DNA of 64,000 nt from Candidatus Omnitrophota bacterium. GTDB taxonomy: Bacteria > Omnitrophota > Gorgyraeia > Zapsychrales > Aceulaceae. Below are positions 1-64,000 of this stretch, in pieces; position 1 is the first letter of the stretch, and the number at the start of each line of letters is the position of its first letter. The stretch spans positions 18,977-82,976 of the forward strand of contig JAKQPK010000050.1 in NCBI GenBank assembly GCA_029564765.1. Reading direction: 5' to 3'. Position numbers and translations under genes: made by a program. The notes under the pieces are model-generated. The model worked only from the letters and a program-made list of their open reading frames with translations, did not search any database and was not told the origin of the DNA.

Positions 1-655
1 CCTCTTGGCCTATTACCTTCTTGCCAGCATGATCCTGATGGTCTTAACCTTGCGCACGCTTGAGCCTCGCGTAGCTTTGTTAGCGGGTCTTTTCTGGGGC
101 CTCATGCCTCTTGCAAAGAATGAAGGAAATGTTTTTCTCTTCTTTTTAACACTCGCAACGTCTATTACCCTTCTCTGGGGTCCACGCGATCAGAGGATAT
201 CCGCAAAACGAATGATCCTTCATCTGCTCATCGGCATCCTATGCACAAGCCTGATGAATATTATTTTTAAAATATTCATGGCTCCCCCGACACGCGAGGT
301 GCTCTTTAATCCCTTAACACAAAATTTAAGCTACTTTAATCTAAACGGTATTTTGACAACGGTCGGTTTCTATTTCTACACGATACGTTCGCCAGGCTGG
401 ATCTTTATCTGGGGGCTTGTATTCATCCTTGGACTTATCAATTATCGTAAATGGTTCGCCCTCAAGGAATCGCGGATCATGGGAATAGTTTTCGCGGGGT
501 TCTTGCTAGTGCTGTTATATGTCTACATCTCAACCGCTCACTTTGATCTTATTTGGCGGCTGCAATGCACGGCGATCAGGATCGCCTTCTACCTTCTTCC
601 ATCCATCCTGTTCTTCTGCTTCTACACTCTCTGGGCCAAAAACCCTAAAAATTAG
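1..655 (+). CDS. Polytopic membrane protein, 5'-truncated by the window edge (C-terminal portion only); function unknown, possibly part of an envelope glycan locus
   Basis: Open frame from window start to TAG at 653-655, with several hydrophobic helices. Its stop overlaps the convergent stop of the minus-strand membrane protein (TTAG). No recognisable catalytic motif. Confidence 0.4.
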   Translation, partial: LLAYYLLASMILMVLTLRTLEPRVALLAGLFWGLMPLAKNEGNVFLFFLTLATSITLLWGPRDQRISAKRMILHLLIGILCTSLMNIIFKIFMAPPTREVLFNPLTQNLSYFNLNGILTTVGFYFYTIRSPGWIFIWGLVFILGLINYRKWFALKESRIMGIVFAGFLLVLLYVYISTAHFDLIWRLQCTAIRIAFYLLPSILFFCFYTLWAKNPKN

Positions 656-2487
656 CGGTAAACTTTATTATCCTTACCTAAATAGCCAGAACTTTCCAAG
701 AATTTAATAAAGGCCTGCCCTTGATGATAAATGGCGTTGATCGAATATCCGCCAAAGAACAGGACAGCATATTTATTGCCCATGTAGATCTTTTCAAGGA
801 TGAAATCCCCTGGCCCGGAAGGAAAATAAGGTGGACGCATAAATGGCGTGTGAACCCCCAACCATACAACCTTTGTAAGATCAAGATTCTCAATGCCGTC
901 AAAATTCTTCACATCCCCATAAAGGCACGGGAACAAATAGATCATAATATCTAGCTTGCGGTCAACAAATCCTATCTGCGGAAAAGCAAGCATTTGCGCA
1001 AAATTAAAAGGCGCAGCTATCGTAAAGTGGTTGTACCGCGCGCTTAAGATCTCACCGATACGCATATGCAATTTGATGTCGTTGCGGTACTCCAAACTTC
1101 TCTCTGAAACACTGTAATCCTCAAGGGGGATCGGTTTGTAGACCATTCCATGGGAGGACAATAACGCGAAAATGATCAGGACGATCAAGGCGCGGTGAGC
1201 GATCTTTTCGTTACGTATTAGACACAATGCGGCCGCCGCAATAGCGACGATCAAAAACGGAAAAAGGATCAAGGTGTAGCGCGGAGGGATCCATAATGAA
1301 TTCGCGAACAAGACAAACCATGCCGCGGCAGCAATGAACATCGTCATGACAATAAAATTCTCTTTCACGAACGAAATTAATCCTGCGCCATACCCGTATG
1401 ATCTTTGTTTGATCGCCCGGCACGCAAAAACAACATAAACAATCGAACTGATAATAAAGAAATACGTAATCGGAAATTGCCTCATTAACGGCCACCCTTG
1501 AAGCGGCCCGACCTTGTCAACCTTACCGGCAGGATTGATGACAAAACAAAGCAGCCAAGCGCCCAAGAGCGCGAACAATATGGCCAAAAACGATGAGAAA
1601 AGGATCGATCTTTTCCCACGCTTTTCTTCATCGAAAAAGAACAAAAACAATCCCGAAACAAATATCGTCGCAGCAGCAAAAAGCGCGTAGATCTTAACGA
1701 ATATCGCTAACCCTGAGAAAATAGCGGCCTTCAGAACATCTTTTTTAGCTAAATAATAGAAAGCTGCTACGATAAAAATCAGAGTGGGAACTTCCATGTT
1801 GATCTGCTCAACCTGACTTTGTGTCAACGGCAAGGACAGGAGCAAGAACGTTAATAAAAAAGACTTGGGAGCATCCCAGATGCGCAGCAGGATCTTGAAA
1901 AACAGCGTCATCACAGCAGCTGAAAAAAGATAGGTAATGCCATGGCTGACGATCAAATACGCTTGGGGCGTAGGCGTGAATTTCATCAACAAAGCCTGAA
2001 AGGCAGGATACAGAGAGAAAAGATAAGCCTTGGGTCCACCGACAATGAACAGAGGTTGTTGTGATAATTTAATAAAATCAAAATTATTCTGCAGAAGCCA
2101 AACAGCTTCCATCATCGGACCGCTGGCAGAATCCCCATAGGGCGGAAATAAAAAAGTTTCCCACCTGCTGACCACAAAATAAACTAAAAAATAAACGAAC
2201 ATCCTTGTGCTGGTCCACTGCGGTAAAAATCTTAGCCCAAGCCAAAGGAATGCCACTGCAGAAGAAAGGATCGAGAGAGGGCCAAAAAATCGATCATCAA
2301 GCTGTCCTATGTAAAACTCAACAGGAAAAAGCTGGCGCGCGCCTGTCAACATACTCAAAAGATCCATGCTGTTGCTCGCATACAATGCGCGGACGATCCA
2401 TCCGCTCGCGAATTTCGCAAGAAAACTGACGCATATAAGCACCGCGAAAGATATCCAAAAAAACGCAGCATCTTTCTTATTTATCAT
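652..2487 (-). CDS. Large polytopic membrane protein (~610 aa): ~400-aa multi-TM N-terminal region plus ~200-aa soluble C-terminal domain; putative GT-C-type glycosyltransferase or polymerase (inference)
   Basis: Long ORF, last gene of the sugar operon. Start re-picked at ATG 2485-2487, which has the SD AGGAGA 6 nt upstream; the track start at 2505 has no SD. Strongly hydrophobic N-terminal region; no soluble-enzyme motifs. Confidence 0.55.
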   Translation of the reverse strand: MINKKDAAFFWISFAVLICVSFLAKFASGWIVRALYASNSMDLLSMLTGARQLFPVEFYIGQLDDRFFGPLSILSSAVAFLWLGLRFLPQWTSTRMFVYFLVYFVVSRWETFLFPPYGDSASGPMMEAVWLLQNNFDFIKLSQQPLFIVGGPKAYLFSLYPAFQALLMKFTPTPQAYLIVSHGITYLFSAAVMTLFFKILLRIWDAPKSFLLTFLLLSLPLTQSQVEQINMEVPTLIFIVAAFYYLAKKDVLKAAIFSGLAIFVKIYALFAAATIFVSGLFLFFFDEEKRGKRSILFSSFLAILFALLGAWLLCFVINPAGKVDKVGPLQGWPLMRQFPITYFFIISSIVYVVFACRAIKQRSYGYGAGLISFVKENFIVMTMFIAAAAWFVLFANSLWIPPRYTLILFPFLIVAIAAAALCLIRNEKIAHRALIVLIIFALLSSHGMVYKPIPLEDYSVSERSLEYRNDIKLHMRIGEILSARYNHFTIAAPFNFAQMLAFPQIGFVDRKLDIMIYLFPCLYGDVKNFDGIENLDLTKVVWLGVHTPFMRPPYFPSGPGDFILEKIYMGNKYAVLFFGGYSINAIYHQGQAFIKFLESSGYLGKDNKVYR

Positions 2488-3952
2488 AAGGCATCTCCTG
2501 ATCATGATATTTTTTAGAAAGAAAAAATGTCCTTACCTTGCACAATAATGGGTTGATCCCAAAAACCTTGACATGAATGAGGAACTGAAAGAAGGAAACT
2601 CTCTCAAAGCGATAGATGTAATAGGAAAAATGGATCATAAATAGTAAATCAAAAATGATCGGAAGGCGCAGTTTTGACAACGAGATCAAAAATCCGCTCA
2701 TCCAAGGAAAGGCAATACATAAGAAATACACCTTCTTTAAGTTCTCGAGCTGATAAGCATCCTTGCCTTTGACGCTCATATCGTGGTGAACGGTTGGCGC
2801 GAATTCTTTTTGGTTGATGGCCTGTGACCGAATATCCGGATGTTGTGTCAACTCCAGCCCGGGATACGCCTGAAAAAAGACCGTCCAAACGTACGCTGGC
2901 TTTAATCGACGATAAAAATCGATCTGAGCCACGTGCGCGTCAAAACTCATTTGCGGCAACCCGAACATCGCGCTTGAAACATACGCGATTTTTTGCGCGC
3001 GCATCCACTCAGCGACTTTAAAAATATCACAATCTTTCACGTGTTTATGCAAAAGGCTTGATCGAACATGCTCATCGCCACTTTCAACAGCAAAGATCAG
3101 ATTGTTCACGCGGGCCTCAGCAAAAAGCTTGATATCGCTTTCTTCAATGGATGTAAAATGAAAATTCGCGCTAAACGGTATGGTAAAATTCTCTTGATAC
3201 ATCTTCAAGAACCGGCGCAGCCAATCCTTTGAGATCCAAAATATTTCATCAGTAAAGAAAATAAATTTAACTTTCTTACGCCGCTTAACCTGATATCTAA
3301 TCTCTTCGATAGCCCGCTCTGGGCTCATTTTGCGGACATATCTGCCGCCTCCGTAATGCTGGCGCAAAAAAGAACTATGACAAAACGCGCAACTCGCCGG
3401 GCATCCTCTTCCTAGAGAAATACGCAAGTACTCACTATGGCGAAAGAATGAGTATTTATCATACATATCACGGTCATAGAACGGCAACGCGTCAAGATCA
3501 ACCAGGTCCGCTGGCATTTCATTTTTAATGATCTGCCCGTTTTCCTTTGCCCATAATCCCTTAATGTGCTGATAGGGCATCTTCGCGTCCAGCTGTGCGC
3601 AGACCTGGGGCAAGACTGTCTCTCCCTCCCAAAGACACACCATATCCACGCATGGTTTTTCAATAATTTCTGGACAAAGCAGTGTGTGAATATTGCCAAA
3701 TATAGTTAAAGCTCTGGTTCGCTGCTTTACCTTGTGAGCGATGCCTAAAAGAAAAGAAACGCTGGGGGTCAAAACGGAAAAACCAACGATATCTGGCTGA
3801 AATCGCTGGACTTCCCCAAGTGTTACATGCTGATTAAAGGGATCACAGTAAAAAACATCAACAGTATGTCCTTGGGCCTTTAAGACCGCAGCCATGGACA
3901 TATAACCGATGCTTTCAACCATAATATCCTGAATGAAAGCAACTCTTGCCAT
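2477..3952 (-). CDS. B12-binding domain radical SAM protein (class B radical SAM, likely C-methyltransferase)
   Basis: N-terminal Rossmann-like cobalamin-binding region (DIVGFSVLTP...), followed by a canonical CX3CX2C motif (GRGCPASCAFC). Confidence 0.8.
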   Translation of the reverse strand: MARVAFIQDIMVESIGYMSMAAVLKAQGHTVDVFYCDPFNQHVTLGEVQRFQPDIVGFSVLTPSVSFLLGIAHKVKQRTRALTIFGNIHTLLCPEIIEKPCVDMVCLWEGETVLPQVCAQLDAKMPYQHIKGLWAKENGQIIKNEMPADLVDLDALPFYDRDMYDKYSFFRHSEYLRISLGRGCPASCAFCHSSFLRQHYGGGRYVRKMSPERAIEEIRYQVKRRKKVKFIFFTDEIFWISKDWLRRFLKMYQENFTIPFSANFHFTSIEESDIKLFAEARVNNLIFAVESGDEHVRSSLLHKHVKDCDIFKVAEWMRAQKIAYVSSAMFGLPQMSFDAHVAQIDFYRRLKPAYVWTVFFQAYPGLELTQHPDIRSQAINQKEFAPTVHHDMSVKGKDAYQLENLKKVYFLCIAFPWMSGFLISLSKLRLPIIFDLLFMIHFSYYIYRFERVSFFQFLIHVKVFGINPLLCKVRTFFLSKKYHDQEMPYDK

Positions 3953-3975
3953 AAAATGATATCTTTTTTTGAAGG

Positions 3976-4899
3976 TTAGAGGCCGATGGTGTACTCGATG
4001 ACAAAGCGAGGCCGCTTACGCGACTCGTCGAATGTGCGCCAAACATATTCCCCCAAGACCCCAAGCATCATCATCTGGATCCCGCCGAGAACAAAAACTG
4101 CGACAATCAACGAAGACCATCCTTGGCCCGGAATGCCAAAGACAAAATAGCGAAAAATGATCCAGCCGGCATACGTAAATCCGGCAAAAGCCGTCAAAAG
4201 CCCAAAAATACTGATATAGCGAACAAGGACATCGCTAAAAGCCAATAGAGAATCTGTCATGAGCTTTAATTTCTTGGCCAAGCTCCAATTTGATCTCCCC
4301 TGGTGTCTGGGCTCCTTGACATACTCAATTGTTTTCTGCGGGAATCCAAGCCAGGCTAATGCCATATAGATCGAAGTGTGCTTTTCTGGCATCTGCTTAA
4401 AGGCTTCGATCACAACGCGATCAACAAGGAATACATCCACACCCAATGCCGGCATTTTGACATCCGTGAGCAGATTGACAAGCCAGTAATATACGCGCGA
4501 GAAAGATCTTACGGACAGGCTTTCCCCTTTTCTTTGTGAGCGCGCGGCCCAAACGATCTTCACTCCTTGATGCCAAACTTCTAGAAGTTTTGCAATAACT
4601 TCAGGAGGATCCTGCAGGTCAGCAGCTAGCGCGACCGCGCAATCTCCTTGCGCATAGCGCAACCCTGCCGCGATCGCCGCATGTCCACCACAGTTACGGG
4701 CAAAACGGATCACTTTCACACGGCTATCCTTTTGGCGCAATGCCTTAAGAATGCTGGGCGTTCGATCAGTGGAACAATCGTCAACGAAAATAAACTCAAA
4801 ACTTTCCTGATCAAGAGAAGCGATCGCATTGATCAAGCGCTGATATAAAGCATCAAGATTGTCCTGTTCGTTATACGCTGGGAAAATTATAGAAATCAT
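3976..4899 (-). CDS. GT2 family polyprenyl-phosphate glycosyltransferase, ArnC/DPM1-like, with C-terminal TM helices
   Basis: N-terminal IIFPAYNE...FIFVDDCSTD GT-A motifs including the DxD-like DDC. ~300 aa with two C-terminal hydrophobic helices, typical of ArnC and GtrB. SD GGAGAGG upstream of the ATG. Confidence 0.8.
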   Translation of the reverse strand: MISIIFPAYNEQDNLDALYQRLINAIASLDQESFEFIFVDDCSTDRTPSILKALRQKDSRVKVIRFARNCGGHAAIAAGLRYAQGDCAVALAADLQDPPEVIAKLLEVWHQGVKIVWAARSQRKGESLSVRSFSRVYYWLVNLLTDVKMPALGVDVFLVDRVVIEAFKQMPEKHTSIYMALAWLGFPQKTIEYVKEPRHQGRSNWSLAKKLKLMTDSLLAFSDVLVRYISIFGLLTAFAGFTYAGWIIFRYFVFGIPGQGWSSLIVAVFVLGGIQMMMLGVLGEYVWRTFDESRKRPRFVIEYTIGL

Positions 4900-4920
4900 A
4901 CACCTCTCCTTTTCATGGGA

Positions 4921-6165
4921 TCAGATCTCAGCAATGGCTTGAACAACGCTGCAAAGTTCTTCTTTCGTTATCTGATAAAAAGCCGGCAAAAGGATCGTCG
5001 TGTCCCTAGCTTTCTCGGTTTCAGGAAGGTTCCAAATACTCGACCGATAAGGTTTCTGACGATGGGCGTTCATGACGCCTGGACGGGTGGCGATCCCTCG
5101 ATCCAAAAGTCGCTGCATGCATTGTTCTTGCGTGACGGGCGCTTGCGGTGTTAAACGCACGGGGAAAGAACCCCAGTTATTGATCGCATACGGGGCTTGA
5201 GAAGGCAATTGAAGCCATGAAATCTTGCTAAGCGCATCCGCATAGAACGCAGCGATCTCTTTTAGCTTTGCCAACAAAAGCGGCAATTTTTTGAGCTGCC
5301 CCAGCCCTATCGACGCCTGGATATCGCTCATGCGGTAATTAAAGCCTGTCACCAAATATTCTTCCAAAATAACCTTGTTCGCCTGATGGCGCGCTAGATC
5401 AGATACACCCATGCCTTGATGACGGAAAAGACGGAAAAAAGAATCATGTGCTGAGTCGTTGGTTGTCAGCATTCCTCCTTCTCCCGTTACAAGGATCTTT
5501 CTCGGATGGAATGAAAAACACGCGATATCCCCATGAGGCTTACCGATCTTCTCAAAAGTCTTTCCTTGGTCAACAGAGATCTCACTTCCGATACCATAAG
5601 CCGCATCTTCGATCACAGGAATGTTGAAACGTTTGGCAAGGGTCAAGATGCGTTCCATCTGACATGGAAAACCCAGCTGATGAACAGCAATGATCGCGGC
5701 AATACGCCCAAGCCGCCTGGAAGGATCACCAGCCATTGACACTAGCGGCGATTCCTCACTTAAAAGATCCTTGACGTGACGATACCATAAACCCTGCGCA
5801 TCGCGTAAACACTCTTGCGTCAAGATCTTTTCCAGATGATCTGGACACATGTTGTAGCCATCTTTTTCCACATCGACAAAAACTGGCTCCGCTGCGCAAT
5901 AGCGCGCGCTGTTTGCTGTTGCGATGAACGAATGACTGACAGTCAAAACAATATCTCCCGGCCTTACGCCGACAGCTAGCAGTGCTAAGTGAAGAGCGGT
6001 CGTACAGCTAGAAACAGCACATGCATGTTTAGCACCCACGAATGAAGCAAATTTATCTTCAAATTCTTTAACGCGTGGCCCCTGCGTGACCCATCCGGAA
6101 AGGATCGCCTGTCGCGCGAGTTCGACCTCATCTTCTGTTAAGAATGGCTTTGTGATCGGGATCAT
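4921..6165 (-). CDS. DegT/DnrJ/EryC1/StrS (ArnB-like) PLP-dependent sugar aminotransferase
   Basis: PITKPFL...EDEVE...AILSGW N-terminus and overall fold-type I sugar aminotransferase pattern. The ATGA start overlaps the stop of the upstream epimerase gene. Confidence 0.85.
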   Translation of the reverse strand: MIPITKPFLTEDEVELARQAILSGWVTQGPRVKEFEDKFASFVGAKHACAVSSCTTALHLALLAVGVRPGDIVLTVSHSFIATANSARYCAAEPVFVDVEKDGYNMCPDHLEKILTQECLRDAQGLWYRHVKDLLSEESPLVSMAGDPSRRLGRIAAIIAVHQLGFPCQMERILTLAKRFNIPVIEDAAYGIGSEISVDQGKTFEKIGKPHGDIACFSFHPRKILVTGEGGMLTTNDSAHDSFFRLFRHQGMGVSDLARHQANKVILEEYLVTGFNYRMSDIQASIGLGQLKKLPLLLAKLKEIAAFYADALSKISWLQLPSQAPYAINNWGSFPVRLTPQAPVTQEQCMQRLLDRGIATRPGVMNAHRQKPYRSSIWNLPETEKARDTTILLPAFYQITKEELCSVVQAIAEI

Positions 6166-7136
6166 AGATTAGTTGTTCCATCAAGCCACTGCGTTAAAAG
6201 CGTCAGTCCTTGCACAAGGTCGACTTTCGCTTTAAACCGTAATGATCTAGCAGCTTTGATCACACTTGCTTTACGACGATAAACCTCGATCTTGCCGCGG
6301 TCGCCAGGAATCGGCATGTACTTCGGTTTAAGCGGAGATCCCATAGAGCGCAACAGTGCTTGGCATAACCCGCTCAAAGATGTCTCCTTGCCGCTTGCGC
6401 AATTAAAGGTTTCACTGCAAACATCAGAGGTTAAAGCCAGGATCGTGGCCCGGGCAACATCTCCCACATAAATGAAATCCATAGTTTGTTTGCCGTCACC
6501 ATAGATCAAGGGCTGTTCTCCCTTACGGATCAAATGATGCCAGCGGACTAAAACCTCGGTATACTTACCGCAAGCATCCATGCGAGGACCGTACACATTG
6601 AAATAGCGGAGAATATTGAATTTCAGTCCATACATTTGAAAGAACGACGCAAGCATGAGCTCATCCGCCATTTTTAAAGCCCCGTAGAATGTCCGGTTGT
6701 TATACGGATGATGATCTTCTTTGGTTGGAAAAGCATCTGCCTGTCCATAAATGGATGCTGTCGATGCGAGAACGATCTTCTGGACCTTGTGTTTAACACA
6801 CGCCTCAAGAATATTATAGGTACCAACAGCGTTCACTTCTAGCGCATGACGGGGTTCCGCCATACATTGAATGATCTTTAAAGAAGCCAGATGAAAACAG
6901 TAATCGATCCCTAAAAATACGCGATCTAAAAGTTCAATATCGCGAATATCACCCTCAATAATCGTGACGCGGCTGCTTGAAAGCGCATGCTGCAGGTTTT
7001 CACGCCTGCCGTGATTAAAATTATCGATGACGACGACTTCTTTTACCTCAGCGACTAACAGTTGATCAACGACATGAGAACCGATACATCCAGCACCCCC
7101 TGTAACAACAACACGCTTTCCCTTAAGTTCATGCAT
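6162..7136 (-). CDS. NAD-dependent epimerase/dehydratase (extended SDR; UDP-sugar dehydratase/decarboxylase/4-epimerase class)
   Basis: VVVTGGAGCIGSHVV glycine-rich NAD motif and a YxxxK context (YGALK). ~320 aa. Its ATG overlaps the ftsA stop by 1 nt (TAATG). Confidence 0.85.
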   Translation of the reverse strand: MHELKGKRVVVTGGAGCIGSHVVDQLLVAEVKEVVVIDNFNHGRRENLQHALSSSRVTIIEGDIRDIELLDRVFLGIDYCFHLASLKIIQCMAEPRHALEVNAVGTYNILEACVKHKVQKIVLASTASIYGQADAFPTKEDHHPYNNRTFYGALKMADELMLASFFQMYGLKFNILRYFNVYGPRMDACGKYTEVLVRWHHLIRKGEQPLIYGDGKQTMDFIYVGDVARATILALTSDVCSETFNCASGKETSLSGLCQALLRSMGSPLKPKYMPIPGDRGKIEVYRRKASVIKAARSLRFKAKVDLVQGLTLLTQWLDGTTNL

Positions 7137-8377
7137 TAGAAATACTCCTGGTAAAGTTCTTTAAGGCGGTATGTGACCTTATGCAACATTGATCCTTGTT
7201 TATACACTTGCGAAAACGGGACAGGAAGACCATCAGTTGCGCGCTGGACAGCCAATCCAATGCATCCAGCATATACAGCTGGATTGTTCAATTGTTTTGT
7301 TTCGATCTGGATCTTTGCGACCTTTGTCGGGACAGAAAATTTTTGCTCCATGGATTCAAGCAATCCGGAGAGTAACGCTCCCCCTCCAACAACAAAAATA
7401 CCCGCACACAGATGATGCTCTAAATCTGCCTGTCGAACTAACTGATGAATTTTTTCAACAAGGGTCATTGCCCATGGCGTCACAACCTGGCAGACACTTT
7501 GACGGTCGATCGTCACATAACTAGCGTCGCGCTTGACCAGGATCTCACCCTTGATCATCGCGCTATCATCGCCGGTCAACACCATCGCGTAGGAACGCTT
7601 GATGTCTTCTGCCAGATCGAACGGAAGGTTCAGTTTACGGCTAATTTCTTCAGTAAGTTGATTGCTGCCGTAATTAAGAATACCTAGATTTTTAAGTACG
7701 CCCTCTTTAAAGATCAGCACGCTTGTCGCTTCAACGCCCATGTCGATGAAGATGCATCCTCTTTTTTTATCATCATCCGCTAGGCAGGCATCCGCTGATC
7801 GCAGCGATGAAAAAGCGACTGTTTTAACATCAAAACCGGCTTGTTGAACTGCCTTGTGAACATTATTGATCAGATTGCTCTGCGCCACCGCGATCAGAAT
7901 ATTCGCCTCGAGTTTACGGCCATGAAGCCCTAAAGGATTAGCCGCCATATTAAATCCATCGACAACATATTGGACCGGAAAATCATGGATCAATTTCTCA
8001 TCCAAATTGATCCCAAGCAAGCAGGCCTGGTGGTTGATCTTCTTAATATCAAAAGTTGTAATAACCTTATTTCCTTTGTCAGCTAAGGGTATGATCGCGT
8101 GTGTTTTTCTATGCTGAATAAAATGTCCGCCTAAACCGATGTGAACATCTTTGAAGTCCAGCTTCGATTTTTCCTTAAGGCCGTTGAGGATGCGGTTTAT
8201 TCCATCAGACACATCTTGCAGGTCGCTAATGGATGATTTTCGAATACCACGGGTTGCAACCTGTGAAATACCGACAATCTCTGGGGCGTGGACATGGTCA
8301 ACGCGCGCCAAGCAGGCTTTAAGCCGGTAAACGCCAAGGTCTAATCCGCAGACAATAGTTTCTTTATTCATCGACAT
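7136..8377 (-). CDS. ftsA: Cell division protein FtsA (actin-like ATPase)
   Basis: ~410 aa with actin/Hsp70-fold motifs (GLDLG..., VVGGGALL). Sits immediately after ftsQ in the dcw cluster. Confidence 0.85.
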   Translation of the reverse strand: MSMNKETIVCGLDLGVYRLKACLARVDHVHAPEIVGISQVATRGIRKSSISDLQDVSDGINRILNGLKEKSKLDFKDVHIGLGGHFIQHRKTHAIIPLADKGNKVITTFDIKKINHQACLLGINLDEKLIHDFPVQYVVDGFNMAANPLGLHGRKLEANILIAVAQSNLINNVHKAVQQAGFDVKTVAFSSLRSADACLADDDKKRGCIFIDMGVEATSVLIFKEGVLKNLGILNYGSNQLTEEISRKLNLPFDLAEDIKRSYAMVLTGDDSAMIKGEILVKRDASYVTIDRQSVCQVVTPWAMTLVEKIHQLVRQADLEHHLCAGIFVVGGGALLSGLLESMEQKFSVPTKVAKIQIETKQLNNPAVYAGCIGLAVQRATDGLPVPFSQVYKQGSMLHKVTYRLKELYQEYF

Positions 8378-9140
8378 ATTTGATCACAGGCTGGGCAAAA
8401 CGTAGATCAATATAACGGATACGTTCCCAATCTAATCTTGCTTTGTTGAGAATGAGGCTCAACGTCTCGATCTGCTTATCAATAGATTCTCGATCTGCAA
8501 CGACCTCTAGCTTCTCCCCAATGAAAAAAATGATTTTTGAAGTATTCTCGACGTTAATACGCATAATATGAAATGAACCTGAAATAGAATTTTTCTGGAA
8601 GACATCAATAATGTTGAGAGCTATCTTCAAATTCTGATTATCAATAATTTGACCCATGGGCACTGTTTTCGGACGCGCCACGCCATGAACAAGAGGTAGC
8701 ATAACGTTAAAGAAATCATTTGGGACAGTAACATATCCTTGACGATCAACAACAAAACGCTGATCGTTAAAAACAACGATCGCAAAAGGAGGACGGTCTT
8801 TTAGATCAACATAGATCTCATCCGGAAACCGCTTCATAATACGAATATCTTTTGCCTCTGGAAAAAGTCGGGTCAATTGCTTCTGCAACCCGACAAGATC
8901 GACCGAAAAAATGCTCTGGTCGCGTAAATATCCGAAACGCTTCAATTCTTGTGCTTTCGAGGGCGCTGAACACGTGATCTTCTTGATGCGGAAATATGAA
9001 GAATTTGCGACCCATGCCGCTGTGCTGCGCATGATCAAGAAGCAAAAGAAACCAAAGAACAATAAAGTTAAAAGCGGCCGCAAAATAGGGAAGCCTTGCG
9101 ATGAACGGGGTCTTATTGATTTCTTAATTTTCTGGCTCAT
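8364..9140 (-). CDS. ftsQ: Cell division protein FtsQ/DivIB (N-terminal TM helix plus POTRA domain)
   Basis: Single N-terminal TM helix followed by a POTRA-like region; position between ddl and ftsA. Confidence 0.75.
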   Translation of the reverse strand: MSQKIKKSIRPRSSQGFPILRPLLTLLFFGFFCFLIMRSTAAWVANSSYFRIKKITCSAPSKAQELKRFGYLRDQSIFSVDLVGLQKQLTRLFPEAKDIRIMKRFPDEIYVDLKDRPPFAIVVFNDQRFVVDRQGYVTVPNDFFNVMLPLVHGVARPKTVPMGQIIDNQNLKIALNIIDVFQKNSISGSFHIMRINVENTSKIIFFIGEKLEVVADRESIDKQIETLSLILNKARLDWERIRYIDLRFAQPVIKYVDE

Positions 9141-10095
9141 ATGCTAATCGCACAAGATTAAGACAAAGATTCTTAAAATCGATACCTATCGCAGAAGCGG
9201 CTTTAGGCAAAAGACTGGTTGCGGTCATGCCGGGGATCGTGTTGATCTCCAAGACCCATGGAATATTATTCTCATCTAAAAGAAGATCCACCCGCGACAG
9301 ATGTCGACACCCAATGCTACGATGAACCCGCCAAGCGATCTGTTGAACCTGCTGGGCGATAACAGGATCGATCTCCGCCGGAACAATATACTCGGTCATG
9401 CCGGCTTGATATTTTGCCTTATAGTCAAAAAAAGGATTTTTGGGTCTTATCTCAACAACTGGTAAAAGTGTATTGCCTAAAATGCCAGCTGTCAATTCTT
9501 TTCCATGAATATACGCCTCGATCAATATTTGATCACCATAAGAAAACGCATCTTGAACCGCAAGAGATAGTTGCTGATGATCTGCCACGATGGTCACTCC
9601 AAAGCTCGAGCCTTCGCTGACCGGCTTGACCACAACCGGCTTTCCAGCAAAAACCGATCTTACCTCCTCTTTGATCTTCTTTTCATCCGATCTATTAAAC
9701 GCAAGGAATGAAGGGACACGGACATGGTTTTCGCGCAAGAGCTGATACGTTGAAAGCTTATCCATAGCGGTCCTGCTGGCTGCGGCATCTGATCCTGTGT
9801 AAGGTATCTGAATACTATCCAAAATCTCTTGGATCCTTCCATCCTCACCAAAACGCCCATGCAGCGCGATAAACGCGATATCAATCTTGGAAGCCTTCAC
9901 AAGCGTGATGATATCCGCAGGGTTCTCCGTTGAGATCTCCAGGGATGACACTCGACATCCGGCCTCGGTCAACGCCTTAACAACACCCGTTCCGGATTTG
10001 ATGGAGATCTCTTTCTCGGAAGAACACCCTCCCATAAGAACACCAACATGCTTCTCAAGGACCCTAGACAATTGCTCTTCTGTCATTTTTATCAT
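9124..10095 (-). CDS. ddl: D-alanine--D-alanine ligase
   Basis: ATP-grasp motifs (IALHGRFGEDG..., EINTIPGMT) and ~320 aa length. Confidence 0.9.
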   Translation of the reverse strand: MIKMTEEQLSRVLEKHVGVLMGGCSSEKEISIKSGTGVVKALTEAGCRVSSLEISTENPADIITLVKASKIDIAFIALHGRFGEDGRIQEILDSIQIPYTGSDAAASRTAMDKLSTYQLLRENHVRVPSFLAFNRSDEKKIKEEVRSVFAGKPVVVKPVSEGSSFGVTIVADHQQLSLAVQDAFSYGDQILIEAYIHGKELTAGILGNTLLPVVEIRPKNPFFDYKAKYQAGMTEYIVPAEIDPVIAQQVQQIAWRVHRSIGCRHLSRVDLLLDENNIPWVLEINTIPGMTATSLLPKAASAIGIDFKNLCLNLVRLAYEPEN

Positions 10096-10104
10096 TTTCC
10101 AGAG

Positions 10105-11460
10105 CTACCTTTCCATGCCCGCCATGATATCTTTTATTATCTGGTTGATATTACCGGCACCCAAGGTGATGACCAAGTCCCCCGGCTGCGCAACAGCGCG
10201 AACATGGTCGGCGATCTGGTCATAATGAAGATAGACGACAGGGCGTCCTTCACGGTCCTTTAACTGTTGGTACAAGACAGGGGCGCCAACACCGACAATA
10301 GGCTCCTCGCTGGCCGCATAAACATCGGTCAAAACAAGGTAGTCGCAATTCTGCAAACTTGCAATGAATTCTTTTTGAAGGAATTTTAGCCTTGAAAAAC
10401 GATGCGGTTGAAAGATCGCGATCACGCGCTTGCGGCGCAGCAATCGTGCCGCGGCCAATGTTGCCTGGACCTCAGTCGGATGATGCGCATAATCATCGAT
10501 AAATAAAATATCATTGATCTCGCCTCGACGCGTAAAACGTCGTTGAACGCCAGAAAAATCCTTTAAACTTTTTTGAACGAGCGCAAAGTCAAGATTGATC
10601 AACCGAGACAGAGCGACAGCCGCTAACGCGTTGGCAATATTATGCCTGCCTAGAACACGCAATTCTATAGCTCCCAGACATACGCCTCGCTCATAACATA
10701 GAAAGCGCGCGTCCCCTTGATCAAAACAGATATCCTCTGCCATCAGATCATTACCCGCGGAAAGTCCATAAGTTATGTTTGGGATCTTTTTCTGCTGAAT
10801 CAATTTTCTTAGATTGACATCATCTCCGCAAACGATCAAGGATCCCTGAGGATGGGTCTGGCCTAAAAATTGAGCGTAGGCTCCCATCATGTTGTCCCAG
10901 GTCTTGTAATATTCCATATGCTCAAAATCGATGTTCGTCACAATAGAATAAAAAGGATGAAAATGCAGGAATGATCCATCGCTTTCATCCACTTCCGCCA
11001 CACAATACTCTCCTTGCCCAAGGTCAGCGCTCATGTCCCCATTGTTCATGATGCCTCCAACGGCAAGCGTAGGCCGCAAACCAGCATCACGTAACACACA
11101 GCTGACCATCGATGTGGTAGTTGTTTTGCCATGAGCTCCGGCAACCGCGATCAATCTTTTTTCGGCCATAACCTCTGCTAAAAGTTTCGCTCGATGCACA
11201 ATACTAATACCCTTCGCTCTTGCTTGCTGCAACTCAGGGTTGTCAGTATTGATCGCTGAAGAGAAAACAATACAATCCGGGCGTTGAACATTTTCTTTTT
11301 TATGCCCTATCGTGATCTCTGCTCCTTTTGCGCGCAGCCGCGATGTCAAAAGATTATCCTTAAGATCAGAGCCGCTGATCTTGTGTCCTTTTTCCTGCAA
11401 CAAGCTTGCCAGCGTTCCCATGCCAATACCGCCAATGCCGATAAAATGGTAGTGCTTCAT
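10105..11460 (-). CDS. murC: UDP-N-acetylmuramate--L-alanine ligase
   Basis: FIGIGGIGM N-terminus and the Mur ligase P-loop GAHGKTTTTS. Start chosen at ATG 11458-11460, which forms an ATGA overlap with the stop of the upstream peptidase gene. Confidence 0.9.
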   Translation of the reverse strand: MKHYHFIGIGGIGMGTLASLLQEKGHKISGSDLKDNLLTSRLRAKGAEITIGHKKENVQRPDCIVFSSAINTDNPELQQARAKGISIVHRAKLLAEVMAEKRLIAVAGAHGKTTTTSMVSCVLRDAGLRPTLAVGGIMNNGDMSADLGQGEYCVAEVDESDGSFLHFHPFYSIVTNIDFEHMEYYKTWDNMMGAYAQFLGQTHPQGSLIVCGDDVNLRKLIQQKKIPNITYGLSAGNDLMAEDICFDQGDARFLCYERGVCLGAIELRVLGRHNIANALAAVALSRLINLDFALVQKSLKDFSGVQRRFTRRGEINDILFIDDYAHHPTEVQATLAAARLLRRKRVIAIFQPHRFSRLKFLQKEFIASLQNCDYLVLTDVYAASEEPIVGVGAPVLYQQLKDREGRPVVYLHYDQIADHVRAVAQPGDLVITLGAGNINQIIKDIMAGMER

Positions 11461-12239
11461 TTCTTCAAATACCCCATCCACGCCTTATTGAGATCATCGA
11501 TCGTCTGAAAACGATAATACGCTTTTTCCAAAGCATCTTCGAACCTAAGACCCTTCTTTAAGTTCTGACAAAAATTCAAGAATTTAAATGCCCCATGCTC
11601 TGTGATCAAATACCGAATGACGCTGGCAGATTCCGCGTAAAATAAATTCACGACCTCCCGATCGGTCGCGGATGTAAGCCTTGTCCGGCCAAGCTCTGAG
11701 AGAGGAATAAAACGATTTTCTGCGATCGCTTTTCTTACTTCATCATCGGCTCCCCAGCGCTTCGCTTTTTCTTGATACATCGCCACCCCCTCATCCACCC
11801 ATAGAGGAAGATCAGAGGAAACCCCAACATATTCCCTGAAAATGATATGCCCAAGTTCGTGCGGCAACAAGGAGTCAAAAAATCCGTGCGCCGCTGGATA
11901 CGTCTGGATCGCTCGCGACCCTATTCTCGTCGAAGCGCTCGACCAACCCGCCTGACGGGAAGAAACAAGATAATCATCTTCGTTGTCATAGATGTAAATT
12001 TGGGCTCGATCATCCCATGTCCATAGCTGATCCCTGCTAAAACCAAGATCCTTAACAATGCTGTAATAATATCCCTCCGCTGATTCTTCGACAGCCTTTA
12101 TGAATTCCTTAGGTGCGTTCTTGTAATAAATAATAAAATGCCGGCTACGATTTTCTTTCCAGTTTTGAGCAGCCATAGCATAGCTGGAAAAAAAGATCAT
12201 AAATAAAATATTTATTATAACGATCTTCTTTATTATCAT
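11457..12239 (-). CDS. Secreted zinc metallopeptidase, Peptidase_MA (gluzincin)-like, inserted in the dcw cluster
   Basis: N-terminal signal peptide (MIIKKIVIINILFMIFFSSYAMAAQ). An HELGH (HExxH) motif is followed about 20 aa later by EGVAMYQE, the gluzincin third-ligand Glu pattern. ATGA overlaps with murG upstream and murC downstream. Confidence 0.6.
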   Translation of the reverse strand: MIIKKIVIINILFMIFFSSYAMAAQNWKENRSRHFIIYYKNAPKEFIKAVEESAEGYYYSIVKDLGFSRDQLWTWDDRAQIYIYDNEDDYLVSSRQAGWSSASTRIGSRAIQTYPAAHGFFDSLLPHELGHIIFREYVGVSSDLPLWVDEGVAMYQEKAKRWGADDEVRKAIAENRFIPLSELGRTRLTSATDREVVNLFYAESASVIRYLITEHGAFKFLNFCQNLKKGLRFEDALEKAYYRFQTIDDLNKAWMGYLKK

Positions 12240-13306
12240 AACAAAGATACGATCTCTTCAGCGATGCGCAAAGCGGGCTTTACAGCATTCGGACCAGAGC
12301 CCTGTGCTGGCACATTTTTTGATGGATACAATTTTAACCGCCTTATAGTTTCATCAGCCAGGCTTTGGGCTGTGCACATCTCATCCGTTATCATCGTCGC
12401 CAAGCCTTGCTCACAGACAATCTCAGCGTTTTCTTTTTGGTGAACACGCACTAAAGGATACGGGATCAGTATAGCTGACTTCTGAAAGCTTAGGATCTCA
12501 CAGACCGTTGCTGCCCCTGAGCGCGCCACGACAAGGTCCGCGATCGCATAAGCGGATTGAACATCATCCAGAAAATCAAAAAGCTGATACGGAATCTTTA
12601 GCGATCGATATCGAAATTGAAGGTCCTGATGATCCGCGCTGCCGCAAACATGAATGAATTGGAACATAATCTTTTCGTTCAGCAGCTCAACCGCCTGAGA
12701 GAACGCCACATTGATCCTACGACTTCCCTGGCTTCCCCCAAGGACAAAGATCGTTTGCCGTTGAGGTGAAAGCTGAAATTGTTGATAGATCTCCTCTTTT
12801 GATTTTGCTGATGGGGTGTCCCGGCAGGGACATCCGGTCAAAACGGTCTTTGATGAACGAAAGTGATCTTCGCTCTTCTTAAAGCTGATCGCTATCTTAT
12901 TTACAAAATTCTTTAAGACCCGATTTGACCATGACGGGACCACGTTCTGATCGTGGATCAAGGTCGGCTTTCGCTTTATGATCGCGGCTACCACGACTGG
13001 AAACGCGCCATATCCCCCAAAACCAACAACAACGTCTGGGCCAATATCCTGAATCAATACGCACGCCTGATAAATAGCGTACACCATTTGAAATCCCTCT
13101 TTTATCGCACTAAAAGCAGAGACGAGCTTCATGCGCACCGAGGCTATCACCCAAGCCTGAAAATGATGCCTACGCACAAGATCGAACGCAAGGCCCTGGG
13201 TCGTTAAAAAAACAACTTCGTGTCCCTGGTCGACAAGCACCTTGGCCGTTTCTAGGGCCGGAAAAACATGCCCCCCGCTGCCTCCTGCGCCGATCATGAT
13301 TCTCAT
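12236..13306 (-). CDS. murG: Undecaprenyl-PP-MurNAc-pentapeptide-UDP-GlcNAc GlcNAc transferase
   Basis: IGAGGSGGHVFPA N-terminal GT28 motif; ~355 aa. Confidence 0.9.
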   Translation of the reverse strand: MRIMIGAGGSGGHVFPALETAKVLVDQGHEVVFLTTQGLAFDLVRRHHFQAWVIASVRMKLVSAFSAIKEGFQMVYAIYQACVLIQDIGPDVVVGFGGYGAFPVVVAAIIKRKPTLIHDQNVVPSWSNRVLKNFVNKIAISFKKSEDHFRSSKTVLTGCPCRDTPSAKSKEEIYQQFQLSPQRQTIFVLGGSQGSRRINVAFSQAVELLNEKIMFQFIHVCGSADHQDLQFRYRSLKIPYQLFDFLDDVQSAYAIADLVVARSGAATVCEILSFQKSAILIPYPLVRVHQKENAEIVCEQGLATMITDEMCTAQSLADETIRRLKLYPSKNVPAQGSGPNAVKPALRIAEEIVSLL

Positions 13307-13312
13307 ATTTAC

Positions 13313-14398
13313 CTACGCTAGATCCTGTACACGAGAAATGTTCAACAAAAGACCGATGCAGATCATCTGAACGACCAGCGCTGATCCTCCATAGCTGACG
13401 AATGGCAACGGCAATCCTTTTGTTGGAAAAGCCCCAATACTAACACCGATATTGATAACGGCCTGAAGCGCTATGACCGCCACGATCCCTAGGGCTAAAA
13501 AATATCCAAAAGGGTCTTCGCAGCGTTTGGCAATACGCGCCCCCTGCCAGATCAACAGCGTAAAAAGAACAATGACCGAAACTGTCCCAAAGAGGCCTAA
13601 TTCCTCACCGATGATCGATAAAATAAAATCCGTATGCGCGGCTGGAAGATAATATAGCTTTTGAACACTTTTTCCTAAGCCAACGCCTAAAAGCCCTCCA
13701 GAGCCTAAGGCGATCTGAGACTGGACCAGCTGAAATCCGGCCCCTTGCTGATCTTTCCAAGGGTCTAAAAATGCCTGGATACGTCTTAAACGATACGGTG
13801 TTTTCGCGATCAGATAGACTAGCGCTGGCAAACTTAAGAAGCCGACAAGGCTCATGTGCCATAGTTTTGCACCAGCAACGAACATCATGATAAAAATAAC
13901 AGCTGCGATCAAAGCCGTTGTTCCAAGGTCAGGCTGCTTAAGGATCAGAAGACAGACAGCCCCCAGCGCCATCATGATCGGCATGAAACCCAAAAAGAAA
14001 TTTTGTATCTTTTCTCGTTTCCTAGACAAAAAATCCGCTGTATAAATGATCATCGCGATCTTTGTCAGTTCAGATGGCTGAAAGCTAAATCCAAAGAACT
14101 GAAACCAACGTTTTGCCCCATAAACTTCACGGCCTGCCACAAGAACAAGCAAGAGAGATGCCAGCGAACACAAAAAGATCGGTTTCGCATATTTTGCTAG
14201 CAAGCGATAATCGACGAGCATCGCCATGATCATCGCGCAAAGTCCTGCCATTAAATAAAATAAATGCCGCCTGAGAAAATACGTACTTGATCCCAGCTCG
14301 CGCAGCGCAAAAACACTGCTGGCGCTGAAGACCATGACAACACCCAAGGCCACCAAGACCATCGTAATGACAGCGATTGAAATTCTGATCTCGCGCAT
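13313..14398 (-). CDS. ftsW: Lipid II flippase / peptidoglycan glycosyltransferase FtsW (SEDS family)
   Basis: ~10-TM SEDS profile with C-terminal PLPFVSYGGSA motif; dcw context. Confidence 0.85.
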   Translation of the reverse strand: MREIRISIAVITMVLVALGVVMVFSASSVFALRELGSSTYFLRRHLFYLMAGLCAMIMAMLVDYRLLAKYAKPIFLCSLASLLLVLVAGREVYGAKRWFQFFGFSFQPSELTKIAMIIYTADFLSRKREKIQNFFLGFMPIMMALGAVCLLILKQPDLGTTALIAAVIFIMMFVAGAKLWHMSLVGFLSLPALVYLIAKTPYRLRRIQAFLDPWKDQQGAGFQLVQSQIALGSGGLLGVGLGKSVQKLYYLPAAHTDFILSIIGEELGLFGTVSVIVLFTLLIWQGARIAKRCEDPFGYFLALGIVAVIALQAVINIGVSIGAFPTKGLPLPFVSYGGSALVVQMICIGLLLNISRVQDLA

Positions 14399-14401
14399 AA
14401 A

Positions 14402-15667
14402 TTATAACTGGTGGACGATCCTCTTAAATTCTCTTCCCCGATGTTCAAAATTATCGAACATATCAAAACTTACACACATAGGGCTTAAGACAACGCAATC
14501 ACCTGCTTGCGCAGCTGCGCGCGCCTTACAAACGGCATCCTCAAGATCTGCCCCCTCTTCCAGCGGCAGAATATCAGAAAAAGCATGCTTTAAATCTTCT
14601 TTATCTTGACCAAAGACGATCATTTTCTTGATCTTTTCACGCGCGATCTCTCTCAAAGATGAAAAATCAAGGTGCTTGTTTCTGCCCCCACAAATAAAGA
14701 TCAAAGGCTTTTGAATAAGCATCATCGCCAACCGTCCGGATTCGACCGTTGTTGATTTTGAATCGTTAACATAATCCACGCCATCCAGAGTACGAACAAA
14801 CTCCTGGCGATGTTCAACACCTTTAAAGGTTGCCAAAAATCTTTTAGCCACATCCACTGGAACCCCCAGGACGGAGCAAGCGGCAATAGCAGCAAGAAAA
14901 TTCGGGTTTACAACGCTGGGATCACAAACTCCTGGCTCGTTATAATACAGAATGTGGGATGAAAGTTTGGCCGCCAGATCTCGATGCAAAGGTTCATAAA
15001 AATTCAAAACTGCAAAATCATTCCTTGTTTGGTTCATAAAGATGCGCGCTTTTGCTGTGAAATATTCATTTAGGTCCTGATGACGATCAAGATGATTCTG
15101 GCTAAAATTCAGAAAAACTGCCACCTTAGGCTTAAATGTCTCAATGGTTTCCAGCTGGAACGAACTTACCTCAAGAGCTACGATATCATTCTTCTTAAGG
15201 TCTAGGACATATTGAGAAAAGGGCGTTCCGATATTTCCACAAAGAAAGGCATTGCGCCCTGACGCCTTTAAGATCTCCGCGATCACCGTTGTTGTTGTTG
15301 TCTTTCCGTTAGTGCCTGTGACCGCGACGACATCACACGGACAATACTGCCAAGCAAATTCAATCTCACCCAGGACGGGAATGTTTCTTTCCCTTGCCCA
15401 GAATGCTGGCAAAGCATTGACCGCAACGCCTGGGCTCAAGACCACAACATCGCTTTCCTGGATAAACTCCTTTGTATGCTGTCCGCTTTCGATCAGGGAT
15501 AGATCGTCTAGATTTGCCCTTAAAAGAGCTTCACGGATCTTCTCTCGTGGCGCGGCATCAGAGATCTTGACCTTAGCGCCAAGCTTTAGGGCAAGATGAG
15601 CCGAAGCGATACCGCTGCGGCCCAAACCAACGATCGTGACGATCTTATCTTTTATATCAATGGCCAT
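14402..15667 (-). CDS. murD: UDP-N-acetylmuramoylalanine--D-glutamate ligase
   Basis: N-terminal VGLGRSG Rossmann motif and Mur ligase P-loop GTNGKTTTT. Confidence 0.9.
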   Translation of the reverse strand: MAIDIKDKIVTIVGLGRSGIASAHLALKLGAKVKISDAAPREKIREALLRANLDDLSLIESGQHTKEFIQESDVVVLSPGVAVNALPAFWARERNIPVLGEIEFAWQYCPCDVVAVTGTNGKTTTTTVIAEILKASGRNAFLCGNIGTPFSQYVLDLKKNDIVALEVSSFQLETIETFKPKVAVFLNFSQNHLDRHQDLNEYFTAKARIFMNQTRNDFAVLNFYEPLHRDLAAKLSSHILYYNEPGVCDPSVVNPNFLAAIAACSVLGVPVDVAKRFLATFKGVEHRQEFVRTLDGVDYVNDSKSTTVESGRLAMMLIQKPLIFICGGRNKHLDFSSLREIAREKIKKMIVFGQDKEDLKHAFSDILPLEEGADLEDAVCKARAAAQAGDCVVLSPMCVSFDMFDNFEHRGREFKRIVHQL

Positions 15668-16753
15668 TTATCTTATCTTGATAGTTGTCAGGGTAAGCAA
15701 CGCGAGAATGATCGCGATGATCCAGAAACGAACAATGATCTTAGACTCATTCCACCCTAAAAGTTGTAAATGATGATGAAAAGGAGACATTTTAAAGATA
15801 CGCTTACCCCGCGTCTTCACGGAAAGGACCTGCAAAATAACGGATAGTGCCTCCCAGACAAAAATGCCACCTAGCAGGATCAATAGGATTTCTTTCTTGA
15901 TAAAAACCGCTATCGCTCCTAACGTCCCACCGAGTGCCAAAGAGCCGACATCCCCCATAAAAATCGAGGCAGGATAACAATTGAACCATAAAAAACCAAG
16001 GCTCGCGCCAAGGATCGCGGCACAGACAACCGTCAACTCACCTGTTCCCGGGATAAATGGAAGGAACAAATATTCCGCGAACTTAAAATTACCCGAGATA
16101 TAGCTCAACGCCCCTAAACCAAGAGCGACAAATAAAACGCAGCCGATCGCTAACCCATCAAGCCCGTCCGTCAAATTGACAGCGTTAGAGCAGCTCATCA
16201 CGATCAAGGCTGCCCAGAGAATGAAAAAGATATCAAGATAAAGGATAGTAGATTTTAAGAAAGGGATATCCAAGCGCGTTGTTGTATCCGGAGCGAGAAA
16301 GACGAAAAATCCTACCACGCACCCTAAGACGAATTGCCAAAAAAGTTTTGTCCCTCCGGAAAGACCGCGATGACCTTTTTGGCAGATCTTCAAATAATCA
16401 TCAATGAAGCCCAGCACCGCAAGGGTTGACATTGTCAAGATCGACAAGAGAACATATAGATTAGACAGATCTGCCCACAAAAAAAGCGCGGATAAAATGC
16501 TGAGGACAATAAAAATGCCCCCCATTGTCGGCGTGCTCTGTTTGTATTTCTGGACCTCTGAAAGGGCCTGACAGTAGTCCCTATCAACACCTTCTTTAAC
16601 TTCATCTTTCTGGAATTTCCGGATGAAGATAGGCGCTAAGATCAAGCAAAGAAAAAAAGATGTAAAAGCCGCGGCGCCCGAACGAAAAGTGATGTAGCGA
16701 AAGATATTAAGAAAAGAAAAGGAATCTCGAAATCCGGATAAGAAATACAGCAT
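15668..16753 (-). CDS. mraY: Phospho-N-acetylmuramoyl-pentapeptide transferase
   Basis: Polytopic membrane protein with the MraY signature; ~360 aa. Confidence 0.9.
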   Translation of the reverse strand: MLYFLSGFRDSFSFLNIFRYITFRSGAAAFTSFFLCLILAPIFIRKFQKDEVKEGVDRDYCQALSEVQKYKQSTPTMGGIFIVLSILSALFLWADLSNLYVLLSILTMSTLAVLGFIDDYLKICQKGHRGLSGGTKLFWQFVLGCVVGFFVFLAPDTTTRLDIPFLKSTILYLDIFFILWAALIVMSCSNAVNLTDGLDGLAIGCVLFVALGLGALSYISGNFKFAEYLFLPFIPGTGELTVVCAAILGASLGFLWFNCYPASIFMGDVGSLALGGTLGAIAVFIKKEILLILLGGIFVWEALSVILQVLSVKTRGKRIFKMSPFHHHLQLLGWNESKIIVRFWIIAIILALLTLTTIKIR

Positions 16754-16818
16754 AAAATACTCCTATAAAGAATAATTTTATTATATATACTTGGATTAGA
16801 AATGAAAAGGATTTTACG

Positions 16819-18177
16819 TTAAAAATGACATGCCTGTAATTTATTTACAATATGTTCCATGCGCATGCCACGCGAACCTTTGATGAGGATCACATCTGCA
16901 GGCAAAGTATTCTGCATAAGATATTCAACGATCTTTTCCTGTCTTGAATAGTGATGGCTTTCGACCCCATGCTTACACGCTTGTTCTGAAGCTATACGGG
17001 ACCATGTCCCATAGGCCAAAAGTACCTTGACTCCCTTATCAGCGCTTAGTCGACCAACGCGCTGATGCGCTGTACGCGAGGATCGCCCCAGCTCCTTCAT
17101 GTCTCCGAAAACAAAATACTTTTTACCCGAAGATGGGAAAAGCTCTAGCGCATTTAAGGCCGAGGATACCGATGCCGGATTCGCGTTATATGTATCATCG
17201 ATGACCCAGCGTCCGCTGACCTTCAGGATATTCTGGCGCCCTTTTGGAAATCTAAAATTCCATAGCGATCGCTTGATCTGAGCATAAGGAACGCGGAACT
17301 TGCGGCCCAAAGCGATCGCCACTAACGCGTTGTAAACATTCTCTTTTGATAGTGTCTTAAGGGAAAACTTCTCGCTTCCAACCTGGAATGTTATCCGCAT
17401 GCCTTTGGCCGTTATGTTCTTAGCCTGATAATGGCTTTTTTTGTCGATCGAGAACCGAAGCACATCCGTCTTTGGATATCGAATGCCGATCGTCGCCAGC
17501 CAATCATCATCAGAATTGTAAACAATGCATTCCAGGCGTGGCGAGCAACGAAAGATATTAGATTTCTCTTTAAAGACACCTTGGCGATTTTTAAGAAACT
17601 CCAGATGGGAATCACCAATATTGGTAAGGATCGCGATGGTTGGCTGGCCCATGCGAGCCAATCGTTCGATCTCCCCAAAATGATTTGTACCAAATTCAAG
17701 CACAGCTAAGGAATGCTTATTGTTTAGCTGCAACAATGTTTTGGCAACGCCTATTTCGTTGTTCTCTGTTTGGAAATTCTTTAGAAGGTGGAAATGCGAG
17801 GACAAAACCTTCCCTAAAAGCTCTTTTGTTGTTGTTTTTCCAACGCTTCCTGTCAACGCGATGACAGGGATCGAAAAGCGCGCACGATGATATTTGGCTA
17901 GCGCGCAATACGCCTGTAATGTATCTTCGACGATGATGGTAGGGATGCGCGCATGAGGCAGTAATATCTTTTTAGAGACGAGCAAGGCGCTCGCCTTCTT
18001 GCTGATGGCGTTTTTGATGAACTGATGTCCATCAAAATTCTTCCCGCTCAAAGCAACGAACAGATCTCCAGGGCGAATGGTACGTGTATCTGTTGAAACA
18101 CCCCGCACACGTAACGCAGGGTAACTGTTCACAATCTTGCCGTTGGTGCAAAATAGGATCTCCTCTATCGTGAACAT
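16819..18177 (-). CDS. murF: UDP-N-acetylmuramoyl-tripeptide--D-alanyl-D-alanine ligase
   Basis: Mur ligase P-loop GSVGKTTTKE; position between murE and mraY. Confidence 0.85.
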   Translation of the reverse strand: MFTIEEILFCTNGKIVNSYPALRVRGVSTDTRTIRPGDLFVALSGKNFDGHQFIKNAISKKASALLVSKKILLPHARIPTIIVEDTLQAYCALAKYHRARFSIPVIALTGSVGKTTTKELLGKVLSSHFHLLKNFQTENNEIGVAKTLLQLNNKHSLAVLEFGTNHFGEIERLARMGQPTIAILTNIGDSHLEFLKNRQGVFKEKSNIFRCSPRLECIVYNSDDDWLATIGIRYPKTDVLRFSIDKKSHYQAKNITAKGMRITFQVGSEKFSLKTLSKENVYNALVAIALGRKFRVPYAQIKRSLWNFRFPKGRQNILKVSGRWVIDDTYNANPASVSSALNALELFPSSGKKYFVFGDMKELGRSSRTAHQRVGRLSADKGVKVLLAYGTWSRIASEQACKHGVESHHYSRQEKIVEYLMQNTLPADVILIKGSRGMRMEHIVNKLQACHF

Positions 18178-19628
18178 AGCAAAAATTCCTTTGCAACATC
18201 TCGGTCATCGAAATGGATCTTCTTGTCTTTTACGATCTGGTAGTTCTCGTGCCCCTTGCCGGCGATGATAACAACATCATCAGCCTGCGCCATGGTCAAT
18301 GCGCGAGTGATAGCGTCCTTGCGGTCAAGAATGATCAGATACCGGTCATGCGCGAACCCCGCGACGATCCGCTCAACGATCTCTTGAGGATTTTCGCTAC
18401 GGGGGTTATCATTAGTAACAATGGAAAAGTCCGCAAGTTCGCTGGCGACCCGGCCCATTTTGACACGTTTGGATTTATCGCGATCGCCACCGCAGCCGAA
18501 CACTAAGATGATCCTTGTTTTCTTTACCGCACGCAGATTCATCAAAACATTACGTAACGCATCGTCCGTATGCGCATAGTCAACAAAAACAGAAAATTTC
18601 TGGCCACAATCTATAGATTCCAAGCGGCCAGGAACATGCTCCATATTCTCAACACCTTGACGGATATCCTCTATTTTCACACCCAGCGCATGACATGCTG
18701 CCGCAGCCGCCAGAATATTATAAACGTTGTACTGACCAACAAGACGCGTTGTGATGCGACACTGATTGCGACCGATCGACATGATAAAATTTGTCTCACG
18801 GAAACCGAGCTGAATATGTTCGGCCATAACATCCGCTCCGCGATGAAGACCATAAGAAAGCATCTTGCTAGGAACCATGCTGGTCAAGCGCTGGCCAAAT
18901 GGGTCATCAATATTGATAACGGCTGTCGCGGATTCCTTGAGGGACAAGAAAAGCTTGGCTTTTGCCATAAAATAGCTTTCCATGTCTTTATGGTAATCCA
19001 AATGGTCCTGAGTAAGGTTCGTAAAGATGCCGACTTGAAAATCAATGCCGTCCACCCTGCCCTGCTCAAGCGCGTGCGAAGAAACTTCCATCGCGCAGCA
19101 TGTGCACCCAGTTTTTTTCATCTGGGACAAATACGCGCAAAGATCCAGCAAGTGAGGTGTTGTGTTGTCAAGCGGGATCATTTTATGGTCAAACCGGCAA
19201 TTGATCGTTCCGATCACGCCGCATTTTTCTCCAGCGCACGACAAGATGGAATCGATCAAGTAAGTGGTGGTTGTTTTTCCGTTGGTCCCTGTAATGCCTA
19301 TGCAGTGAACGTGAGATGACGGATGTTGATAAAAACGATGCGCGATCTCTTTTAGAAAAGCTCTTGTATCGTCGACTTCTAAAAGACAAACATGATCGGC
19401 AACAGAAGGGGTGCGATGCCGATGGTCTCTAACGATACACACAGCCCCTCGCTCGATCGCCTGCGACAGGTAATCAACGCCATCGCTTTTAGCACCTTTA
19501 AGCGCGATAAAAAGACTGGATGGCCCAACGATCCTTGAATCGTGCGCAATAGCACGGATCTCATATGATTGGTGCTGGGCAGAAATGGGTTTGGGATAAA
19601 TATCAGCGACTAGATTCTTCAGCAGCAT
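18165..19628 (-). CDS. murE: UDP-N-acetylmuramoyl-L-alanyl-D-glutamate--2,6-diaminopimelate ligase
   Basis: P-loop GITGTNGKTTTT; C-terminal DNPR motif (TNDNPRSE), which typifies meso-DAP-adding MurE. Confidence 0.9.
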   Translation of the reverse strand: MLLKNLVADIYPKPISAQHQSYEIRAIAHDSRIVGPSSLFIALKGAKSDGVDYLSQAIERGAVCIVRDHRHRTPSVADHVCLLEVDDTRAFLKEIAHRFYQHPSSHVHCIGITGTNGKTTTTYLIDSILSCAGEKCGVIGTINCRFDHKMIPLDNTTPHLLDLCAYLSQMKKTGCTCCAMEVSSHALEQGRVDGIDFQVGIFTNLTQDHLDYHKDMESYFMAKAKLFLSLKESATAVINIDDPFGQRLTSMVPSKMLSYGLHRGADVMAEHIQLGFRETNFIMSIGRNQCRITTRLVGQYNVYNILAAAAACHALGVKIEDIRQGVENMEHVPGRLESIDCGQKFSVFVDYAHTDDALRNVLMNLRAVKKTRIILVFGCGGDRDKSKRVKMGRVASELADFSIVTNDNPRSENPQEIVERIVAGFAHDRYLIILDRKDAITRALTMAQADDVVIIAGKGHENYQIVKDKKIHFDDRDVAKEFLLCSR

Positions 19629-21324
19629 GGCTCTTTTTTGATTGAACAGCTTCTTCAGCTTGTAAATATTTTAACACATTTTCTGCGATTTCCTTAAAAA
19701 TTGGGGCACAAACCGTACCTCCAAAATAAGTCCCCCGAGGATTATCGAACATAATGGCCATGGCAACCTTAGGATCTTCTACTGGCGCAAAACCGATAAA
19801 AGTCGCGTAAAAATGATCGTGGGAATATCGGCCAGAAACGATCTTTTGTGCCGTTCCTGTTTTTCCAGCGGCTGCAACATTTTTTATTCTTGCAAGTTTA
19901 CCGGTCCCTCTCTCGATCGCTCCCGCTAAAATACTCTTGACCCGCTGCGCCGTAGCAGGGTCGATGACCTGTCGCACAACATGCGGAGAAAACTTTTCAA
20001 TGGTCTCTCCATTCTTATCTCTAATCTCCTTGACCACATAAGGCTTCATCAAGATACCGTCGTTGGCGATAGCCGCAATTGCGCACGCGAGCTGGATCGT
20101 TGTTACCCCTACCTCGTGCCCGATAGGGACAGAACCAATGGAGATTTTTGACCATTGCCCATAAGACTTGAGGGATCCATTGATCTCTCCGGGAACATCG
20201 ATACCTGTTCTTTTGCCAAATCCAAAGCGTTGCGCATAATCATTGAATACTGGCCCTCCGAGCTTTTGCGCGATCTTTACAACTCCAATATTGCTTGATT
20301 GTTCGACTACCTCGCGAAAGGTCAATGTGCCATGGGCATGATGATCATGCAAAGTATGGTTCACTATGCGGTAGGCACCGTTCTCACAAAAAACCTTATC
20401 CGTTTCCTGTACAATTCCTTTCTCAAGAGCGGCAGACGTTAACACAACCTTAAAAACAGAACCTGGTTCGTACATATCACATACAGCCCGATTTTTCCTC
20501 TGATCTTCATGACTCTTGCCGAACTCGTTTAGATCGTACGTTGGGCGGTTCGCAAGAGCCAGGACCTCTCCTGTCCTAGGGTTAAGAACAACAACGCTTG
20601 CGCTCATTGCCCGATGGCGCTGGAACCCTTTGGCAAGCGCCTGTTCTACAAAATACTGGATATTATCATCGATCGTTAAGATCAGATCGAATCCATCTTG
20701 AGGCTTAAGAAGGGCCTGCTCGATCAAAAGGTCTTGTTGGCGCGCATCGCGCAGTATTTGAGCCGCACCTTCTCGCCCAGCAAGAAGCTTGTCAAACTTC
20801 AGCTCAAGTCCTTCAAGGCCATGGCCATCGGTTCCCGCAAAACCTACAAGATGCGCCGCGGCTTCGTGACCAGGATAGCTGCGCTTACTTTCTTTCATAA
20901 AATGAATACCTCGCAGCTTAAACGCAAGAACTTTTTCCATATCATCCAAGGATAATTTACGCGCGAGCCACACAAAACCTTTGTCACGTGTCAACCTCTC
21001 CCTCAAAAGATCTTTATCGAGGCCGATGGTCCGGGGCAAGACATCAATAGCTTTCTCAATATCAGCAGGCTTCATCATGCGCGGAGCGGCATATAACGAA
21101 TAGGCTGCGATATCTAGAGCTAAAGGCCTGAACTGTCGATCATAGATCGTTCCTCGCTTAGGCGCGAGGGTGATAACATGCGTCTGTTGTTTTTGGGCAA
21201 GATGGTTCAGGTAGGATGAGCGGAATACTTGAATGAGGACGAGTTTAAGCGTGAAAAAGCCAAAAAAAAGGATAAAAAAAATAAAAAGAAGGATAAATCG
21301 AAGGGATCTTTTTCGGAAATACAC
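19603..21324 (-). CDS. ftsI: Peptidoglycan D,D-transpeptidase FtsI (class B PBP)
   Basis: N-terminal TM anchor. STxK-like SVFK, SxN (SSN) and KTGT motifs of the penicilloyl serine transferase domain. Confidence 0.85.
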   Translation of the reverse strand: MYFRKRSLRFILLFIFFILFFGFFTLKLVLIQVFRSSYLNHLAQKQQTHVITLAPKRGTIYDRQFRPLALDIAAYSLYAAPRMMKPADIEKAIDVLPRTIGLDKDLLRERLTRDKGFVWLARKLSLDDMEKVLAFKLRGIHFMKESKRSYPGHEAAAHLVGFAGTDGHGLEGLELKFDKLLAGREGAAQILRDARQQDLLIEQALLKPQDGFDLILTIDDNIQYFVEQALAKGFQRHRAMSASVVVLNPRTGEVLALANRPTYDLNEFGKSHEDQRKNRAVCDMYEPGSVFKVVLTSAALEKGIVQETDKVFCENGAYRIVNHTLHDHHAHGTLTFREVVEQSSNIGVVKIAQKLGGPVFNDYAQRFGFGKRTGIDVPGEINGSLKSYGQWSKISIGSVPIGHEVGVTTIQLACAIAAIANDGILMKPYVVKEIRDKNGETIEKFSPHVVRQVIDPATAQRVKSILAGAIERGTGKLARIKNVAAAGKTGTAQKIVSGRYSHDHFYATFIGFAPVEDPKVAMAIMFDNPRGTYFGGTVCAPIFKEIAENVLKYLQAEEAVQSKKSHAAEESSR

Positions 21325-21344
21325 AGATTTTTTTCAATTAATGA

Positions 21345-21731
21345 TTATCGTATAGGTCTAGCTTCAGCGATAGACCTAAACCCAAAAACCTTATCTAAAA
21401 GACTCGATGCGCGCTTTACGATAGTCGGCGATACAGCACGATCAGCTTTCACAAGCTCTGCTGGTGTTGCTTGAACATCAATAATATTACCACGACTCGC
21501 AAAATCAACATCGACATTTTTATCAAAAAAATGAGCTCCAAGATTTTGAGCGGATTTCAATCTTGCAATGTTGACGGTCGCGTGTGTATTATTATCCGAA
21601 AGCTTCAACGCCTGATCTTCGCGTTGTTTTGCCTGATACGCTAGATCGTAGATCATTACCTGCATTTGAATGTAGATCAATGAAAAGATCGTTACAGTTA
21701 GGCATAAAACAGAAAATTTCTTTAGGTTCAT
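21345..21731 (-). CDS. ftsL: Cell division protein FtsL (small bitopic coiled-coil protein)
   Basis: ~128 aa with one N-terminal TM helix followed by a coiled-coil-like segment. Position between rsmH and ftsI. Weak sequence signal. Confidence 0.55.
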   Translation of the reverse strand: MNLKKFSVLCLTVTIFSLIYIQMQVMIYDLAYQAKQREDQALKLSDNNTHATVNIARLKSAQNLGAHFFDKNVDVDFASRGNIIDVQATPAELVKADRAVSPTIVKRASSLLDKVFGFRSIAEARPIR

Positions 21732-22651
21732 TCGATCTCCTTTTTGCCGATGCGTTCTGCGATCCGAAGCCGCGCACTGCGAGAGCGCACGTTATCCGTT
21801 ACTTCTGCATCTGTGGGCCGCAACGGTTTCTTTGTAAGAATTCTTATTTTCCCTTGCTTGGAAAAGCTATGAAATTTATCCTTAACGATCTTATCTTCAA
21901 GAGAATGAAAGGAAATAACAGCTACCCTCCCCCCATCTCTCAAATACGGTATGCATTTATCAAGAGCCGCTTCTAAGGCTTCAAGCTCACGATTCACTGC
22001 GATACGAAACGCCTGAAATGCTCGGGTCGCAGGATGGATCTTTTGATGTTGCTGCTGACGAGGGACAGCATTGAGAATGATCTTTTTTAATTCTTCGGTT
22101 GACTCGATCGGATGTTTAACGCGCTCTCTTACGAGGCAATCCGCGATGCGCCGATGCCAACGCTCTTGGCCAAAATTCTTAAGAATAAGGGAGATCTCAT
22201 CCGTCGATAATGAGTTGATCAGATCATACGCGGATATAAAACTATTGCGGTCCATGCGCATATCCAATGGGCCATTATTACGGATGCTAAAACCTCGATC
22301 AGGCGTATCAAGCTGATAGCTGGAAACACCAAGGTCAAAAAGAAAAGCATCTACCTCCTTGATCGCTAACTGGTCAAGGACATTATCTAGATATCGAAAA
22401 TCTTTTTGCATCAAGGCGCAATGCCCTGCGTATTGTGCGAGATTCTCTTGCGCGATCGCCAATGAATCCGCGTCACGATCAATGCCGATCAAAAATCCGT
22501 TGGGACTAATATGTTTAACAATATGCTGGCTATGCCCTGCCAGGCCCAGCGTGCAGTCCACCACGCAAGATCCAGGACGCAGATTCAAAAGATCCACGAC
22601 CTCCTTCAAGAGGACTGGAACATGATGTGTTTTGTCTATCATTGCGACCAT
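21728..22651 (-). CDS. rsmH: 16S rRNA (cytosine1402-N4)-methyltransferase RsmH (MraW)
   Basis: HVPVLL N-terminus and SAM-binding DCTLGLAGHS motif; ~305 aa. Follows mraZ. Confidence 0.9.
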   Translation of the reverse strand: MVAMIDKTHHVPVLLKEVVDLLNLRPGSCVVDCTLGLAGHSQHIVKHISPNGFLIGIDRDADSLAIAQENLAQYAGHCALMQKDFRYLDNVLDQLAIKEVDAFLFDLGVSSYQLDTPDRGFSIRNNGPLDMRMDRNSFISAYDLINSLSTDEISLILKNFGQERWHRRIADCLVRERVKHPIESTEELKKIILNAVPRQQQHQKIHPATRAFQAFRIAVNRELEALEAALDKCIPYLRDGGRVAVISFHSLEDKIVKDKFHSFSKQGKIRILTKKPLRPTDAEVTDNVRSRSARLRIAERIGKKEIE

Positions 22652-23091
22652 CAGGATATCTCCAAGATATTTTCCGCGATCTGCTCGAAAGAATCACGTG
22701 TCGTTCGATAAAAGTCTTCCCATGTCTTTTTATCCCATAGCTCAATGCGTGAAGAAACCCCGACAACCATGACATCTTTTACAATGCCAGAAAATTCTTT
22801 TAAATAGCTCGGGATAATAAAACGCCCTTGTCGATCCGGAACAATGTCAGCAGCACCAGCAAAGAACATGCGGTTAAAACTACGGCTTTCTTTTTTCGTG
22901 AAAGACATTGTCTTGAACTTTTGCTCTTGGGTGGCCCACTCATGCTCGCTAAACATGAAAATACACTTATCCAGCCCCCGAGTGAGAAAAAAGCGCTCAA
23001 TATTATTCTCCCGCGCGATCTCCCGGAATCTCGACGGCAAGATCAGTCGTCCTTTGCGATCTATGCTGTGGTCATATTCTCCGTAAAACAT
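22651..23091 (-). CDS. mraZ: Transcriptional regulator MraZ
   Basis: Two tandem MraZ/SpoVT-AbrB-like repeats, DxxGRL (DRKGRLILP) and DRQGRFIIP. Start re-picked at ATG 23089-23091 with SD GGAG 7 nt upstream; the track start at 23103 is GTG. Confidence 0.85.
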   Translation of the reverse strand: MFYGEYDHSIDRKGRLILPSRFREIARENNIERFFLTRGLDKCIFMFSEHEWATQEQKFKTMSFTKKESRSFNRMFFAGAADIVPDRQGRFIIPSYLKEFSGIVKDVMVVGVSSRIELWDKKTWEDFYRTTRDSFEQIAENILEIS

Positions 23092-23130
23092 CGTATACTC
23101 CACTTTCCTCCACTTTATCCCACAATTTGG
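23092..23130 (-). promoter_or_regulatory. Three 10-bp-phased GTGG(G) direct repeats (candidate MraZ operator boxes) between the -10 and the mraZ start codon
   Basis: Minus strand reads TTGTGGGATA|AAGTGGAGGA|AAGTGGAGTA just 5' of the ATG. This resembles the published MraZ boxes, AAAGTG[GT]G in Mollicutes and TGGGN repeats in E. coli. Confidence 0.45.
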
Positions 23131-23159
23131 AGTATATTAAATATAGATGGGATTGTCAA
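23131..23159 (-). promoter_or_regulatory. Pmra-like sigma70 promoter: TTGACA-17-TATACT
   Basis: Minus-strand -35 TTGACA (plus 23154-23159), a 17-nt spacer, then -10 TATACT (plus 23131-23136), in the AT-rich region upstream of mraZ. Confidence 0.5.
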
Positions 23160-23229
23160 TAATAAAATATAAAAATTAGATCATATATTTTATAAAGGCA
23201 AAGATAGAAAGAAGTGAAATGAAGGCAGG

Positions 23230-24171
23230 TTAGATAGACGTGCTCTTGCGAAAGAAATCTATTGCGATGTCCTTATCACGTTGAAATTGACGTAGAAAAT
23301 GATGGGGAGATAAAAACTTTTTTTCATTGCGGATCTTTTTAAGGAACTGGATTTCGATCCTTTGACCATAGATATTGCGATGAAAATCAAAAAGATGAAC
23401 CTCAATATTCTTCTTTCGAGAAGATTCGAATGAAGGGCGATATCCAACATTAGCGATCCCTTCACATTTTTTGCCGGCAACTACGGCACAAACGATATAG
23501 ACACCCAGAGGCGGCAAGATCTCGGGGCCGCAGTTGATGTTAGCGGTCGGTATCCCTAGCGCACGTCCGCGCCGGTTCCCGCGGACAACCTGGCCGATAA
23601 ATGTGATTTCACGATCAAGATATTTCTTCGCAAGTGAAAAATTGCCATCTTTGACAAGATGCCTTAGGCGCGAGCTGCTAACGACATCCCGGCCACAACG
23701 AACAGATCTTAAGACGTTTGCCTGGATCGAATATATTTTTGTCAAGGACTGCAAGGCTTTGCTGTCGCCCCTGCGTCCTCTGCCAAAATGAAAATTCTGT
23801 CCAATAAATATTTCCTTAGCTCCGATCTTACAAAATAAATAATCACGAACAAAATCTTCGGCTCTGAGCTTGGCGAATTCTTTCGTGAATGGCACAACCA
23901 TGCACGCATCAACACCCAACTGCTGGATCAGTCCCAGTCTGTGCTCAAGGGAAACAAGCAGAGAAAGGTCTTTTTTTCGATAAAGCACATGAACGGGATG
24001 TGGAAAGAATGTCAAAACGATAGATGTTCCTGATATCTGGCGCGCTCGAGCGACAGCTCTCAGGATAAGCTTTTGATGTCCTCGATGAACCCCGTCGAAG
24101 ACACCAATCGCAACGACAGGACGAGCGAACTTTTTAAACTTTTTTTGACGATCTAGAAAAATCTTGAGCAT
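23230..24171 (-). CDS. ribF: Bifunctional riboflavin kinase / FMN adenylyltransferase
   Basis: N-terminal FAD synthetase motif (IGVFDGVHRGHQ) and C-terminal riboflavin kinase domain; ~310 aa. Confidence 0.9.
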   Translation of the reverse strand: MLKIFLDRQKKFKKFARPVVAIGVFDGVHRGHQKLILRAVARARQISGTSIVLTFFPHPVHVLYRKKDLSLLVSLEHRLGLIQQLGVDACMVVPFTKEFAKLRAEDFVRDYLFCKIGAKEIFIGQNFHFGRGRRGDSKALQSLTKIYSIQANVLRSVRCGRDVVSSSRLRHLVKDGNFSLAKKYLDREITFIGQVVRGNRRGRALGIPTANINCGPEILPPLGVYIVCAVVAGKKCEGIANVGYRPSFESSRKKNIEVHLFDFHRNIYGQRIEIQFLKKIRNEKKFLSPHHFLRQFQRDKDIAIDFFRKSTSI

Positions 24172-24181
24172 AGCCTAATGA

Positions 24182-24883
24182 TCACCTATCAACATCTATC
24201 AAATTCGCCGAAAGAATATCCTTTTCAGAAAAATTCTCAAGCTTGACCGCCTGTGAAACATCAAAACGGCCGACTTTCGTCCTGTGGATCTGCGATATGC
24301 AAGCCCCACAACCTAAAAGATTTCCCGCGTCTTCAGCGATCTTGCGAACATAAGTCCCTTTCGAGCATTCAAGGGCAAACTGCACGTTCGGAGGCTGAAC
24401 ATGCAGCAAGCTCAACGAATAGATCTTCACCTTGCGCGCCTCACGCTTAACCTCTACCCCTTCTCGAGCAAGCTGATACAGTCGTTTACCGTTATGCTTG
24501 AGGGCGGATACCATAGGCGGAACCTGGTCGATCTCTCCAATGAATTGCTTAAAAACTGATTCGATCTGATCAGCGTGGATATGGGGCCATGGCTTCTGCT
24601 GCAAAACTTTACCTCGGATATCTGCAGTATCCGTTATAAGGCCTAGCGTCATGGTTGCCGTATACGCTTTATCACAAGATGAAAATTTATTGAATAATTT
24701 TGTCGCGCTTCCCAGCAAGATGACCAAGACACCTGTGGCCAAAGGATCAAGCGTGCCTGCGTGACCGACTTGCCGCATTCTTAGCTTACGTCTTACCACG
24801 TCAACCACATCATGCGAAGTAATGTCCGCGGGCTTATCAATGACCAAAACACCGTTAAAAGGAGAAAAACGTTTAGCGCTCAT
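24182..24883 (-). CDS. truB: tRNA pseudouridine(55) synthase
   Basis: GVLVIDKP...TSHDVV...GHAGTLDPLATGVL catalytic Asp motif. Confidence 0.9.
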   Translation of the reverse strand: MSAKRFSPFNGVLVIDKPADITSHDVVDVVRRKLRMRQVGHAGTLDPLATGVLVILLGSATKLFNKFSSCDKAYTATMTLGLITDTADIRGKVLQQKPWPHIHADQIESVFKQFIGEIDQVPPMVSALKHNGKRLYQLAREGVEVKREARKVKIYSLSLLHVQPPNVQFALECSKGTYVRKIAEDAGNLLGCGACISQIHRTKVGRFDVSQAVKLENFSEKDILSANLIDVDR

Positions 24884-25847
24884 GACTAGACACCTTCTTG
24901 AATATCTGCGCTAAGACATCTTTTTGGGCTTTTGCCAACGGCTGCTCCAGCGTGCAGCCACTCGCGGCTTTATGGCCACCTCCAGAGAACTTTTGCGCGA
25001 TAGCGGCTACGTTCACAGATCCCGCAGAACGCAAATTAACGCGAACCTTCCTTGTAGATTCTTGAGAAAAAATAACCATAACCTCGACATCTTTCAGCAT
25101 GCGAAGAAAAGAAAAAATCTTGTCCTTAAGATCAACTTCTTTCTGATGAGCTTTTAGCATCCCGGATGGCAAAGAAACACACGCGATCTTCCCTTGGCGA
25201 TAATACTTAACCTTCTGGATGATCCGCGCAAGATCAAATAAATGCTTGGGCTTAAGGTCTTCATAAACATCATGGTAGATCTTTACAGGATCGACCCCAA
25301 GCTTAAGAAGCTGAGCTGTGATGTGATGCGTTCTGAAAGTTGTGCTCTGGTAGCGAAAGGATCCGGTGTCCGTCAGGATCCCTAGATATAAATAATATGC
25401 GATCTCTTTAGAAAGATCTGCGTCCCATTGCTGCAGCAGAGAAAAGAGTACTTCTGCGGTCGATGAAGCACTTGGGTCAACAATGTTGATCGTTCCAAAA
25501 AATTCATTCGTATAATGGTGATCGATGTTCACAATAGGCTTATTCTCCTGAATGATCGATCGCACCTCCCCAATACGGCCAAGTTCACCGCAATCAACAA
25601 CGATCGCAGCATCATAATCGCCAAAAAAAGATGCGAGCGGCCTGATCTGGTTGACCGCCTTCACAAAGCAAAATGCTGACGACACTGGTTTTTCATGAAC
25701 GACCATTACGCGTTTACCTTGCCCCTTTAAATACGCAGCGAGCGCCAATTGCGAAGCGATCGCATCAAGGTCTGGATTAACGTGTGTTACGATAAGGAAC
25801 CTACTGCGCTGACGTATCAGCGCTAGAGCTTTTTTCTCTGGTGTCAT
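24873..25847 (-). CDS. nrnA: DHH/DHHA1 family phosphoesterase (NrnA-like oligoribonuclease / pAp phosphatase)
   Basis: DHH motif region (HVNPDLDAIAS...VDHH) and C-terminal DHHA1 GGGH motif. Start placed at the internal ATG at 25847 to reduce overlap with rbfA, so the start is uncertain. Confidence 0.7.
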   Translation of the reverse strand: MTPEKKALALIRQRSRFLIVTHVNPDLDAIASQLALAAYLKGQGKRVMVVHEKPVSSAFCFVKAVNQIRPLASFFGDYDAAIVVDCGELGRIGEVRSIIQENKPIVNIDHHYTNEFFGTINIVDPSASSTAEVLFSLLQQWDADLSKEIAYYLYLGILTDTGSFRYQSTTFRTHHITAQLLKLGVDPVKIYHDVYEDLKPKHLFDLARIIQKVKYYRQGKIACVSLPSGMLKAHQKEVDLKDKIFSFLRMLKDVEVMVIFSQESTRKVRVNLRSAGSVNVAAIAQKFSGGGHKAASGCTLEQPLAKAQKDVLAQIFKKVSSHER

Positions 25848-26175
25848 TAAACTTTTCCATTTCTTCACGTAAATGTGTGATGTATTCCACCGATTTGTCA
25901 TGAATAAAGATGAGCTCCGGGGTAAATTTCATGCGCAGACGCTTAGCAACCGTACGCCTTATAAGCCCCTTGGCGCTATCAAGCCCATCCTGGGCATGAA
26001 CAGCTCTAGCCTCATCGCCTAAAGCGCTAAAATAAATTTTAGCGTGCTGCAGGTCCCGGCTAACCTCCGCTCGACTGATCGTGATGAGCGCTAGGCGAGG
26101 ATCAGAAAGCTCCTGCTGAACGATCAGCGATATTTCTCTTTTCATTGTTTCGTTAACCCGTTCAATGCGATCCAC
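25801..26175 (-). CDS. rbfA: Ribosome-binding factor A
   Basis: ~124 aa; RVNE..KREISLIVQQEL..DPRL aligns with the RbfA N-terminus and KH-like fold. Confidence 0.8.
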   Translation of the reverse strand: MDRIERVNETMKREISLIVQQELSDPRLALITISRAEVSRDLQHAKIYFSALGDEARAVHAQDGLDSAKGLIRRTVAKRLRMKFTPELIFIHDKSVEYITHLREEMEKFNDTREKSSSADTSAQ

Positions 26176-26189
26176 ACAACCTCCTTAGG

Positions 26190-27464
26190 TCAAATAAAAT
26201 CCATCTCTTGTAAAAGGCTTAACTCTTGCTCTTTGGTCATAGCACCCGCGTCGATCTTTCTTTCCAATAGGATCTGTAAAGTAGCCCCGATACGCTTTCC
26301 ATCGCAAATGCCTAGCCGCATAAGATCCTCACCCCTTGTGCACAAGTGAACATTGCGGTATTGCGTTAAAAAATTCTGAATGCACATCTCAGGAGGCTGC
26401 CCATGAGTTTTGACAAGAAAAAAGAGGATCTCCTCTGCGCTCATTGATTTCAACACATTATAGACCTGGCTGGGCTTAACGCAATTCATATCTAGGCGCT
26501 TAACGATCTCCTGCTCTAGTTTGCATGAAATGATCTTTCTGCTATCATGACGTGACAAAGATAAACGATTAACGATATCTTGAACTTTTTCGATCGGCTG
26601 ATCACTGATAAGGATCATCAAATAAACAAGCCAGACGGCCAATGCTGTCCGATCGATACCCTGCTCCTGCATCCACAACAAAATCGTTTGCACGCGCTTA
26701 AAATGATCTTTCTTTGCAGGGGTCCAAACGATCTCCTTACTAAAAAAACTTAACCCACCTACGTCTTGCAGGCGATCCAAACAACAAAGAACGTTTGGCT
26801 CTTTTAAGATCTTTTTGAATTCCTCAAAATATCGCCCCGCGCTCACATATTGCCAAAATTTTCCTTCCACGGCCTGCCGTAAAGGTTCGCGTGTTTCTTC
26901 TGCGATCTGAAATTGATAGCGCTCCTGAAAACGGATCGCGCGTAAAATACGCGTCGGATCATCCTCAAAGCTTTTCGCGTGAAAAACGCGAATTGTTCGA
27001 GATCGAATATCATCCTGTCCGCGACACATGTCCACAAGGGTTCCATAGTTATCTTGATTTAGCGAAATTGCCATCGCATTGATCGTGAAATCTCGACGAA
27101 AAATATCATCCTTCAAAGTTCCCTCAACGACAACGGGCAATGCCCCTGGCGTCGGATACGCCTCTTTGCGGGTAGAGCTAAAATCAACAACAAAACGATG
27201 GTCCCATGTTAAGGTCGCCGTCTTAAACCGTGGATAGACTGTCAGCGCTGTCTGGTAACGTTGAGCCAATGGCTTGCAAAACTCAACAGCATCAGATTCC
27301 ACAACGATATCTATATCCAGATTATCCCTGCCAAGAAGCAGGTCCCGCACAACGCCACCGATCAAATAACAAGAAACGCGTCTCTGATCCGCGTAGCTTC
27401 CGATCAAGCGCAGCAAGCGTAAAATTTCTTGTGGTAATCTATCAAGCAAAGATCCGGTCATCAT
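26190..27464 (-). CDS. cca: CCA-adding tRNA nucleotidyltransferase / poly(A) polymerase family protein
   Basis: Pol-beta-like head motif (YLIGGVVRDLLLGRDNLDIDIVV) and the RRD motif (FRRDFTINA). Confidence 0.75.
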   Translation of the reverse strand: MMTGSLLDRLPQEILRLLRLIGSYADQRRVSCYLIGGVVRDLLLGRDNLDIDIVVESDAVEFCKPLAQRYQTALTVYPRFKTATLTWDHRFVVDFSSTRKEAYPTPGALPVVVEGTLKDDIFRRDFTINAMAISLNQDNYGTLVDMCRGQDDIRSRTIRVFHAKSFEDDPTRILRAIRFQERYQFQIAEETREPLRQAVEGKFWQYVSAGRYFEEFKKILKEPNVLCCLDRLQDVGGLSFFSKEIVWTPAKKDHFKRVQTILLWMQEQGIDRTALAVWLVYLMILISDQPIEKVQDIVNRLSLSRHDSRKIISCKLEQEIVKRLDMNCVKPSQVYNVLKSMSAEEILFFLVKTHGQPPEMCIQNFLTQYRNVHLCTRGEDLMRLGICDGKRIGATLQILLERKIDAGAMTKEQELSLLQEMDFI

Positions 27465-28347
27465 TATGGCCTAGGATGGAATTGTTTATGGATGGAGCGT
27501 AATCGCTCCCTATCAACATGCGTATAAATTTGTGTTGTCGCGATATCCGAATGACCCAACATTTCCTGAACAGACCTCAGATCAGCGCCATGCTCTAGCA
27601 AATGAGTCGCAAAAGAATGCCTTAGGGTGTGCGTTTTGATCGCTTTTTTGATCCCAGCTTTCTTCGCATAAAATTTAATGATCTTCCAAATACTTTGGCG
27701 GCTGATACGCTTGCCAAGCCTGCTAACGAATAAATATGGCACGATCTGGCCTTTCACGAACTTTCCCCGGACCTTTTCCAGGTATCTCTTCACAGCGTCA
27801 CGCGCCTTTTTTCCAATAGGAACAATGCGTTCTTTCTGCCCCTTGCCAATGCAACGCACATAACCGATCTCGGTGTTCACGTTCTCGGTCTTTAAGTCCG
27901 CGAGCTCTGAAACGCGCATACCGCTAGCATACAACATTTCTAAAATAGCCTGATCACGTATGTGTTGTGGTTGACGCCCCTGAGCGGAAAGGATCATGGT
28001 TTCGATCTCATTAGCTGTCAGAACATCTGGGACCCTTTTCCAGGTCTTAGGTGTTTCCAAAAGATGGGTCGGATCTTCCCTGGTAATGCGCTCACGTGCC
28101 ATAAATCGATGGAACATCCTGATCGCAGCTAAGCTGCGACAGATCGATGTTGCGGACAGCCCACGCGTTTTCTGTTTTTGCATATAATCGGTAATGTCCT
28201 CACGCTTGATCGCGTCTGGATCGGATCCACCTTTCTTCTCTAGAAAAGCAATGTATTGCAAAAGATCTTTTTGATAGGCCATCATTGTATTCTTGGCCAA
28301 CCCCCGCTCAACAAAAAGATGATTAAGGAATTCCTGCAAAAATTCTT

Positions 28348-28351
<4 letters not shown>
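27464..28351 (-). CDS. xerD: Tyrosine site-specific recombinase XerC/XerD family (XerD-like)
   Basis: N-terminal SAM-like domain (FLNHLFVERGLAKNT..AY..DL). C-terminal catalytic R..HxxR..Y residues (HTLRHSFATHLLEHGADLRSVQEMLGHSDIATTQIYTHV). Confidence 0.8.
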
Positions 28352-31626
<3,275 letters not shown>

Positions 31627-31633
31627 AGGTCCT

Positions 31634-31909
31634 CTAACCTGTTGGGCTGATCTGGAAATCAGCGAACATTCCACCTGAATCAGAAAAATCTATCTTTTCT
31701 GACCGTATAGCCTCACAAAAATGATCCTCAATGTGACGGATCATCTTCTGGATGTTTTCTTGGGAGCCTTCAGCGAGGATTTCAACACGGCCATCGGAGA
31801 GATTGCGAACCCAGCCATTGACCTCACATGCGCGGGCCAATCGCTGCGTCGCGCAGCGAAACCCGACACCTTGAACAATGCCTGAATAAAAAATATGGGC
31901 TCGAACCAT
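31634..31909 (-). CDS. acyP: Acylphosphatase
   Basis: 91 aa with the VQGVGFR signature and GWVRN motif. Confidence 0.8.
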   Translation of the reverse strand: MVRAHIFYSGIVQGVGFRCATQRLARACEVNGWVRNLSDGRVEILAEGSQENIQKMIRHIEDHFCEAIRSEKIDFSDSGGMFADFQISPTG

Positions 31910-31920
31910 TTTATATCAAA

Positions 31921-31996
31921 TCGGGAAGGTGGGACTTGAACCCACGACCTCAACGTCCCGAACGTTGCGCGCTAAGCCAAGCTGCGCTACTTCCCG
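31921..31996 (-). tRNA. tRNA-Pro (anticodon CGG)
   Basis: Minus-strand 76 nt: CGGGAAG/TAGCGCAGCTTGGCTTAGCGCG/CAACGTTCGGGACGTTG/AGGTC/GTGGGTTCAAGTCCCAC/CTTCCCGA. It has a 7-bp acceptor stem, D-arm, anticodon loop TTCGGGA and a GTTCAAGTC T-loop. CCA is not encoded. Confidence 0.85.
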
Positions 31997-32049
31997 TGTT
32001 TTTCCGTATTAGAAGTTAACAATAACAGATGCGCTAGTGTAGCATTCTC

Positions 32050-32076
32050 AAAAAAGAGAGTCAACTCCACTCTTCT
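32050..32076 (-). terminator. Possible intrinsic terminator after fabZ
   Basis: Minus-strand AGAGTGGAGTTGACTCT hairpin (5-bp stem) followed by CTTTTTTG. The stem is short, so this is weak. Confidence 0.3.
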
Positions 32077-32096
32077 AAAATATGCAATCTGAAATC

Positions 32097-32531
32097 TTAA
32101 ACTTCTTTGGCTGAAAGAGCGAATTCTGACTCGGCAACGACTTTATCGCCAACTTTTGCTGTCGCCTTGAGAATACCTGTTTTTGCAATGAACTTTACTG
32201 TAGAAACCTCAATAACAAGCTGATCTCCTGGGACAACGGGAGCTGAAAAACGGCCGGTTGTCTTGCCCAGATAAAAATGACAATTCTTGCCTTGAAGGTT
32301 CTGACTATAATAAAAGTACACACATCCCGCCTGTGCCATTGCTTCCAGGATCAAAACGCCAGGCATGATTTTTTCTGATGGGAAATGCCCTTCAAAGAAA
32401 TGTTCGTTCGCGGAAACGTTCTTGACCGCGACGATCTTTTCATTGGCAACAAGCTCCGTTACGCGATCGATCAGCAAAAATGGAAAACGATGAGGAATGA
32501 TCTTTTTGATCTCTTGAACACCTAATTGCAT
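32097..32531 (-). CDS. fabZ: 3-hydroxyacyl-[ACP] dehydratase
   Basis: [11 protein letters not shown]...[12 protein letters not shown] hot-dog fold with catalytic His motif; 144 aa. Confidence 0.9.
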
Positions 32532-32546
32532 AGCATGCTCTCCTTG

Positions 32547-33296
32547 TTAGCGGATCGACAGACCACCGTCGATCTGGATGATCTGACCTGTTAGATAAGA
32601 GGCTTCTTTACCGAGAAGAAAATCTACACAGTCCGCGATCTCTTCAGGCCTGGCCATGCGCCCTAAAGGAATAACGCTTTCGATCCTTTGCTTGTCTTCG
32701 GCGCTAAAGCCGCTTAAGATCTCTGTATCCGTAAAGCCCGGAGCGATCGCATTAACGCGAACATTATACGCGGCAACTTCCTTGGCGAGCGCTTTGGTCA
32801 TTGTATCCATTCCGCCCTTGCTCGCTGAATAATTGACCTGTCGCGGCAATCCCGCGGAGCCAGCAACAGAAGAAATATTGATGATATGACCCTCTCGCTG
32901 CTTTAAAAAGGTGACAATGCAGCAGCGCGCAGCGTAGAACGCGCCATTTAAATTCGTATCCATGACCTGATGCCAATCCTCTTGGGACATCAGCATAAAT
33001 GCCTTATCGATCGTAATACCCGCATTATTAACAAGAATATGCAATCCTCCAAGATCTGCGCGGACACCCTCGATCCATTCTTTAACCGCATCAAAATCCT
33101 TGATGTCAACCTGGTCCGCCTTGCAGCGCACACCACACTTCTGGGCCTGAAGAGCTAAGGCTTGGGCCTCTGCTTGACTTTTGGAGTAATTAAACGCGAC
33201 ATGACAACCATGTTGTGCCAAGCGCAACACGATCGCCTTGCCGATACCTCGCGCGCCGCCTGTAACGATAGCAACTTTTCCTTTGATATCGATCAT
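32547..33296 (-). CDS. fabG: 3-oxoacyl-[ACP] reductase
   Basis: SDR motifs TGGARGIG and NNAG, plus a YSASK catalytic Tyr-Lys; 249 aa. Between fabF and fabZ. Confidence 0.85.
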   Translation of the reverse strand: MIDIKGKVAIVTGGARGIGKAIVLRLAQHGCHVAFNYSKSQAEAQALALQAQKCGVRCKADQVDIKDFDAVKEWIEGVRADLGGLHILVNNAGITIDKAFMLMSQEDWHQVMDTNLNGAFYAARCCIVTFLKQREGHIINISSVAGSAGLPRQVNYSASKGGMDTMTKALAKEVAAYNVRVNAIAPGFTDTEILSGFSAEDKQRIESVIPLGRMARPEEIADCVDFLLGKEASYLTGQIIQIDGGLSIR

Positions 33297-34531
33297 GGCT
33301 CATACCTTTTCAAGACCATACAAGTATTATTACCGCTTGGCGATGCGGTGATGACAAGCGCATACCGAACAGTTGCCGGACGGACCTTATTAGGAACATA
33401 ATCCAAATCGCAATCCGGATCAGGGGTTTGATAGTTGATCGTCGGAAAAATAAAACCTTCTTTGATAACGGACAACGCTGCCGCAGCTTCAAATGCGCCA
33501 GAAACGCTAAACCCTTCACCCACCATTGACTTAACAGCGCTAATAGGGATCTTGTACGCACGCTTGCCAAAAACTTCTTTGATCGCCAGTGTTTCGACCT
33601 TATCAGCGGTTGGCGTGGCATTTGCATTCGCGCAAATATAATCAACATCTTCAGCGGAAATATTCGCATCTTCCAGCGCCAGCCGGATGCTCTCGATCAA
33701 ACCCGTTGCCCGCGGATTAAACCGGTTGATACGAAAAGGGTCAAACCGCACTCCAAATCCGACAACCTCTCCTAAAATATTCGCGCCACGCGCTTTCGCA
33801 TGTTCGCAATCCTCCATGGCCAGAAGACAGGCTCCTTCTCCTAGCATAACTCCATTGCGCCTTTTATCAAAAGGGCAATTCAGGACAGGATCACCTTTTT
33901 TAGATCCGGAGAGGATCTGCAAGACATGAAAACCCATAAAGGTTTGCTCGCACATTTCTTCGACGCCACCGGCGTAGACAAGTTTTGCCCGGCCAAACTG
34001 AATAAAATCATATGCGTATTTGATAGCGTCCAGGCTTGCGGTAAAACCTGTGGAGATCGTCGTGTTAAACCCTTTGATGTTCTGCCAGATAGAAACCTGG
34101 CTCGCTGGCGAATTGATAACAGTGTTCGGAAAAAGTGCTGGATTCGTATAGCGAGGCCCTTCACGCAAAGTGACCTCGTGAAAGTCTCCGATGCTCTTAA
34201 CGCTTCCGAGGGTCGTCCCAACAGAAACGCCAATATCATGTGTATTCTCCTCTGTGATCGTAAAACGGCTATCCGCGATCGCCATCTTTGCGGCCGAAAC
34301 GAGGAGCTTTGTACTGCGGTCCAGAGAGCGCAATCCTTTAGTCCCCATATAGTCTTGAGGATTAAAATCAGAGATCTCGCCCGCTTCCGCGACATGAAAA
34401 TCAGAAGCATCGAAAAGGGTTATCGGGCGCCGTCCGCAACGACCTTCTTTGAGGCCTCGCCAGAAATCCTCGCGCCCTTTCGCGATACTACAAAGAATAC
34501 CTAGTCCTGTAAAAACAACTCGTGGTTTCAT
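33293..34531 (-). CDS. fabF: 3-oxoacyl-[ACP] synthase II
   Basis: Thiolase-fold KAS with active-site Cys context (TISTGFTAS) and C-terminal His motifs; 412 aa. Confidence 0.9.
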   Translation of the reverse strand: MKPRVVFTGLGILCSIAKGREDFWRGLKEGRCGRRPITLFDASDFHVAEAGEISDFNPQDYMGTKGLRSLDRSTKLLVSAAKMAIADSRFTITEENTHDIGVSVGTTLGSVKSIGDFHEVTLREGPRYTNPALFPNTVINSPASQVSIWQNIKGFNTTISTGFTASLDAIKYAYDFIQFGRAKLVYAGGVEEMCEQTFMGFHVLQILSGSKKGDPVLNCPFDKRRNGVMLGEGACLLAMEDCEHAKARGANILGEVVGFGVRFDPFRINRFNPRATGLIESIRLALEDANISAEDVDYICANANATPTADKVETLAIKEVFGKRAYKIPISAVKSMVGEGFSVSGAFEAAAALSVIKEGFIFPTINYQTPDPDCDLDYVPNKVRPATVRYALVITASPSGNNTCMVLKRYEP

Positions 34532-35139
34532 GTTCTTTTTTTCGTGGACTGCTGACGTGCTGAAAGAATATATTTTGCCAAAAGATCCGTCTCAATGTTT
34601 ACATGGTCTCCTGCGCGTTTTTTTCCAAGCGTTGTTACTTTTAGCGTATGTGGAATAAGATAAATCTTAAAAAAATTCTTGCTCACCTCACCGATCGTCA
34701 AGCTGATCCCATCAATACACACAGAACCTTTAGGTGCCAGATATTTTGCAAGATGCCGAGGAACCGCGATCTGGTAGGCTTCATAATTTTTCATTGAAGT
34801 CCTCTTGGCAATAACCCCAACCCCATCCACGTGCCCAGAAACAAAGTGTCCTCCCAGTCGATCATTGACACGCAACGCTCCTTCAAGATTCACCTCGCTG
34901 CCAACACGCAGAAACTTAAGCGTTGTCTTATCGATCGTTTCTTTCATAATATCAAAATCAACAATACGCCCATTTATCTTGGTCACCGTCAAACAAGCTC
35001 CGTCAACACAAATGCTGTCCCCCATTCGGATCCCTCGAAGAACGTTCTTCGCCTTAACAGAAAGCACGATCAAATTTTCCTTGCGCTGTATCTTAATAAC
35101 AACACCTTTTTCTTCAACAATGCCTGAAAACATGATCAC
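34528..35139 (-). CDS. ribE: Riboflavin synthase alpha subunit
   Basis: MFSGIVE N-terminus and duplicated lumazine-binding repeats (DSICVDGACLTV / GSVCIDGISLTI). Confidence 0.85.
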   Translation of the reverse strand: MIMFSGIVEEKGVVIKIQRKENLIVLSVKAKNVLRGIRMGDSICVDGACLTVTKINGRIVDFDIMKETIDKTTLKFLRVGSEVNLEGALRVNDRLGGHFVSGHVDGVGVIAKRTSMKNYEAYQIAVPRHLAKYLAPKGSVCIDGISLTIGEVSKNFFKIYLIPHTLKVTTLGKKRAGDHVNIETDLLAKYILSARQQSTKKRT

Positions 35140-35148
35140 TCTCCTGCC

Positions 35149-36237
35149 TTAATTAAAATATCCTTCGACCAAGATATCTTCCCCTATCGGTCTTGTCGTA
35201 ACATTCTTTAACCGTAAAGCGCTAGAAACATCTTTAACCCGCATACCGTTAACAGCGCTTAAAGCGCCTTGATCGCCAATAAGCTTAGGGGCGATAAAGA
35301 TCAGAGCCCGGTCCGCCAGCCTTTGATCAATGATCTTTCCTATGGTTCGGCTTCCACCTTCAACCAAGACATTCACCATATTACGACGCCCTAATTCTTC
35401 AAAAAGAAATCTTAAGTCTAAGCTAGTGCCTATGCGCGGGCATGAAACAACAAGGACACCACGCTTTTCAAGGCTTCGAGCCTTTATTTTATCGCTGCTC
35501 CTAGACGTTACGATAATGACCTGCCCTTGAGCAACATTGCGGAATATATTCGCCCTCAAAGGGACGAGAAGATGCGGATCAATAATGATCTTTTTTAGTT
35601 TTTTTGAAGCGCTAACGCCATTTAAAAATGGGTCATCTTTGATAACTGTATTAATACCGACTAAAATAGCGTCAAATTGATCGCGCAGCTTATGGCTGAA
35701 TTTGCGCGTCTTTTCGGACGTGATCCACTTTGAAGATCCCGTAGCGGTCGCGATCTTTCCATCTAAGGTCTGTGCCCATTTTATCACAATCAAAGGACGT
35801 TTGTCTTGGATAAACTTAAAAAACGGCTCATTGAGCTTTTGCAATTCTTCCTGCAAAACCCCTACAACAGTTTTGATCCCAGCTCTGTTCAGCTTTCTGA
35901 TAGAAGCACCGTTGTTGACCGGATTCGGGTCCCGCGTGCCAACGACAACTTTCTTGATACCGCTTGCGATGATCGCATCCACGCATGGCGGCGTACGGCC
36001 GTAATGACCACAAGGCTCCAAGGTCACGTAAAGCGTAGCACCCTTAACGTTTGCTTGTGCATTCTTAAGTGCTACGATCTCCGCGTGATCACTTCCACAG
36101 CTCCGATGGAATCCTTGAGAGATGATCTTGCCGTTCTTAACAATGACAGCACCGACCATAGGGTTTGGCGATGTCTTCCCTTGCGCGCGTAGCGCCAATC
36201 GCATTGCCATCTGCATATAATCTTGATCACTCATCAA
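35149..36237 (-). CDS. ribD: Bifunctional diaminohydroxyphosphoribosylaminopyrimidine deaminase / 5-amino-6-(5-phosphoribosylamino)uracil reductase
   Basis: CMP/dCMP deaminase zinc motifs (HAEI...PCGHYGRTPPC) followed by a RibG reductase domain. Confidence 0.9.
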   Translation of the reverse strand: MMSDQDYMQMAMRLALRAQGKTSPNPMVGAVIVKNGKIISQGFHRSCGSDHAEIVALKNAQANVKGATLYVTLEPCGHYGRTPPCVDAIIASGIKKVVVGTRDPNPVNNGASIRKLNRAGIKTVVGVLQEELQKLNEPFFKFIQDKRPLIVIKWAQTLDGKIATATGSSKWITSEKTRKFSHKLRDQFDAILVGINTVIKDDPFLNGVSASKKLKKIIIDPHLLVPLRANIFRNVAQGQVIIVTSRSSDKIKARSLEKRGVLVVSCPRIGTSLDLRFLFEELGRRNMVNVLVEGGSRTIGKIIDQRLADRALIFIAPKLIGDQGALSAVNGMRVKDVSSALRLKNVTTRPIGEDILVEGYFN

Positions 36238-37070
36238 AAAGACCCTTGTTTTACTTTTTTTAGCTCTTCAATGAACCTATATGGGACTTTCATCTTGCCG
36301 ATAAAAGTGTTCAATTTGCCTGCCCCATGGGCATCCGAACCGCCCGTCAAAACAAGATGGTATTTTTTTGCAAGGCCCACATAATATTCGATCACGGCTG
36401 GCGAACAATTAGGGTAAAACGCTTCGATACCTTGCAGGCCTGATCTGACAAGATTTGCGATGATCTCATCACATTGAGTGATCATCGGATGCGCCAAGAC
36501 GGCAACCCCTCCAGATTCTCGTATCAACTTGATCGCCTCTTGAGGTGTTTGTTCAAATTTCTTAACATAAGCGCAAGCACCCTCAGCCAAATATTTCTTA
36601 AAAGCGTCTTGGGGTGCTTTAACCCAACCCTTGCGTTGTAAAACAAGTGCCAAATGCATGCGGCCTACCGCGTCAGATCTGGTCAATTCGCTAACCTCTT
36701 CTAAGGTGATGCCTTGGACCCCAGCCTTCTCTAGCTTCTGTATCATAAGCTTCATACGCTCAACGCGGACCTGCTGCATCCTCGTAAGCTGTGCCTTAAA
36801 AAGATCACTATGGGAATCGAACAAGTACCCTAGAATATGGACCTCTTGGTTATGCGATTCAGATGAAAGCTCAATGCCGTCGATCACTTCAAGTGTTGTA
36901 CCAGCGGCAGCTTCCCTGACAGGAATGATCCCTTCCAGGGTATCGTGATCTGTTATTCCAATGCAGGATAAACCATTTCTTAAGGCTTCGTCAACAACTT
37001 CGGCAGGAGATAAGGAACTATCAGAATAATGTGTGTGGATATGGAGATCAGCGAATTTGGCTTCAAGCAT
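36234..37070 (-). CDS. PHP-domain phosphoesterase (TrpH/YciV-like)
   Basis: DLHIHTHYSD...GITDHD PHP metal-binding motifs; ~278 aa. Embedded in the rib/nusB operon. Confidence 0.75.
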   Translation of the reverse strand: MLEAKFADLHIHTHYSDSSLSPAEVVDEALRNGLSCIGITDHDTLEGIIPVREAAAGTTLEVIDGIELSSESHNQEVHILGYLFDSHSDLFKAQLTRMQQVRVERMKLMIQKLEKAGVQGITLEEVSELTRSDAVGRMHLALVLQRKGWVKAPQDAFKKYLAEGACAYVKKFEQTPQEAIKLIRESGGVAVLAHPMITQCDEIIANLVRSGLQGIEAFYPNCSPAVIEYYVGLAKKYHLVLTGGSDAHGAGKLNTFIGKMKVPYRFIEELKKVKQGSF

Positions 37071-37492
37071 TACTTTTTCTGGGCTATGGGATTCGTTTTG
37101 TGAACTTTGTCGAGAATACCATTAACGAACTTTCCAGACTCAACATCCCCATACTTTTTTGCAAGCTCGATCGCCTCATTGATCGTCACTTTGGAAGGAA
37201 CGTCGGGCATATGACACAGCTCATAGATCCCAAGCCGCAAAATATTGCGATCGACAACAGCCATGCGGTCCATGTGCCAGTTGGCCGCGTGACTTAAGAT
37301 AAGATCATTGATCTCTTTGTAGTTTTGTTCAACACCCACAACGATCTTGCGGGCAAAATCGACCACTTCCGCGTCCTCTGTTTCTTCCGGCGTGATGAAC
37401 GCATCAGCGATGGCGCATAAGGATTCATTGCGGATATCCGCTTGATAAAGGATCTTTAAAGCTAATTCACGCGCAAGCGTTCGACGTCTCAT
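37070..37492 (-). CDS. nusB: Transcription antitermination factor NusB
   Basis: ~140 aa all-helical NusB pattern (RRRTLARELALKILYQ...). Classic ribH-nusB adjacency. Confidence 0.85.
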   Translation of the reverse strand: MRRRTLARELALKILYQADIRNESLCAIADAFITPEETEDAEVVDFARKIVVGVEQNYKEINDLILSHAANWHMDRMAVVDRNILRLGIYELCHMPDVPSKVTINEAIELAKKYGDVESGKFVNGILDKVHKTNPIAQKK

Positions 37493-37512
37493 GATGCATT
37501 CTTTCTTTTTTG

Positions 37513-37968
37513 CTAAATCTTTTTTAAGCTCAATAACGTATCGATCATCTCAAGGGCAACGCAGGCAGCTTCACGCCCTTTATTATTGCGTTTCTTATCG
37601 CTGGAGCGTTCGTACGCCTGCTTGGTATTCTCTGTTGTAAGCACGCCAAGAACAACTGGCTTACCGGTTGTCAAAGCCGCTTGTTGAATACCACTGCAAG
37701 AACCTTGCGCAACGATATCAAAATGCGCTGTCTCGCCACGGATCACAGCCCCCAAGCAAATAACAGCATTGATATTTTTCTTTGAGGCAAGCTGCTGGGC
37801 CACGACAGGGATCTCCCATGCTCCGGGAACTTGAACGACTAGAATGGAAGACTTAGAAACACCTCGCCTGATAAGTTCATCAACACATCCGCATAGCAAT
37901 CTTTGCGTGATGAAATCATTGAACCGTGAAACAACAACGCCGATACGATAATTTAAACGTTTTGTCAT
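37513..37968 (-). CDS. ribH: 6,7-dimethyl-8-ribityllumazine synthase
   Basis: IGVVVSRFNDFIT signature. Start re-picked at ATG 37966-37968; the track start at 37989 is TTG. Confidence 0.9.
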   Translation of the reverse strand: MTKRLNYRIGVVVSRFNDFITQRLLCGCVDELIRRGVSKSSILVVQVPGAWEIPVVAQQLASKKNINAVICLGAVIRGETAHFDIVAQGSCSGIQQAALTTGKPVVLGVLTTENTKQAYERSSDKKRNNKGREAACVALEMIDTLLSLKKI

Positions 37969-37969
37969 T

Positions 37970-39184
37970 TTAGAACCTAAGTGACTCAAGAAAATGCCCT
38001 AATTTTTCTTTCTTTGTTTTCAGATAATTCTTATTATGTTCATTATGAGGAACGACGATCGGAACACGCTCGGTCACGGTCAAGCCATGTCCTTCCAATC
38101 CAACGATCTTTTTTGGATTATTCGTCAAAAGACGGATATTCTTCGCCCCTAGATCAGCTAAGATCTGAGCGCCGATGCCATAATCACGCAGATCCGCTCC
38201 AAAACCTAAGGCTTCATTTGCTTCAACAGTATCCATGCCGCTATCTTGCAGGTGATAAGCCTTGATCTTGTTCAACAAGCCGATCCCTCGGCCCTCTTGG
38301 CGCATATACAGCAAGATCCCACGCTTCTGTTTTTCAATAGCAGCCATTGAAGCCTCGAGCTGGCCCCGGCAATCACAGCGCTGCGATCCAAAGACATCTC
38401 CCGTCAAACATTCCGATTGAACACGGACCAGGACAGGCTGATCCCCTTTGACATCACCCATCACAAGAGCAAGATGGATCAAAGAATCTACTTTTGAACT
38501 ATAACCTAAAAGACGAAAATCGCCGTAAGCCGTCGGCAACTTTGCCTCTCCAACGTAATTAACTAATTTTTCCTTTTTACGACGATATTCGATCAAACTA
38601 TCAATCGTGCAGATCTTCAAATTATGCTTCTTGGCAAAAGCCTTGAGATCATCCGTGCGGGCCATAGTCCCGTCCTCTTTCATGATCTCGCAAATAACGC
38701 CTGCAGGATAAAGACCAGAGATCTTCATCAGATCAACCGTTGCTTCGGTATGTCCTGCGCGTACAAGGACACCGCCTTTGCGGGCCCGCAGAGGAAAAAG
38801 ATGGCCAGGGCGGATCAGATCTTGGGGTTTGGTCGCAGGGTCTATCAAGGCCTTGGCTGTAAATGCTCTATCAGCCGCTGATATACCCGTTGTCGCGTTC
38901 TTTCTGACATCTACAGAGATCGCCCATCCCGTATTTGCCTCATGATGCCACTCACTTCCGGTGTGAACCATGGGCTCAAGCTTAAGCTCGTCCAATCTTT
39001 CGCCTTCCATGGGCATGCAAATCAATCCTCGAGCTTCTTTGGCCATAAAATTAATATGATCAGGCTTGACAAATTGAGCCGCCACCAGAAGATCGCCTTC
39101 ATTCTCACGGCTCTCATCGTCTATTACAATGATCATCTTGCCGTGCTTGAGGTCAACTAAAACTTCCTCGATCGTATTCAGCAT
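37970..39184 (-). CDS. ribBA: Bifunctional 3,4-dihydroxy-2-butanone-4-phosphate synthase / GTP cyclohydrolase II
   Basis: DHBP synthase motifs ([11 protein letters not shown]) plus GTP cyclohydrolase II Cys motif ([17 protein letters not shown]). Start re-picked at ATG 39182-39184 with SD GAGAGG; the longer track ORF has an implausible N-terminus. Confidence 0.9.
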
Positions 39185-39259
39185 ATAAAGCCTCTCTTTT
39201 ATATTAATATTAATTATAGACAACCAAGTGAAAGGAATTTCACGTAAATATTGTCCCAA

Positions 39260-39288
39260 ATTATAAATCTTTTCCCTCGAAAATTCAA
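39260..39288 (-). promoter_or_regulatory. Candidate sigma70 promoter for the rib operon: TTGAAT-17-TATAAT
   Basis: Minus-strand -35 TTGAAT (plus 39283-39288), 17-nt spacer, -10 TATAAT (plus 39260-39265). Leader ~68 nt, too short for an FMN riboswitch; none of the conserved FMN-element sequence blocks are present. Confidence 0.4.
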
Positions 39289-39318
39289 GGCAAATAAGTG
39301 GCTACCGCTATAAAGCGC

Positions 39319-42300
39319 TTAAGAAAAAATTTTGTTGCTAGATTCTTCTAGCCCAAGCAACGGATAAAGATCTGCAACGGGCGTGATATTGATGATGACT
39401 GGCACAAAGCCAGGGATGCTCTCTAGATCCACACCCTGCCATTCGGGTGGCAGGTTAAATTGGATCGGCGATGAGCCCGTTCGCCTGAGCTCAAGATTGG
39501 TAGCATTAAGATCGATACCTCCAACCTGTTCTCCTTCTTGCATGCTATCAGCAAGATAAACTTTGTCAGAATTCTCTGGAGAAATTCCTGAACTAAAGAT
39601 CTGAAGCGTTCCATGTCCTGACTTTAAATATTCTTTTGTTATATTAAAAAGATCTTGTGCAGTGTAGAGCTCCCCAGAAAGAAAAACATTCTCTCCTCTG
39701 TTTTTATAGCCCACAGCCCTGATTCCTATGCTCGAAAGCATCAGCAATAAAGCAGGCCAAGAAACAGACGATTCATAGACGTTCACATCTTTGTTGCCAA
39801 GCTTAAATTTGACCTGCTTGATCTTGCCTGCCTCGTCAAAATCAATAATAACTTCAGATATAGATTCATCAGCAGAAAATATTTTTCCAGCCTGCGGAAA
39901 TATCGTGCGCATGACATTCCCGGTATTCTTTTTATTCCAATCGAGCCCAATACCCCCCATGCAGGAAGACAAGATCACATTTCCACCCTTGCTCAACAGA
40001 GGTCCAAGAAAATCTTTTAAGACTGGAGCCGACTGGTCATTAATGATCATTTCATTGGCCTGATCCTGACTTTTTGCCTCACCCAAGACCAATCCGTTAG
40101 ATATCGTACCACCATAAAAAGATGTATATCCATGCCCTCCCACGTAAACGATGTCAAAGACACCTTTGTTGTCCTTGAATTTTTCCATCTCGTACTTTAA
40201 TTCATTAATATTTGATTTCGAAACAAAATAAATGTAATAGCCATGATCTAGAAGACTTTTGATGATATCGATCTCGGTATCAAAAGCGCTATTATCATCG
40301 CTCTCCGGAAGGACCATAAGGACTGTTCCCGTATATTGTGTTTTTGTGGCTAAGGTCACAGGGTTGCTACGCATGTCCACGATCTGATCGATCACTTTAG
40401 GCCCTAGCTGGGAAGCCTTAAAGATTCCTGCCTCAAGAGCCTGAAGGTAGGACTTGGCCGATGAGGAAAGATTACTAAGATTATCAATAAAGCCTTGGCT
40501 TTTTGCAAAAGAAAATGCTTGTTTAATAACAAGCATAACCTCGGCAGGGGCATTATCAACAATATCTACAATTAAGTCTGAAAACTCTGTCTCGCCCTCA
40601 CTGGCATGCTTAAGGATTGATACGAGATCTTTAAAAACTATGTCTGTGGGGGCAATGTCTAAAAACTCTAAATACGTCCCAATACCTTTAAGATAAATAA
40701 TATTGTTGGATAATAAAGTCAAATCCTTAGCCAGCGCGTCGAGATCTCCCTGGTATTTTCCTGTAGAATACCCCAAGGCGCTTATATATCCTTTCTCTCT
40801 TAAAACATTCTTAATCTGATCAATGTTCTCATTTTGCTGAAAAATAAGTGTTTGCGCGATACGCTCCGCATATGGCTTAAATTCATCAGAGAGCTGTTTT
40901 TGCCCTACGATTAATCCGCTGATAACGGTACGAAATTTAATTATATTAAATAAATCTTTCAAAGAAATCTCATTCTTGACTGAGTTTTTGTTATATTGCT
41001 CTATATCTTTCCTGAAATGAATCGGGTTCAATGCGAATTCCTGGCTAATTTCATTAACTAGGTTTTCGCTTAAAACAACCTTTGATTGGGGATCGGAAAA
41101 GCTGACCTTTAGCTTATAATTGCTAAATATATCCTTCAGACTTTCCAGGATATAAGATTGTGTAGGCCTATTTTGGCCACTTGGGAAAAGATCATTAAAA
41201 TCAAAACGCCCAGCCTGTTGGTCGGCATCTGTATCAATAATTTCTTTAACAATTAATTCTCTCCAAAGCCTATGAGGATCGATCTTTTGTGCAATTAACC
41301 AGTTAAAATCAGAAACAGGAACAGTTCTTCTGAAAAATCCTAGTCCGCTATAAATATCCTGATCAATAGATGAAAAAAATTCGTTATAGCCATCATTAAA
41401 GATATTATGCGTGGCTTTATTAAAGCGCGTTGCTCTAATTTTGTCATTCCATTCATCTATATCGACTTCATGTGTTAAATATTCCTTTTTTAACTGGCTC
41501 TGGCGGTCTTGTTTCTGGTCATGATGAATATTATTCTCCATCATATATTTCTTAGCATCAGGATGGAAGCTAGCAAGGTAGTCGTCAATGTATTCCGGGT
41601 TCAGAAGATCAGAGATATCCATGGCCGCAAAGTATTTATTAAACCGGGAATTGTTGTATGATAGATAATTTTTGTATCGTTCCAGCATTTCTCGATCCAG
41701 CTTCGTTGGTAAAGACCTATAATTCAAATTATTTAGAATTTTCTGAATATAGTCTGGACCCAAGAAATCATATGCTTGACTTATATAATACGTCAATCCT
41801 TCGTATGATTCAGTCGTTAAGCTTTTCTCGATCATCTCTTCAAAAGGAAATTTCTTCAAAACATTTTCCATCAAATCCATATTTTCATTAATATTGGAGC
41901 TTTTAAGAAATCGGTCGTTTAAATTAGTTATGGATCCAAGCAAGTTTGTGAGATGGGCTATGTCTGAATCATTGATCTTCTTTCCTTTAAGGCTTTCTAA
42001 GTACTCTCTAGTCTCTCCTAAAAAGTCTTTAAAATTATCTTTGATGATTTCCTTTGTCTCACCTGTAAATCCGTCCTCATTCTGACTGGAGGGAGAAATT
42101 CCTGAAAAATCAACAGAAGGCTCTTCCCATTCCCGATTGCTAAAAAACCAATCGTCCATATCTTTGTATCCACCTGCTTTTCCTTGCGCTCGCAATTCCG
42201 TAATATGTTGCTTCCATTTTATATACTCTTCTGCTAAAGCAGGTTTGTTCAAAACTTTAAAGATGCTCACGATTTCTTGATCGGAATAATATAATAAAAT

Positions 42301-44169
42301 TTTCGTATCGATAACGCCTACGACCCTTTTGTTGTAATAGACATAGCCCAAGGCATCCATTGGCCCAGGAGAACGATTGTCTCCAAGCTGAATCTTTATT
42401 TTCTTTCTATCCTGATTTTGCAGATGTTCTATGGGCCTATAAGTAAATTTTCCAGACAGATCACCTCTTTTTAAAAAATTCTGCATCTTGTCTTCCCTAA
42501 CCACCTCTTGCAGTTCCTTCGGAACGAAACTCTCAAACAATCTTGCAACTATTTCCTTTCGGTCTTTCTCCAATTTTTCACGATAATCTTTATTAACTTC
42601 AAAATCTTTATTACCTGCACTCTTGGGAGAATTTAAGGCTGCCAAATATTCAACAATCTCTGGATTGTCAAGCGCTACCTCCATTCCGGCAATGTAATCG
42701 TTGATCTCATCTGAAATCTTCCATGGCATCTTGTCTTTATTTTCATTATAAAACTTTTTTAAATCCTCAAAAGGGACGGCTTGCTTTAGATAAATGGGAA
42801 ACCACTCATATTGATAAAGATTCTCCTTTTCCGCGTTCGCCAAAGTCCAAGCATAGCCGTTCTTAACACTTTTGTTTAAAATGTCAGAATTTCTCCTTGC
42901 CTTCTCCTGAAGAGGATCATCTGGCATATAGCGATCAACAGAAGTTGTAAGATCATTAAGCTGGCTCCTATAGCTTTCTTCCTGGCTAGGATTTGCTAGC
43001 GCAACATTTGTCAAAAACATTGATCCAACAACAAAAGCGGTAACGGCTGTCTTAAGCGTTGACAAAGGCTTTGATAAAATGGAGGAAGAAATATTTTCTC
43101 CTTCAAAACCCCCGGAAAAATACTTGCGCGCAACTGGTTTCTTCGTTGCAGGGTCTTGCTCGATTCGCACAAAGTCACACACGCCTTTTTCAAAGGCATC
43201 CAGATATTGATCATAGATCTTTTCCGTGGCCTTGGGGTCATCCACATTGACACCTGCGACCTTATTTTTATCGCTGTAAACTTTATTTAGGATAGAGGTT
43301 TTAAGAGCTTGCTTGTACCAGGTCGCCAAGACCATCGCGTGATACATTTGGCGTAAAGTAGCGAAATTCTTGCCTTCGTTGACCTCTTTCTCTAAAAGAG
43401 GCAGAACGACTTCACGGACGACCCGGGAAGAAAGCTCTGAGGTCTTCTCAGCGCTCTCCTTGGATCCTTGCTGAGTCCCAAGCTTTTCACTTTGACTATT
43501 ATTTTCAAGCGACAGGTAGTCCTGCTCCAGCATAACCTTTAAATGACTTTCGGTCACAATCGCTCGGTCAGAATCTTCGTAAACAACGGCTCTGTCTGGC
43601 ACGATCCAAACTTTATTGAAGGTATTTACGGGGATCTTGGTTGTGCCAAATTCTTCATAAGCTTTTTTGTAAACTTTTACCCAAAAATCTTTACCTGTAT
43701 CGCTATCAGGATAAATGAGAGAAGCTGTAATCTGTTTTAGAATGTAATCTTGCGCTAAAAGGTCCCTGCCCATATCTGTCTGACCAAGGGACTCCGGGAT
43801 GATACGGTCATCTTCATAAGGAGAAAGGTTAACCCACAGGTCTTTTTCAGGGGTTGTAAGCGATGCAAGGAAATACTTCGCAAGCTTCTCGCTCTCGCTT
43901 TTAAGCTCATCGGCTTGAAGACCTGTGTTACCGCTATCGATAATAAAATCGAACCTGAGAGGATTGTCTGGGTAAACCTTAATACCGCGCAACATGACCG
44001 GCACAAAACCAGGGCTGAGGTTGACCATTGAGCCGGGAGCAGGGAGGCTAAAAACGCCCTGAGCCAAAGCTTGTGCAGGCACAGAGCTCATCAGAGTAAA
44101 TGATAATAAAAGACAAATAACAACTGTTTTAAACAGAAACGATGTCTTTTCCGTGGCTAAAAAAAACAT
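39319..44169 (-). CDS. Giant (1616 aa) secreted protein of unknown function with a C-terminal caspase-like (clan CD) His/Cys signature
   Basis: Start re-picked at ATG 44167-44169 with SD AAGGAGA 6 nt upstream, giving an N-terminal signal peptide (MFFLATEKTSFLFKTVVICLLLSFTLMSSVPAQALAQ). The 62 codons upstream in the track ORF overlap non-coding direct repeats. The C-terminal ~200 aa have a beta-strand-HG segment (FDIVYVGGHG) and, ~55 aa later, a hydrophobic-strand-Cys-x-G segment (NVILSSCMGG), the order and spacing of the caspase/CHAT/gingipain dyad. PGFVPV occurs near both termini. The central ~2 kb is ~35% GC against ~50% at both ends. Confidence 0.7.
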   Translation of the reverse strand: MFFLATEKTSFLFKTVVICLLLSFTLMSSVPAQALAQGVFSLPAPGSMVNLSPGFVPVMLRGIKVYPDNPLRFDFIIDSGNTGLQADELKSESEKLAKYFLASLTTPEKDLWVNLSPYEDDRIIPESLGQTDMGRDLLAQDYILKQITASLIYPDSDTGKDFWVKVYKKAYEEFGTTKIPVNTFNKVWIVPDRAVVYEDSDRAIVTESHLKVMLEQDYLSLENNSQSEKLGTQQGSKESAEKTSELSSRVVREVVLPLLEKEVNEGKNFATLRQMYHAMVLATWYKQALKTSILNKVYSDKNKVAGVNVDDPKATEKIYDQYLDAFEKGVCDFVRIEQDPATKKPVARKYFSGGFEGENISSSILSKPLSTLKTAVTAFVVGSMFLTNVALANPSQEESYRSQLNDLTTSVDRYMPDDPLQEKARRNSDILNKSVKNGYAWTLANAEKENLYQYEWFPIYLKQAVPFEDLKKFYNENKDKMPWKISDEINDYIAGMEVALDNPEIVEYLAALNSPKSAGNKDFEVNKDYREKLEKDRKEIVARLFESFVPKELQEVVREDKMQNFLKRGDLSGKFTYRPIEHLQNQDRKKIKIQLGDNRSPGPMDALGYVYYNKRVVGVIDTKILLYYSDQEIVSIFKVLNKPALAEEYIKWKQHITELRAQGKAGGYKDMDDWFFSNREWEEPSVDFSGISPSSQNEDGFTGETKEIIKDNFKDFLGETREYLESLKGKKINDSDIAHLTNLLGSITNLNDRFLKSSNINENMDLMENVLKKFPFEEMIEKSLTTESYEGLTYYISQAYDFLGPDYIQKILNNLNYRSLPTKLDREMLERYKNYLSYNNSRFNKYFAAMDISDLLNPEYIDDYLASFHPDAKKYMMENNIHHDQKQDRQSQLKKEYLTHEVDIDEWNDKIRATRFNKATHNIFNDGYNEFFSSIDQDIYSGLGFFRRTVPVSDFNWLIAQKIDPHRLWRELIVKEIIDTDADQQAGRFDFNDLFPSGQNRPTQSYILESLKDIFSNYKLKVSFSDPQSKVVLSENLVNEISQEFALNPIHFRKDIEQYNKNSVKNEISLKDLFNIIKFRTVISGLIVGQKQLSDEFKPYAERIAQTLIFQQNENIDQIKNVLREKGYISALGYSTGKYQGDLDALAKDLTLLSNNIIYLKGIGTYLEFLDIAPTDIVFKDLVSILKHASEGETEFSDLIVDIVDNAPAEVMLVIKQAFSFAKSQGFIDNLSNLSSSAKSYLQALEAGIFKASQLGPKVIDQIVDMRSNPVTLATKTQYTGTVLMVLPESDDNSAFDTEIDIIKSLLDHGYYIYFVSKSNINELKYEMEKFKDNKGVFDIVYVGGHGYTSFYGGTISNGLVLGEAKSQDQANEMIINDQSAPVLKDFLGPLLSKGGNVILSSCMGGIGLDWNKKNTGNVMRTIFPQAGKIFSADESISEVIIDFDEAGKIKQVKFKLGNKDVNVYESSVSWPALLLMLSSIGIRAVGYKNRGENVFLSGELYTAQDLFNITKEYLKSGHGTLQIFSSGISPENSDKVYLADSMQEGEQVGGIDLNATNLELRRTGSSPIQFNLPPEWQGVDLESIPGFVPVIINITPVADLYPLLGLEESSNKIFS

Positions 44170-44262
44170 CCTATTTCTCCTTTTTCTGACAAATAAAGTA
44201 TAGAACATACGCAGCTGAATTAAAGAGGCTAACATGGTTTCCAGGAAAGCGGTTCCTTGGAT

Positions 44263-44351
44263 CGCCATAATCGACTGGCGGCCCAAGGACTCCGAGCCAA
44301 CAGCGAAGGAGCCAATCACGCCATAATCGACTGGCTGCCCAAGGACTGCGA
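44263..44351. repeat. Two 33-bp imperfect direct repeats (31/33 identical, period 56 bp) in the divergent intergenic region upstream of the giant gene
   Basis: cgccataatcgactggcggcccaaggactccga at 44263-44295 and cgccataatcgactggctgcccaaggactgcga at 44319-44351. A 7-bp inverted repeat TCCTTGG/CCAAGGA (44253-44259 and 44283-44289) brackets copy 1. The copies lie ~95-180 bp upstream of the giant gene's ATG and ~80-135 bp upstream of a weak promoter (poor -35, -10 TATACT at 44197-44202). Confidence 0.5.
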
Positions 44352-44431
44352 ACATTAAAAAATTTGAGAAACGGCTGGCAAAAAAATAGAAAAATATAAT
44401 TACATATTAAACTTTAACTTAGTTTCGCTTT

Positions 44432-44462
44432 ACATATCTATTGCTAATGATTTCTGATTTTT
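44432..44462 (+). promoter_or_regulatory. Candidate promoter TTGCTA-17-TATAAT for cinA/thpR, implying a near-leaderless transcript
   Basis: Plus strand -35 TTGCTA (44432-44437), 17-nt spacer, -10 TATAAT (44457-44462). The predicted TSS at ~44469 is only 4-5 nt before the tandem ATGATG at 44474, and neither candidate start has an SD. Confidence 0.35.
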
Positions 44463-44950
44463 CTATAATAACGATGATGCAAATAGCTAAGAAAGTCGCC
44501 CACACTCTTATTCAGCGCCATCAAACCTTATCGGTCGCGGAATCATGCACTGGTGGCTTTCTCGCGCACACCTTCACCAATATCCCGGGCAGTTCACAGT
44601 TCTTCAAGCTTGGGGTCATCGCCTATGCCAACGAAGCTAAGACGATCGTTTTGAACGTGCCGGCGCAAACGATCGCTTCCAAAGGCGCTGTAAGCCTTCT
44701 GACCGTCAAGCGCATGGCCAAAGGTGTTCGCTCAATCCTAAAAACGGATTTCAGCGTGGCGATCAGCGGTATTGCTGGCCCAACGGGCTCTACAGAAAAG
44801 AAACCCATTGGCCTGGTCATGATCGCTATCGCCTCTCACAAGAGGGTCCGTGCGGCAAAGTTTCGTTTTCACGGCTCTCGTCTTTCCATCAAAAAACAAG
44901 CTACCGCCAAGGCGCTTAAGCTACTGTTAGCGCTTATCAATGAAAAATAA
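44441..44950 (+). CDS. CinA C-terminal domain protein (nicotinamide-nucleotide amidohydrolase PncC-like)
   Basis: LSVAESCTGG...ISGIAGP motifs of the CinA_C/PncC family; ~160 aa. The alternative start at 44474 is equally plausible. Confidence 0.8.
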   Translation: MLMISDFSIITMMQIAKKVAHTLIQRHQTLSVAESCTGGFLAHTFTNIPGSSQFFKLGVIAYANEAKTIVLNVPAQTIASKGAVSLLTVKRMAKGVRSILKTDFSVAISGIAGPTGSTEKKPIGLVMIAIASHKRVRAAKFRFHGSRLSIKKQATAKALKLLLALINEK

Positions 44951-45512
44951 TTCCATGCGCGTCTTTGTAGGCATTGATCTTGATAAAAATATCAAGGATG
45001 CCATCAATGAATTGCGCCAAGACCTTAGATCCTGTAATGAGGATGTTCGATGGGTTGAGCCGCAGAACGCTCACCTGACATTAAAATTCATTGGAGATGT
45101 TAAAAGCGATAAGATCGATGATCTTTCTCGTACGCTGGTCGATACGCTCAAGGACGTAAAAGCCTTCACCATTAAAATAGATCACTTCGGTTGCTTTCCA
45201 AACGAAAAACGAGCACAAATATTATGGCTCGGCGTGAGCACAGGCGCCAAGAAGGCCGGACATATCGCGGAAATGCTCGAGCAGCGATTAGAACCGTTTT
45301 GTTCGGACAAGAATAAAAAAGTCTTTTTACCTCACATCACGATCGCAAAAGCAAGAAACGTAAAAGATCTTAACAGGGTTATTGCCCTTATCAAGGAAAG
45401 AAAACATATCCTATCGTTTCAGCAAAATGTTTCAAGCATCATCCTCTTCAAAAGCGTAATTAGTCCTTCTGGGGCAATATATAAAAAAATGATAAATGTA
45501 TATATAAGTTAG
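44940..45512 (+). CDS. thpR: RNA 2',3'-cyclic phosphodiesterase / 2'-5' RNA ligase (ThpR/LigT, 2H family)
   Basis: Two HxT/S motifs, HLTLKF and HITIAK, with the expected spacing; ~185 aa. The alternative ATG at 44955 would give a protein starting MRVFVGIDL. Confidence 0.8.
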   Translation: MKNNSMRVFVGIDLDKNIKDAINELRQDLRSCNEDVRWVEPQNAHLTLKFIGDVKSDKIDDLSRTLVDTLKDVKAFTIKIDHFGCFPNEKRAQILWLGVSTGAKKAGHIAEMLEQRLEPFCSDKNKKVFLPHITIAKARNVKDLNRVIALIKERKHILSFQQNVSSIILFKSVISPSGAIYKKMINVYIS

Positions 45513-45731
45513 TTTATGCATATATTATGTTTTTCATGTCACTTAAAATTATTACGAGTAAGTCTGCGTAACTATATAGTAATATAAGTAATATACAATA
45601 TGATATTATGAGTAATAATGAGTAAATTTATATATAATTAGGTAACTAAGTAGGTGTTTCAATCATGATCACAAATTTATGAAAATATAATATAATATAT
45701 AATAAGTAATTATAGGTAAGTTTGAATAACT

Positions 45732-46163
45732 CTATATTGATATGGTCCTGATCAGGACATGCATGAGGATGTTTGTATAAAGACCGGCAAGAAGATCATC
45801 TGCTATAATACCTATCCCCCCTCTAAGCTTCTCGAGGTGATTCGCGGGATAGATCTTGAACATATCAAAAGCTCTGAACAGAAAGAAAGCGATGATCAGG
45901 ACCTTTGAAGTAAGAGGCAATAAAAATAAAGCCACCATCATGCCTAGAACCTCATCGATAACAACGCAAGAAGGATCATGCTTGCCTACAATTTTCTCAG
46001 TCCGCTCAGATGCCAGAAAGCCAATGACCAACAGAACGGCAAACACCGCAAGATAGAGCGCGAGATTATGAGAAAGCGCGATGCTGATCATCGCACCGGC
46101 AAAACTTGCGACAGTTCCAGGCGCAATAGGGATCTCTCCTACATAAAAAAAAGTGGCTATCAT
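45732..46163 (-). CDS. pgpA: Phosphatidylglycerophosphatase A
   Basis: PIAPGTVASFAG...DPSCVVIDEVLGMM motifs. Start uncertain, ATG 46163 versus the track's TTG 46205; the end is firm. Confidence 0.75.
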   Translation of the reverse strand: MIATFFYVGEIPIAPGTVASFAGAMISIALSHNLALYLAVFAVLLVIGFLASERTEKIVGKHDPSCVVIDEVLGMMVALFLLPLTSKVLIIAFFLFRAFDMFKIYPANHLEKLRGGIGIIADDLLAGLYTNILMHVLIRTISI

Positions 46164-46173
46164 TCTTGCTATC

Positions 46174-46767
46174 TTATTGACCACGGCTTCCTTCCAATGA
46201 AACAAGATTACGGTTATTCCACAGATATGAAAACCCAGAAATAAGAGTTAGCGCGACTGTCACGACCATCGTTAGATTGATGCCAACGGTCCACCACAGC
46301 TCAACTGTGCTCGTCCAGCCCGACAAAGCAACAACAGATCGTTCAAAGATAATAAAACCAAGAATGATAAAAACAGCGGCTATCTGCGAAACGGTCTTGT
46401 GTTTGCCAGCTTTTTCCGCCGCGATCACTTTTTTCTTTGTGAGCGCGAACATGCGCAATCCTGTAATGAGGATCTCACGCGCCAAGATCAGCATCATCAT
46501 CCAATCAGCGATAATGCGCATTTGCACAAAAACAACAAAAGCAGATAAGATCAAAAGTTTGTCCGCGATCGGGTCCATCAGCTTGCCAAGATCATTCTCT
46601 AAGCCATACTTACGGGCAACATATCCATCAAAATAATCCGTAAGAGACGCGATCGTAAAGATGAATGTCGCGATAATGGCGGGCGCAACCCCCGGCTGAT
46701 GGATAAAAATAATAAAAACGAACGCGAGGATGATCCGTGAAAAAGTTAGTTGATTCGCTAGATTCAT
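46174..46767 (-). CDS. pgsA: CDP-diacylglycerol--glycerol-3-phosphate 3-phosphatidyltransferase
   Basis: CDP-alcohol phosphatidyltransferase motif DYFDGYVAR...G...DPIADK; ~195 aa membrane protein. Confidence 0.85.
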   Translation of the reverse strand: MNLANQLTFSRIILAFVFIIFIHQPGVAPAIIATFIFTIASLTDYFDGYVARKYGLENDLGKLMDPIADKLLILSAFVVFVQMRIIADWMMMLILAREILITGLRMFALTKKKVIAAEKAGKHKTVSQIAAVFIILGFIIFERSVVALSGWTSTVELWWTVGINLTMVVTVALTLISGFSYLWNNRNLVSLEGSRGQ

Positions 46768-46772
46768 GATCT

Positions 46773-48101
46773 TTAATATTTTGCTAAAAGGTCGTATTCA
46801 CGGCTTGCAGTGATCTCTGCCCGGATTATGTCTGAGACCGCAAGGTTTTTTTTCGATTCCACGATCACAATGCCATCGACAGCAGGAGCATCGTATTGGC
46901 TTCGCCCTAAGAAAACATTCTTATCTTTCTTCTTGTCGATCAGGATCTGCAGGGTCTGACCGAGCAAACGCTTCAGCTTTTTCTTAGAGATCTCCTGCTG
47001 AAGACGCATGAGCGTATTATAGCGCTCCCGCTTTACTTTGTCAGGTATTTGATGAGGGATTTTTGACGCATCCGTCCCCTCTTGCGCTGAATACATAAAG
47101 ACACCTACGCGATCAAATTGAACATGACGGACAAAGTCGCAAAGCTCCTGGAACATCTTGTCCGTTTCGCCTGGATACCCGACGATGAAAGCTGTTCGCA
47201 AAGCCGCTGATGGCAGCATCCTGCGGATCTTATCGATCAAGGACAATGTTTGCTTTTTTGAGAAATGACGGTTCATGGAACTTAAGATACGATCATTGAT
47301 ATGCTGAAAAGGAACATCAATATATTGACAAATGCGCTCATTGTGGGCGATCGTTGATAATAGCTCATGCGTGATATGTTTCGGGAACGCATAAAGCAGC
47401 CGAAACCAACGGATATTCTTTGTCGCTTTTAAAAGTGCTCGCAAAAGCTTATCCAAGGACTTATCTCCATAGCAGTCCATACCATACGCTGTGATATCTT
47501 GTCCAATGAGATTAACTTCCTTGAAACCTTGCGCGTCAAGGATCTTGGCTTCCCGCACAATATCGGCAATAACGCGTGAGGCGAAACGACCCTTGATCTT
47601 CGGGATCACGCAAAAACTGCAATGATTATAGCAACTTTCGCAGATCTTCAAGTACGCATAGGACGCGGGGGTAAGGATCTTGCGAGTTGTCTTTTCTTGG
47701 GGCTTCAGGGAGCGGATACCGAACACATGATCCACGTCAGGAAATTCTTTTTGAAAAAGATGGGAATAGCGCTGAGAAAAGCATCCGATAATGATAATGC
47801 GCTCGATCTTCTTCTGCCGCTTAAGATCAACCAATTCAAGGATCGTGTCGATCGTCTCTTTTTGAGCATCAGCGATAAAGGCACACGTGTTAACGATCAC
47901 GGTATGCGCTGTGCTGAGATCGCTTAAGACCGCGCGCTGAACGCTGAGCTGTCCCAATAAATTCTCTGCATCCACAAGGTTGCGGGCACAGCCTAAATTG
48001 ATAAGGGCAACCCTTTCCAAGGGAGTGATCAGGCTTACAGCTTCCCTGGCGTCAGCCAAAGGAGCTTGGGGAAAGGATTTAATCTTCGATCGTAAAACCA
48101 T
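46773..48101 (-). CDS. rimO: Ribosomal protein S12 methylthiotransferase RimO (MiaB-family radical SAM plus TRAM)
   Basis: N-terminal MTTase domain (LGCARNLVDAE...NTCAFI), radical SAM CxxxCxxC (CYNHCSFCVIP) and a C-terminal TRAM domain. The GCxxNxxDSE-like N-terminus favours RimO over MiaB. The start may be a non-ATG codon. Confidence 0.7.
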   Translation of the reverse strand: MVLRSKIKSFPQAPLADAREAVSLITPLERVALINLGCARNLVDAENLLGQLSVQRAVLSDLSTAHTVIVNTCAFIADAQKETIDTILELVDLKRQKKIERIIIIGCFSQRYSHLFQKEFPDVDHVFGIRSLKPQEKTTRKILTPASYAYLKICESCYNHCSFCVIPKIKGRFASRVIADIVREAKILDAQGFKEVNLIGQDITAYGMDCYGDKSLDKLLRALLKATKNIRWFRLLYAFPKHITHELLSTIAHNERICQYIDVPFQHINDRILSSMNRHFSKKQTLSLIDKIRRMLPSAALRTAFIVGYPGETDKMFQELCDFVRHVQFDRVGVFMYSAQEGTDASKIPHQIPDKVKRERYNTLMRLQQEISKKKLKRLLGQTLQILIDKKKDKNVFLGRSQYDAPAVDGIVIVESKKNLAVSDIIRAEITASREYDLLAKY

Positions 48102-48912
48102 CTTGATTAACGATGATTCTTTTGATGCGGCGGGTTGTTCGGGTAAAGGAGCTCTGCGGCTGGCCGTTCAACTCAAACTCAAGATCTGCAAGATTCTTGC
48201 CGGTGATCTCGATCGAATCGTTAGCCTGCCAAGACTCCGCAGCGCCTTTGGACAGGGTAAATCTTGATAGATCAACGCCGTCCATGCGAACACTGATCCA
48301 GGTTGCCTTTTTTGAGCGAACGGTCAAATTGATCTTTTGTTTCTTGCGCTTTTCGCTTGTCGCCAAGGAAGATGTGTTTTTTTGCGAAGCTGTTTGCGCA
48401 ACGGACACGGTTGAAGGTCGCTTTGCCTCGGTCGTCTTTTCAGCCTGCTTTTTGACCACGTCGGCCTTCTGAATGGTTTTCGCTTGGGGCTTTTCATCCT
48501 GATGAGGCCGGGATCTGATCCAGCATCCGGCAAGACGCACAACGATCAGCACAGCGATCAACGCCCCTAAGACCTTGAGCGTATTCTTGATCTGCACCCT
48601 TGTCATTAAAGGAGCGCTTTCATCTTCCCAGATCGTCTTTCCTTTATGGAATTTAACGGGCTGTGGTATCTGTTCGTCGTGATAGTCCTCAATGACCGCG
48701 TTGATATCCACTCCGAGATATTTCGCGTAAAGCTTAACAAATGCGCGATAATAAAAATCCGTCATCGTGCGGACACGGTAACCCTCTTCAATCGCCTTTA
48801 AAGAGTCAAGAGGGATCTTTGTCGCGTCTTGAACCGCTTCCAAAGATATTCCCTTAGCCTCTCTGGCTTGCTTTAAGATAAGGCCCTTCTGGGCACGATC
48901 AGCTAGCGCCAT
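48079..48912 (-). CDS. Helix-turn-helix (XRE-type) membrane protein, RodZ-like
   Basis: N-terminal HTH (LKQAREAKGISLEAVQDATKIPLDSLKAIE), a single TM helix, then a basic/Ser-rich linker and a C-terminal beta-rich DUF4115-like domain. Start chosen at ATG 48912. Confidence 0.6.
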   Translation of the reverse strand: MALADRAQKGLILKQAREAKGISLEAVQDATKIPLDSLKAIEEGYRVRTMTDFYYRAFVKLYAKYLGVDINAVIEDYHDEQIPQPVKFHKGKTIWEDESAPLMTRVQIKNTLKVLGALIAVLIVVRLAGCWIRSRPHQDEKPQAKTIQKADVVKKQAEKTTEAKRPSTVSVAQTASQKNTSSLATSEKRKKQKINLTVRSKKATWISVRMDGVDLSRFTLSKGAAESWQANDSIEITGKNLADLEFELNGQPQSSFTRTTRRIKRIIVNQDGFTIED

Positions 48913-51118
48913 CGCCTCTCTCCTCACCTTTTTGCATATTCTGCTTGATCCATTCTTCTCTGTTCACTAAAAGCTCGCGCGCCTTGCTTCCAGAATATGG
49001 GCCAACGATCCCTTCTTGTTCCATCATATCGATGAGACGCGCCGCGCGCGCATAGCCTAAGCGCAATCTTCTCTGAAGCACGGAAACAGACGCTTGATTT
49101 GTCTCAACAACGATACGTACCGCTTCGTCGTAGACCTCATCCTTATCTTCCAGAACGCCTGCCGCTGTCCGCGTTTGTTTATTGATAATGCCTTCATTGT
49201 ACGTCGGTTGTTGCTGAACTTTGATAAAATCGATCACTCTGGAGATCTCTTCATCAGAAACATAGCAGCATTGTCCACGGATCGGCTTTGCCTCTCCCGG
49301 CTTTAAGAATAACATATCCCCTTTGCCGATCAAATTCTCAGCTCCATTCATATCAAGAACTGTTCGAGAATCAACCTTTGATGCGACTTTGAAAGAAACA
49401 CGGGCTGGAAAATTCGCCTTGATAACGCCAGTAATAACATCAACGGAAGGCCGTTGCGTTGCTAGAACAAGGTGAATACCAACAGCGCGCGAAAGCTGGG
49501 CTAAACGCGTGATCGCACTTTCAACCTCTTTTGCGCACACCTGCATCAAATCTGCCAGCTCATCGATCACGACAACGATGTATGGCATGTCGTTTCCTTT
49601 GGATACATAATCCGCGATGTTACGCGAGCCTGCTTGAGCGAGTAAGGAATATCGATTCTCCATCTCTCCAACGACCCATCCGAGCGCGGCCGTAACTTTC
49701 TTTGGGTCTGTGACCGCAGGGCATAACGCGTGAGGGATCGGATTGTACTGACTTAGCTCGACCATTTTTGGATCGACCATCAAAAACTTCAGCTGCTGAG
49801 GAGAATACTTAAAAAGCATTGATAAAATAATACTGTTAAGGCACACTGTCTTCCCTGATCCTGTCGTCCCAGCGACCAGTAAATGGGGCATGTCTGCCAG
49901 ATCCGCGATCAAAACCTGCCCAGCGGTATCCTTGCCTAACGCCAATGTCAGCAAGGACTTTGTTGAACGGAAATTGCTTTGAGCAAGAACATCCTTAAGA
50001 AAGACCATGGACGAAGATAAATTGGGAACCTCAACGCCAACACGGTTCTTGCCGGGGATCGGCGCAACGATGCGAACGCTTTGCGCCTTCATGGCAAGCG
50101 CAATATCATCAGCAAGGGTTGTGATCTGCTGAACGCGGACACCTGGTGCTGGTTCCAATTCATAACGAGTGATCACAGGTCCTCGTTCAATGTCCGCCAC
50201 TCGGACAGTAATGCCAAACTGTGCCAACGTTGTTTCCAAAACCTTGGCTCCTGTCATCAGATCATCTTGGATCTTCTGCGAAGAAACTGGCGGAGCATCC
50301 TTCAGCAGGTCAAGGGACGGCAAATGGTATTCACCGATCATTGGAGGCGCTTCTTTAATGACCGACTGCGGCTTAGGCGTCTCGACAGGGCCAAGCTTGA
50401 TCTTTGGCGCGGGAGCCGGCTTAGGCGCAGATGGCGCTTGCTTTGGAGCAACTTCTTCAAGCTTTGGCTTTGCCACAACCGCTTTAGCAGCTGTCTTCGC
50501 CTCTTCCTTTTTGCGCAGCTTCTGAGCTAAGTCGCTCTTATCGTCACTTAGGTGGTCTGCGAGCTTGCTATGGCTCTCGATGATGAGACTTTTAACCCAT
50601 TCGATAACTTTAAGGACAATAGGATAAAGAAGGAATTCTCCGATCAAGATCGCCATTGCCGCGGTGAACAGCCCTAAAATAATATACGCCCCTGTAGGGC
50701 CAAAATATTTAACAAGAAAGTCTCCTGCAACAATACCCACAAGGCCTGCCCGCTGAAAACGCTCGGCATCACCTGATGGCCCTATTAAGCTATAGAGCGC
50801 GCTGGTCGCAAGAAGAAGAACACCGAAATAGATAAACTTGGGGAATGAAAAGCGGATCTCACGGTTGGCAAAATTATTCCAACTCCAGAAAAACAAAAAA
50901 AGCGCGATAAAATACGCGCTGTATCCCATAACAAAAAGCGCACCTCCAGCCACATAAGCGCCAAAGATGCGGATCAAATTCTTTGCAGGAAGATTTGGTG
51001 TCGGCGTATACCAAGAAAGGTCAAAGGGGTCAAAAGAGATCAGGCTCGCAAAGAGAATCAGAGCGACAGCTAAAATGACAATACCTTTGATCTCGTTAAT
51101 GATATGCTGAGATTTCAT
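48899..51118 (-). CDS. ftsK: DNA translocase FtsK/SpoIIIE
   Basis: 4-TM N-terminal domain and a Pro/Ala/Lys-rich linker. Motor domain with Walker A (GTTGSGKT) and a C-terminal gamma (winged-helix) domain. Confidence 0.9.
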   Translation of the reverse strand: MKSQHIINEIKGIVILAVALILFASLISFDPFDLSWYTPTPNLPAKNLIRIFGAYVAGGALFVMGYSAYFIALFLFFWSWNNFANREIRFSFPKFIYFGVLLLATSALYSLIGPSGDAERFQRAGLVGIVAGDFLVKYFGPTGAYIILGLFTAAMAILIGEFLLYPIVLKVIEWVKSLIIESHSKLADHLSDDKSDLAQKLRKKEEAKTAAKAVVAKPKLEEVAPKQAPSAPKPAPAPKIKLGPVETPKPQSVIKEAPPMIGEYHLPSLDLLKDAPPVSSQKIQDDLMTGAKVLETTLAQFGITVRVADIERGPVITRYELEPAPGVRVQQITTLADDIALAMKAQSVRIVAPIPGKNRVGVEVPNLSSSMVFLKDVLAQSNFRSTKSLLTLALGKDTAGQVLIADLADMPHLLVAGTTGSGKTVCLNSIILSMLFKYSPQQLKFLMVDPKMVELSQYNPIPHALCPAVTDPKKVTAALGWVVGEMENRYSLLAQAGSRNIADYVSKGNDMPYIVVVIDELADLMQVCAKEVESAITRLAQLSRAVGIHLVLATQRPSVDVITGVIKANFPARVSFKVASKVDSRTVLDMNGAENLIGKGDMLFLKPGEAKPIRGQCCYVSDEEISRVIDFIKVQQQPTYNEGIINKQTRTAAGVLEDKDEVYDEAVRIVVETNQASVSVLQRRLRLGYARAARLIDMMEQEGIVGPYSGSKARELLVNREEWIKQNMQKGEERGDGAS

Positions 51119-53214
51119 CCAGCTTGTTTCTTGCTCAGATTAACTCGATTCTGCTCATCAACTTTGAGAATCTTTACCTTAAACTTATCTCCAACCTTGA
51201 CGACAGATTCAACATCCTTCACGAATTTATCCGAAAGCTCTGAAACATGCACAAGACCTTCGCGGCCAGGCAGAAACTCACAGAATGCCCCAAAATTTGT
51301 TACCTTTTTCACAACAGCATCATAGATACGGCCAACTTCAGGATCTTCAGTGATCCCGCGGATAAATTCGATCGCCTTATCGCAGGAAGCCTGGCTCGGG
51401 GAAGAAATAAAGATCGTGCCGTCATCCTCGATATCGATCGCAGCTTCCGTTTCAGCGATGATCTTCTTGATGATGCGACCGCCTGGGCCAATAACCTCAC
51501 CGATCTTGGATGGATCAATATGCAATTCAACGATCTTCGGCGCGTACTCGGATACCTTTTCGCGCGATGACGGTAAAACTGCATGCATCTTATCAAGGAT
51601 CTGAAAACGTGCACGCTTCGACTGGGCGATCGCCTGAGCTAAAAGCTCAATACTAATTCCGCGGATCTTAAGATCGAGCTGGATCGCTGTGACCCCTTTT
51701 CGGCTTCCGGCAACCTTAAAATCCATATCGCCAAAATGATCCTCGAGCCCCATAATATCTGTTATCAAAACAGCTTTTTTATCACCGGTAATAAGCCCGA
51801 CCGATATCCCTGCGACAGGATCCTTGATCGGAACACCGGCATCCATGAGACAGAGCGTTGCCGCACAAACGGTAGCCATGCTGGAAGAACCGTTGGACTC
51901 CAAGATCTCGGACACAACACGAATGGTATAAGGAAAGACTTCCTTGGACGGCATCACAGGCCATAAAGATTTCTCCGCTAAGGCTCCGTGACCGATCTCG
52001 CGCCTTCCAGGACCTCGCATGGGTCGCGTTTCCCCAACGCTAAACGAAGGAAAATTATAATGCAACATAAAGGTCTTGTTGGTTTTACCTTCAAGCGCGT
52101 CGATCATCTGCTCATCACTACGCGTTCCTAACGTCGCGATCGATAAGCTTTGCGTCTGTCCACGGGTAAATAAAGCTGAACCATGTGTCCGCGGCATAAT
52201 ATTAACTTCGCAGGAAATGGGACGGATATCCTCAAAAGAACGGCCATCGATACGGCGGCCCTCGTCAAGGGCGATGCGCCGCATTGCCTCAGCCTGGATC
52301 TCCTCTAGGGCGATCTTGACATCCACCAAAGGAACCTGATCTTGGCCTTCTCTCTTGAACTCATCAAATAGCGTCAGATCGCTCATGACACCCTTAATAA
52401 GATCATCTGTTGCTTTCTCTCGCGATTCCTTGTCAGCGATCTTGTAGGCCTCCAAGATCTTGCTAGAGGTCAAAGAGCGAACTTTTTCGATCAGACGAGG
52501 ATCGACCTGATAAAATTCAACTTTTGCCTTAGGTTTGCCAATATTACGAATAAGGTCTTTTTGCATGGTCAACAACACCTGCAGTTTCTCATAACCAAAG
52601 GAAACAGCCTTGATCACTTCATCTTCCGCAACTTCGCTGGCTTCTCCCTCGATCATAACGACGCCGTTGTCCGAACCAACAACCGTAAGGTCTAAACTAC
52701 TTGTCTGACGCTGCGTGAATGTTGGGTTCAAAACAAGTTGTCCCTCTAGGATCCCAACACGAACAGCACCGATCGGCCCATCAAAAGGAACATCCGAAAT
52801 GCCAAGGGCTGCGGAAGCGCCGATCAATCCTAAAAGATCGGGCGAATTCTCACCATCACTGCTTAAAACAAGCGCAACCACTTGAACCCCGTGAAAAAAT
52901 CCTTTAGGGAACAACGGACGGATGGGTCGGTCGATTAGGCGGGCTGATAAGATCTCGTTCTCTGAGGGGCGGCCTTCACGCTTAAAGAATCCCCCAGGAA
53001 TACGGCCTGCCGCGTAAGTTTTTTCTTGATATTCAACCGTTAAAGGAAAGAAATCGATTCCCGCTTGAGGTTCTTTCGACATACAAGCTGTTACCAATAC
53101 AACCGTTCCGCCGCATGTGACAGTTACAGCGCCGTTAGCTTGTTTGGCTAATTTTCCAGTTTCAATAATGATATTCTGATTCCCGAAAGGAACCTCAATG
53201 CGTTCAACGTTCAT
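51115..53214 (-). CDS. pnp: Polyribonucleotide nucleotidyltransferase (PNPase)
   Basis: Two RNase PH-like domains plus C-terminal KH and S1 domains; 699 aa. Canonical position downstream of rpsO. Confidence 0.95.
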   Translation of the reverse strand: MNVERIEVPFGNQNIIIETGKLAKQANGAVTVTCGGTVVLVTACMSKEPQAGIDFFPLTVEYQEKTYAAGRIPGGFFKREGRPSENEILSARLIDRPIRPLFPKGFFHGVQVVALVLSSDGENSPDLLGLIGASAALGISDVPFDGPIGAVRVGILEGQLVLNPTFTQRQTSSLDLTVVGSDNGVVMIEGEASEVAEDEVIKAVSFGYEKLQVLLTMQKDLIRNIGKPKAKVEFYQVDPRLIEKVRSLTSSKILEAYKIADKESREKATDDLIKGVMSDLTLFDEFKREGQDQVPLVDVKIALEEIQAEAMRRIALDEGRRIDGRSFEDIRPISCEVNIMPRTHGSALFTRGQTQSLSIATLGTRSDEQMIDALEGKTNKTFMLHYNFPSFSVGETRPMRGPGRREIGHGALAEKSLWPVMPSKEVFPYTIRVVSEILESNGSSSMATVCAATLCLMDAGVPIKDPVAGISVGLITGDKKAVLITDIMGLEDHFGDMDFKVAGSRKGVTAIQLDLKIRGISIELLAQAIAQSKRARFQILDKMHAVLPSSREKVSEYAPKIVELHIDPSKIGEVIGPGGRIIKKIIAETEAAIDIEDDGTIFISSPSQASCDKAIEFIRGITEDPEVGRIYDAVVKKVTNFGAFCEFLPGREGLVHVSELSDKFVKDVESVVKVGDKFKVKILKVDEQNRVNLSKKQAG

Positions 53215-53221
53215 TTATACC

Positions 53222-53497
53222 TCATTTACGTAGATTTAGTTTCTTGATGGTTTCCTCATATTTCTGAGGATCATTTTTCTTTAGATAGGCTAGATGTCTT
53301 CTGCGAGCACCGATCATCATCAAAAGGCCTCGGCGTGAATGAAAGTCCTTTTTATGGCCAGCAAGATGTTGGGAAAGGTCGTTAATTCTTTCGGTCAAAA
53401 GCGCGATCTGAACAACCGCTGATCCGGTGTCTTTGGCGTGGGTTTTAAAATTATCGATAACTTCTGTTTTTTTACCTTTTTGCAAAACCAATTTCAT
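53222..53497 (-). CDS. rpsO: 30S ribosomal protein S15
   Basis: 91 aa; [42 protein letters not shown] aligns with S15. Only 7 nt to pnp. Confidence 0.9.
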
Positions 53498-53549
53498 CCT
53501 CCTTTAATTCTTCTTTTTCAGATAAAGCCCATTGCTTTAAATGTTGCGC

Positions 53550-53578
53550 ATTATACAATTTATATCTATATTAGTCAA
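53550..53578 (-). promoter_or_regulatory. Consensus sigma70 promoter for rpsO-pnp: TTGACT-17-TATAAT
   Basis: Minus-strand -35 TTGACT (plus 53573-53578), 17-nt spacer, -10 TATAAT (plus 53550-53555). An AAAGGAGG SD directly abuts the ATG. Confidence 0.55.
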
Positions 53579-53616
53579 GCATCCTGTTCTTTGGGAAAAA
53601 AGCCAAGAAAAACGCG

Positions 53617-54627
53617 CTAGAGATAGCGGACGCAGTTACGCCCATCCGCCTTTGCCTGATAAAGGGCTTTATCAGCCAAGACCATAAGATCACGGAACGT
53701 TTTTGCCTGATTTTCAGGATAAGACGTTACCCCAATACTTAAAGTATTATGGATAGACGTCTTTTCACTAAGCTTGAATGTTTTATTCGCAACGGTCTCT
53801 TTGATACGCTCTGCCGCGACCATGGCTCCTGTCTTTTCTGTTCCTGTCAAGATCACTAGAAACTCATCCCCACCGTAACGCCCTAAAAGATCTGTTGTCC
53901 GTAAAAGCCTTTTAAGGGCTAAGGCGATCTGTTTAAGCATCTTGTCCCCGATATGATGGCCAAAATTATCATTGATTGGCTTAAAATAATCCAGGTCGAT
54001 CATCACGCATGTCATGGGCATATTATATCGCCTTGACCGATTCAGTTCTTCTTCAAGACGCTTAACGATCGCCCGGTGGTTCAGCAGCCCCGTCAAGCTA
54101 TCCTCCTGAGCGATCTTCTTAAGATAGCTCTCCCGCTTTTTTCTTTGCGTGATATCCTGAATAGTAACGATCACTCGCTCAAGCGAATTTTCAAATTCAT
54201 TCGGCACCGCAACGCGTAACCATAGATCGTAGCGGCGTCCGTCTGCCCCTCGTGTCTTGAACTCTGATTCGAAGATCTTCTCTCCTGAGATAAGCTCAAC
54301 GAATTCATCGATCATCACCTTAAGATCATCACCAGTCAGGGTCGTTGCAAAACGCTTTACCAAATTTTCTTTGCTGTCAGCACCGTAAAGGTCAAGCGCG
54401 GCAGGGTTGATATCGGCGATCTTGATCTTTTTAAATGCTTTTAAGGCTACACGCGGATGCTGCTGTAAATACTTGCGGAAATTAGAAATGTTTTCCTTTT
54501 TAAGCTGATCACGTAACTCGCAAAAACACGATAGATCTTCTTCCCATATCGCGATAGGCGAATTCTCGAAGATAAAGCGAAACCTCTCGTGATCGCTCTG
54601 ATAACTCTCAAATGAATGCTCTGCCAT
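53617..54627 (-). CDS. PAS domain-containing diguanylate cyclase (GGDEF)
   Basis: N-terminal PAS-like region and a C-terminal GGDEF domain with intact RYGGDEF active site and an RxxD-like I-site context. Confidence 0.85.
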   Translation of the reverse strand: MAEHSFESYQSDHERFRFIFENSPIAIWEEDLSCFCELRDQLKKENISNFRKYLQQHPRVALKAFKKIKIADINPAALDLYGADSKENLVKRFATTLTGDDLKVMIDEFVELISGEKIFESEFKTRGADGRRYDLWLRVAVPNEFENSLERVIVTIQDITQRKKRESYLKKIAQEDSLTGLLNHRAIVKRLEEELNRSRRYNMPMTCVMIDLDYFKPINDNFGHHIGDKMLKQIALALKRLLRTTDLLGRYGGDEFLVILTGTEKTGAMVAAERIKETVANKTFKLSEKTSIHNTLSIGVTSYPENQAKTFRDLMVLADKALYQAKADGRNCVRYL

Positions 54628-54651
54628 ACAGCAACCAGCAACCTTTCCAAT

Positions 54652-56331
54652 CTACGTATTACTGATCTTCTCAATACTTAGTATATATTTTCCGCCGATT
54701 CCTTCAAAGAAAATAATTTTAAATTTATCCCCTATGATACGCTTGAGGCTTTCCCACTGATTTTTCTTAACAATGCAATAAGTGATCGGTCTTTCGTTAA
54801 GAAAATCTAAGACCTTTTGATCAGTATTAAGAAAAGGGATCGGGTGCGGGCTAAAAAAACCTTTATCGTTGATATCGATCACGGCGATCGGTCGATCCGT
54901 ATAATAACGAACCCCGCGCGCGTAGAACTTACTTGTTAAAATGATGTCGTTAGATGTGTCAATATTCTTAAAAATATCACAGATCTGCTTGCAGGATACC
55001 CAGGGTTCCGCGGCCCGAAAGCTAAGGCTTAAGGGAACTAAAAGGGCAACAATAAGGCAGGCCTTGACGACGAGGCTCTTGACAAAATCTTTGCGCAAAA
55101 TAAAAAAAACAAGGCTTGCGGCACAGACCGCTAACAAGCCAATAAAAACATAACCTGCCGTCAGAGAATCATATGCTGGGCCAAATTTCTGGACAAAATA
55201 GATCCCAGCAGCCGCCGCAAGAAAAAGGCCGACTCCCATCGCAAGCGAAAAGCCGCGATAAAGACGGACGGTCAAGATGTTCCCTTCGGCCTTCTTGGCC
55301 AAGACAGACTCAAAATAAATACCAAGCAAGATCGCAAATGCTGGAAAGACTGGGAAAACATAGCTCGCTAATTTTGATTGGGCTAACTGTACAACCCCAA
55401 AAACCCAAACTATCCACAGCAGAAGAAACATCAAATGAGCCTGCCAGCCTTTGCTCGCCCTCCATAGATCGCGGGCAAAAGATCCCACCGGCACTAAAAA
55501 AAGGCTCCACGGAAAGACTCCAGCAAAGATCGTCATAAGGTAAAAATACCAAGTATTACTTTTTTGATGTTCCGCCTGGAAGATGCGGCGCACGTGGACA
55601 TTTTGCCAATATTCATCAATAAAACCTTGTCCAAACTGACCATAGCAATATATATGCCATGGAATTGCGATCGCTAAAAATAAAACAAATCCGATCAATG
55701 TCGCCCAACATCCCAAAAACTTGATGTCCTTACGATAAAGCAGAAACATAGCAATAATACCAAAAGGAAAAATAAAGCCTAAGGCGCCCTTGGTCAAGAC
55801 CGCTATCCCTGCGAGAACACAAGATAAGATGATCCCTAAGTTCTTGCGTTTTGGGTGCAAATAGCCATCGTAAAAGAAAACAAGAGATAGCAATACCCAG
55901 ACGGAGAAGACCATGTCAGTTAATACTGCTCGTGATAGCGCGACCCAGATAAAACTTGTCGCGAGGACAACCCCTGACAAAAACGCGGCTGTTCGCTTGC
56001 CTGAGATCCAAAAAGCTAACGCATATGTTCCTAAAACACCGATCACACCAAAAAGCGCTGGAATGAACCGTGAAGCAAATGGCGTCAATCCAAAAACCTT
56101 AACAGCGACGATCATCAACCAATATGTCATGATAGGCTTCTCGAATTGTGGCGCATCAAAAATATACGGAACAAGCCATTCATGGCGCTGCATCATTTCC
56201 TTGACGGTCTGCATATAAAAGACTTCGTCCGGATGCGTTAAGCTCAAACCGCCATTGCCAAGCATCAATGTGCAAAAAGAAATGAGCAACAATGCAAGGA
56301 CCAGAACAACATGTTTCTTGTTTTCAAGCAT
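54652..56331 (-). CDS. ArnT/PMT-like glycosyltransferase (GT39/GT83, GT-C fold)
   Basis: ~12 TM helices. The first periplasmic loop carries the DE motif (THPDEVFY) characteristic of ArnT and protein-O-mannosyltransferases. 559 aa. Confidence 0.8.
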   Translation of the reverse strand: MLENKKHVVLVLALLLISFCTLMLGNGGLSLTHPDEVFYMQTVKEMMQRHEWLVPYIFDAPQFEKPIMTYWLMIVAVKVFGLTPFASRFIPALFGVIGVLGTYALAFWISGKRTAAFLSGVVLATSFIWVALSRAVLTDMVFSVWVLLSLVFFYDGYLHPKRKNLGIILSCVLAGIAVLTKGALGFIFPFGIIAMFLLYRKDIKFLGCWATLIGFVLFLAIAIPWHIYCYGQFGQGFIDEYWQNVHVRRIFQAEHQKSNTWYFYLMTIFAGVFPWSLFLVPVGSFARDLWRASKGWQAHLMFLLLWIVWVFGVVQLAQSKLASYVFPVFPAFAILLGIYFESVLAKKAEGNILTVRLYRGFSLAMGVGLFLAAAAGIYFVQKFGPAYDSLTAGYVFIGLLAVCAASLVFFILRKDFVKSLVVKACLIVALLVPLSLSFRAAEPWVSCKQICDIFKNIDTSNDIILTSKFYARGVRYYTDRPIAVIDINDKGFFSPHPIPFLNTDQKVLDFLNERPITYCIVKKNQWESLKRIIGDKFKIIFFEGIGGKYILSIEKISNT

Positions 56332-57055
56332 GTAAGGCCTCCTCGATAAGCTGATTAATCGTCACGAATTCAAAACCCTGATTACGCATTTCTTTTGCTA
56401 GTAAAGGGATCGTAGCGACTGTTTGCGCGCGGTCGCCTCCCTCGCTTTTAAAAACGCCTCCACTGTCATGAAAAAGCAGGATATCTCCGCTTTTGACCCT
56501 GCGCATAATAAAACGCGTAATGTGGCGCGCGTCAAACGTGACCCAATCCTTTGAGTTCAAAGACCACAAAACAACATCATAACCCATTTCTTTGATCTTG
56601 CGTTTTGTCCGCGGGCCAAGCCATGCCTTCGGCGGACGAAAATACCGCGTCGTCTGTCCTGTTATCTGGCGGATCAAGTGCTCCGTGTATCGGATCTCCT
56701 GCTCGATCTCTTCCATGCGATAATACAAAACAACATTATGGGCATAGCCATGATTCTCGATCTCGTGCCCCTCGCGGGCGACCCGCTGGGCAACCTCAGG
56801 ATAAAGGCTGACATGGTATCCTGTCATGAAAAATGTTGCCTGGATACCACACTTTTTTAACTCGTCAAGGATCATCGGGGTCCAAACGGGCGATGGGCCA
56901 TCATCAAAAGTTAAAGCGATCTTTTTCTTCGCGGAGGGAAGGCGATAGATCGTTTCTCGACGGATCAGAACAGCCTGATCAAAAAAAATACAAAAGCAAA
57001 GAGCCGCGAGAAAAATGGTGGCACTACTGACAGTAAAAAGAAAAAGGAAATTCAT
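56324..57055 (-). CDS. Polysaccharide deacetylase (NodB homology domain, ArnD-like) with N-terminal TM anchor
   Basis: TFDDGP motif, HGYAHN motif and a downstream His motif of NodB/CE4 enzymes. 8-nt overlap with the downstream GT39 gene. Confidence 0.8.
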   Translation of the reverse strand: MNFLFLFTVSSATIFLAALCFCIFFDQAVLIRRETIYRLPSAKKKIALTFDDGPSPVWTPMILDELKKCGIQATFFMTGYHVSLYPEVAQRVAREGHEIENHGYAHNVVLYYRMEEIEQEIRYTEHLIRQITGQTTRYFRPPKAWLGPRTKRKIKEMGYDVVLWSLNSKDWVTFDARHITRFIMRRVKSGDILLFHDSGGVFKSEGGDRAQTVATIPLLAKEMRNQGFEFVTINQLIEEALHA

Positions 57056-57056
57056 A

Positions 57057-58685
57057 TTAGCGCTTAAACTCGATCAAAGACGGATCGTAACCTTCCGGCG
57101 CTTGAAAACCCAAAAGATTCAGCAATGTCGCAGCAACATTCGACAAGCCTCGATGAGGCAGATCCGCCATGGAATACTCGCCTTGATGGCTAGGATCAAC
57201 AATAATGAATGGAACCGGATTCAGCGTATGCGCGGTCTTAGCGCTTCGCTTGCCATTCTTTTCAACAAACATCTCATCTGCGTTGCCGTGGTCCGCCGTT
57301 ATAACAACGATCCCTCTCAGCTGACAAACTGTATCGATGAGCTTAGCGACACATTCATCCAACGCTTCGATAGAAACCTTGATCGCTTCAACAACGCCGG
57401 TGTGCCCGACCATGTCCCCGTTCGGAAAATTGATACGACCAAACCGATATTCCCCGCTTGTCAGCAGCTCGACGGCCTTTTCCGTGATCTCATAGCATTT
57501 CATTTTTGGCGCCTGATCGAACTGGATCCTGTCAGAAGGGATTTCAATATATTTTTCAAGTGCTTCGTTGATATAGCCAGACTTGTTACCATTCCAGAAA
57601 TATGTTACATGGCCATACTTCTGCGTTTCGGAGAGAGCAAATGATCTTACCCCGGTAGTGCACAGATATTCCCCGATCGTGCGCTCGATCTGAGGTGGAT
57701 TGACCAAGAAATTTTTTGGCACCTTCAGGTCTCCATCATACTGCATCATACCCGCGTAAATAACGCGTGGAAAACGCTCACGATCAAATTCCTTAAAATC
57801 TTCTTCATCAAATGCGCGTGAGATCTCAATAGCCCTATCACCACGAAAGTTAAAAAAGACCACCGAATCACCATCTTCGATCGTTCCCACAGGCTTATCA
57901 TCTACGCAAACAACAAACGCGTGCAAATATTGGTCTGTTATTTTAGGGTCTTCCGCATAATACGTTGATACAGCTTCTTCTGCCGATGAGAATTGCCGCG
58001 CCTTTCCTAAGACGTGGGCTTGCCAACCGCGATGCACAACGCTCCAATCCGCATTGTAGCGATCCATGGTCGTGATCATACGCCCACCACCTGATGCGAT
58101 ACGATAATCAACGCCAAATTCCTGATTGAGCGCACGTAAAAGATTTTCGGTCTTTTCGAGATAGCTCAGCGCGCTCTTTTCACCAACATCGCGCCCATCT
58201 AAAAGGACATGCAAGCGAAGTTTTTTAACACCGTCCTGCGCGCAACGCTTAATAAGCGCAAAAAGCTGGTCAATATGTGAATGCACATTCCCATCCGAAA
58301 GAAGTCCGATCAAATGAAATGTCGCTGACTTTCTTGGGCCATCTATCAACTGCGCCCACAAAGGTGTTTTGAAGATTTCCTCGCTGGCGATCGCGCCATC
58401 AACAAGCTTTGCGCCTTGGGCAAAAACCCGACCGGCACCCAACGCATTATGCCCTACTTCGCTATTGCCCATATCTTCATCACTGGGAAGACCAACAGCC
58501 ATGCCATGAGCCTGAAGGGATGTAAACAACGGACTTACAAAAAGCTTATCGAGACAGGGTGTGCGAGCGACAAAGACACCATTGGAAGGATCTTTTTTGC
58601 CAAGACCGATACCATCCATAATAATGAACAACAGTGGCCCGGGCCGCCCAGAAAACGCTTTAAGTTTTTTTAAATGTAGATCCAT
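57057..58685 (-). CDS. gpmI: 2,3-bisphosphoglycerate-independent phosphoglycerate mutase
   Basis: iPGM alkaline-phosphatase-like core (IIMDGIG...GNSEVGHNALGAGR) and C-terminal ADHGNADEM motif; 542 aa. Confidence 0.9.
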   Translation of the reverse strand: MDLHLKKLKAFSGRPGPLLFIIMDGIGLGKKDPSNGVFVARTPCLDKLFVSPLFTSLQAHGMAVGLPSDEDMGNSEVGHNALGAGRVFAQGAKLVDGAIASEEIFKTPLWAQLIDGPRKSATFHLIGLLSDGNVHSHIDQLFALIKRCAQDGVKKLRLHVLLDGRDVGEKSALSYLEKTENLLRALNQEFGVDYRIASGGGRMITTMDRYNADWSVVHRGWQAHVLGKARQFSSAEEAVSTYYAEDPKITDQYLHAFVVCVDDKPVGTIEDGDSVVFFNFRGDRAIEISRAFDEEDFKEFDRERFPRVIYAGMMQYDGDLKVPKNFLVNPPQIERTIGEYLCTTGVRSFALSETQKYGHVTYFWNGNKSGYINEALEKYIEIPSDRIQFDQAPKMKCYEITEKAVELLTSGEYRFGRINFPNGDMVGHTGVVEAIKVSIEALDECVAKLIDTVCQLRGIVVITADHGNADEMFVEKNGKRSAKTAHTLNPVPFIIVDPSHQGEYSMADLPHRGLSNVAATLLNLLGFQAPEGYDPSLIEFKR

Positions 58686-58784
58686 AAGATATTTTTATAT
58701 GAGTATATATAGACCGTGTTATTGTACATAAAAACAAAGGAGCTTGAAACTTTTTTTGTAGAAATTTATGGAACTGCGGTAGTC

Positions 58785-58970
58785 TCAGGCTGGAAATTCC
58801 GGCTGGTGATACTTGATCCACTCGTTGGCGTAACGGCTGTACCAATCCTCTGCCGCTGCTTGAAAGCCGATATCTTTACCTTTTTTCTCACCTTCAAACC
58901 AGCGATGGCGTTCGATCTCTTCGATCACGCGTTTATCTTTAAGAAGTTGTTGCAAAGGATATTTACACAT
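58785..58970 (-). CDS. Small (61 aa) conserved-looking hypothetical protein with its own promoter and RBS
   Basis: ATG 58968-58970 with SD AGGAAA 7 nt upstream and a TTGACA-18-TACAAT promoter just upstream. Sequence contains HRWFEGEKKGKDIGFQAAAEDW. No family assignment. Confidence 0.5.
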   Translation of the reverse strand: MCKYPLQQLLKDKRVIEEIERHRWFEGEKKGKDIGFQAAAEDWYSRYANEWIKYHQPEFPA

Positions 58971-58987
58971 AATTTTTTCCTAAACGC

Positions 58988-59017
58988 ATTGTATCGCAAC
59001 AAGATAAAAACTGTCAA
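58988..59017 (-). promoter_or_regulatory. Candidate sigma70 promoter: TTGACA-18-TACAAT
   Basis: Minus-strand -35 TTGACA (plus 59012-59017), 18-nt spacer, -10 TACAAT (plus 58988-58993). Predicted TSS falls just before the SD of the 61-aa CDS. Confidence 0.45.
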
Positions 59018-59061
59018 GAAATATAAATAACGCTCAAGAAAAGAACACAAGACGCCAATGC

Positions 59062-60489
59062 CTAGATGCCAACACGTATGCGATATGTAACGGTCACTTC
59101 GCCGTCCTTTGGAACTTTCGGATCAAAACGCACGGTAAGCGCATCCTTTTGCTCATACGCCTGATCATTCGAAACCATGGTCCAACTCCCTGGCACAGGC
59201 TCGATAAGACCGACAACAATATCCTCTTTCTTGTGATTGCGAACCTTGATCTCCCATGCGGTCTCATACATGCGGCTGGAGATCTGCTTAAAATCTGTTT
59301 GCCTGCGTTCAACGACAACATCAAAGGCCTCCCCAACCCTGAGCCGAACATCTTCGTTCTTGGGTGTGTGAGCGATTCGGTCTTCTCCAATAAACTGCAG
59401 AGCTCCTTGATCGTCCTGCTTATACAGCCGTATGATGCCAGCTGGCAACGGCATGCCAAGTTTATTTTCTTGCGCGTTCTTAAACGTTACATAAACATTC
59501 ACTTTTTGCTTAGGGTTCTGCTCACGATATTGCATCGTAAAATACCCTTGTTCTCCATAAACCAAAAATTCCTTAATGATGCCAAACGCATTAGCCTCCA
59601 GCAAGCTGATCTGTTTTGTCTGATTATCCTTGATCGTTGTCGGCCGCTGCAGATCATACAAGTGATATTCAAAAAATCCCTGTTCCTGGAACTGTGCGGC
59701 GCCTAAAGTATCAGCCATCATTCCCTTGCGCATTTCCAGTGCATTGCGCATGACCGGCGCTTGAACACGATTGATCTCTCCAGCGACTAATTTTAATTTC
59801 GCGCGGTCGTATATCGCGCCGCTTTTGTTATCAACAGTTACCCATCCGGACAGATCGGCCTTCGCATCTGCCTTGTCAAGAACCAGGACATAGTCTGCTT
59901 TCCAGGTAATATTATTCGTCAGATACGAGACTTGGATCTCTTGCGCGCCGTCCACCGTACTCGCGTACAGCCAGGCCAAGGTTGGCTTAGCGATCAAATT
60001 TTCCGGGATCCTTGGCAAGACCTGATACCCAGGATGCCCTAAATAAATTTCATCACCGATCTTGTAGATCTGGCCGTTATTATTGCTTAACAACACCGCA
60101 TCAACAACGTTTTTCCTATCTTGATACTGATTGACTTCCATAAGCTTGATCTTTTTTCCAACATATTTATCCAAAAGTTTCTGTTGGTTCATCAGGTCAT
60201 ACTCATAATTCTGCTCTAGAACCACAAACTTATCAGGAGAGGTTAAAGACTTCACATGCACCGTTACCGGCATGATATGCGCCGCCACATCCATGAATTG
60301 AAGCTCGTTTTCCTTGCCCTTCGTTATCCTGATCTTGCGCGTATCTTTAACAAGACCGAGATTCGCGTTATACACCGTCACTTCCATAGCGGTTTGATCA
60401 TCAATGGTCGACCTTGTGACCGACTGAGCCTCAGCAAGACCAAGCGCAGAGAAAACAACGACAAAAACTAATAAAATAATGTTTCGCAT
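59062..60489 (-). CDS. Secreted protein of unknown function (DUF4139/DUF4140-like)
   Basis: Signal peptide (MRNIILLVFVVVFSALGLAEAQS), SD AAGGAGA; 475 aa and beta-rich. The family assignment is from memory and is tentative. Confidence 0.55.
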   Translation of the reverse strand: MRNIILLVFVVVFSALGLAEAQSVTRSTIDDQTAMEVTVYNANLGLVKDTRKIRITKGKENELQFMDVAAHIMPVTVHVKSLTSPDKFVVLEQNYEYDLMNQQKLLDKYVGKKIKLMEVNQYQDRKNVVDAVLLSNNNGQIYKIGDEIYLGHPGYQVLPRIPENLIAKPTLAWLYASTVDGAQEIQVSYLTNNITWKADYVLVLDKADAKADLSGWVTVDNKSGAIYDRAKLKLVAGEINRVQAPVMRNALEMRKGMMADTLGAAQFQEQGFFEYHLYDLQRPTTIKDNQTKQISLLEANAFGIIKEFLVYGEQGYFTMQYREQNPKQKVNVYVTFKNAQENKLGMPLPAGIIRLYKQDDQGALQFIGEDRIAHTPKNEDVRLRVGEAFDVVVERRQTDFKQISSRMYETAWEIKVRNHKKEDIVVGLIEPVPGSWTMVSNDQAYEQKDALTVRFDPKVPKDGEVTVTYRIRVGI

Positions 60490-60501
60490 ACTCTCTCCTT
60501 G

Positions 60502-61575
60502 TTAAACGCTAAAACGAAAATAAACAACATCACCATCTTGGATCTCGTAATCCTTGCCCTCTAGAGAAACGAGATTCTTTTCCTTGAGCGCCTGATAACT
60601 GCCATATTTTTCAAGGTCAGCGAATCGGTAGACTTCTGCCCGAATAAAGCCTCGCTCAATATCCGTATGGATCTTTCCAGCGGCCTTGACAGCTTTTGTG
60701 CCTTGCGCAACAAGCCAGGCACGTGTCTCTGTCGGTCCTGCAGTAAAAAAACATACCAAACCCAAAAGTTCCTGTCCTGCCTTGGCAAGCGTAGCCAGGC
60801 CAGGAGAGGTTATGCCGGCAGATTCATAATATGTCGCTCTTTCTTCATCTGGCAGCTCCAGGATCTCCGCTTCGAGCTTGGTGCACAGAGTGACCACTTT
60901 TGCGTTTTCCTTCTTTGCCAGTTCTTTCAGCGGATCAAGTAGATCATCGCACACTTCTCCCTCGCCAGTATTGGCAACATACAGGATCGGTTTTGCGGTC
61001 AAAAACTCAAATTCGGCAATAAGCTTAGGGTCGATCTGTTGGCTGCGGACAGATCTTCCTTGATTAAATCCCTGGATCGCAATATCAAGCATTTCAACTT
61101 TTTCCTGAGCAAGCTTGTCACCTGACTTAGCCACTTTTAACAAGCGATCATATCCTTTTTGTGCTTGCTGAAGATCTGCGAGCAACAATTCAGTTTCAAT
61201 GATCTCTGCAGCATAAATGGGATTTAAATTGCCGGCAACGTTCACGATGTTTTCATCATGAAAACAGCGCACAACATGACAGATCGCGTCGACCGAACGG
61301 ATATTTGATAAAAATTTATTCCCAAGCCCTTCCCCTTGGCTGGCACCCTTGACAAGCCCCGCAATATCCACGAATCGGATCCCGGAAGGCGTGATCTTAG
61401 CGCTCTCCCATTCCTGCGCAAGACGATTGAGTCGAGGATCCGCTAAAGGGACAATGCCGACGTTGGGCTCGATCGTAGTAAACGGAAAATTCTCAACAGC
61501 AGCACCAGCGCCCGTAAGGGCGTTAAACAAGGTTGATTTGCCAACGTTCGGCAGACCGACGATACCTATCTCCAT
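60502..61575 (-). CDS. ychF: Ribosome-binding ATPase YchF (Obg-family GTPase/ATPase)
   Basis: G1 GLPNVGKSTLFNALT, G3-like DIAGLV and a C-terminal TGS domain. Start re-picked at ATG 61573-61575 (MEIGIVG...), 1 nt after the HD-GYP gene stop; the 92 upstream codons in the track ORF have no homology. Confidence 0.9.
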   Translation of the reverse strand: MEIGIVGLPNVGKSTLFNALTGAGAAVENFPFTTIEPNVGIVPLADPRLNRLAQEWESAKITPSGIRFVDIAGLVKGASQGEGLGNKFLSNIRSVDAICHVVRCFHDENIVNVAGNLNPIYAAEIIETELLLADLQQAQKGYDRLLKVAKSGDKLAQEKVEMLDIAIQGFNQGRSVRSQQIDPKLIAEFEFLTAKPILYVANTGEGEVCDDLLDPLKELAKKENAKVVTLCTKLEAEILELPDEERATYYESAGITSPGLATLAKAGQELLGLVCFFTAGPTETRAWLVAQGTKAVKAAGKIHTDIERGFIRAEVYRFADLEKYGSYQALKEKNLVSLEGKDYEIQDGDVVYFRFSV

Positions 61576-61576
61576 A

Positions 61577-63028
61577 TTATGATTCCTTCTTTCCCGCGCC
61601 TGCCAAGACCGATGCCAAGGCGTCGACGACATGTTGATCGATCTTTGGGCCCATTTCACGCAAGATCTGGAATGATTCAACCTGCGAAAGACCTTTGCGA
61701 TAGGGCCTGCTGGTCCGAAGGGCATCGTATATATCCGCCACGGCCAAAATGCGGACAAGAGGACTGATCTGGTCACCCTTAAGACGGTCAGGATAGCCGC
61801 TGCCATCCAACTTCTCATGATGGTGCCGAACGACATCGCGCAAATGTTCAAGGCTCTTGATCGGCTTGATGATCTCCTCGCCCAAAGCAGGATGCGCCTC
61901 CATCACGATGCGCTCTTCGATAGTGAACGGGCCTTGCTTCAGCAAAACATCATCGCTTACGCCGATCTTTCCAAGGTCATGCAAACGTCCCGCATCACGC
62001 AAAATAGATTTTTCCTCATCGCTGAGGTTTAAATACGTCGCGATCTTTACGGCATAATCCGAAACACGATCCAGGTGCCCTCGCGAATAAGGATCCTTGG
62101 CTTCGACCGCAACGGCTAAAGCGGAGATAATATCAAAATAGCTTCTTTCCGCATCCACATGCAATCGATCATTTTCGATCGCTACGGCTGTCTGCATCGC
62201 AACGCTATGTAATAATGCGACATCTTCATGATTAAAATCAGCCTGGATCTTTCGGCCAGAAACAACGAGAACGCCCAAAACCTTATCATGCAGCACCAGA
62301 GGAACGACCACAAGAGGAGATTCAAAATGTTGATCCGCGACAAGGGTTCTCGTTGACAAAATGAGAAATGCCTTCGATCGATCGAGAACATCCTCTAAAA
62401 AGCTTCCACGACAGCTAAAGAGAACCTGCTTGAAAGAGCCCGGAATAGAACCATAATACGCCCTCACATACAAATGCGCCTGATCCTCATCGATCATCAA
62501 CAGAGCCCCCGCCTTACCTCCAACGGCTTCCGTGATCGTTTCAATGATCAGATCGAGAAACTTATCGATGTTTTGAATGGAAGATATTCCTTGTCCTACC
62601 TTGGACAAAACCCCTTGCAGAGTATTTTTGGTCAGCTCAAGCTTTGTAATGTTGTCCCTGAGCTTGCCGATCGCTTCATTAAATGTTTGCGTCAGCGCCA
62701 TGACCTCATTGGCATCATCTGAGGTAAAGACCGCGCTCTCTGCTCCGATAATGGACTTCAATGCTTCTTGATTAGCTTTAGTCAATCGCAGGATCCGCAC
62801 AACAGCCAAACGCATCAAAAAGTAACCGACCCCTATACCGATCGCAACGTAAAAAATCGTGGCGTTCAAGTTATCCACGGTCAGCTGAATTTCGCCGGAT
62901 GAACGCAACTGAAGATATAGATAATATAGCAAAGATAAAGGAATGATCGAGATCAGGATGAAGATGATATTGAATTGAATGATCAATGACGATCTTTCGA
63001 ATGACGTCATCTTAGGCTTTGGTGCCAT
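61577..63028 (-). CDS. Membrane-anchored GAF domain / HD-GYP phosphohydrolase (putative c-di-GMP phosphodiesterase)
   Basis: N-terminal TM helices and coiled coil, a central GAF-like domain, and a C-terminal HD (HDLGKIG) with HHEKLDGSGYP, the HD-GYP signature. Confidence 0.85.
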   Translation of the reverse strand: MAPKPKMTSFERSSLIIQFNIIFILISIIPLSLLYYLYLQLRSSGEIQLTVDNLNATIFYVAIGIGVGYFLMRLAVVRILRLTKANQEALKSIIGAESAVFTSDDANEVMALTQTFNEAIGKLRDNITKLELTKNTLQGVLSKVGQGISSIQNIDKFLDLIIETITEAVGGKAGALLMIDEDQAHLYVRAYYGSIPGSFKQVLFSCRGSFLEDVLDRSKAFLILSTRTLVADQHFESPLVVVPLVLHDKVLGVLVVSGRKIQADFNHEDVALLHSVAMQTAVAIENDRLHVDAERSYFDIISALAVAVEAKDPYSRGHLDRVSDYAVKIATYLNLSDEEKSILRDAGRLHDLGKIGVSDDVLLKQGPFTIEERIVMEAHPALGEEIIKPIKSLEHLRDVVRHHHEKLDGSGYPDRLKGDQISPLVRILAVADIYDALRTSRPYRKGLSQVESFQILREMGPKIDQHVVDALASVLAGAGKKES

Positions 63029-63065
63029 AATGTCCTTTGGCGCTCAACATTCGCCGCTAAATTTC

Positions 63066-63665
63066 TTAAAAATGCTTTTGGATATATTCGCTCAACAAGC
63101 GCTCAGCTTCATCTTTGCACTGACCGCAAACGGTGCCTAGCTTTGTTCGCTCCTGAAGTTCGTAGTAGCTGCGCGCGCCCTCCAAAACCGCATGCTCGAT
63201 CTCTTGATCGGTCACATTCATACATTGGCAGACGATCTTCACCTCTTCCGTGCGCACGTTCTCCTGCATGCCATTTCGTTCGTAATAATTGTTGATCGCG
63301 GCGCGCAGTGCCTTATCCCCTAAGACAGAGCAATGGATCTTATGCTCCGGCAGGCTTCCTAGCTGCTGCATAATATCCTTAGGAGAAAGCTTGGCCGCTT
63401 GCGACAACGGCATTCCCTTGATCATTTCCGATAAAACAGACGTGCTTGCGATCGCCGAAGCGCAGCCATACGTACGCCATCGACAGTCAACGATCACTTG
63501 CTTATCCTTGTCCACTTGAATGTACATATTCATTTGGTCGCCGCATTTAATATTGCCGACAGATCCTTCGCCATCCGCCTTAAAATCTTCCCCATCCTTA
63601 AGAACATTGCGCGGCTTCATGAAATGATCTTTCACTTTTTCGGTATAGACCCAATTCTGTTCCAT
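63066..63665 (-). CDS. Fe-S cluster assembly scaffold, IscU/NifU N-terminal domain plus BFD-like [2Fe-2S]-binding C-terminal extension
   Basis: IscU motifs (NPRN, CGD, HC). The C-terminal CxC...C..C pattern (CQCMNV...CGQC) resembles the NifU central/BFD domain. Confidence 0.85.
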   Translation of the reverse strand: MEQNWVYTEKVKDHFMKPRNVLKDGEDFKADGEGSVGNIKCGDQMNMYIQVDKDKQVIVDCRWRTYGCASAIASTSVLSEMIKGMPLSQAAKLSPKDIMQQLGSLPEHKIHCSVLGDKALRAAINNYYERNGMQENVRTEEVKIVCQCMNVTDQEIEHAVLEGARSYYELQERTKLGTVCGQCKDEAERLLSEYIQKHF

Positions 63666-63680
63666 AGCTGTCCTCGACTC

Positions 63681-64000
63681 TTAATATACAGTTGACATCT
63701 TACGCACTTTATCAATAACGTTCGGCATTACGTCCAGCACATACTTGATCTCAGAGATGCGGGTCTCTCGCCCCATGCTTATGCGCACCGAACCATGCGC
63801 TAGTTCTGCGGATATTCCCGTTGCCAAAAGGACGTGTGAGGGGTCCAATGACCCTGACGCGCACGCGGATCCTGTAGAGACTGCGATACCTTCCATGTCA
63901 AGATAAAGCAAAACCGCCTCACCTTCAGCACCCCTGAAAGAAACATTCAGCGTTCCCGCAAGCGAATCCTCAGGGTGCCCATTAAAACGCACATCAGGAA
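63681..64000 (-). CDS. Cysteine desulfurase NifS/IscS, C-terminal part only (gene continues past window end)
   Basis: STGSACAS active-site Cys loop and C-terminal sequence typical of class I cysteine desulfurases. The open frame continues to the window edge. Confidence 0.8.
   Translation of the reverse strand, partial: PDVRFNGHPEDSLAGTLNVSFRGAEGEAVLLYLDMEGIAVSTGSACASGSLDPSHVLLATGISAELAHGSVRISMGRETRISEIKYVLDVMPNVIDKVRKMSTVY

What the first reader, a model, noticed from the sequence alone, without database searches (positions are those of the whole stretch)
44170..44440. Two 33-bp direct repeats in the divergent promoter region of the giant gene; the track's 62-codon N-terminal extension is an artefact of reading through them
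The repeats at 44263-44295 and 44319-44351 are 31/33 identical with a 56-bp period, and copy 1 is bracketed by a 7-bp inverted repeat (TCCTTGG...CCAAGGA). They sit ~95-180 bp upstream of the giant gene's SD-supported ATG and ~80-135 bp upstream of a candidate promoter with a poor -35 (-10 TATACT at 44197-44202). That geometry suggests tandem binding sites for a direct-repeat-recognising activator, such as an OmpR/PhoB-type response regulator. Read on the minus strand, the repeats produce the duplicated peptide LGQPVDYGVIG / LGRQSIMAIQ, which is why the six-frame ORF extends to 44355.
Basis: seen in the sequence. Interest (0 to 1): 0.55.

Follow-up and report, generated by a model that had tools for sequence, protein, structure and literature searches.

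The report
Hairpin repeats beside conserved giant-gene promoter box
The two 33-bp repeats are real, but they are lineage-specific hairpin-forming sequences lying next to the element that is actually conserved: a 16-bp palindromic box set exactly 40 bp upstream of the promoter -10 element of a family of very large secreted proteins in Omnitrophota bacteria.

Summary
There are two 33-bp direct repeats (44263-44295 and 44319-44351, 31/33 identical, 56-bp period). Copy 1 lies inside a hairpin with 14-nt arms. The 62-codon N-terminal extension is an artefact.

The window comes from a Candidatus Omnitrophota MAG. Eight upstream regions of this large-protein family from other assemblies show what is conserved:
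- a 16-bp palindromic box (AAGRAAsCGCTTTCYT; window 44243-44258);
- a spacing of exactly 40 bp from the box to a -10 hexamer TATAYT (44197-44202);
- a weak -35.

The box would be centred near -60, which fits an activator-dependent promoter. The box, not the 33-mers, is the conserved site. The hairpin repeats occur only in a narrow sub-clade, and the distal copy is decayed in the nearest homologue. One relative has an unrelated hairpin beside the box, and more distant relatives have none. An OmpR/PhoB-type direct-repeat site is therefore not supported.

The repeats are most likely accessory structural hairpins that insulate or terminate transcription upstream of the promoter unit, and the two copies were homogenised in this lineage. 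The closest syntenic relatives lack the gene and its upstream region, which sit between the back-to-back ribBA and cinA promoters.

Interest is modest. The conserved box architecture is the useful result.

The parts
44263..44295 (.). 33-bp direct repeat, copy 1 (proximal to the giant gene). On the minus strand it supplies the left arm, the loop and the inner right arm of the proximal hairpin.
44319..44351 (.). 33-bp direct repeat, copy 2 (distal), 31/33 identical to copy 1. It lacks the outer right arm, and its fold is no better than shuffled sequence (z -1.7).
44254..44289 (-). Proximal GC-rich hairpin or palindrome: 14-nt arms and an 8-nt loop. As RNA it folds at -24.1 kcal/mol (z -3.8). Its right arm on the minus strand overlaps the left half of the conserved box by 5 nt. 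L047 and L008 have the same stem without mismatches (L047: -32.9 kcal/mol, z -7.3).
44243..44258 (-). Conserved 16-bp palindromic box AAGGAACCGCTTTCCT (family consensus AAGRAAsCGCTTTCYT; a perfect palindrome AAGAAAGCGCTTTCTT in L002). It lies exactly 40 nt upstream of the -10 hexamer in all 8 family promoters examined. Its centre is at about -60.5 if the TSS is near 44190 (inferred, not mapped).
44219..44224 (-). Weak -35-like hexamer TTTAAT with a 16-nt spacer to the -10. Conserved as CTTTAAT in L047 and L062.
44197..44202 (-). -10-like hexamer TATACT. It is TATACT in 6 of the 8 family promoters and TATATT in the other 2.
44177..44180 (-). Shine-Dalgarno GGAG, 7 nt before the ATG.
39319..44169 (-). 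Gene for a large secreted protein (1616 aa, identical to P0001, MAG locus tag PKO44_00300). It has an N-terminal signal peptide and the conserved domain of about 400 aa shared by thousands of Omnitrophota large proteins. No Pfam domain is detected.
44352..44440 (.). AT-rich filler (18-30% GC) between the hairpin island and the cinA -35. It is not significantly similar to any homologous locus, and no sigma-70-like promoter was found on the minus strand.
44441..44469 (+). cinA promoter-like site TTGCTA-17-TATAAT, conserved in L003 and L005. It marks the right-hand edge of the lineage-specific segment.
39260..39288 (-). ribBA promoter-like site TTGAAT-17-TATAAT, conserved in L003 and L005. It marks the left-hand edge of the lineage-specific segment (about 39289-44440).

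Best explanation
The two 33-bp repeats are the two units of a sub-clade-specific tandem pair of GC-rich, hairpin-forming palindromic modules. They lie directly upstream of the giant gene's conserved promoter unit. That unit is a 16-bp palindromic box (44243-44258), exactly 40 bp of non-conserved spacer containing a weak -35 (TTTAAT), then the -10 TATACT, the Shine-Dalgarno sequence and the ATG. The box would be centred near -60, the position of a class-I activator site at a promoter with a poor -35. It is the best candidate for the regulator-binding site of this protein family (inferred by analogy). The repeats are not required by the promoter unit, because more distant family members have the box and -10 without them. 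I infer that they act at the level of structure. A stable hairpin abutting the box would stop or process transcripts entering from upstream, which in the relatives L047 and L044 come from the co-directional PadR operon. The giant gene would then depend on its own box-controlled promoter. In this window the distal unit has lost its outer right arm and the proximal stem carries two unpaired or wobble positions. The 31/33 identity of the two units is best explained by recent gene conversion or duplication between the tandem copies, not by selection for two protein sites. Shown: the repeats, the hairpin potential, the conservation and fixed spacing of the box, and the absence of the gene from the closest syntenic relatives. 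Inferred: the TSS, activator binding at the box, the insulator or terminator role, and the gene conversion.
For: Box and spacing. The box lies 40 nt upstream of TATAYT in 8 of 8 family genes held (window, L047, L008, L009/L044, L062, L063, L002a, L002b), while the spacer sequence has diverged. Only two other matches with up to 3 mismatches occur in 198 kb of Omnitrophota DNA, one inside the window's giant gene and one inside the giant gene of L002. The distance from the -10 to the start codon varies from 27 to 463 nt, so the -10 is tied to the box and not to the ORF.
The promoter unit starts at the box. In L062 and L002a the upstream gene's stop codon lies a few nucleotides before the box (6 nt in L062, 13 nt in L002a) and there is no hairpin.
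Hairpins. One strong hairpin abuts the box in each sub-clade member: window -24.1 kcal/mol (z -3.8), L047 -32.9 (z -7.3), and L044 an unrelated sequence at -25.0 (z -6.2). In L047 and L044 the hairpin block begins about 20 nt after the PadR stop codon. Loci that have PadR but no giant gene have no such hairpin.
Decay and homogenisation. The distal copy of L047 keeps only the left arm. The window's proximal loop GTCGATTA is of the distal type seen in L044 (GGCGATTA), whereas the proximal loops of L047 and L008 are ATCGCTCA and GTCGGTCA.
Not a dispersed repeat. There are no other copies in the 64-kb window or in the related loci.
Against: The hairpins are not canonical intrinsic terminators. The 3' flank is ACCGCUUUCCU, or CUUUCCU if the stem is extended, which is not a clean U-tract. 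The L044 hairpin has no U-tract at all. In the window there is no co-directional upstream gene to insulate against, yet both units are still recognisable. There is no compensatory covariation (0 double-sided changes in 14 pairs), although only 5 closely related sequences were available. The arms are conserved in sequence as well as in pairing, which an operator would also show. The centre of the proximal palindrome is exactly 21 bp (two helical turns) from the box centre in the window and L047, and L008 shows the same register between the inner palindrome and the box. This would suit a second DNA-binding protein. The TSS is not mapped. No regulator has been identified for the box.
Confidence: 0.45

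Rival explanations
1. The palindromic cores of the repeats (CGCCA-N8-TGGCG, with outer arms TCCTTGG/CCAAGGA on copy 1) are operators for a dimeric DNA-binding regulator that acts together with the box-binding protein. A possible candidate is the highly conserved PadR-family protein encoded directly upstream in L047, L044 and L002.
For: The arms are conserved in sequence while the 8-nt spacer varies (GTCGATTA, ATCGCTCA, GTCGGTCA, GGCGATTA), as expected for a dimer operator. The 8-nt spacer matches the geometry of canonical PadR operators, ATGT-N8-10-ACAT (PMC3506622). The palindrome centre is 21 bp from the box centre in the window, L047 and L008. A PadR gene lies immediately upstream of the element in L047 and L044.
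Against: The half-site sequence (GCCA) is unrelated to ATGT. No GCCA-N8-TGGC occurs anywhere else in the PadR-bearing loci, including upstream of the PadR operons, so there is no autoregulatory site. In L044 the position next to the box is occupied by an unrelated hairpin, and the H-type palindrome sits about 100 bp from the box, so the phasing is not conserved. Box-containing promoters in L062, L063, L002a and L002b lack the palindrome. No PadR homologue is present in the 64-kb window.
Confidence: 0.2
2. The island is an inert remnant of a small palindromic insertion (REP-, MITE- or IS-end-like) or of a replication-slippage duplication. It landed upstream of the promoter unit in the ancestor of the sub-clade and has no present function.
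For: It is restricted to a narrow sub-clade. The copies are decaying: the distal copy of L047 has no fold, the window's distal copy has no right arm, and the window's proximal stem has two defects. Other palindromes have accumulated at the same place in L044. The giant gene with its upstream block appears in different genomic contexts (after PadR, after a TP_methylase gene, and divergent from cinA).
Against: No dispersed copies were found in the window, in the related loci, or in GTDB representative genomes using an exact 21-base pattern. A strong hairpin is kept right next to the box in every sub-clade member, including by an unrelated sequence in L044. The stem is perfect (14 bp) in L047 and, over the part the contig retains, in L008.
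Confidence: 0.18
3. One reading: the two 33-mers are tandem binding sites for an activator that recognises direct repeats (an OmpR/PhoB-type response regulator) and drives the weak promoter.
For: The promoter has a weak -35 and a conserved -10. The two copies are 31/33 identical in the window.
Against: The second copy is not conserved in the nearest homologue, and neither copy exists in four more distant family promoters that keep the box and the -10. The 33-bp unit and 56-bp period do not match the roughly 10-11-bp periodicity of OmpR/PhoB sites (established knowledge). Each unit is itself palindromic. The sites lie at about -73 to -161, not adjacent to the -35.
Confidence: 0.07
4. The island is part of a structured 5' leader RNA (a riboswitch-like or attenuator element) of a transcript that starts in the AT-rich stretch 44352-44440.
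For: It is a G+C-rich island in AT-rich DNA. Alternative pairings are possible between TCCTTGG, CCAAGGA and TTTCCTGG. A relative, L009, does carry a riboswitch (c-di-GMP-I) in the leader of its giant gene.
Against: There is no Rfam match on the island even at E<=10. No sigma-70-like promoter was found on the minus strand upstream of it. There is no covariation. The fold of the 151-nt region is weakly supported (z -1.9). The L009 riboswitch lies downstream of the box and -10 unit, which supports a TSS downstream of the box.
Confidence: 0.06

Closest known systems
Class I activator-dependent sigma-70 promoters (CRP/FNR-type sites centred near -61.5)
   Same: A 16-bp palindromic site at a fixed distance upstream of a good -10, with a poor -35. 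The inferred centre is about -60.5. The spacing is strictly conserved (40 bp from box to -10) while the spacer sequence diverges.
   Different: The box sequence (AAGAAAGC|GCTTTCTT) matches no characterised CRP or FNR consensus that I know of. The regulator is unknown and the TSS is not mapped. This comparison applies to the box, not to the 33-bp repeats.
Intergenic GC-rich hairpins acting as terminators, insulators or 3'-end stabilisers (REP/BIME-type or non-canonical terminators)
   Same: Tandem stable GC-rich stem-loops sit between a co-directional upstream operon (PadR in L047 and L044) and the next promoter. Sequences vary between relatives but a hairpin is kept.
   Different: There is no U-tract. 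The elements are not dispersed in the sequence available, whereas REP elements occur in tens to hundreds of copies. In this window there is no upstream co-directional gene.
PadR-family operators (ATGT-N8-10-ACAT; PMC3506622)
   Same: An inverted repeat with an 8-nt spacer, and a PadR gene immediately upstream in three related loci.
   Different: The half-sites are different (GCCA/TGGC). No copy was found at the PadR operon's own promoter region. The element is absent from most loci that carry PadR.
OmpR/PhoB-type tandem direct-repeat sites
   Same: Direct repeats upstream of a promoter with a weak -35.
   Different: The unit length (33 bp) and period (56 bp) are far from the roughly one-turn periodicity. 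The units are palindromic. The second copy is not conserved.

Membership tests
OmpR/PhoB-type response-regulator site | Short direct repeats spaced about one helical turn (10-11 bp) apart | tested here: not met
   The units are 33 bp at a 56-bp period. Each unit contains its own inverted repeat, CGCCA-N8-TGGCG.
OmpR/PhoB-type response-regulator site | Both repeat copies conserved in orthologous promoters | tested here: not met
   The distal copy of L047 retains only 13/16 of the left arm. L062, L063, L002a and L002b have no repeat.
OmpR/PhoB-type response-regulator site | Site adjacent to or replacing the -35 | tested here: not met
   The repeats span about -73 to -161 relative to the inferred TSS near 44190. 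The box, not the repeats, lies between them and the -35.
REP/BIME-like dispersed extragenic palindromes | Many dispersed copies per genome | tested here: inconclusive
   No further copies in the 64-kb window, none in about 130 kb of related Omnitrophota loci, and none in GTDB representatives with an exact pattern. The rest of the source genome could not be read.
Intrinsic (Rho-independent) terminator | GC-rich stem-loop | tested here: met
   Window -24.1 kcal/mol (z -3.8); L047 -32.9 kcal/mol (z -7.3).
Intrinsic (Rho-independent) terminator | U-tract immediately 3' of the stem | tested here: not met
   The 3' flank is ACCGCUUUCCUGG. The terminator scan does not report it. Canonical terminators are not enriched in this genome segment in any case (16 found against 18.7 expected).
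Intrinsic (Rho-independent) terminator | Lies downstream of a co-directional gene | tested here: inconclusive
   Met in L047 and L044, about 20 nt after the PadR stop. Not met in the window, where cinA is divergent.
PadR-family operator | Inverted repeat ATGT/ACAT separated by 8-10 nt (PMC3506622) | tested here: not met
   The spacer length fits (8 nt), but the half-sites are GCCA/TGGC. No ATGT-N8-ACAT occurs in the intergenic region.
PadR-family operator | Site also present at the regulator's own promoter (autoregulation) | tested here: not met
   GCCA-N8-TGGC is absent from the PadR-operon loci L047, L050, L055, L059, L060 and L002, apart from the copy upstream of the giant gene in L047.
Class I activator site (applies to the box at 44243-44258) | Palindromic site of about 16 bp, conserved across orthologous and paralogous promoters | tested here: met
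   Present in 8 of 8 promoters and a perfect palindrome in L002b.
Class I activator site (applies to the box at 44243-44258) | Centre near -61.5 relative to a mapped TSS; binding by an activator | not testable with these tools
   A centre at -60.5 follows only from assuming a TSS 7 nt after TATACT. There are no transcript or binding data.
Known structured RNA families (Rfam 15) | Covariance-model match | tested here: not met
   No match overlaps 44230-44360 even at E<=10.
Coding sequence (N-terminal extension, or the 30-aa plus-strand small ORF 44235-44327) | Reading frame and start codon conserved in homologues | tested here: not met
   The upstream frame is closed within 0-20 codons in the homologues. 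L047 and L008 have no ATG at the small-ORF position.

The most novel reading that the evidence does not exclude
The 16-bp palindromic box, fixed 40 bp upstream of the -10, is the operator of a phylum-wide regulon. Through it a single, still unidentified activator (possibly the near-universal, 75-100% identical Omnitrophota PadR-like protein) switches on the hugely expanded family of large secreted or surface proteins. The hairpin modules would be add-on insulators that let such promoter-plus-gene cassettes work wherever they land, for example between the ribBA and cinA promoters here.
Probability: 0.25. Interest if true: 0.6.

Novelty: new member of a known kind. Interest (0 to 1): 0.33.

Why it matters
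Omnitrophota are uncultured, mostly ultra-small and probably host-dependent bacteria. Their genomes are marked by very many large to giant secreted proteins of unknown function, and the two Omnitrophota giant-gene papers I checked contain no mention of promoters or of PadR. A conserved promoter architecture (box, 40 bp, -10) gives a concrete sequence handle. It can be used to predict the regulon in any Omnitrophota genome, to search for the regulator, and to interpret metatranscriptomes. The 33-bp repeats themselves matter less. They illustrate how a conspicuous repeat can distract from the shorter element that is actually conserved.

Tried and rejected
1. Dispersed-repeat test. The 29-mer with 3 mismatches and a word-7 blastn in the window found only the two copies. 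An exact 21-base pattern found nothing in GTDB representative genomes. The 22-base box pattern also found nothing there, so the source species and its close relatives are apparently not among the representatives.
2. Metagenome scan with RRAACCGCTTTCCTGRAAAC. It returned 40 loci, of which 37 were chance or coding matches. Only L035 (the same contig as L008), L044 and L047 are real.
3. Rfam on the island: nothing.
4. Plus-strand 30-aa small ORF (44235-44327, with an AAGAGG Shine-Dalgarno). Rejected because L047 and L008 have no start codon at that position.
5. The idea that 44352-44440 retains the 3' end of a PadR gene, which would prove relocation from a PadR locus. The alignment score equals the shuffled mean, so I dropped it.
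6. The idea that the repeat derives from the ancestral cinA promoter, based on 'CCAAGGACT' in L003. The match has p of about 0.04 among several tests and is absent in L005, so I dropped it.
7. PadR operator hypothesis. No second site was found in any PadR locus.
8. Sigma-54 and ECF-type promoter readings of the box region. The spacing and the -12/-10 elements do not fit, or are not conserved across homologues (inspection).
9. Covariation test of the hairpin. There were no compensatory changes, and the sequences are too few and too similar to decide.
10. Viral-contig scans for the box architecture and for the N-terminal domain. They gave nothing useful. L065 is a 31%-identical relative with no box.
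11. Integron attC-like and dif/Xer-like readings of the palindrome. The core motifs (GTTRRRY; 11-6-11) are absent, judged by inspection only.

Full report
**1. The observation**

A degenerate 29-mer allowing three mismatches matches only these two sites in the 64-kb window, against 0.00 expected. A sensitive blastn of the island against the window finds nothing else.

Copy 1 lies inside an inverted repeat that is longer than reported. The arms are 44254-44267 and 44276-44289, 14 nt each, 12/14 complementary, with an 8-nt loop. Each repeat unit also contains its own small palindrome, CGCCA-N8-TGGCG/T.

The repeats sit in a roughly 115-bp island of 58-64% G+C. The rest of the intergenic region is 18-30% G+C.

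**2. The gene start**

The six-frame ORF runs to 44355. The deposited protein, however, is 1616 aa and starts at the ATG at 44169 (P0001, 100% identity and coverage). That ATG is preceded by GGAG and followed by a typical signal peptide (MFFLATEKTSFLFKTVVICLLLSFTLMSSVPAQALA|QG).

Homologues start at the same place. Their upstream frame closes after 0-20 codons, against 79 in the window.

**3. Source and context**

The window comes from a Candidatus Omnitrophota MAG, GCA_035358335.1, contig DAOPPE010000001.1. The 1616-aa protein has no Pfam domain. Its first 400 or so residues are a domain shared at about 50-82% identity (among the listed hits) with thousands of large Omnitrophota proteins that otherwise differ.

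The two closest syntenic relatives have CinA 65-68% identical to the window's (L003-L007). They keep the whole neighbourhood, PNPase-FtsK-...-pgpA / ligT-cinA <> ribBA-ribH-nusB-..., but have no giant gene. In them, ribBA and cinA are divergent and about 115 bp apart.

Alignment by eye of the junctions shows where homology ends and resumes. It ends at the ribBA -35 (TTGAAT, 39283-39288) and resumes at the cinA -35 (TTGCTA, 44441). About 5.15 kb is therefore lineage-specific: the giant gene plus its 270-bp upstream region, including the repeats. This segment sits between two back-to-back promoters.

A more distant organism (L063/L064) has a different member of the family in the same cinA-ribBA slot. 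I therefore leave open whether the gene was gained here or lost in the relatives.

**4. Homologous upstream regions**

The closest N-terminal-domain relatives have homologous upstream DNA: P0002 in L008 (82% identical over the N-terminal domain) and P0003 in L009 (76%). One metagenome scan with a 20-base pattern added L047 and L044, the latter being the upstream continuation of L009. Two further look-ups gave L062 and L063. L002 (Candidatus Aceula meridiana) carries two family genes. One of them, P0004, is the only full-length relative of the window's protein (33% identity over 94%).

A tblastn with the N-terminal domain confirms that these are all the family genes in the DNA I hold. L047 escapes that search because the fetched locus ends about 150 bp into its gene.

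**5. What is conserved**

Alignment A1 and a mismatch-tolerant scan show a 16-bp box. It reads AAGGAACCGCTTTCCT in the window (44258->44243 on the minus strand). Relatives have AAGAAACCGCTTTCCT, AAGGTAGCGCTTTCCC and AAGAAAGCGTTTTCTT, and the second gene of L002 has the perfect palindrome AAGAAAGCGCTTTCTT.

- In all eight promoters the box ends exactly 40 nt before a TATAYT hexamer (TATACT in six, TATATT in two).
- The 40-nt spacer has diverged beyond recognition between the distant members.
- The distance from the -10 to the start codon ranges from 27 to 463 nt.
- In 198 kb of Omnitrophota DNA only two other matches with up to 3 mismatches exist, both inside giant-gene coding sequence. Roughly 1.5 are expected by chance (my calculation).
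- A weak -35 (TTTAAT, 16-nt spacer) precedes the -10.

With a TSS about 7 nt after the -10 (an assumption), the box is centred at about -60.5. That is the classic position of a class-I activator site at a promoter with a poor -35 (established knowledge of CRP/FNR-type activation).

**6. What the repeats are**

They occur only in the window, L047, L008 and L044.

- In L047 and L008 the proximal unit forms a hairpin with no mismatches (14 bp in L047; L008's contig starts inside the left arm): TCCTTGGGCCGCCA-loop-TGGCGGCCCAAGGA. The L047 hairpin folds at -32.9 kcal/mol, z -7.3.
- The window's version has one G.U pair and one C/A mismatch (-24.1 kcal/mol, z -3.8).
- The right arm overlaps the box by 5 nt.
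- The distal unit is intact as a hairpin only in L044 (-20.5 kcal/mol). In the window it lacks the outer right arm (z -1.7). In L047 only the 16-nt left arm is recognisable and nothing folds.
- In L044 the position next to the box holds an unrelated 43-nt hairpin (-25.0 kcal/mol, z -6.2).
- L062, L063 and both L002 genes have the box and promoter with no hairpin. In L062 and L002a the stop codon of the upstream gene lies a few nucleotides before the box (6 and 13 nt).

The promoter unit therefore begins at the box, and the hairpins are an accessory placed just outside it. In L047 and L044 the hairpin block starts about 20 nt after the stop codon of a co-directional PadR-family gene. Loci with the same PadR operon but no giant gene have no such hairpin. 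The hairpins therefore travel with the giant-gene cassette and are not part of the PadR operon.

The window's proximal loop (GTCGATTA) is of the distal type seen in L044 (GGCGATTA). The proximal loops of L047 and L008 differ (ATCGCTCA, GTCGGTCA). This suggests that the 31/33 identity in the window reflects recent conversion between the tandem units (inference).

**7. Mechanism**

My best reading (confidence about 0.45) is that the repeats are structural hairpin modules. They would insulate the box-controlled promoter from transcription arriving from upstream, by acting as a terminator, a roadblock or a 3'-end-forming element. In this window they would be partly decayed and of little present use.

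Points for this reading:
- the position immediately outside the promoter unit;
- a stable hairpin is kept next to the box even when its sequence is replaced;
- the location after a co-directional operon in the relatives;
- the repeats are not dispersed.

Points against it:
- there is no U-tract, although canonical terminators are not enriched in this genome segment in any case (16 found against 18.7 expected);
- there is no covariation;
- there is nothing to insulate against in the window;
- the arms are conserved in sequence, and the palindrome centre lies exactly 21 bp from the box centre, both of which would also suit a second DNA-binding protein.

The rivals are these:
- **A dimeric operator, possibly for PadR (0.2).** The 8-nt spacer fits the PadR operator geometry ATGT-N8-10-ACAT (PMC3506622). 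The half-sites differ, however, and no second site exists in any PadR locus.
- **An inert palindromic remnant (0.18).**
- **A leader RNA (0.06).** There is no Rfam match and no upstream promoter.

**8. Comparison with what is known, and novelty**

The repeats are an ordinary kind of object, intergenic GC-rich palindromes, and I did not find them elsewhere. The box-40-bp-TATAYT architecture resembles class-I activator-dependent promoters. Its sequence matches no consensus I know. The two Omnitrophota giant-gene papers I checked contain no mention of promoters or of PadR. I rate the finding 'new member of a known kind' and give it modest interest (0.33).

The most novel reading still open is that the box defines a phylum-wide regulon for the expanded family of large secreted proteins. 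The evidence so far is eight promoters falling into about five independent lineages.

Noticed in passing
window 39289-44440 (junctions at 39288/39289 and 44440/44441): The giant gene plus its upstream region is a lineage-specific segment of about 5.15 kb. It lies between the back-to-back -35 hexamers of the divergent ribBA (TTGAAT-17-TATAAT, 39288->39260) and cinA (TTGCTA-17-TATAAT, 44441-44469) promoters. The syntenic relatives L003-L007 have only about 10 bp (ATGTTTAATG) there. No target-site duplication is evident.
   Followed up: partly
L063 1197-12728 (and L064): A more distant Omnitrophota organism carries a different member of the same protein family (P0008, 2575 aa) in the same cinA-ribBA slot, followed by DUF6788 and NTP_transf_8 genes. 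The slot is therefore either a recurrent landing site or an old location lost in L003/L005.
   Followed up: no
L009 301-385 (+): A c-di-GMP-I riboswitch aptamer (RF01051, 60.1 bits against a gathering score of 35; the GGC variant scores 58.8) lies in the 463-nt leader between the box and -10 unit and the start of the giant-family gene P0003. At least one family member is thus under c-di-GMP control. The window's gene has only a leader of about 20 nt and no riboswitch.
   Followed up: partly
L047 8077-10593; L002 3313-5833; L050 5000-7513; L055, L059, L060: A four-gene operon of about 360, 141, 152 and 171 aa (the last a PadR-family protein) is conserved across Omnitrophota. The PadR protein is 75-100% identical among more than 100 clusters. 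It is normally followed by an AMP-binding (acyl-CoA synthetase-like) gene. In L044/L009 a giant-family gene is wedged between the two, and in L047 and L002 one directly follows PadR.
   Followed up: partly
L050 7520-7640; L055 3520-3650; L059, L060, L009 4630-4700: The promoter and leader of the AMP-binding gene are strongly conserved between genera (TTGACA-17-TATTAAAAT, then ACTAGTAAAATTTCACTA). In L050 and L055 the leader contains a hairpin, CACTACTTT...AAAGTAGTG, which may be an undescribed cis-regulatory leader.
   Followed up: no
L002 12680-12800 and L009 170-300: GC-rich, hairpin-rich stretches of about 120 nt look similar to each other by eye (…TTTGCGCGGTAATCC…CTGTCCGGTGACAG… against …TTTGGCGGGGTACCCC…CTGTCAGGTGACAGG…). 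In L009 the stretch lies downstream of the promoter unit, just before the riboswitch. In L002 it lies upstream of the box of the second giant-family gene. There is no Rfam match in L002.
   Followed up: partly
window 39319-44169 and proteins P0002-P0020: The protein family is modular. It has a signal peptide, a conserved N-terminal domain of about 400 aa, a highly variable middle that often contains ordinary enzyme domains, and a conserved C-terminal motif of about 60 aa (GGIDLN..NLELKRTGSS.IQF.LP.EWQGVDL...PGFVPVIINI.P). The upstream region and N-terminal domain are about 80% identical between genes whose remaining sequence is unrelated, which suggests recombination at the domain boundary.
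   Followed up: no
window 44235-44327 (+): A 30-codon ORF (MVSRKAVPWIAIIDWRPKDSEPTAKEPITP) with a good AAGAGG Shine-Dalgarno sequence runs through copy 1 on the plus strand. It is not conserved, because L047 and L008 have no start codon there.
   Followed up: yes
window 44386-44395 and 44457-44466: A perfect 10-nt inverted repeat (ATAGAAAAAT / ATTTTTCTAT) links the AT-rich filler with the spacer and -10 of the cinA promoter. It may be chance in AT-rich DNA.
   Followed up: no
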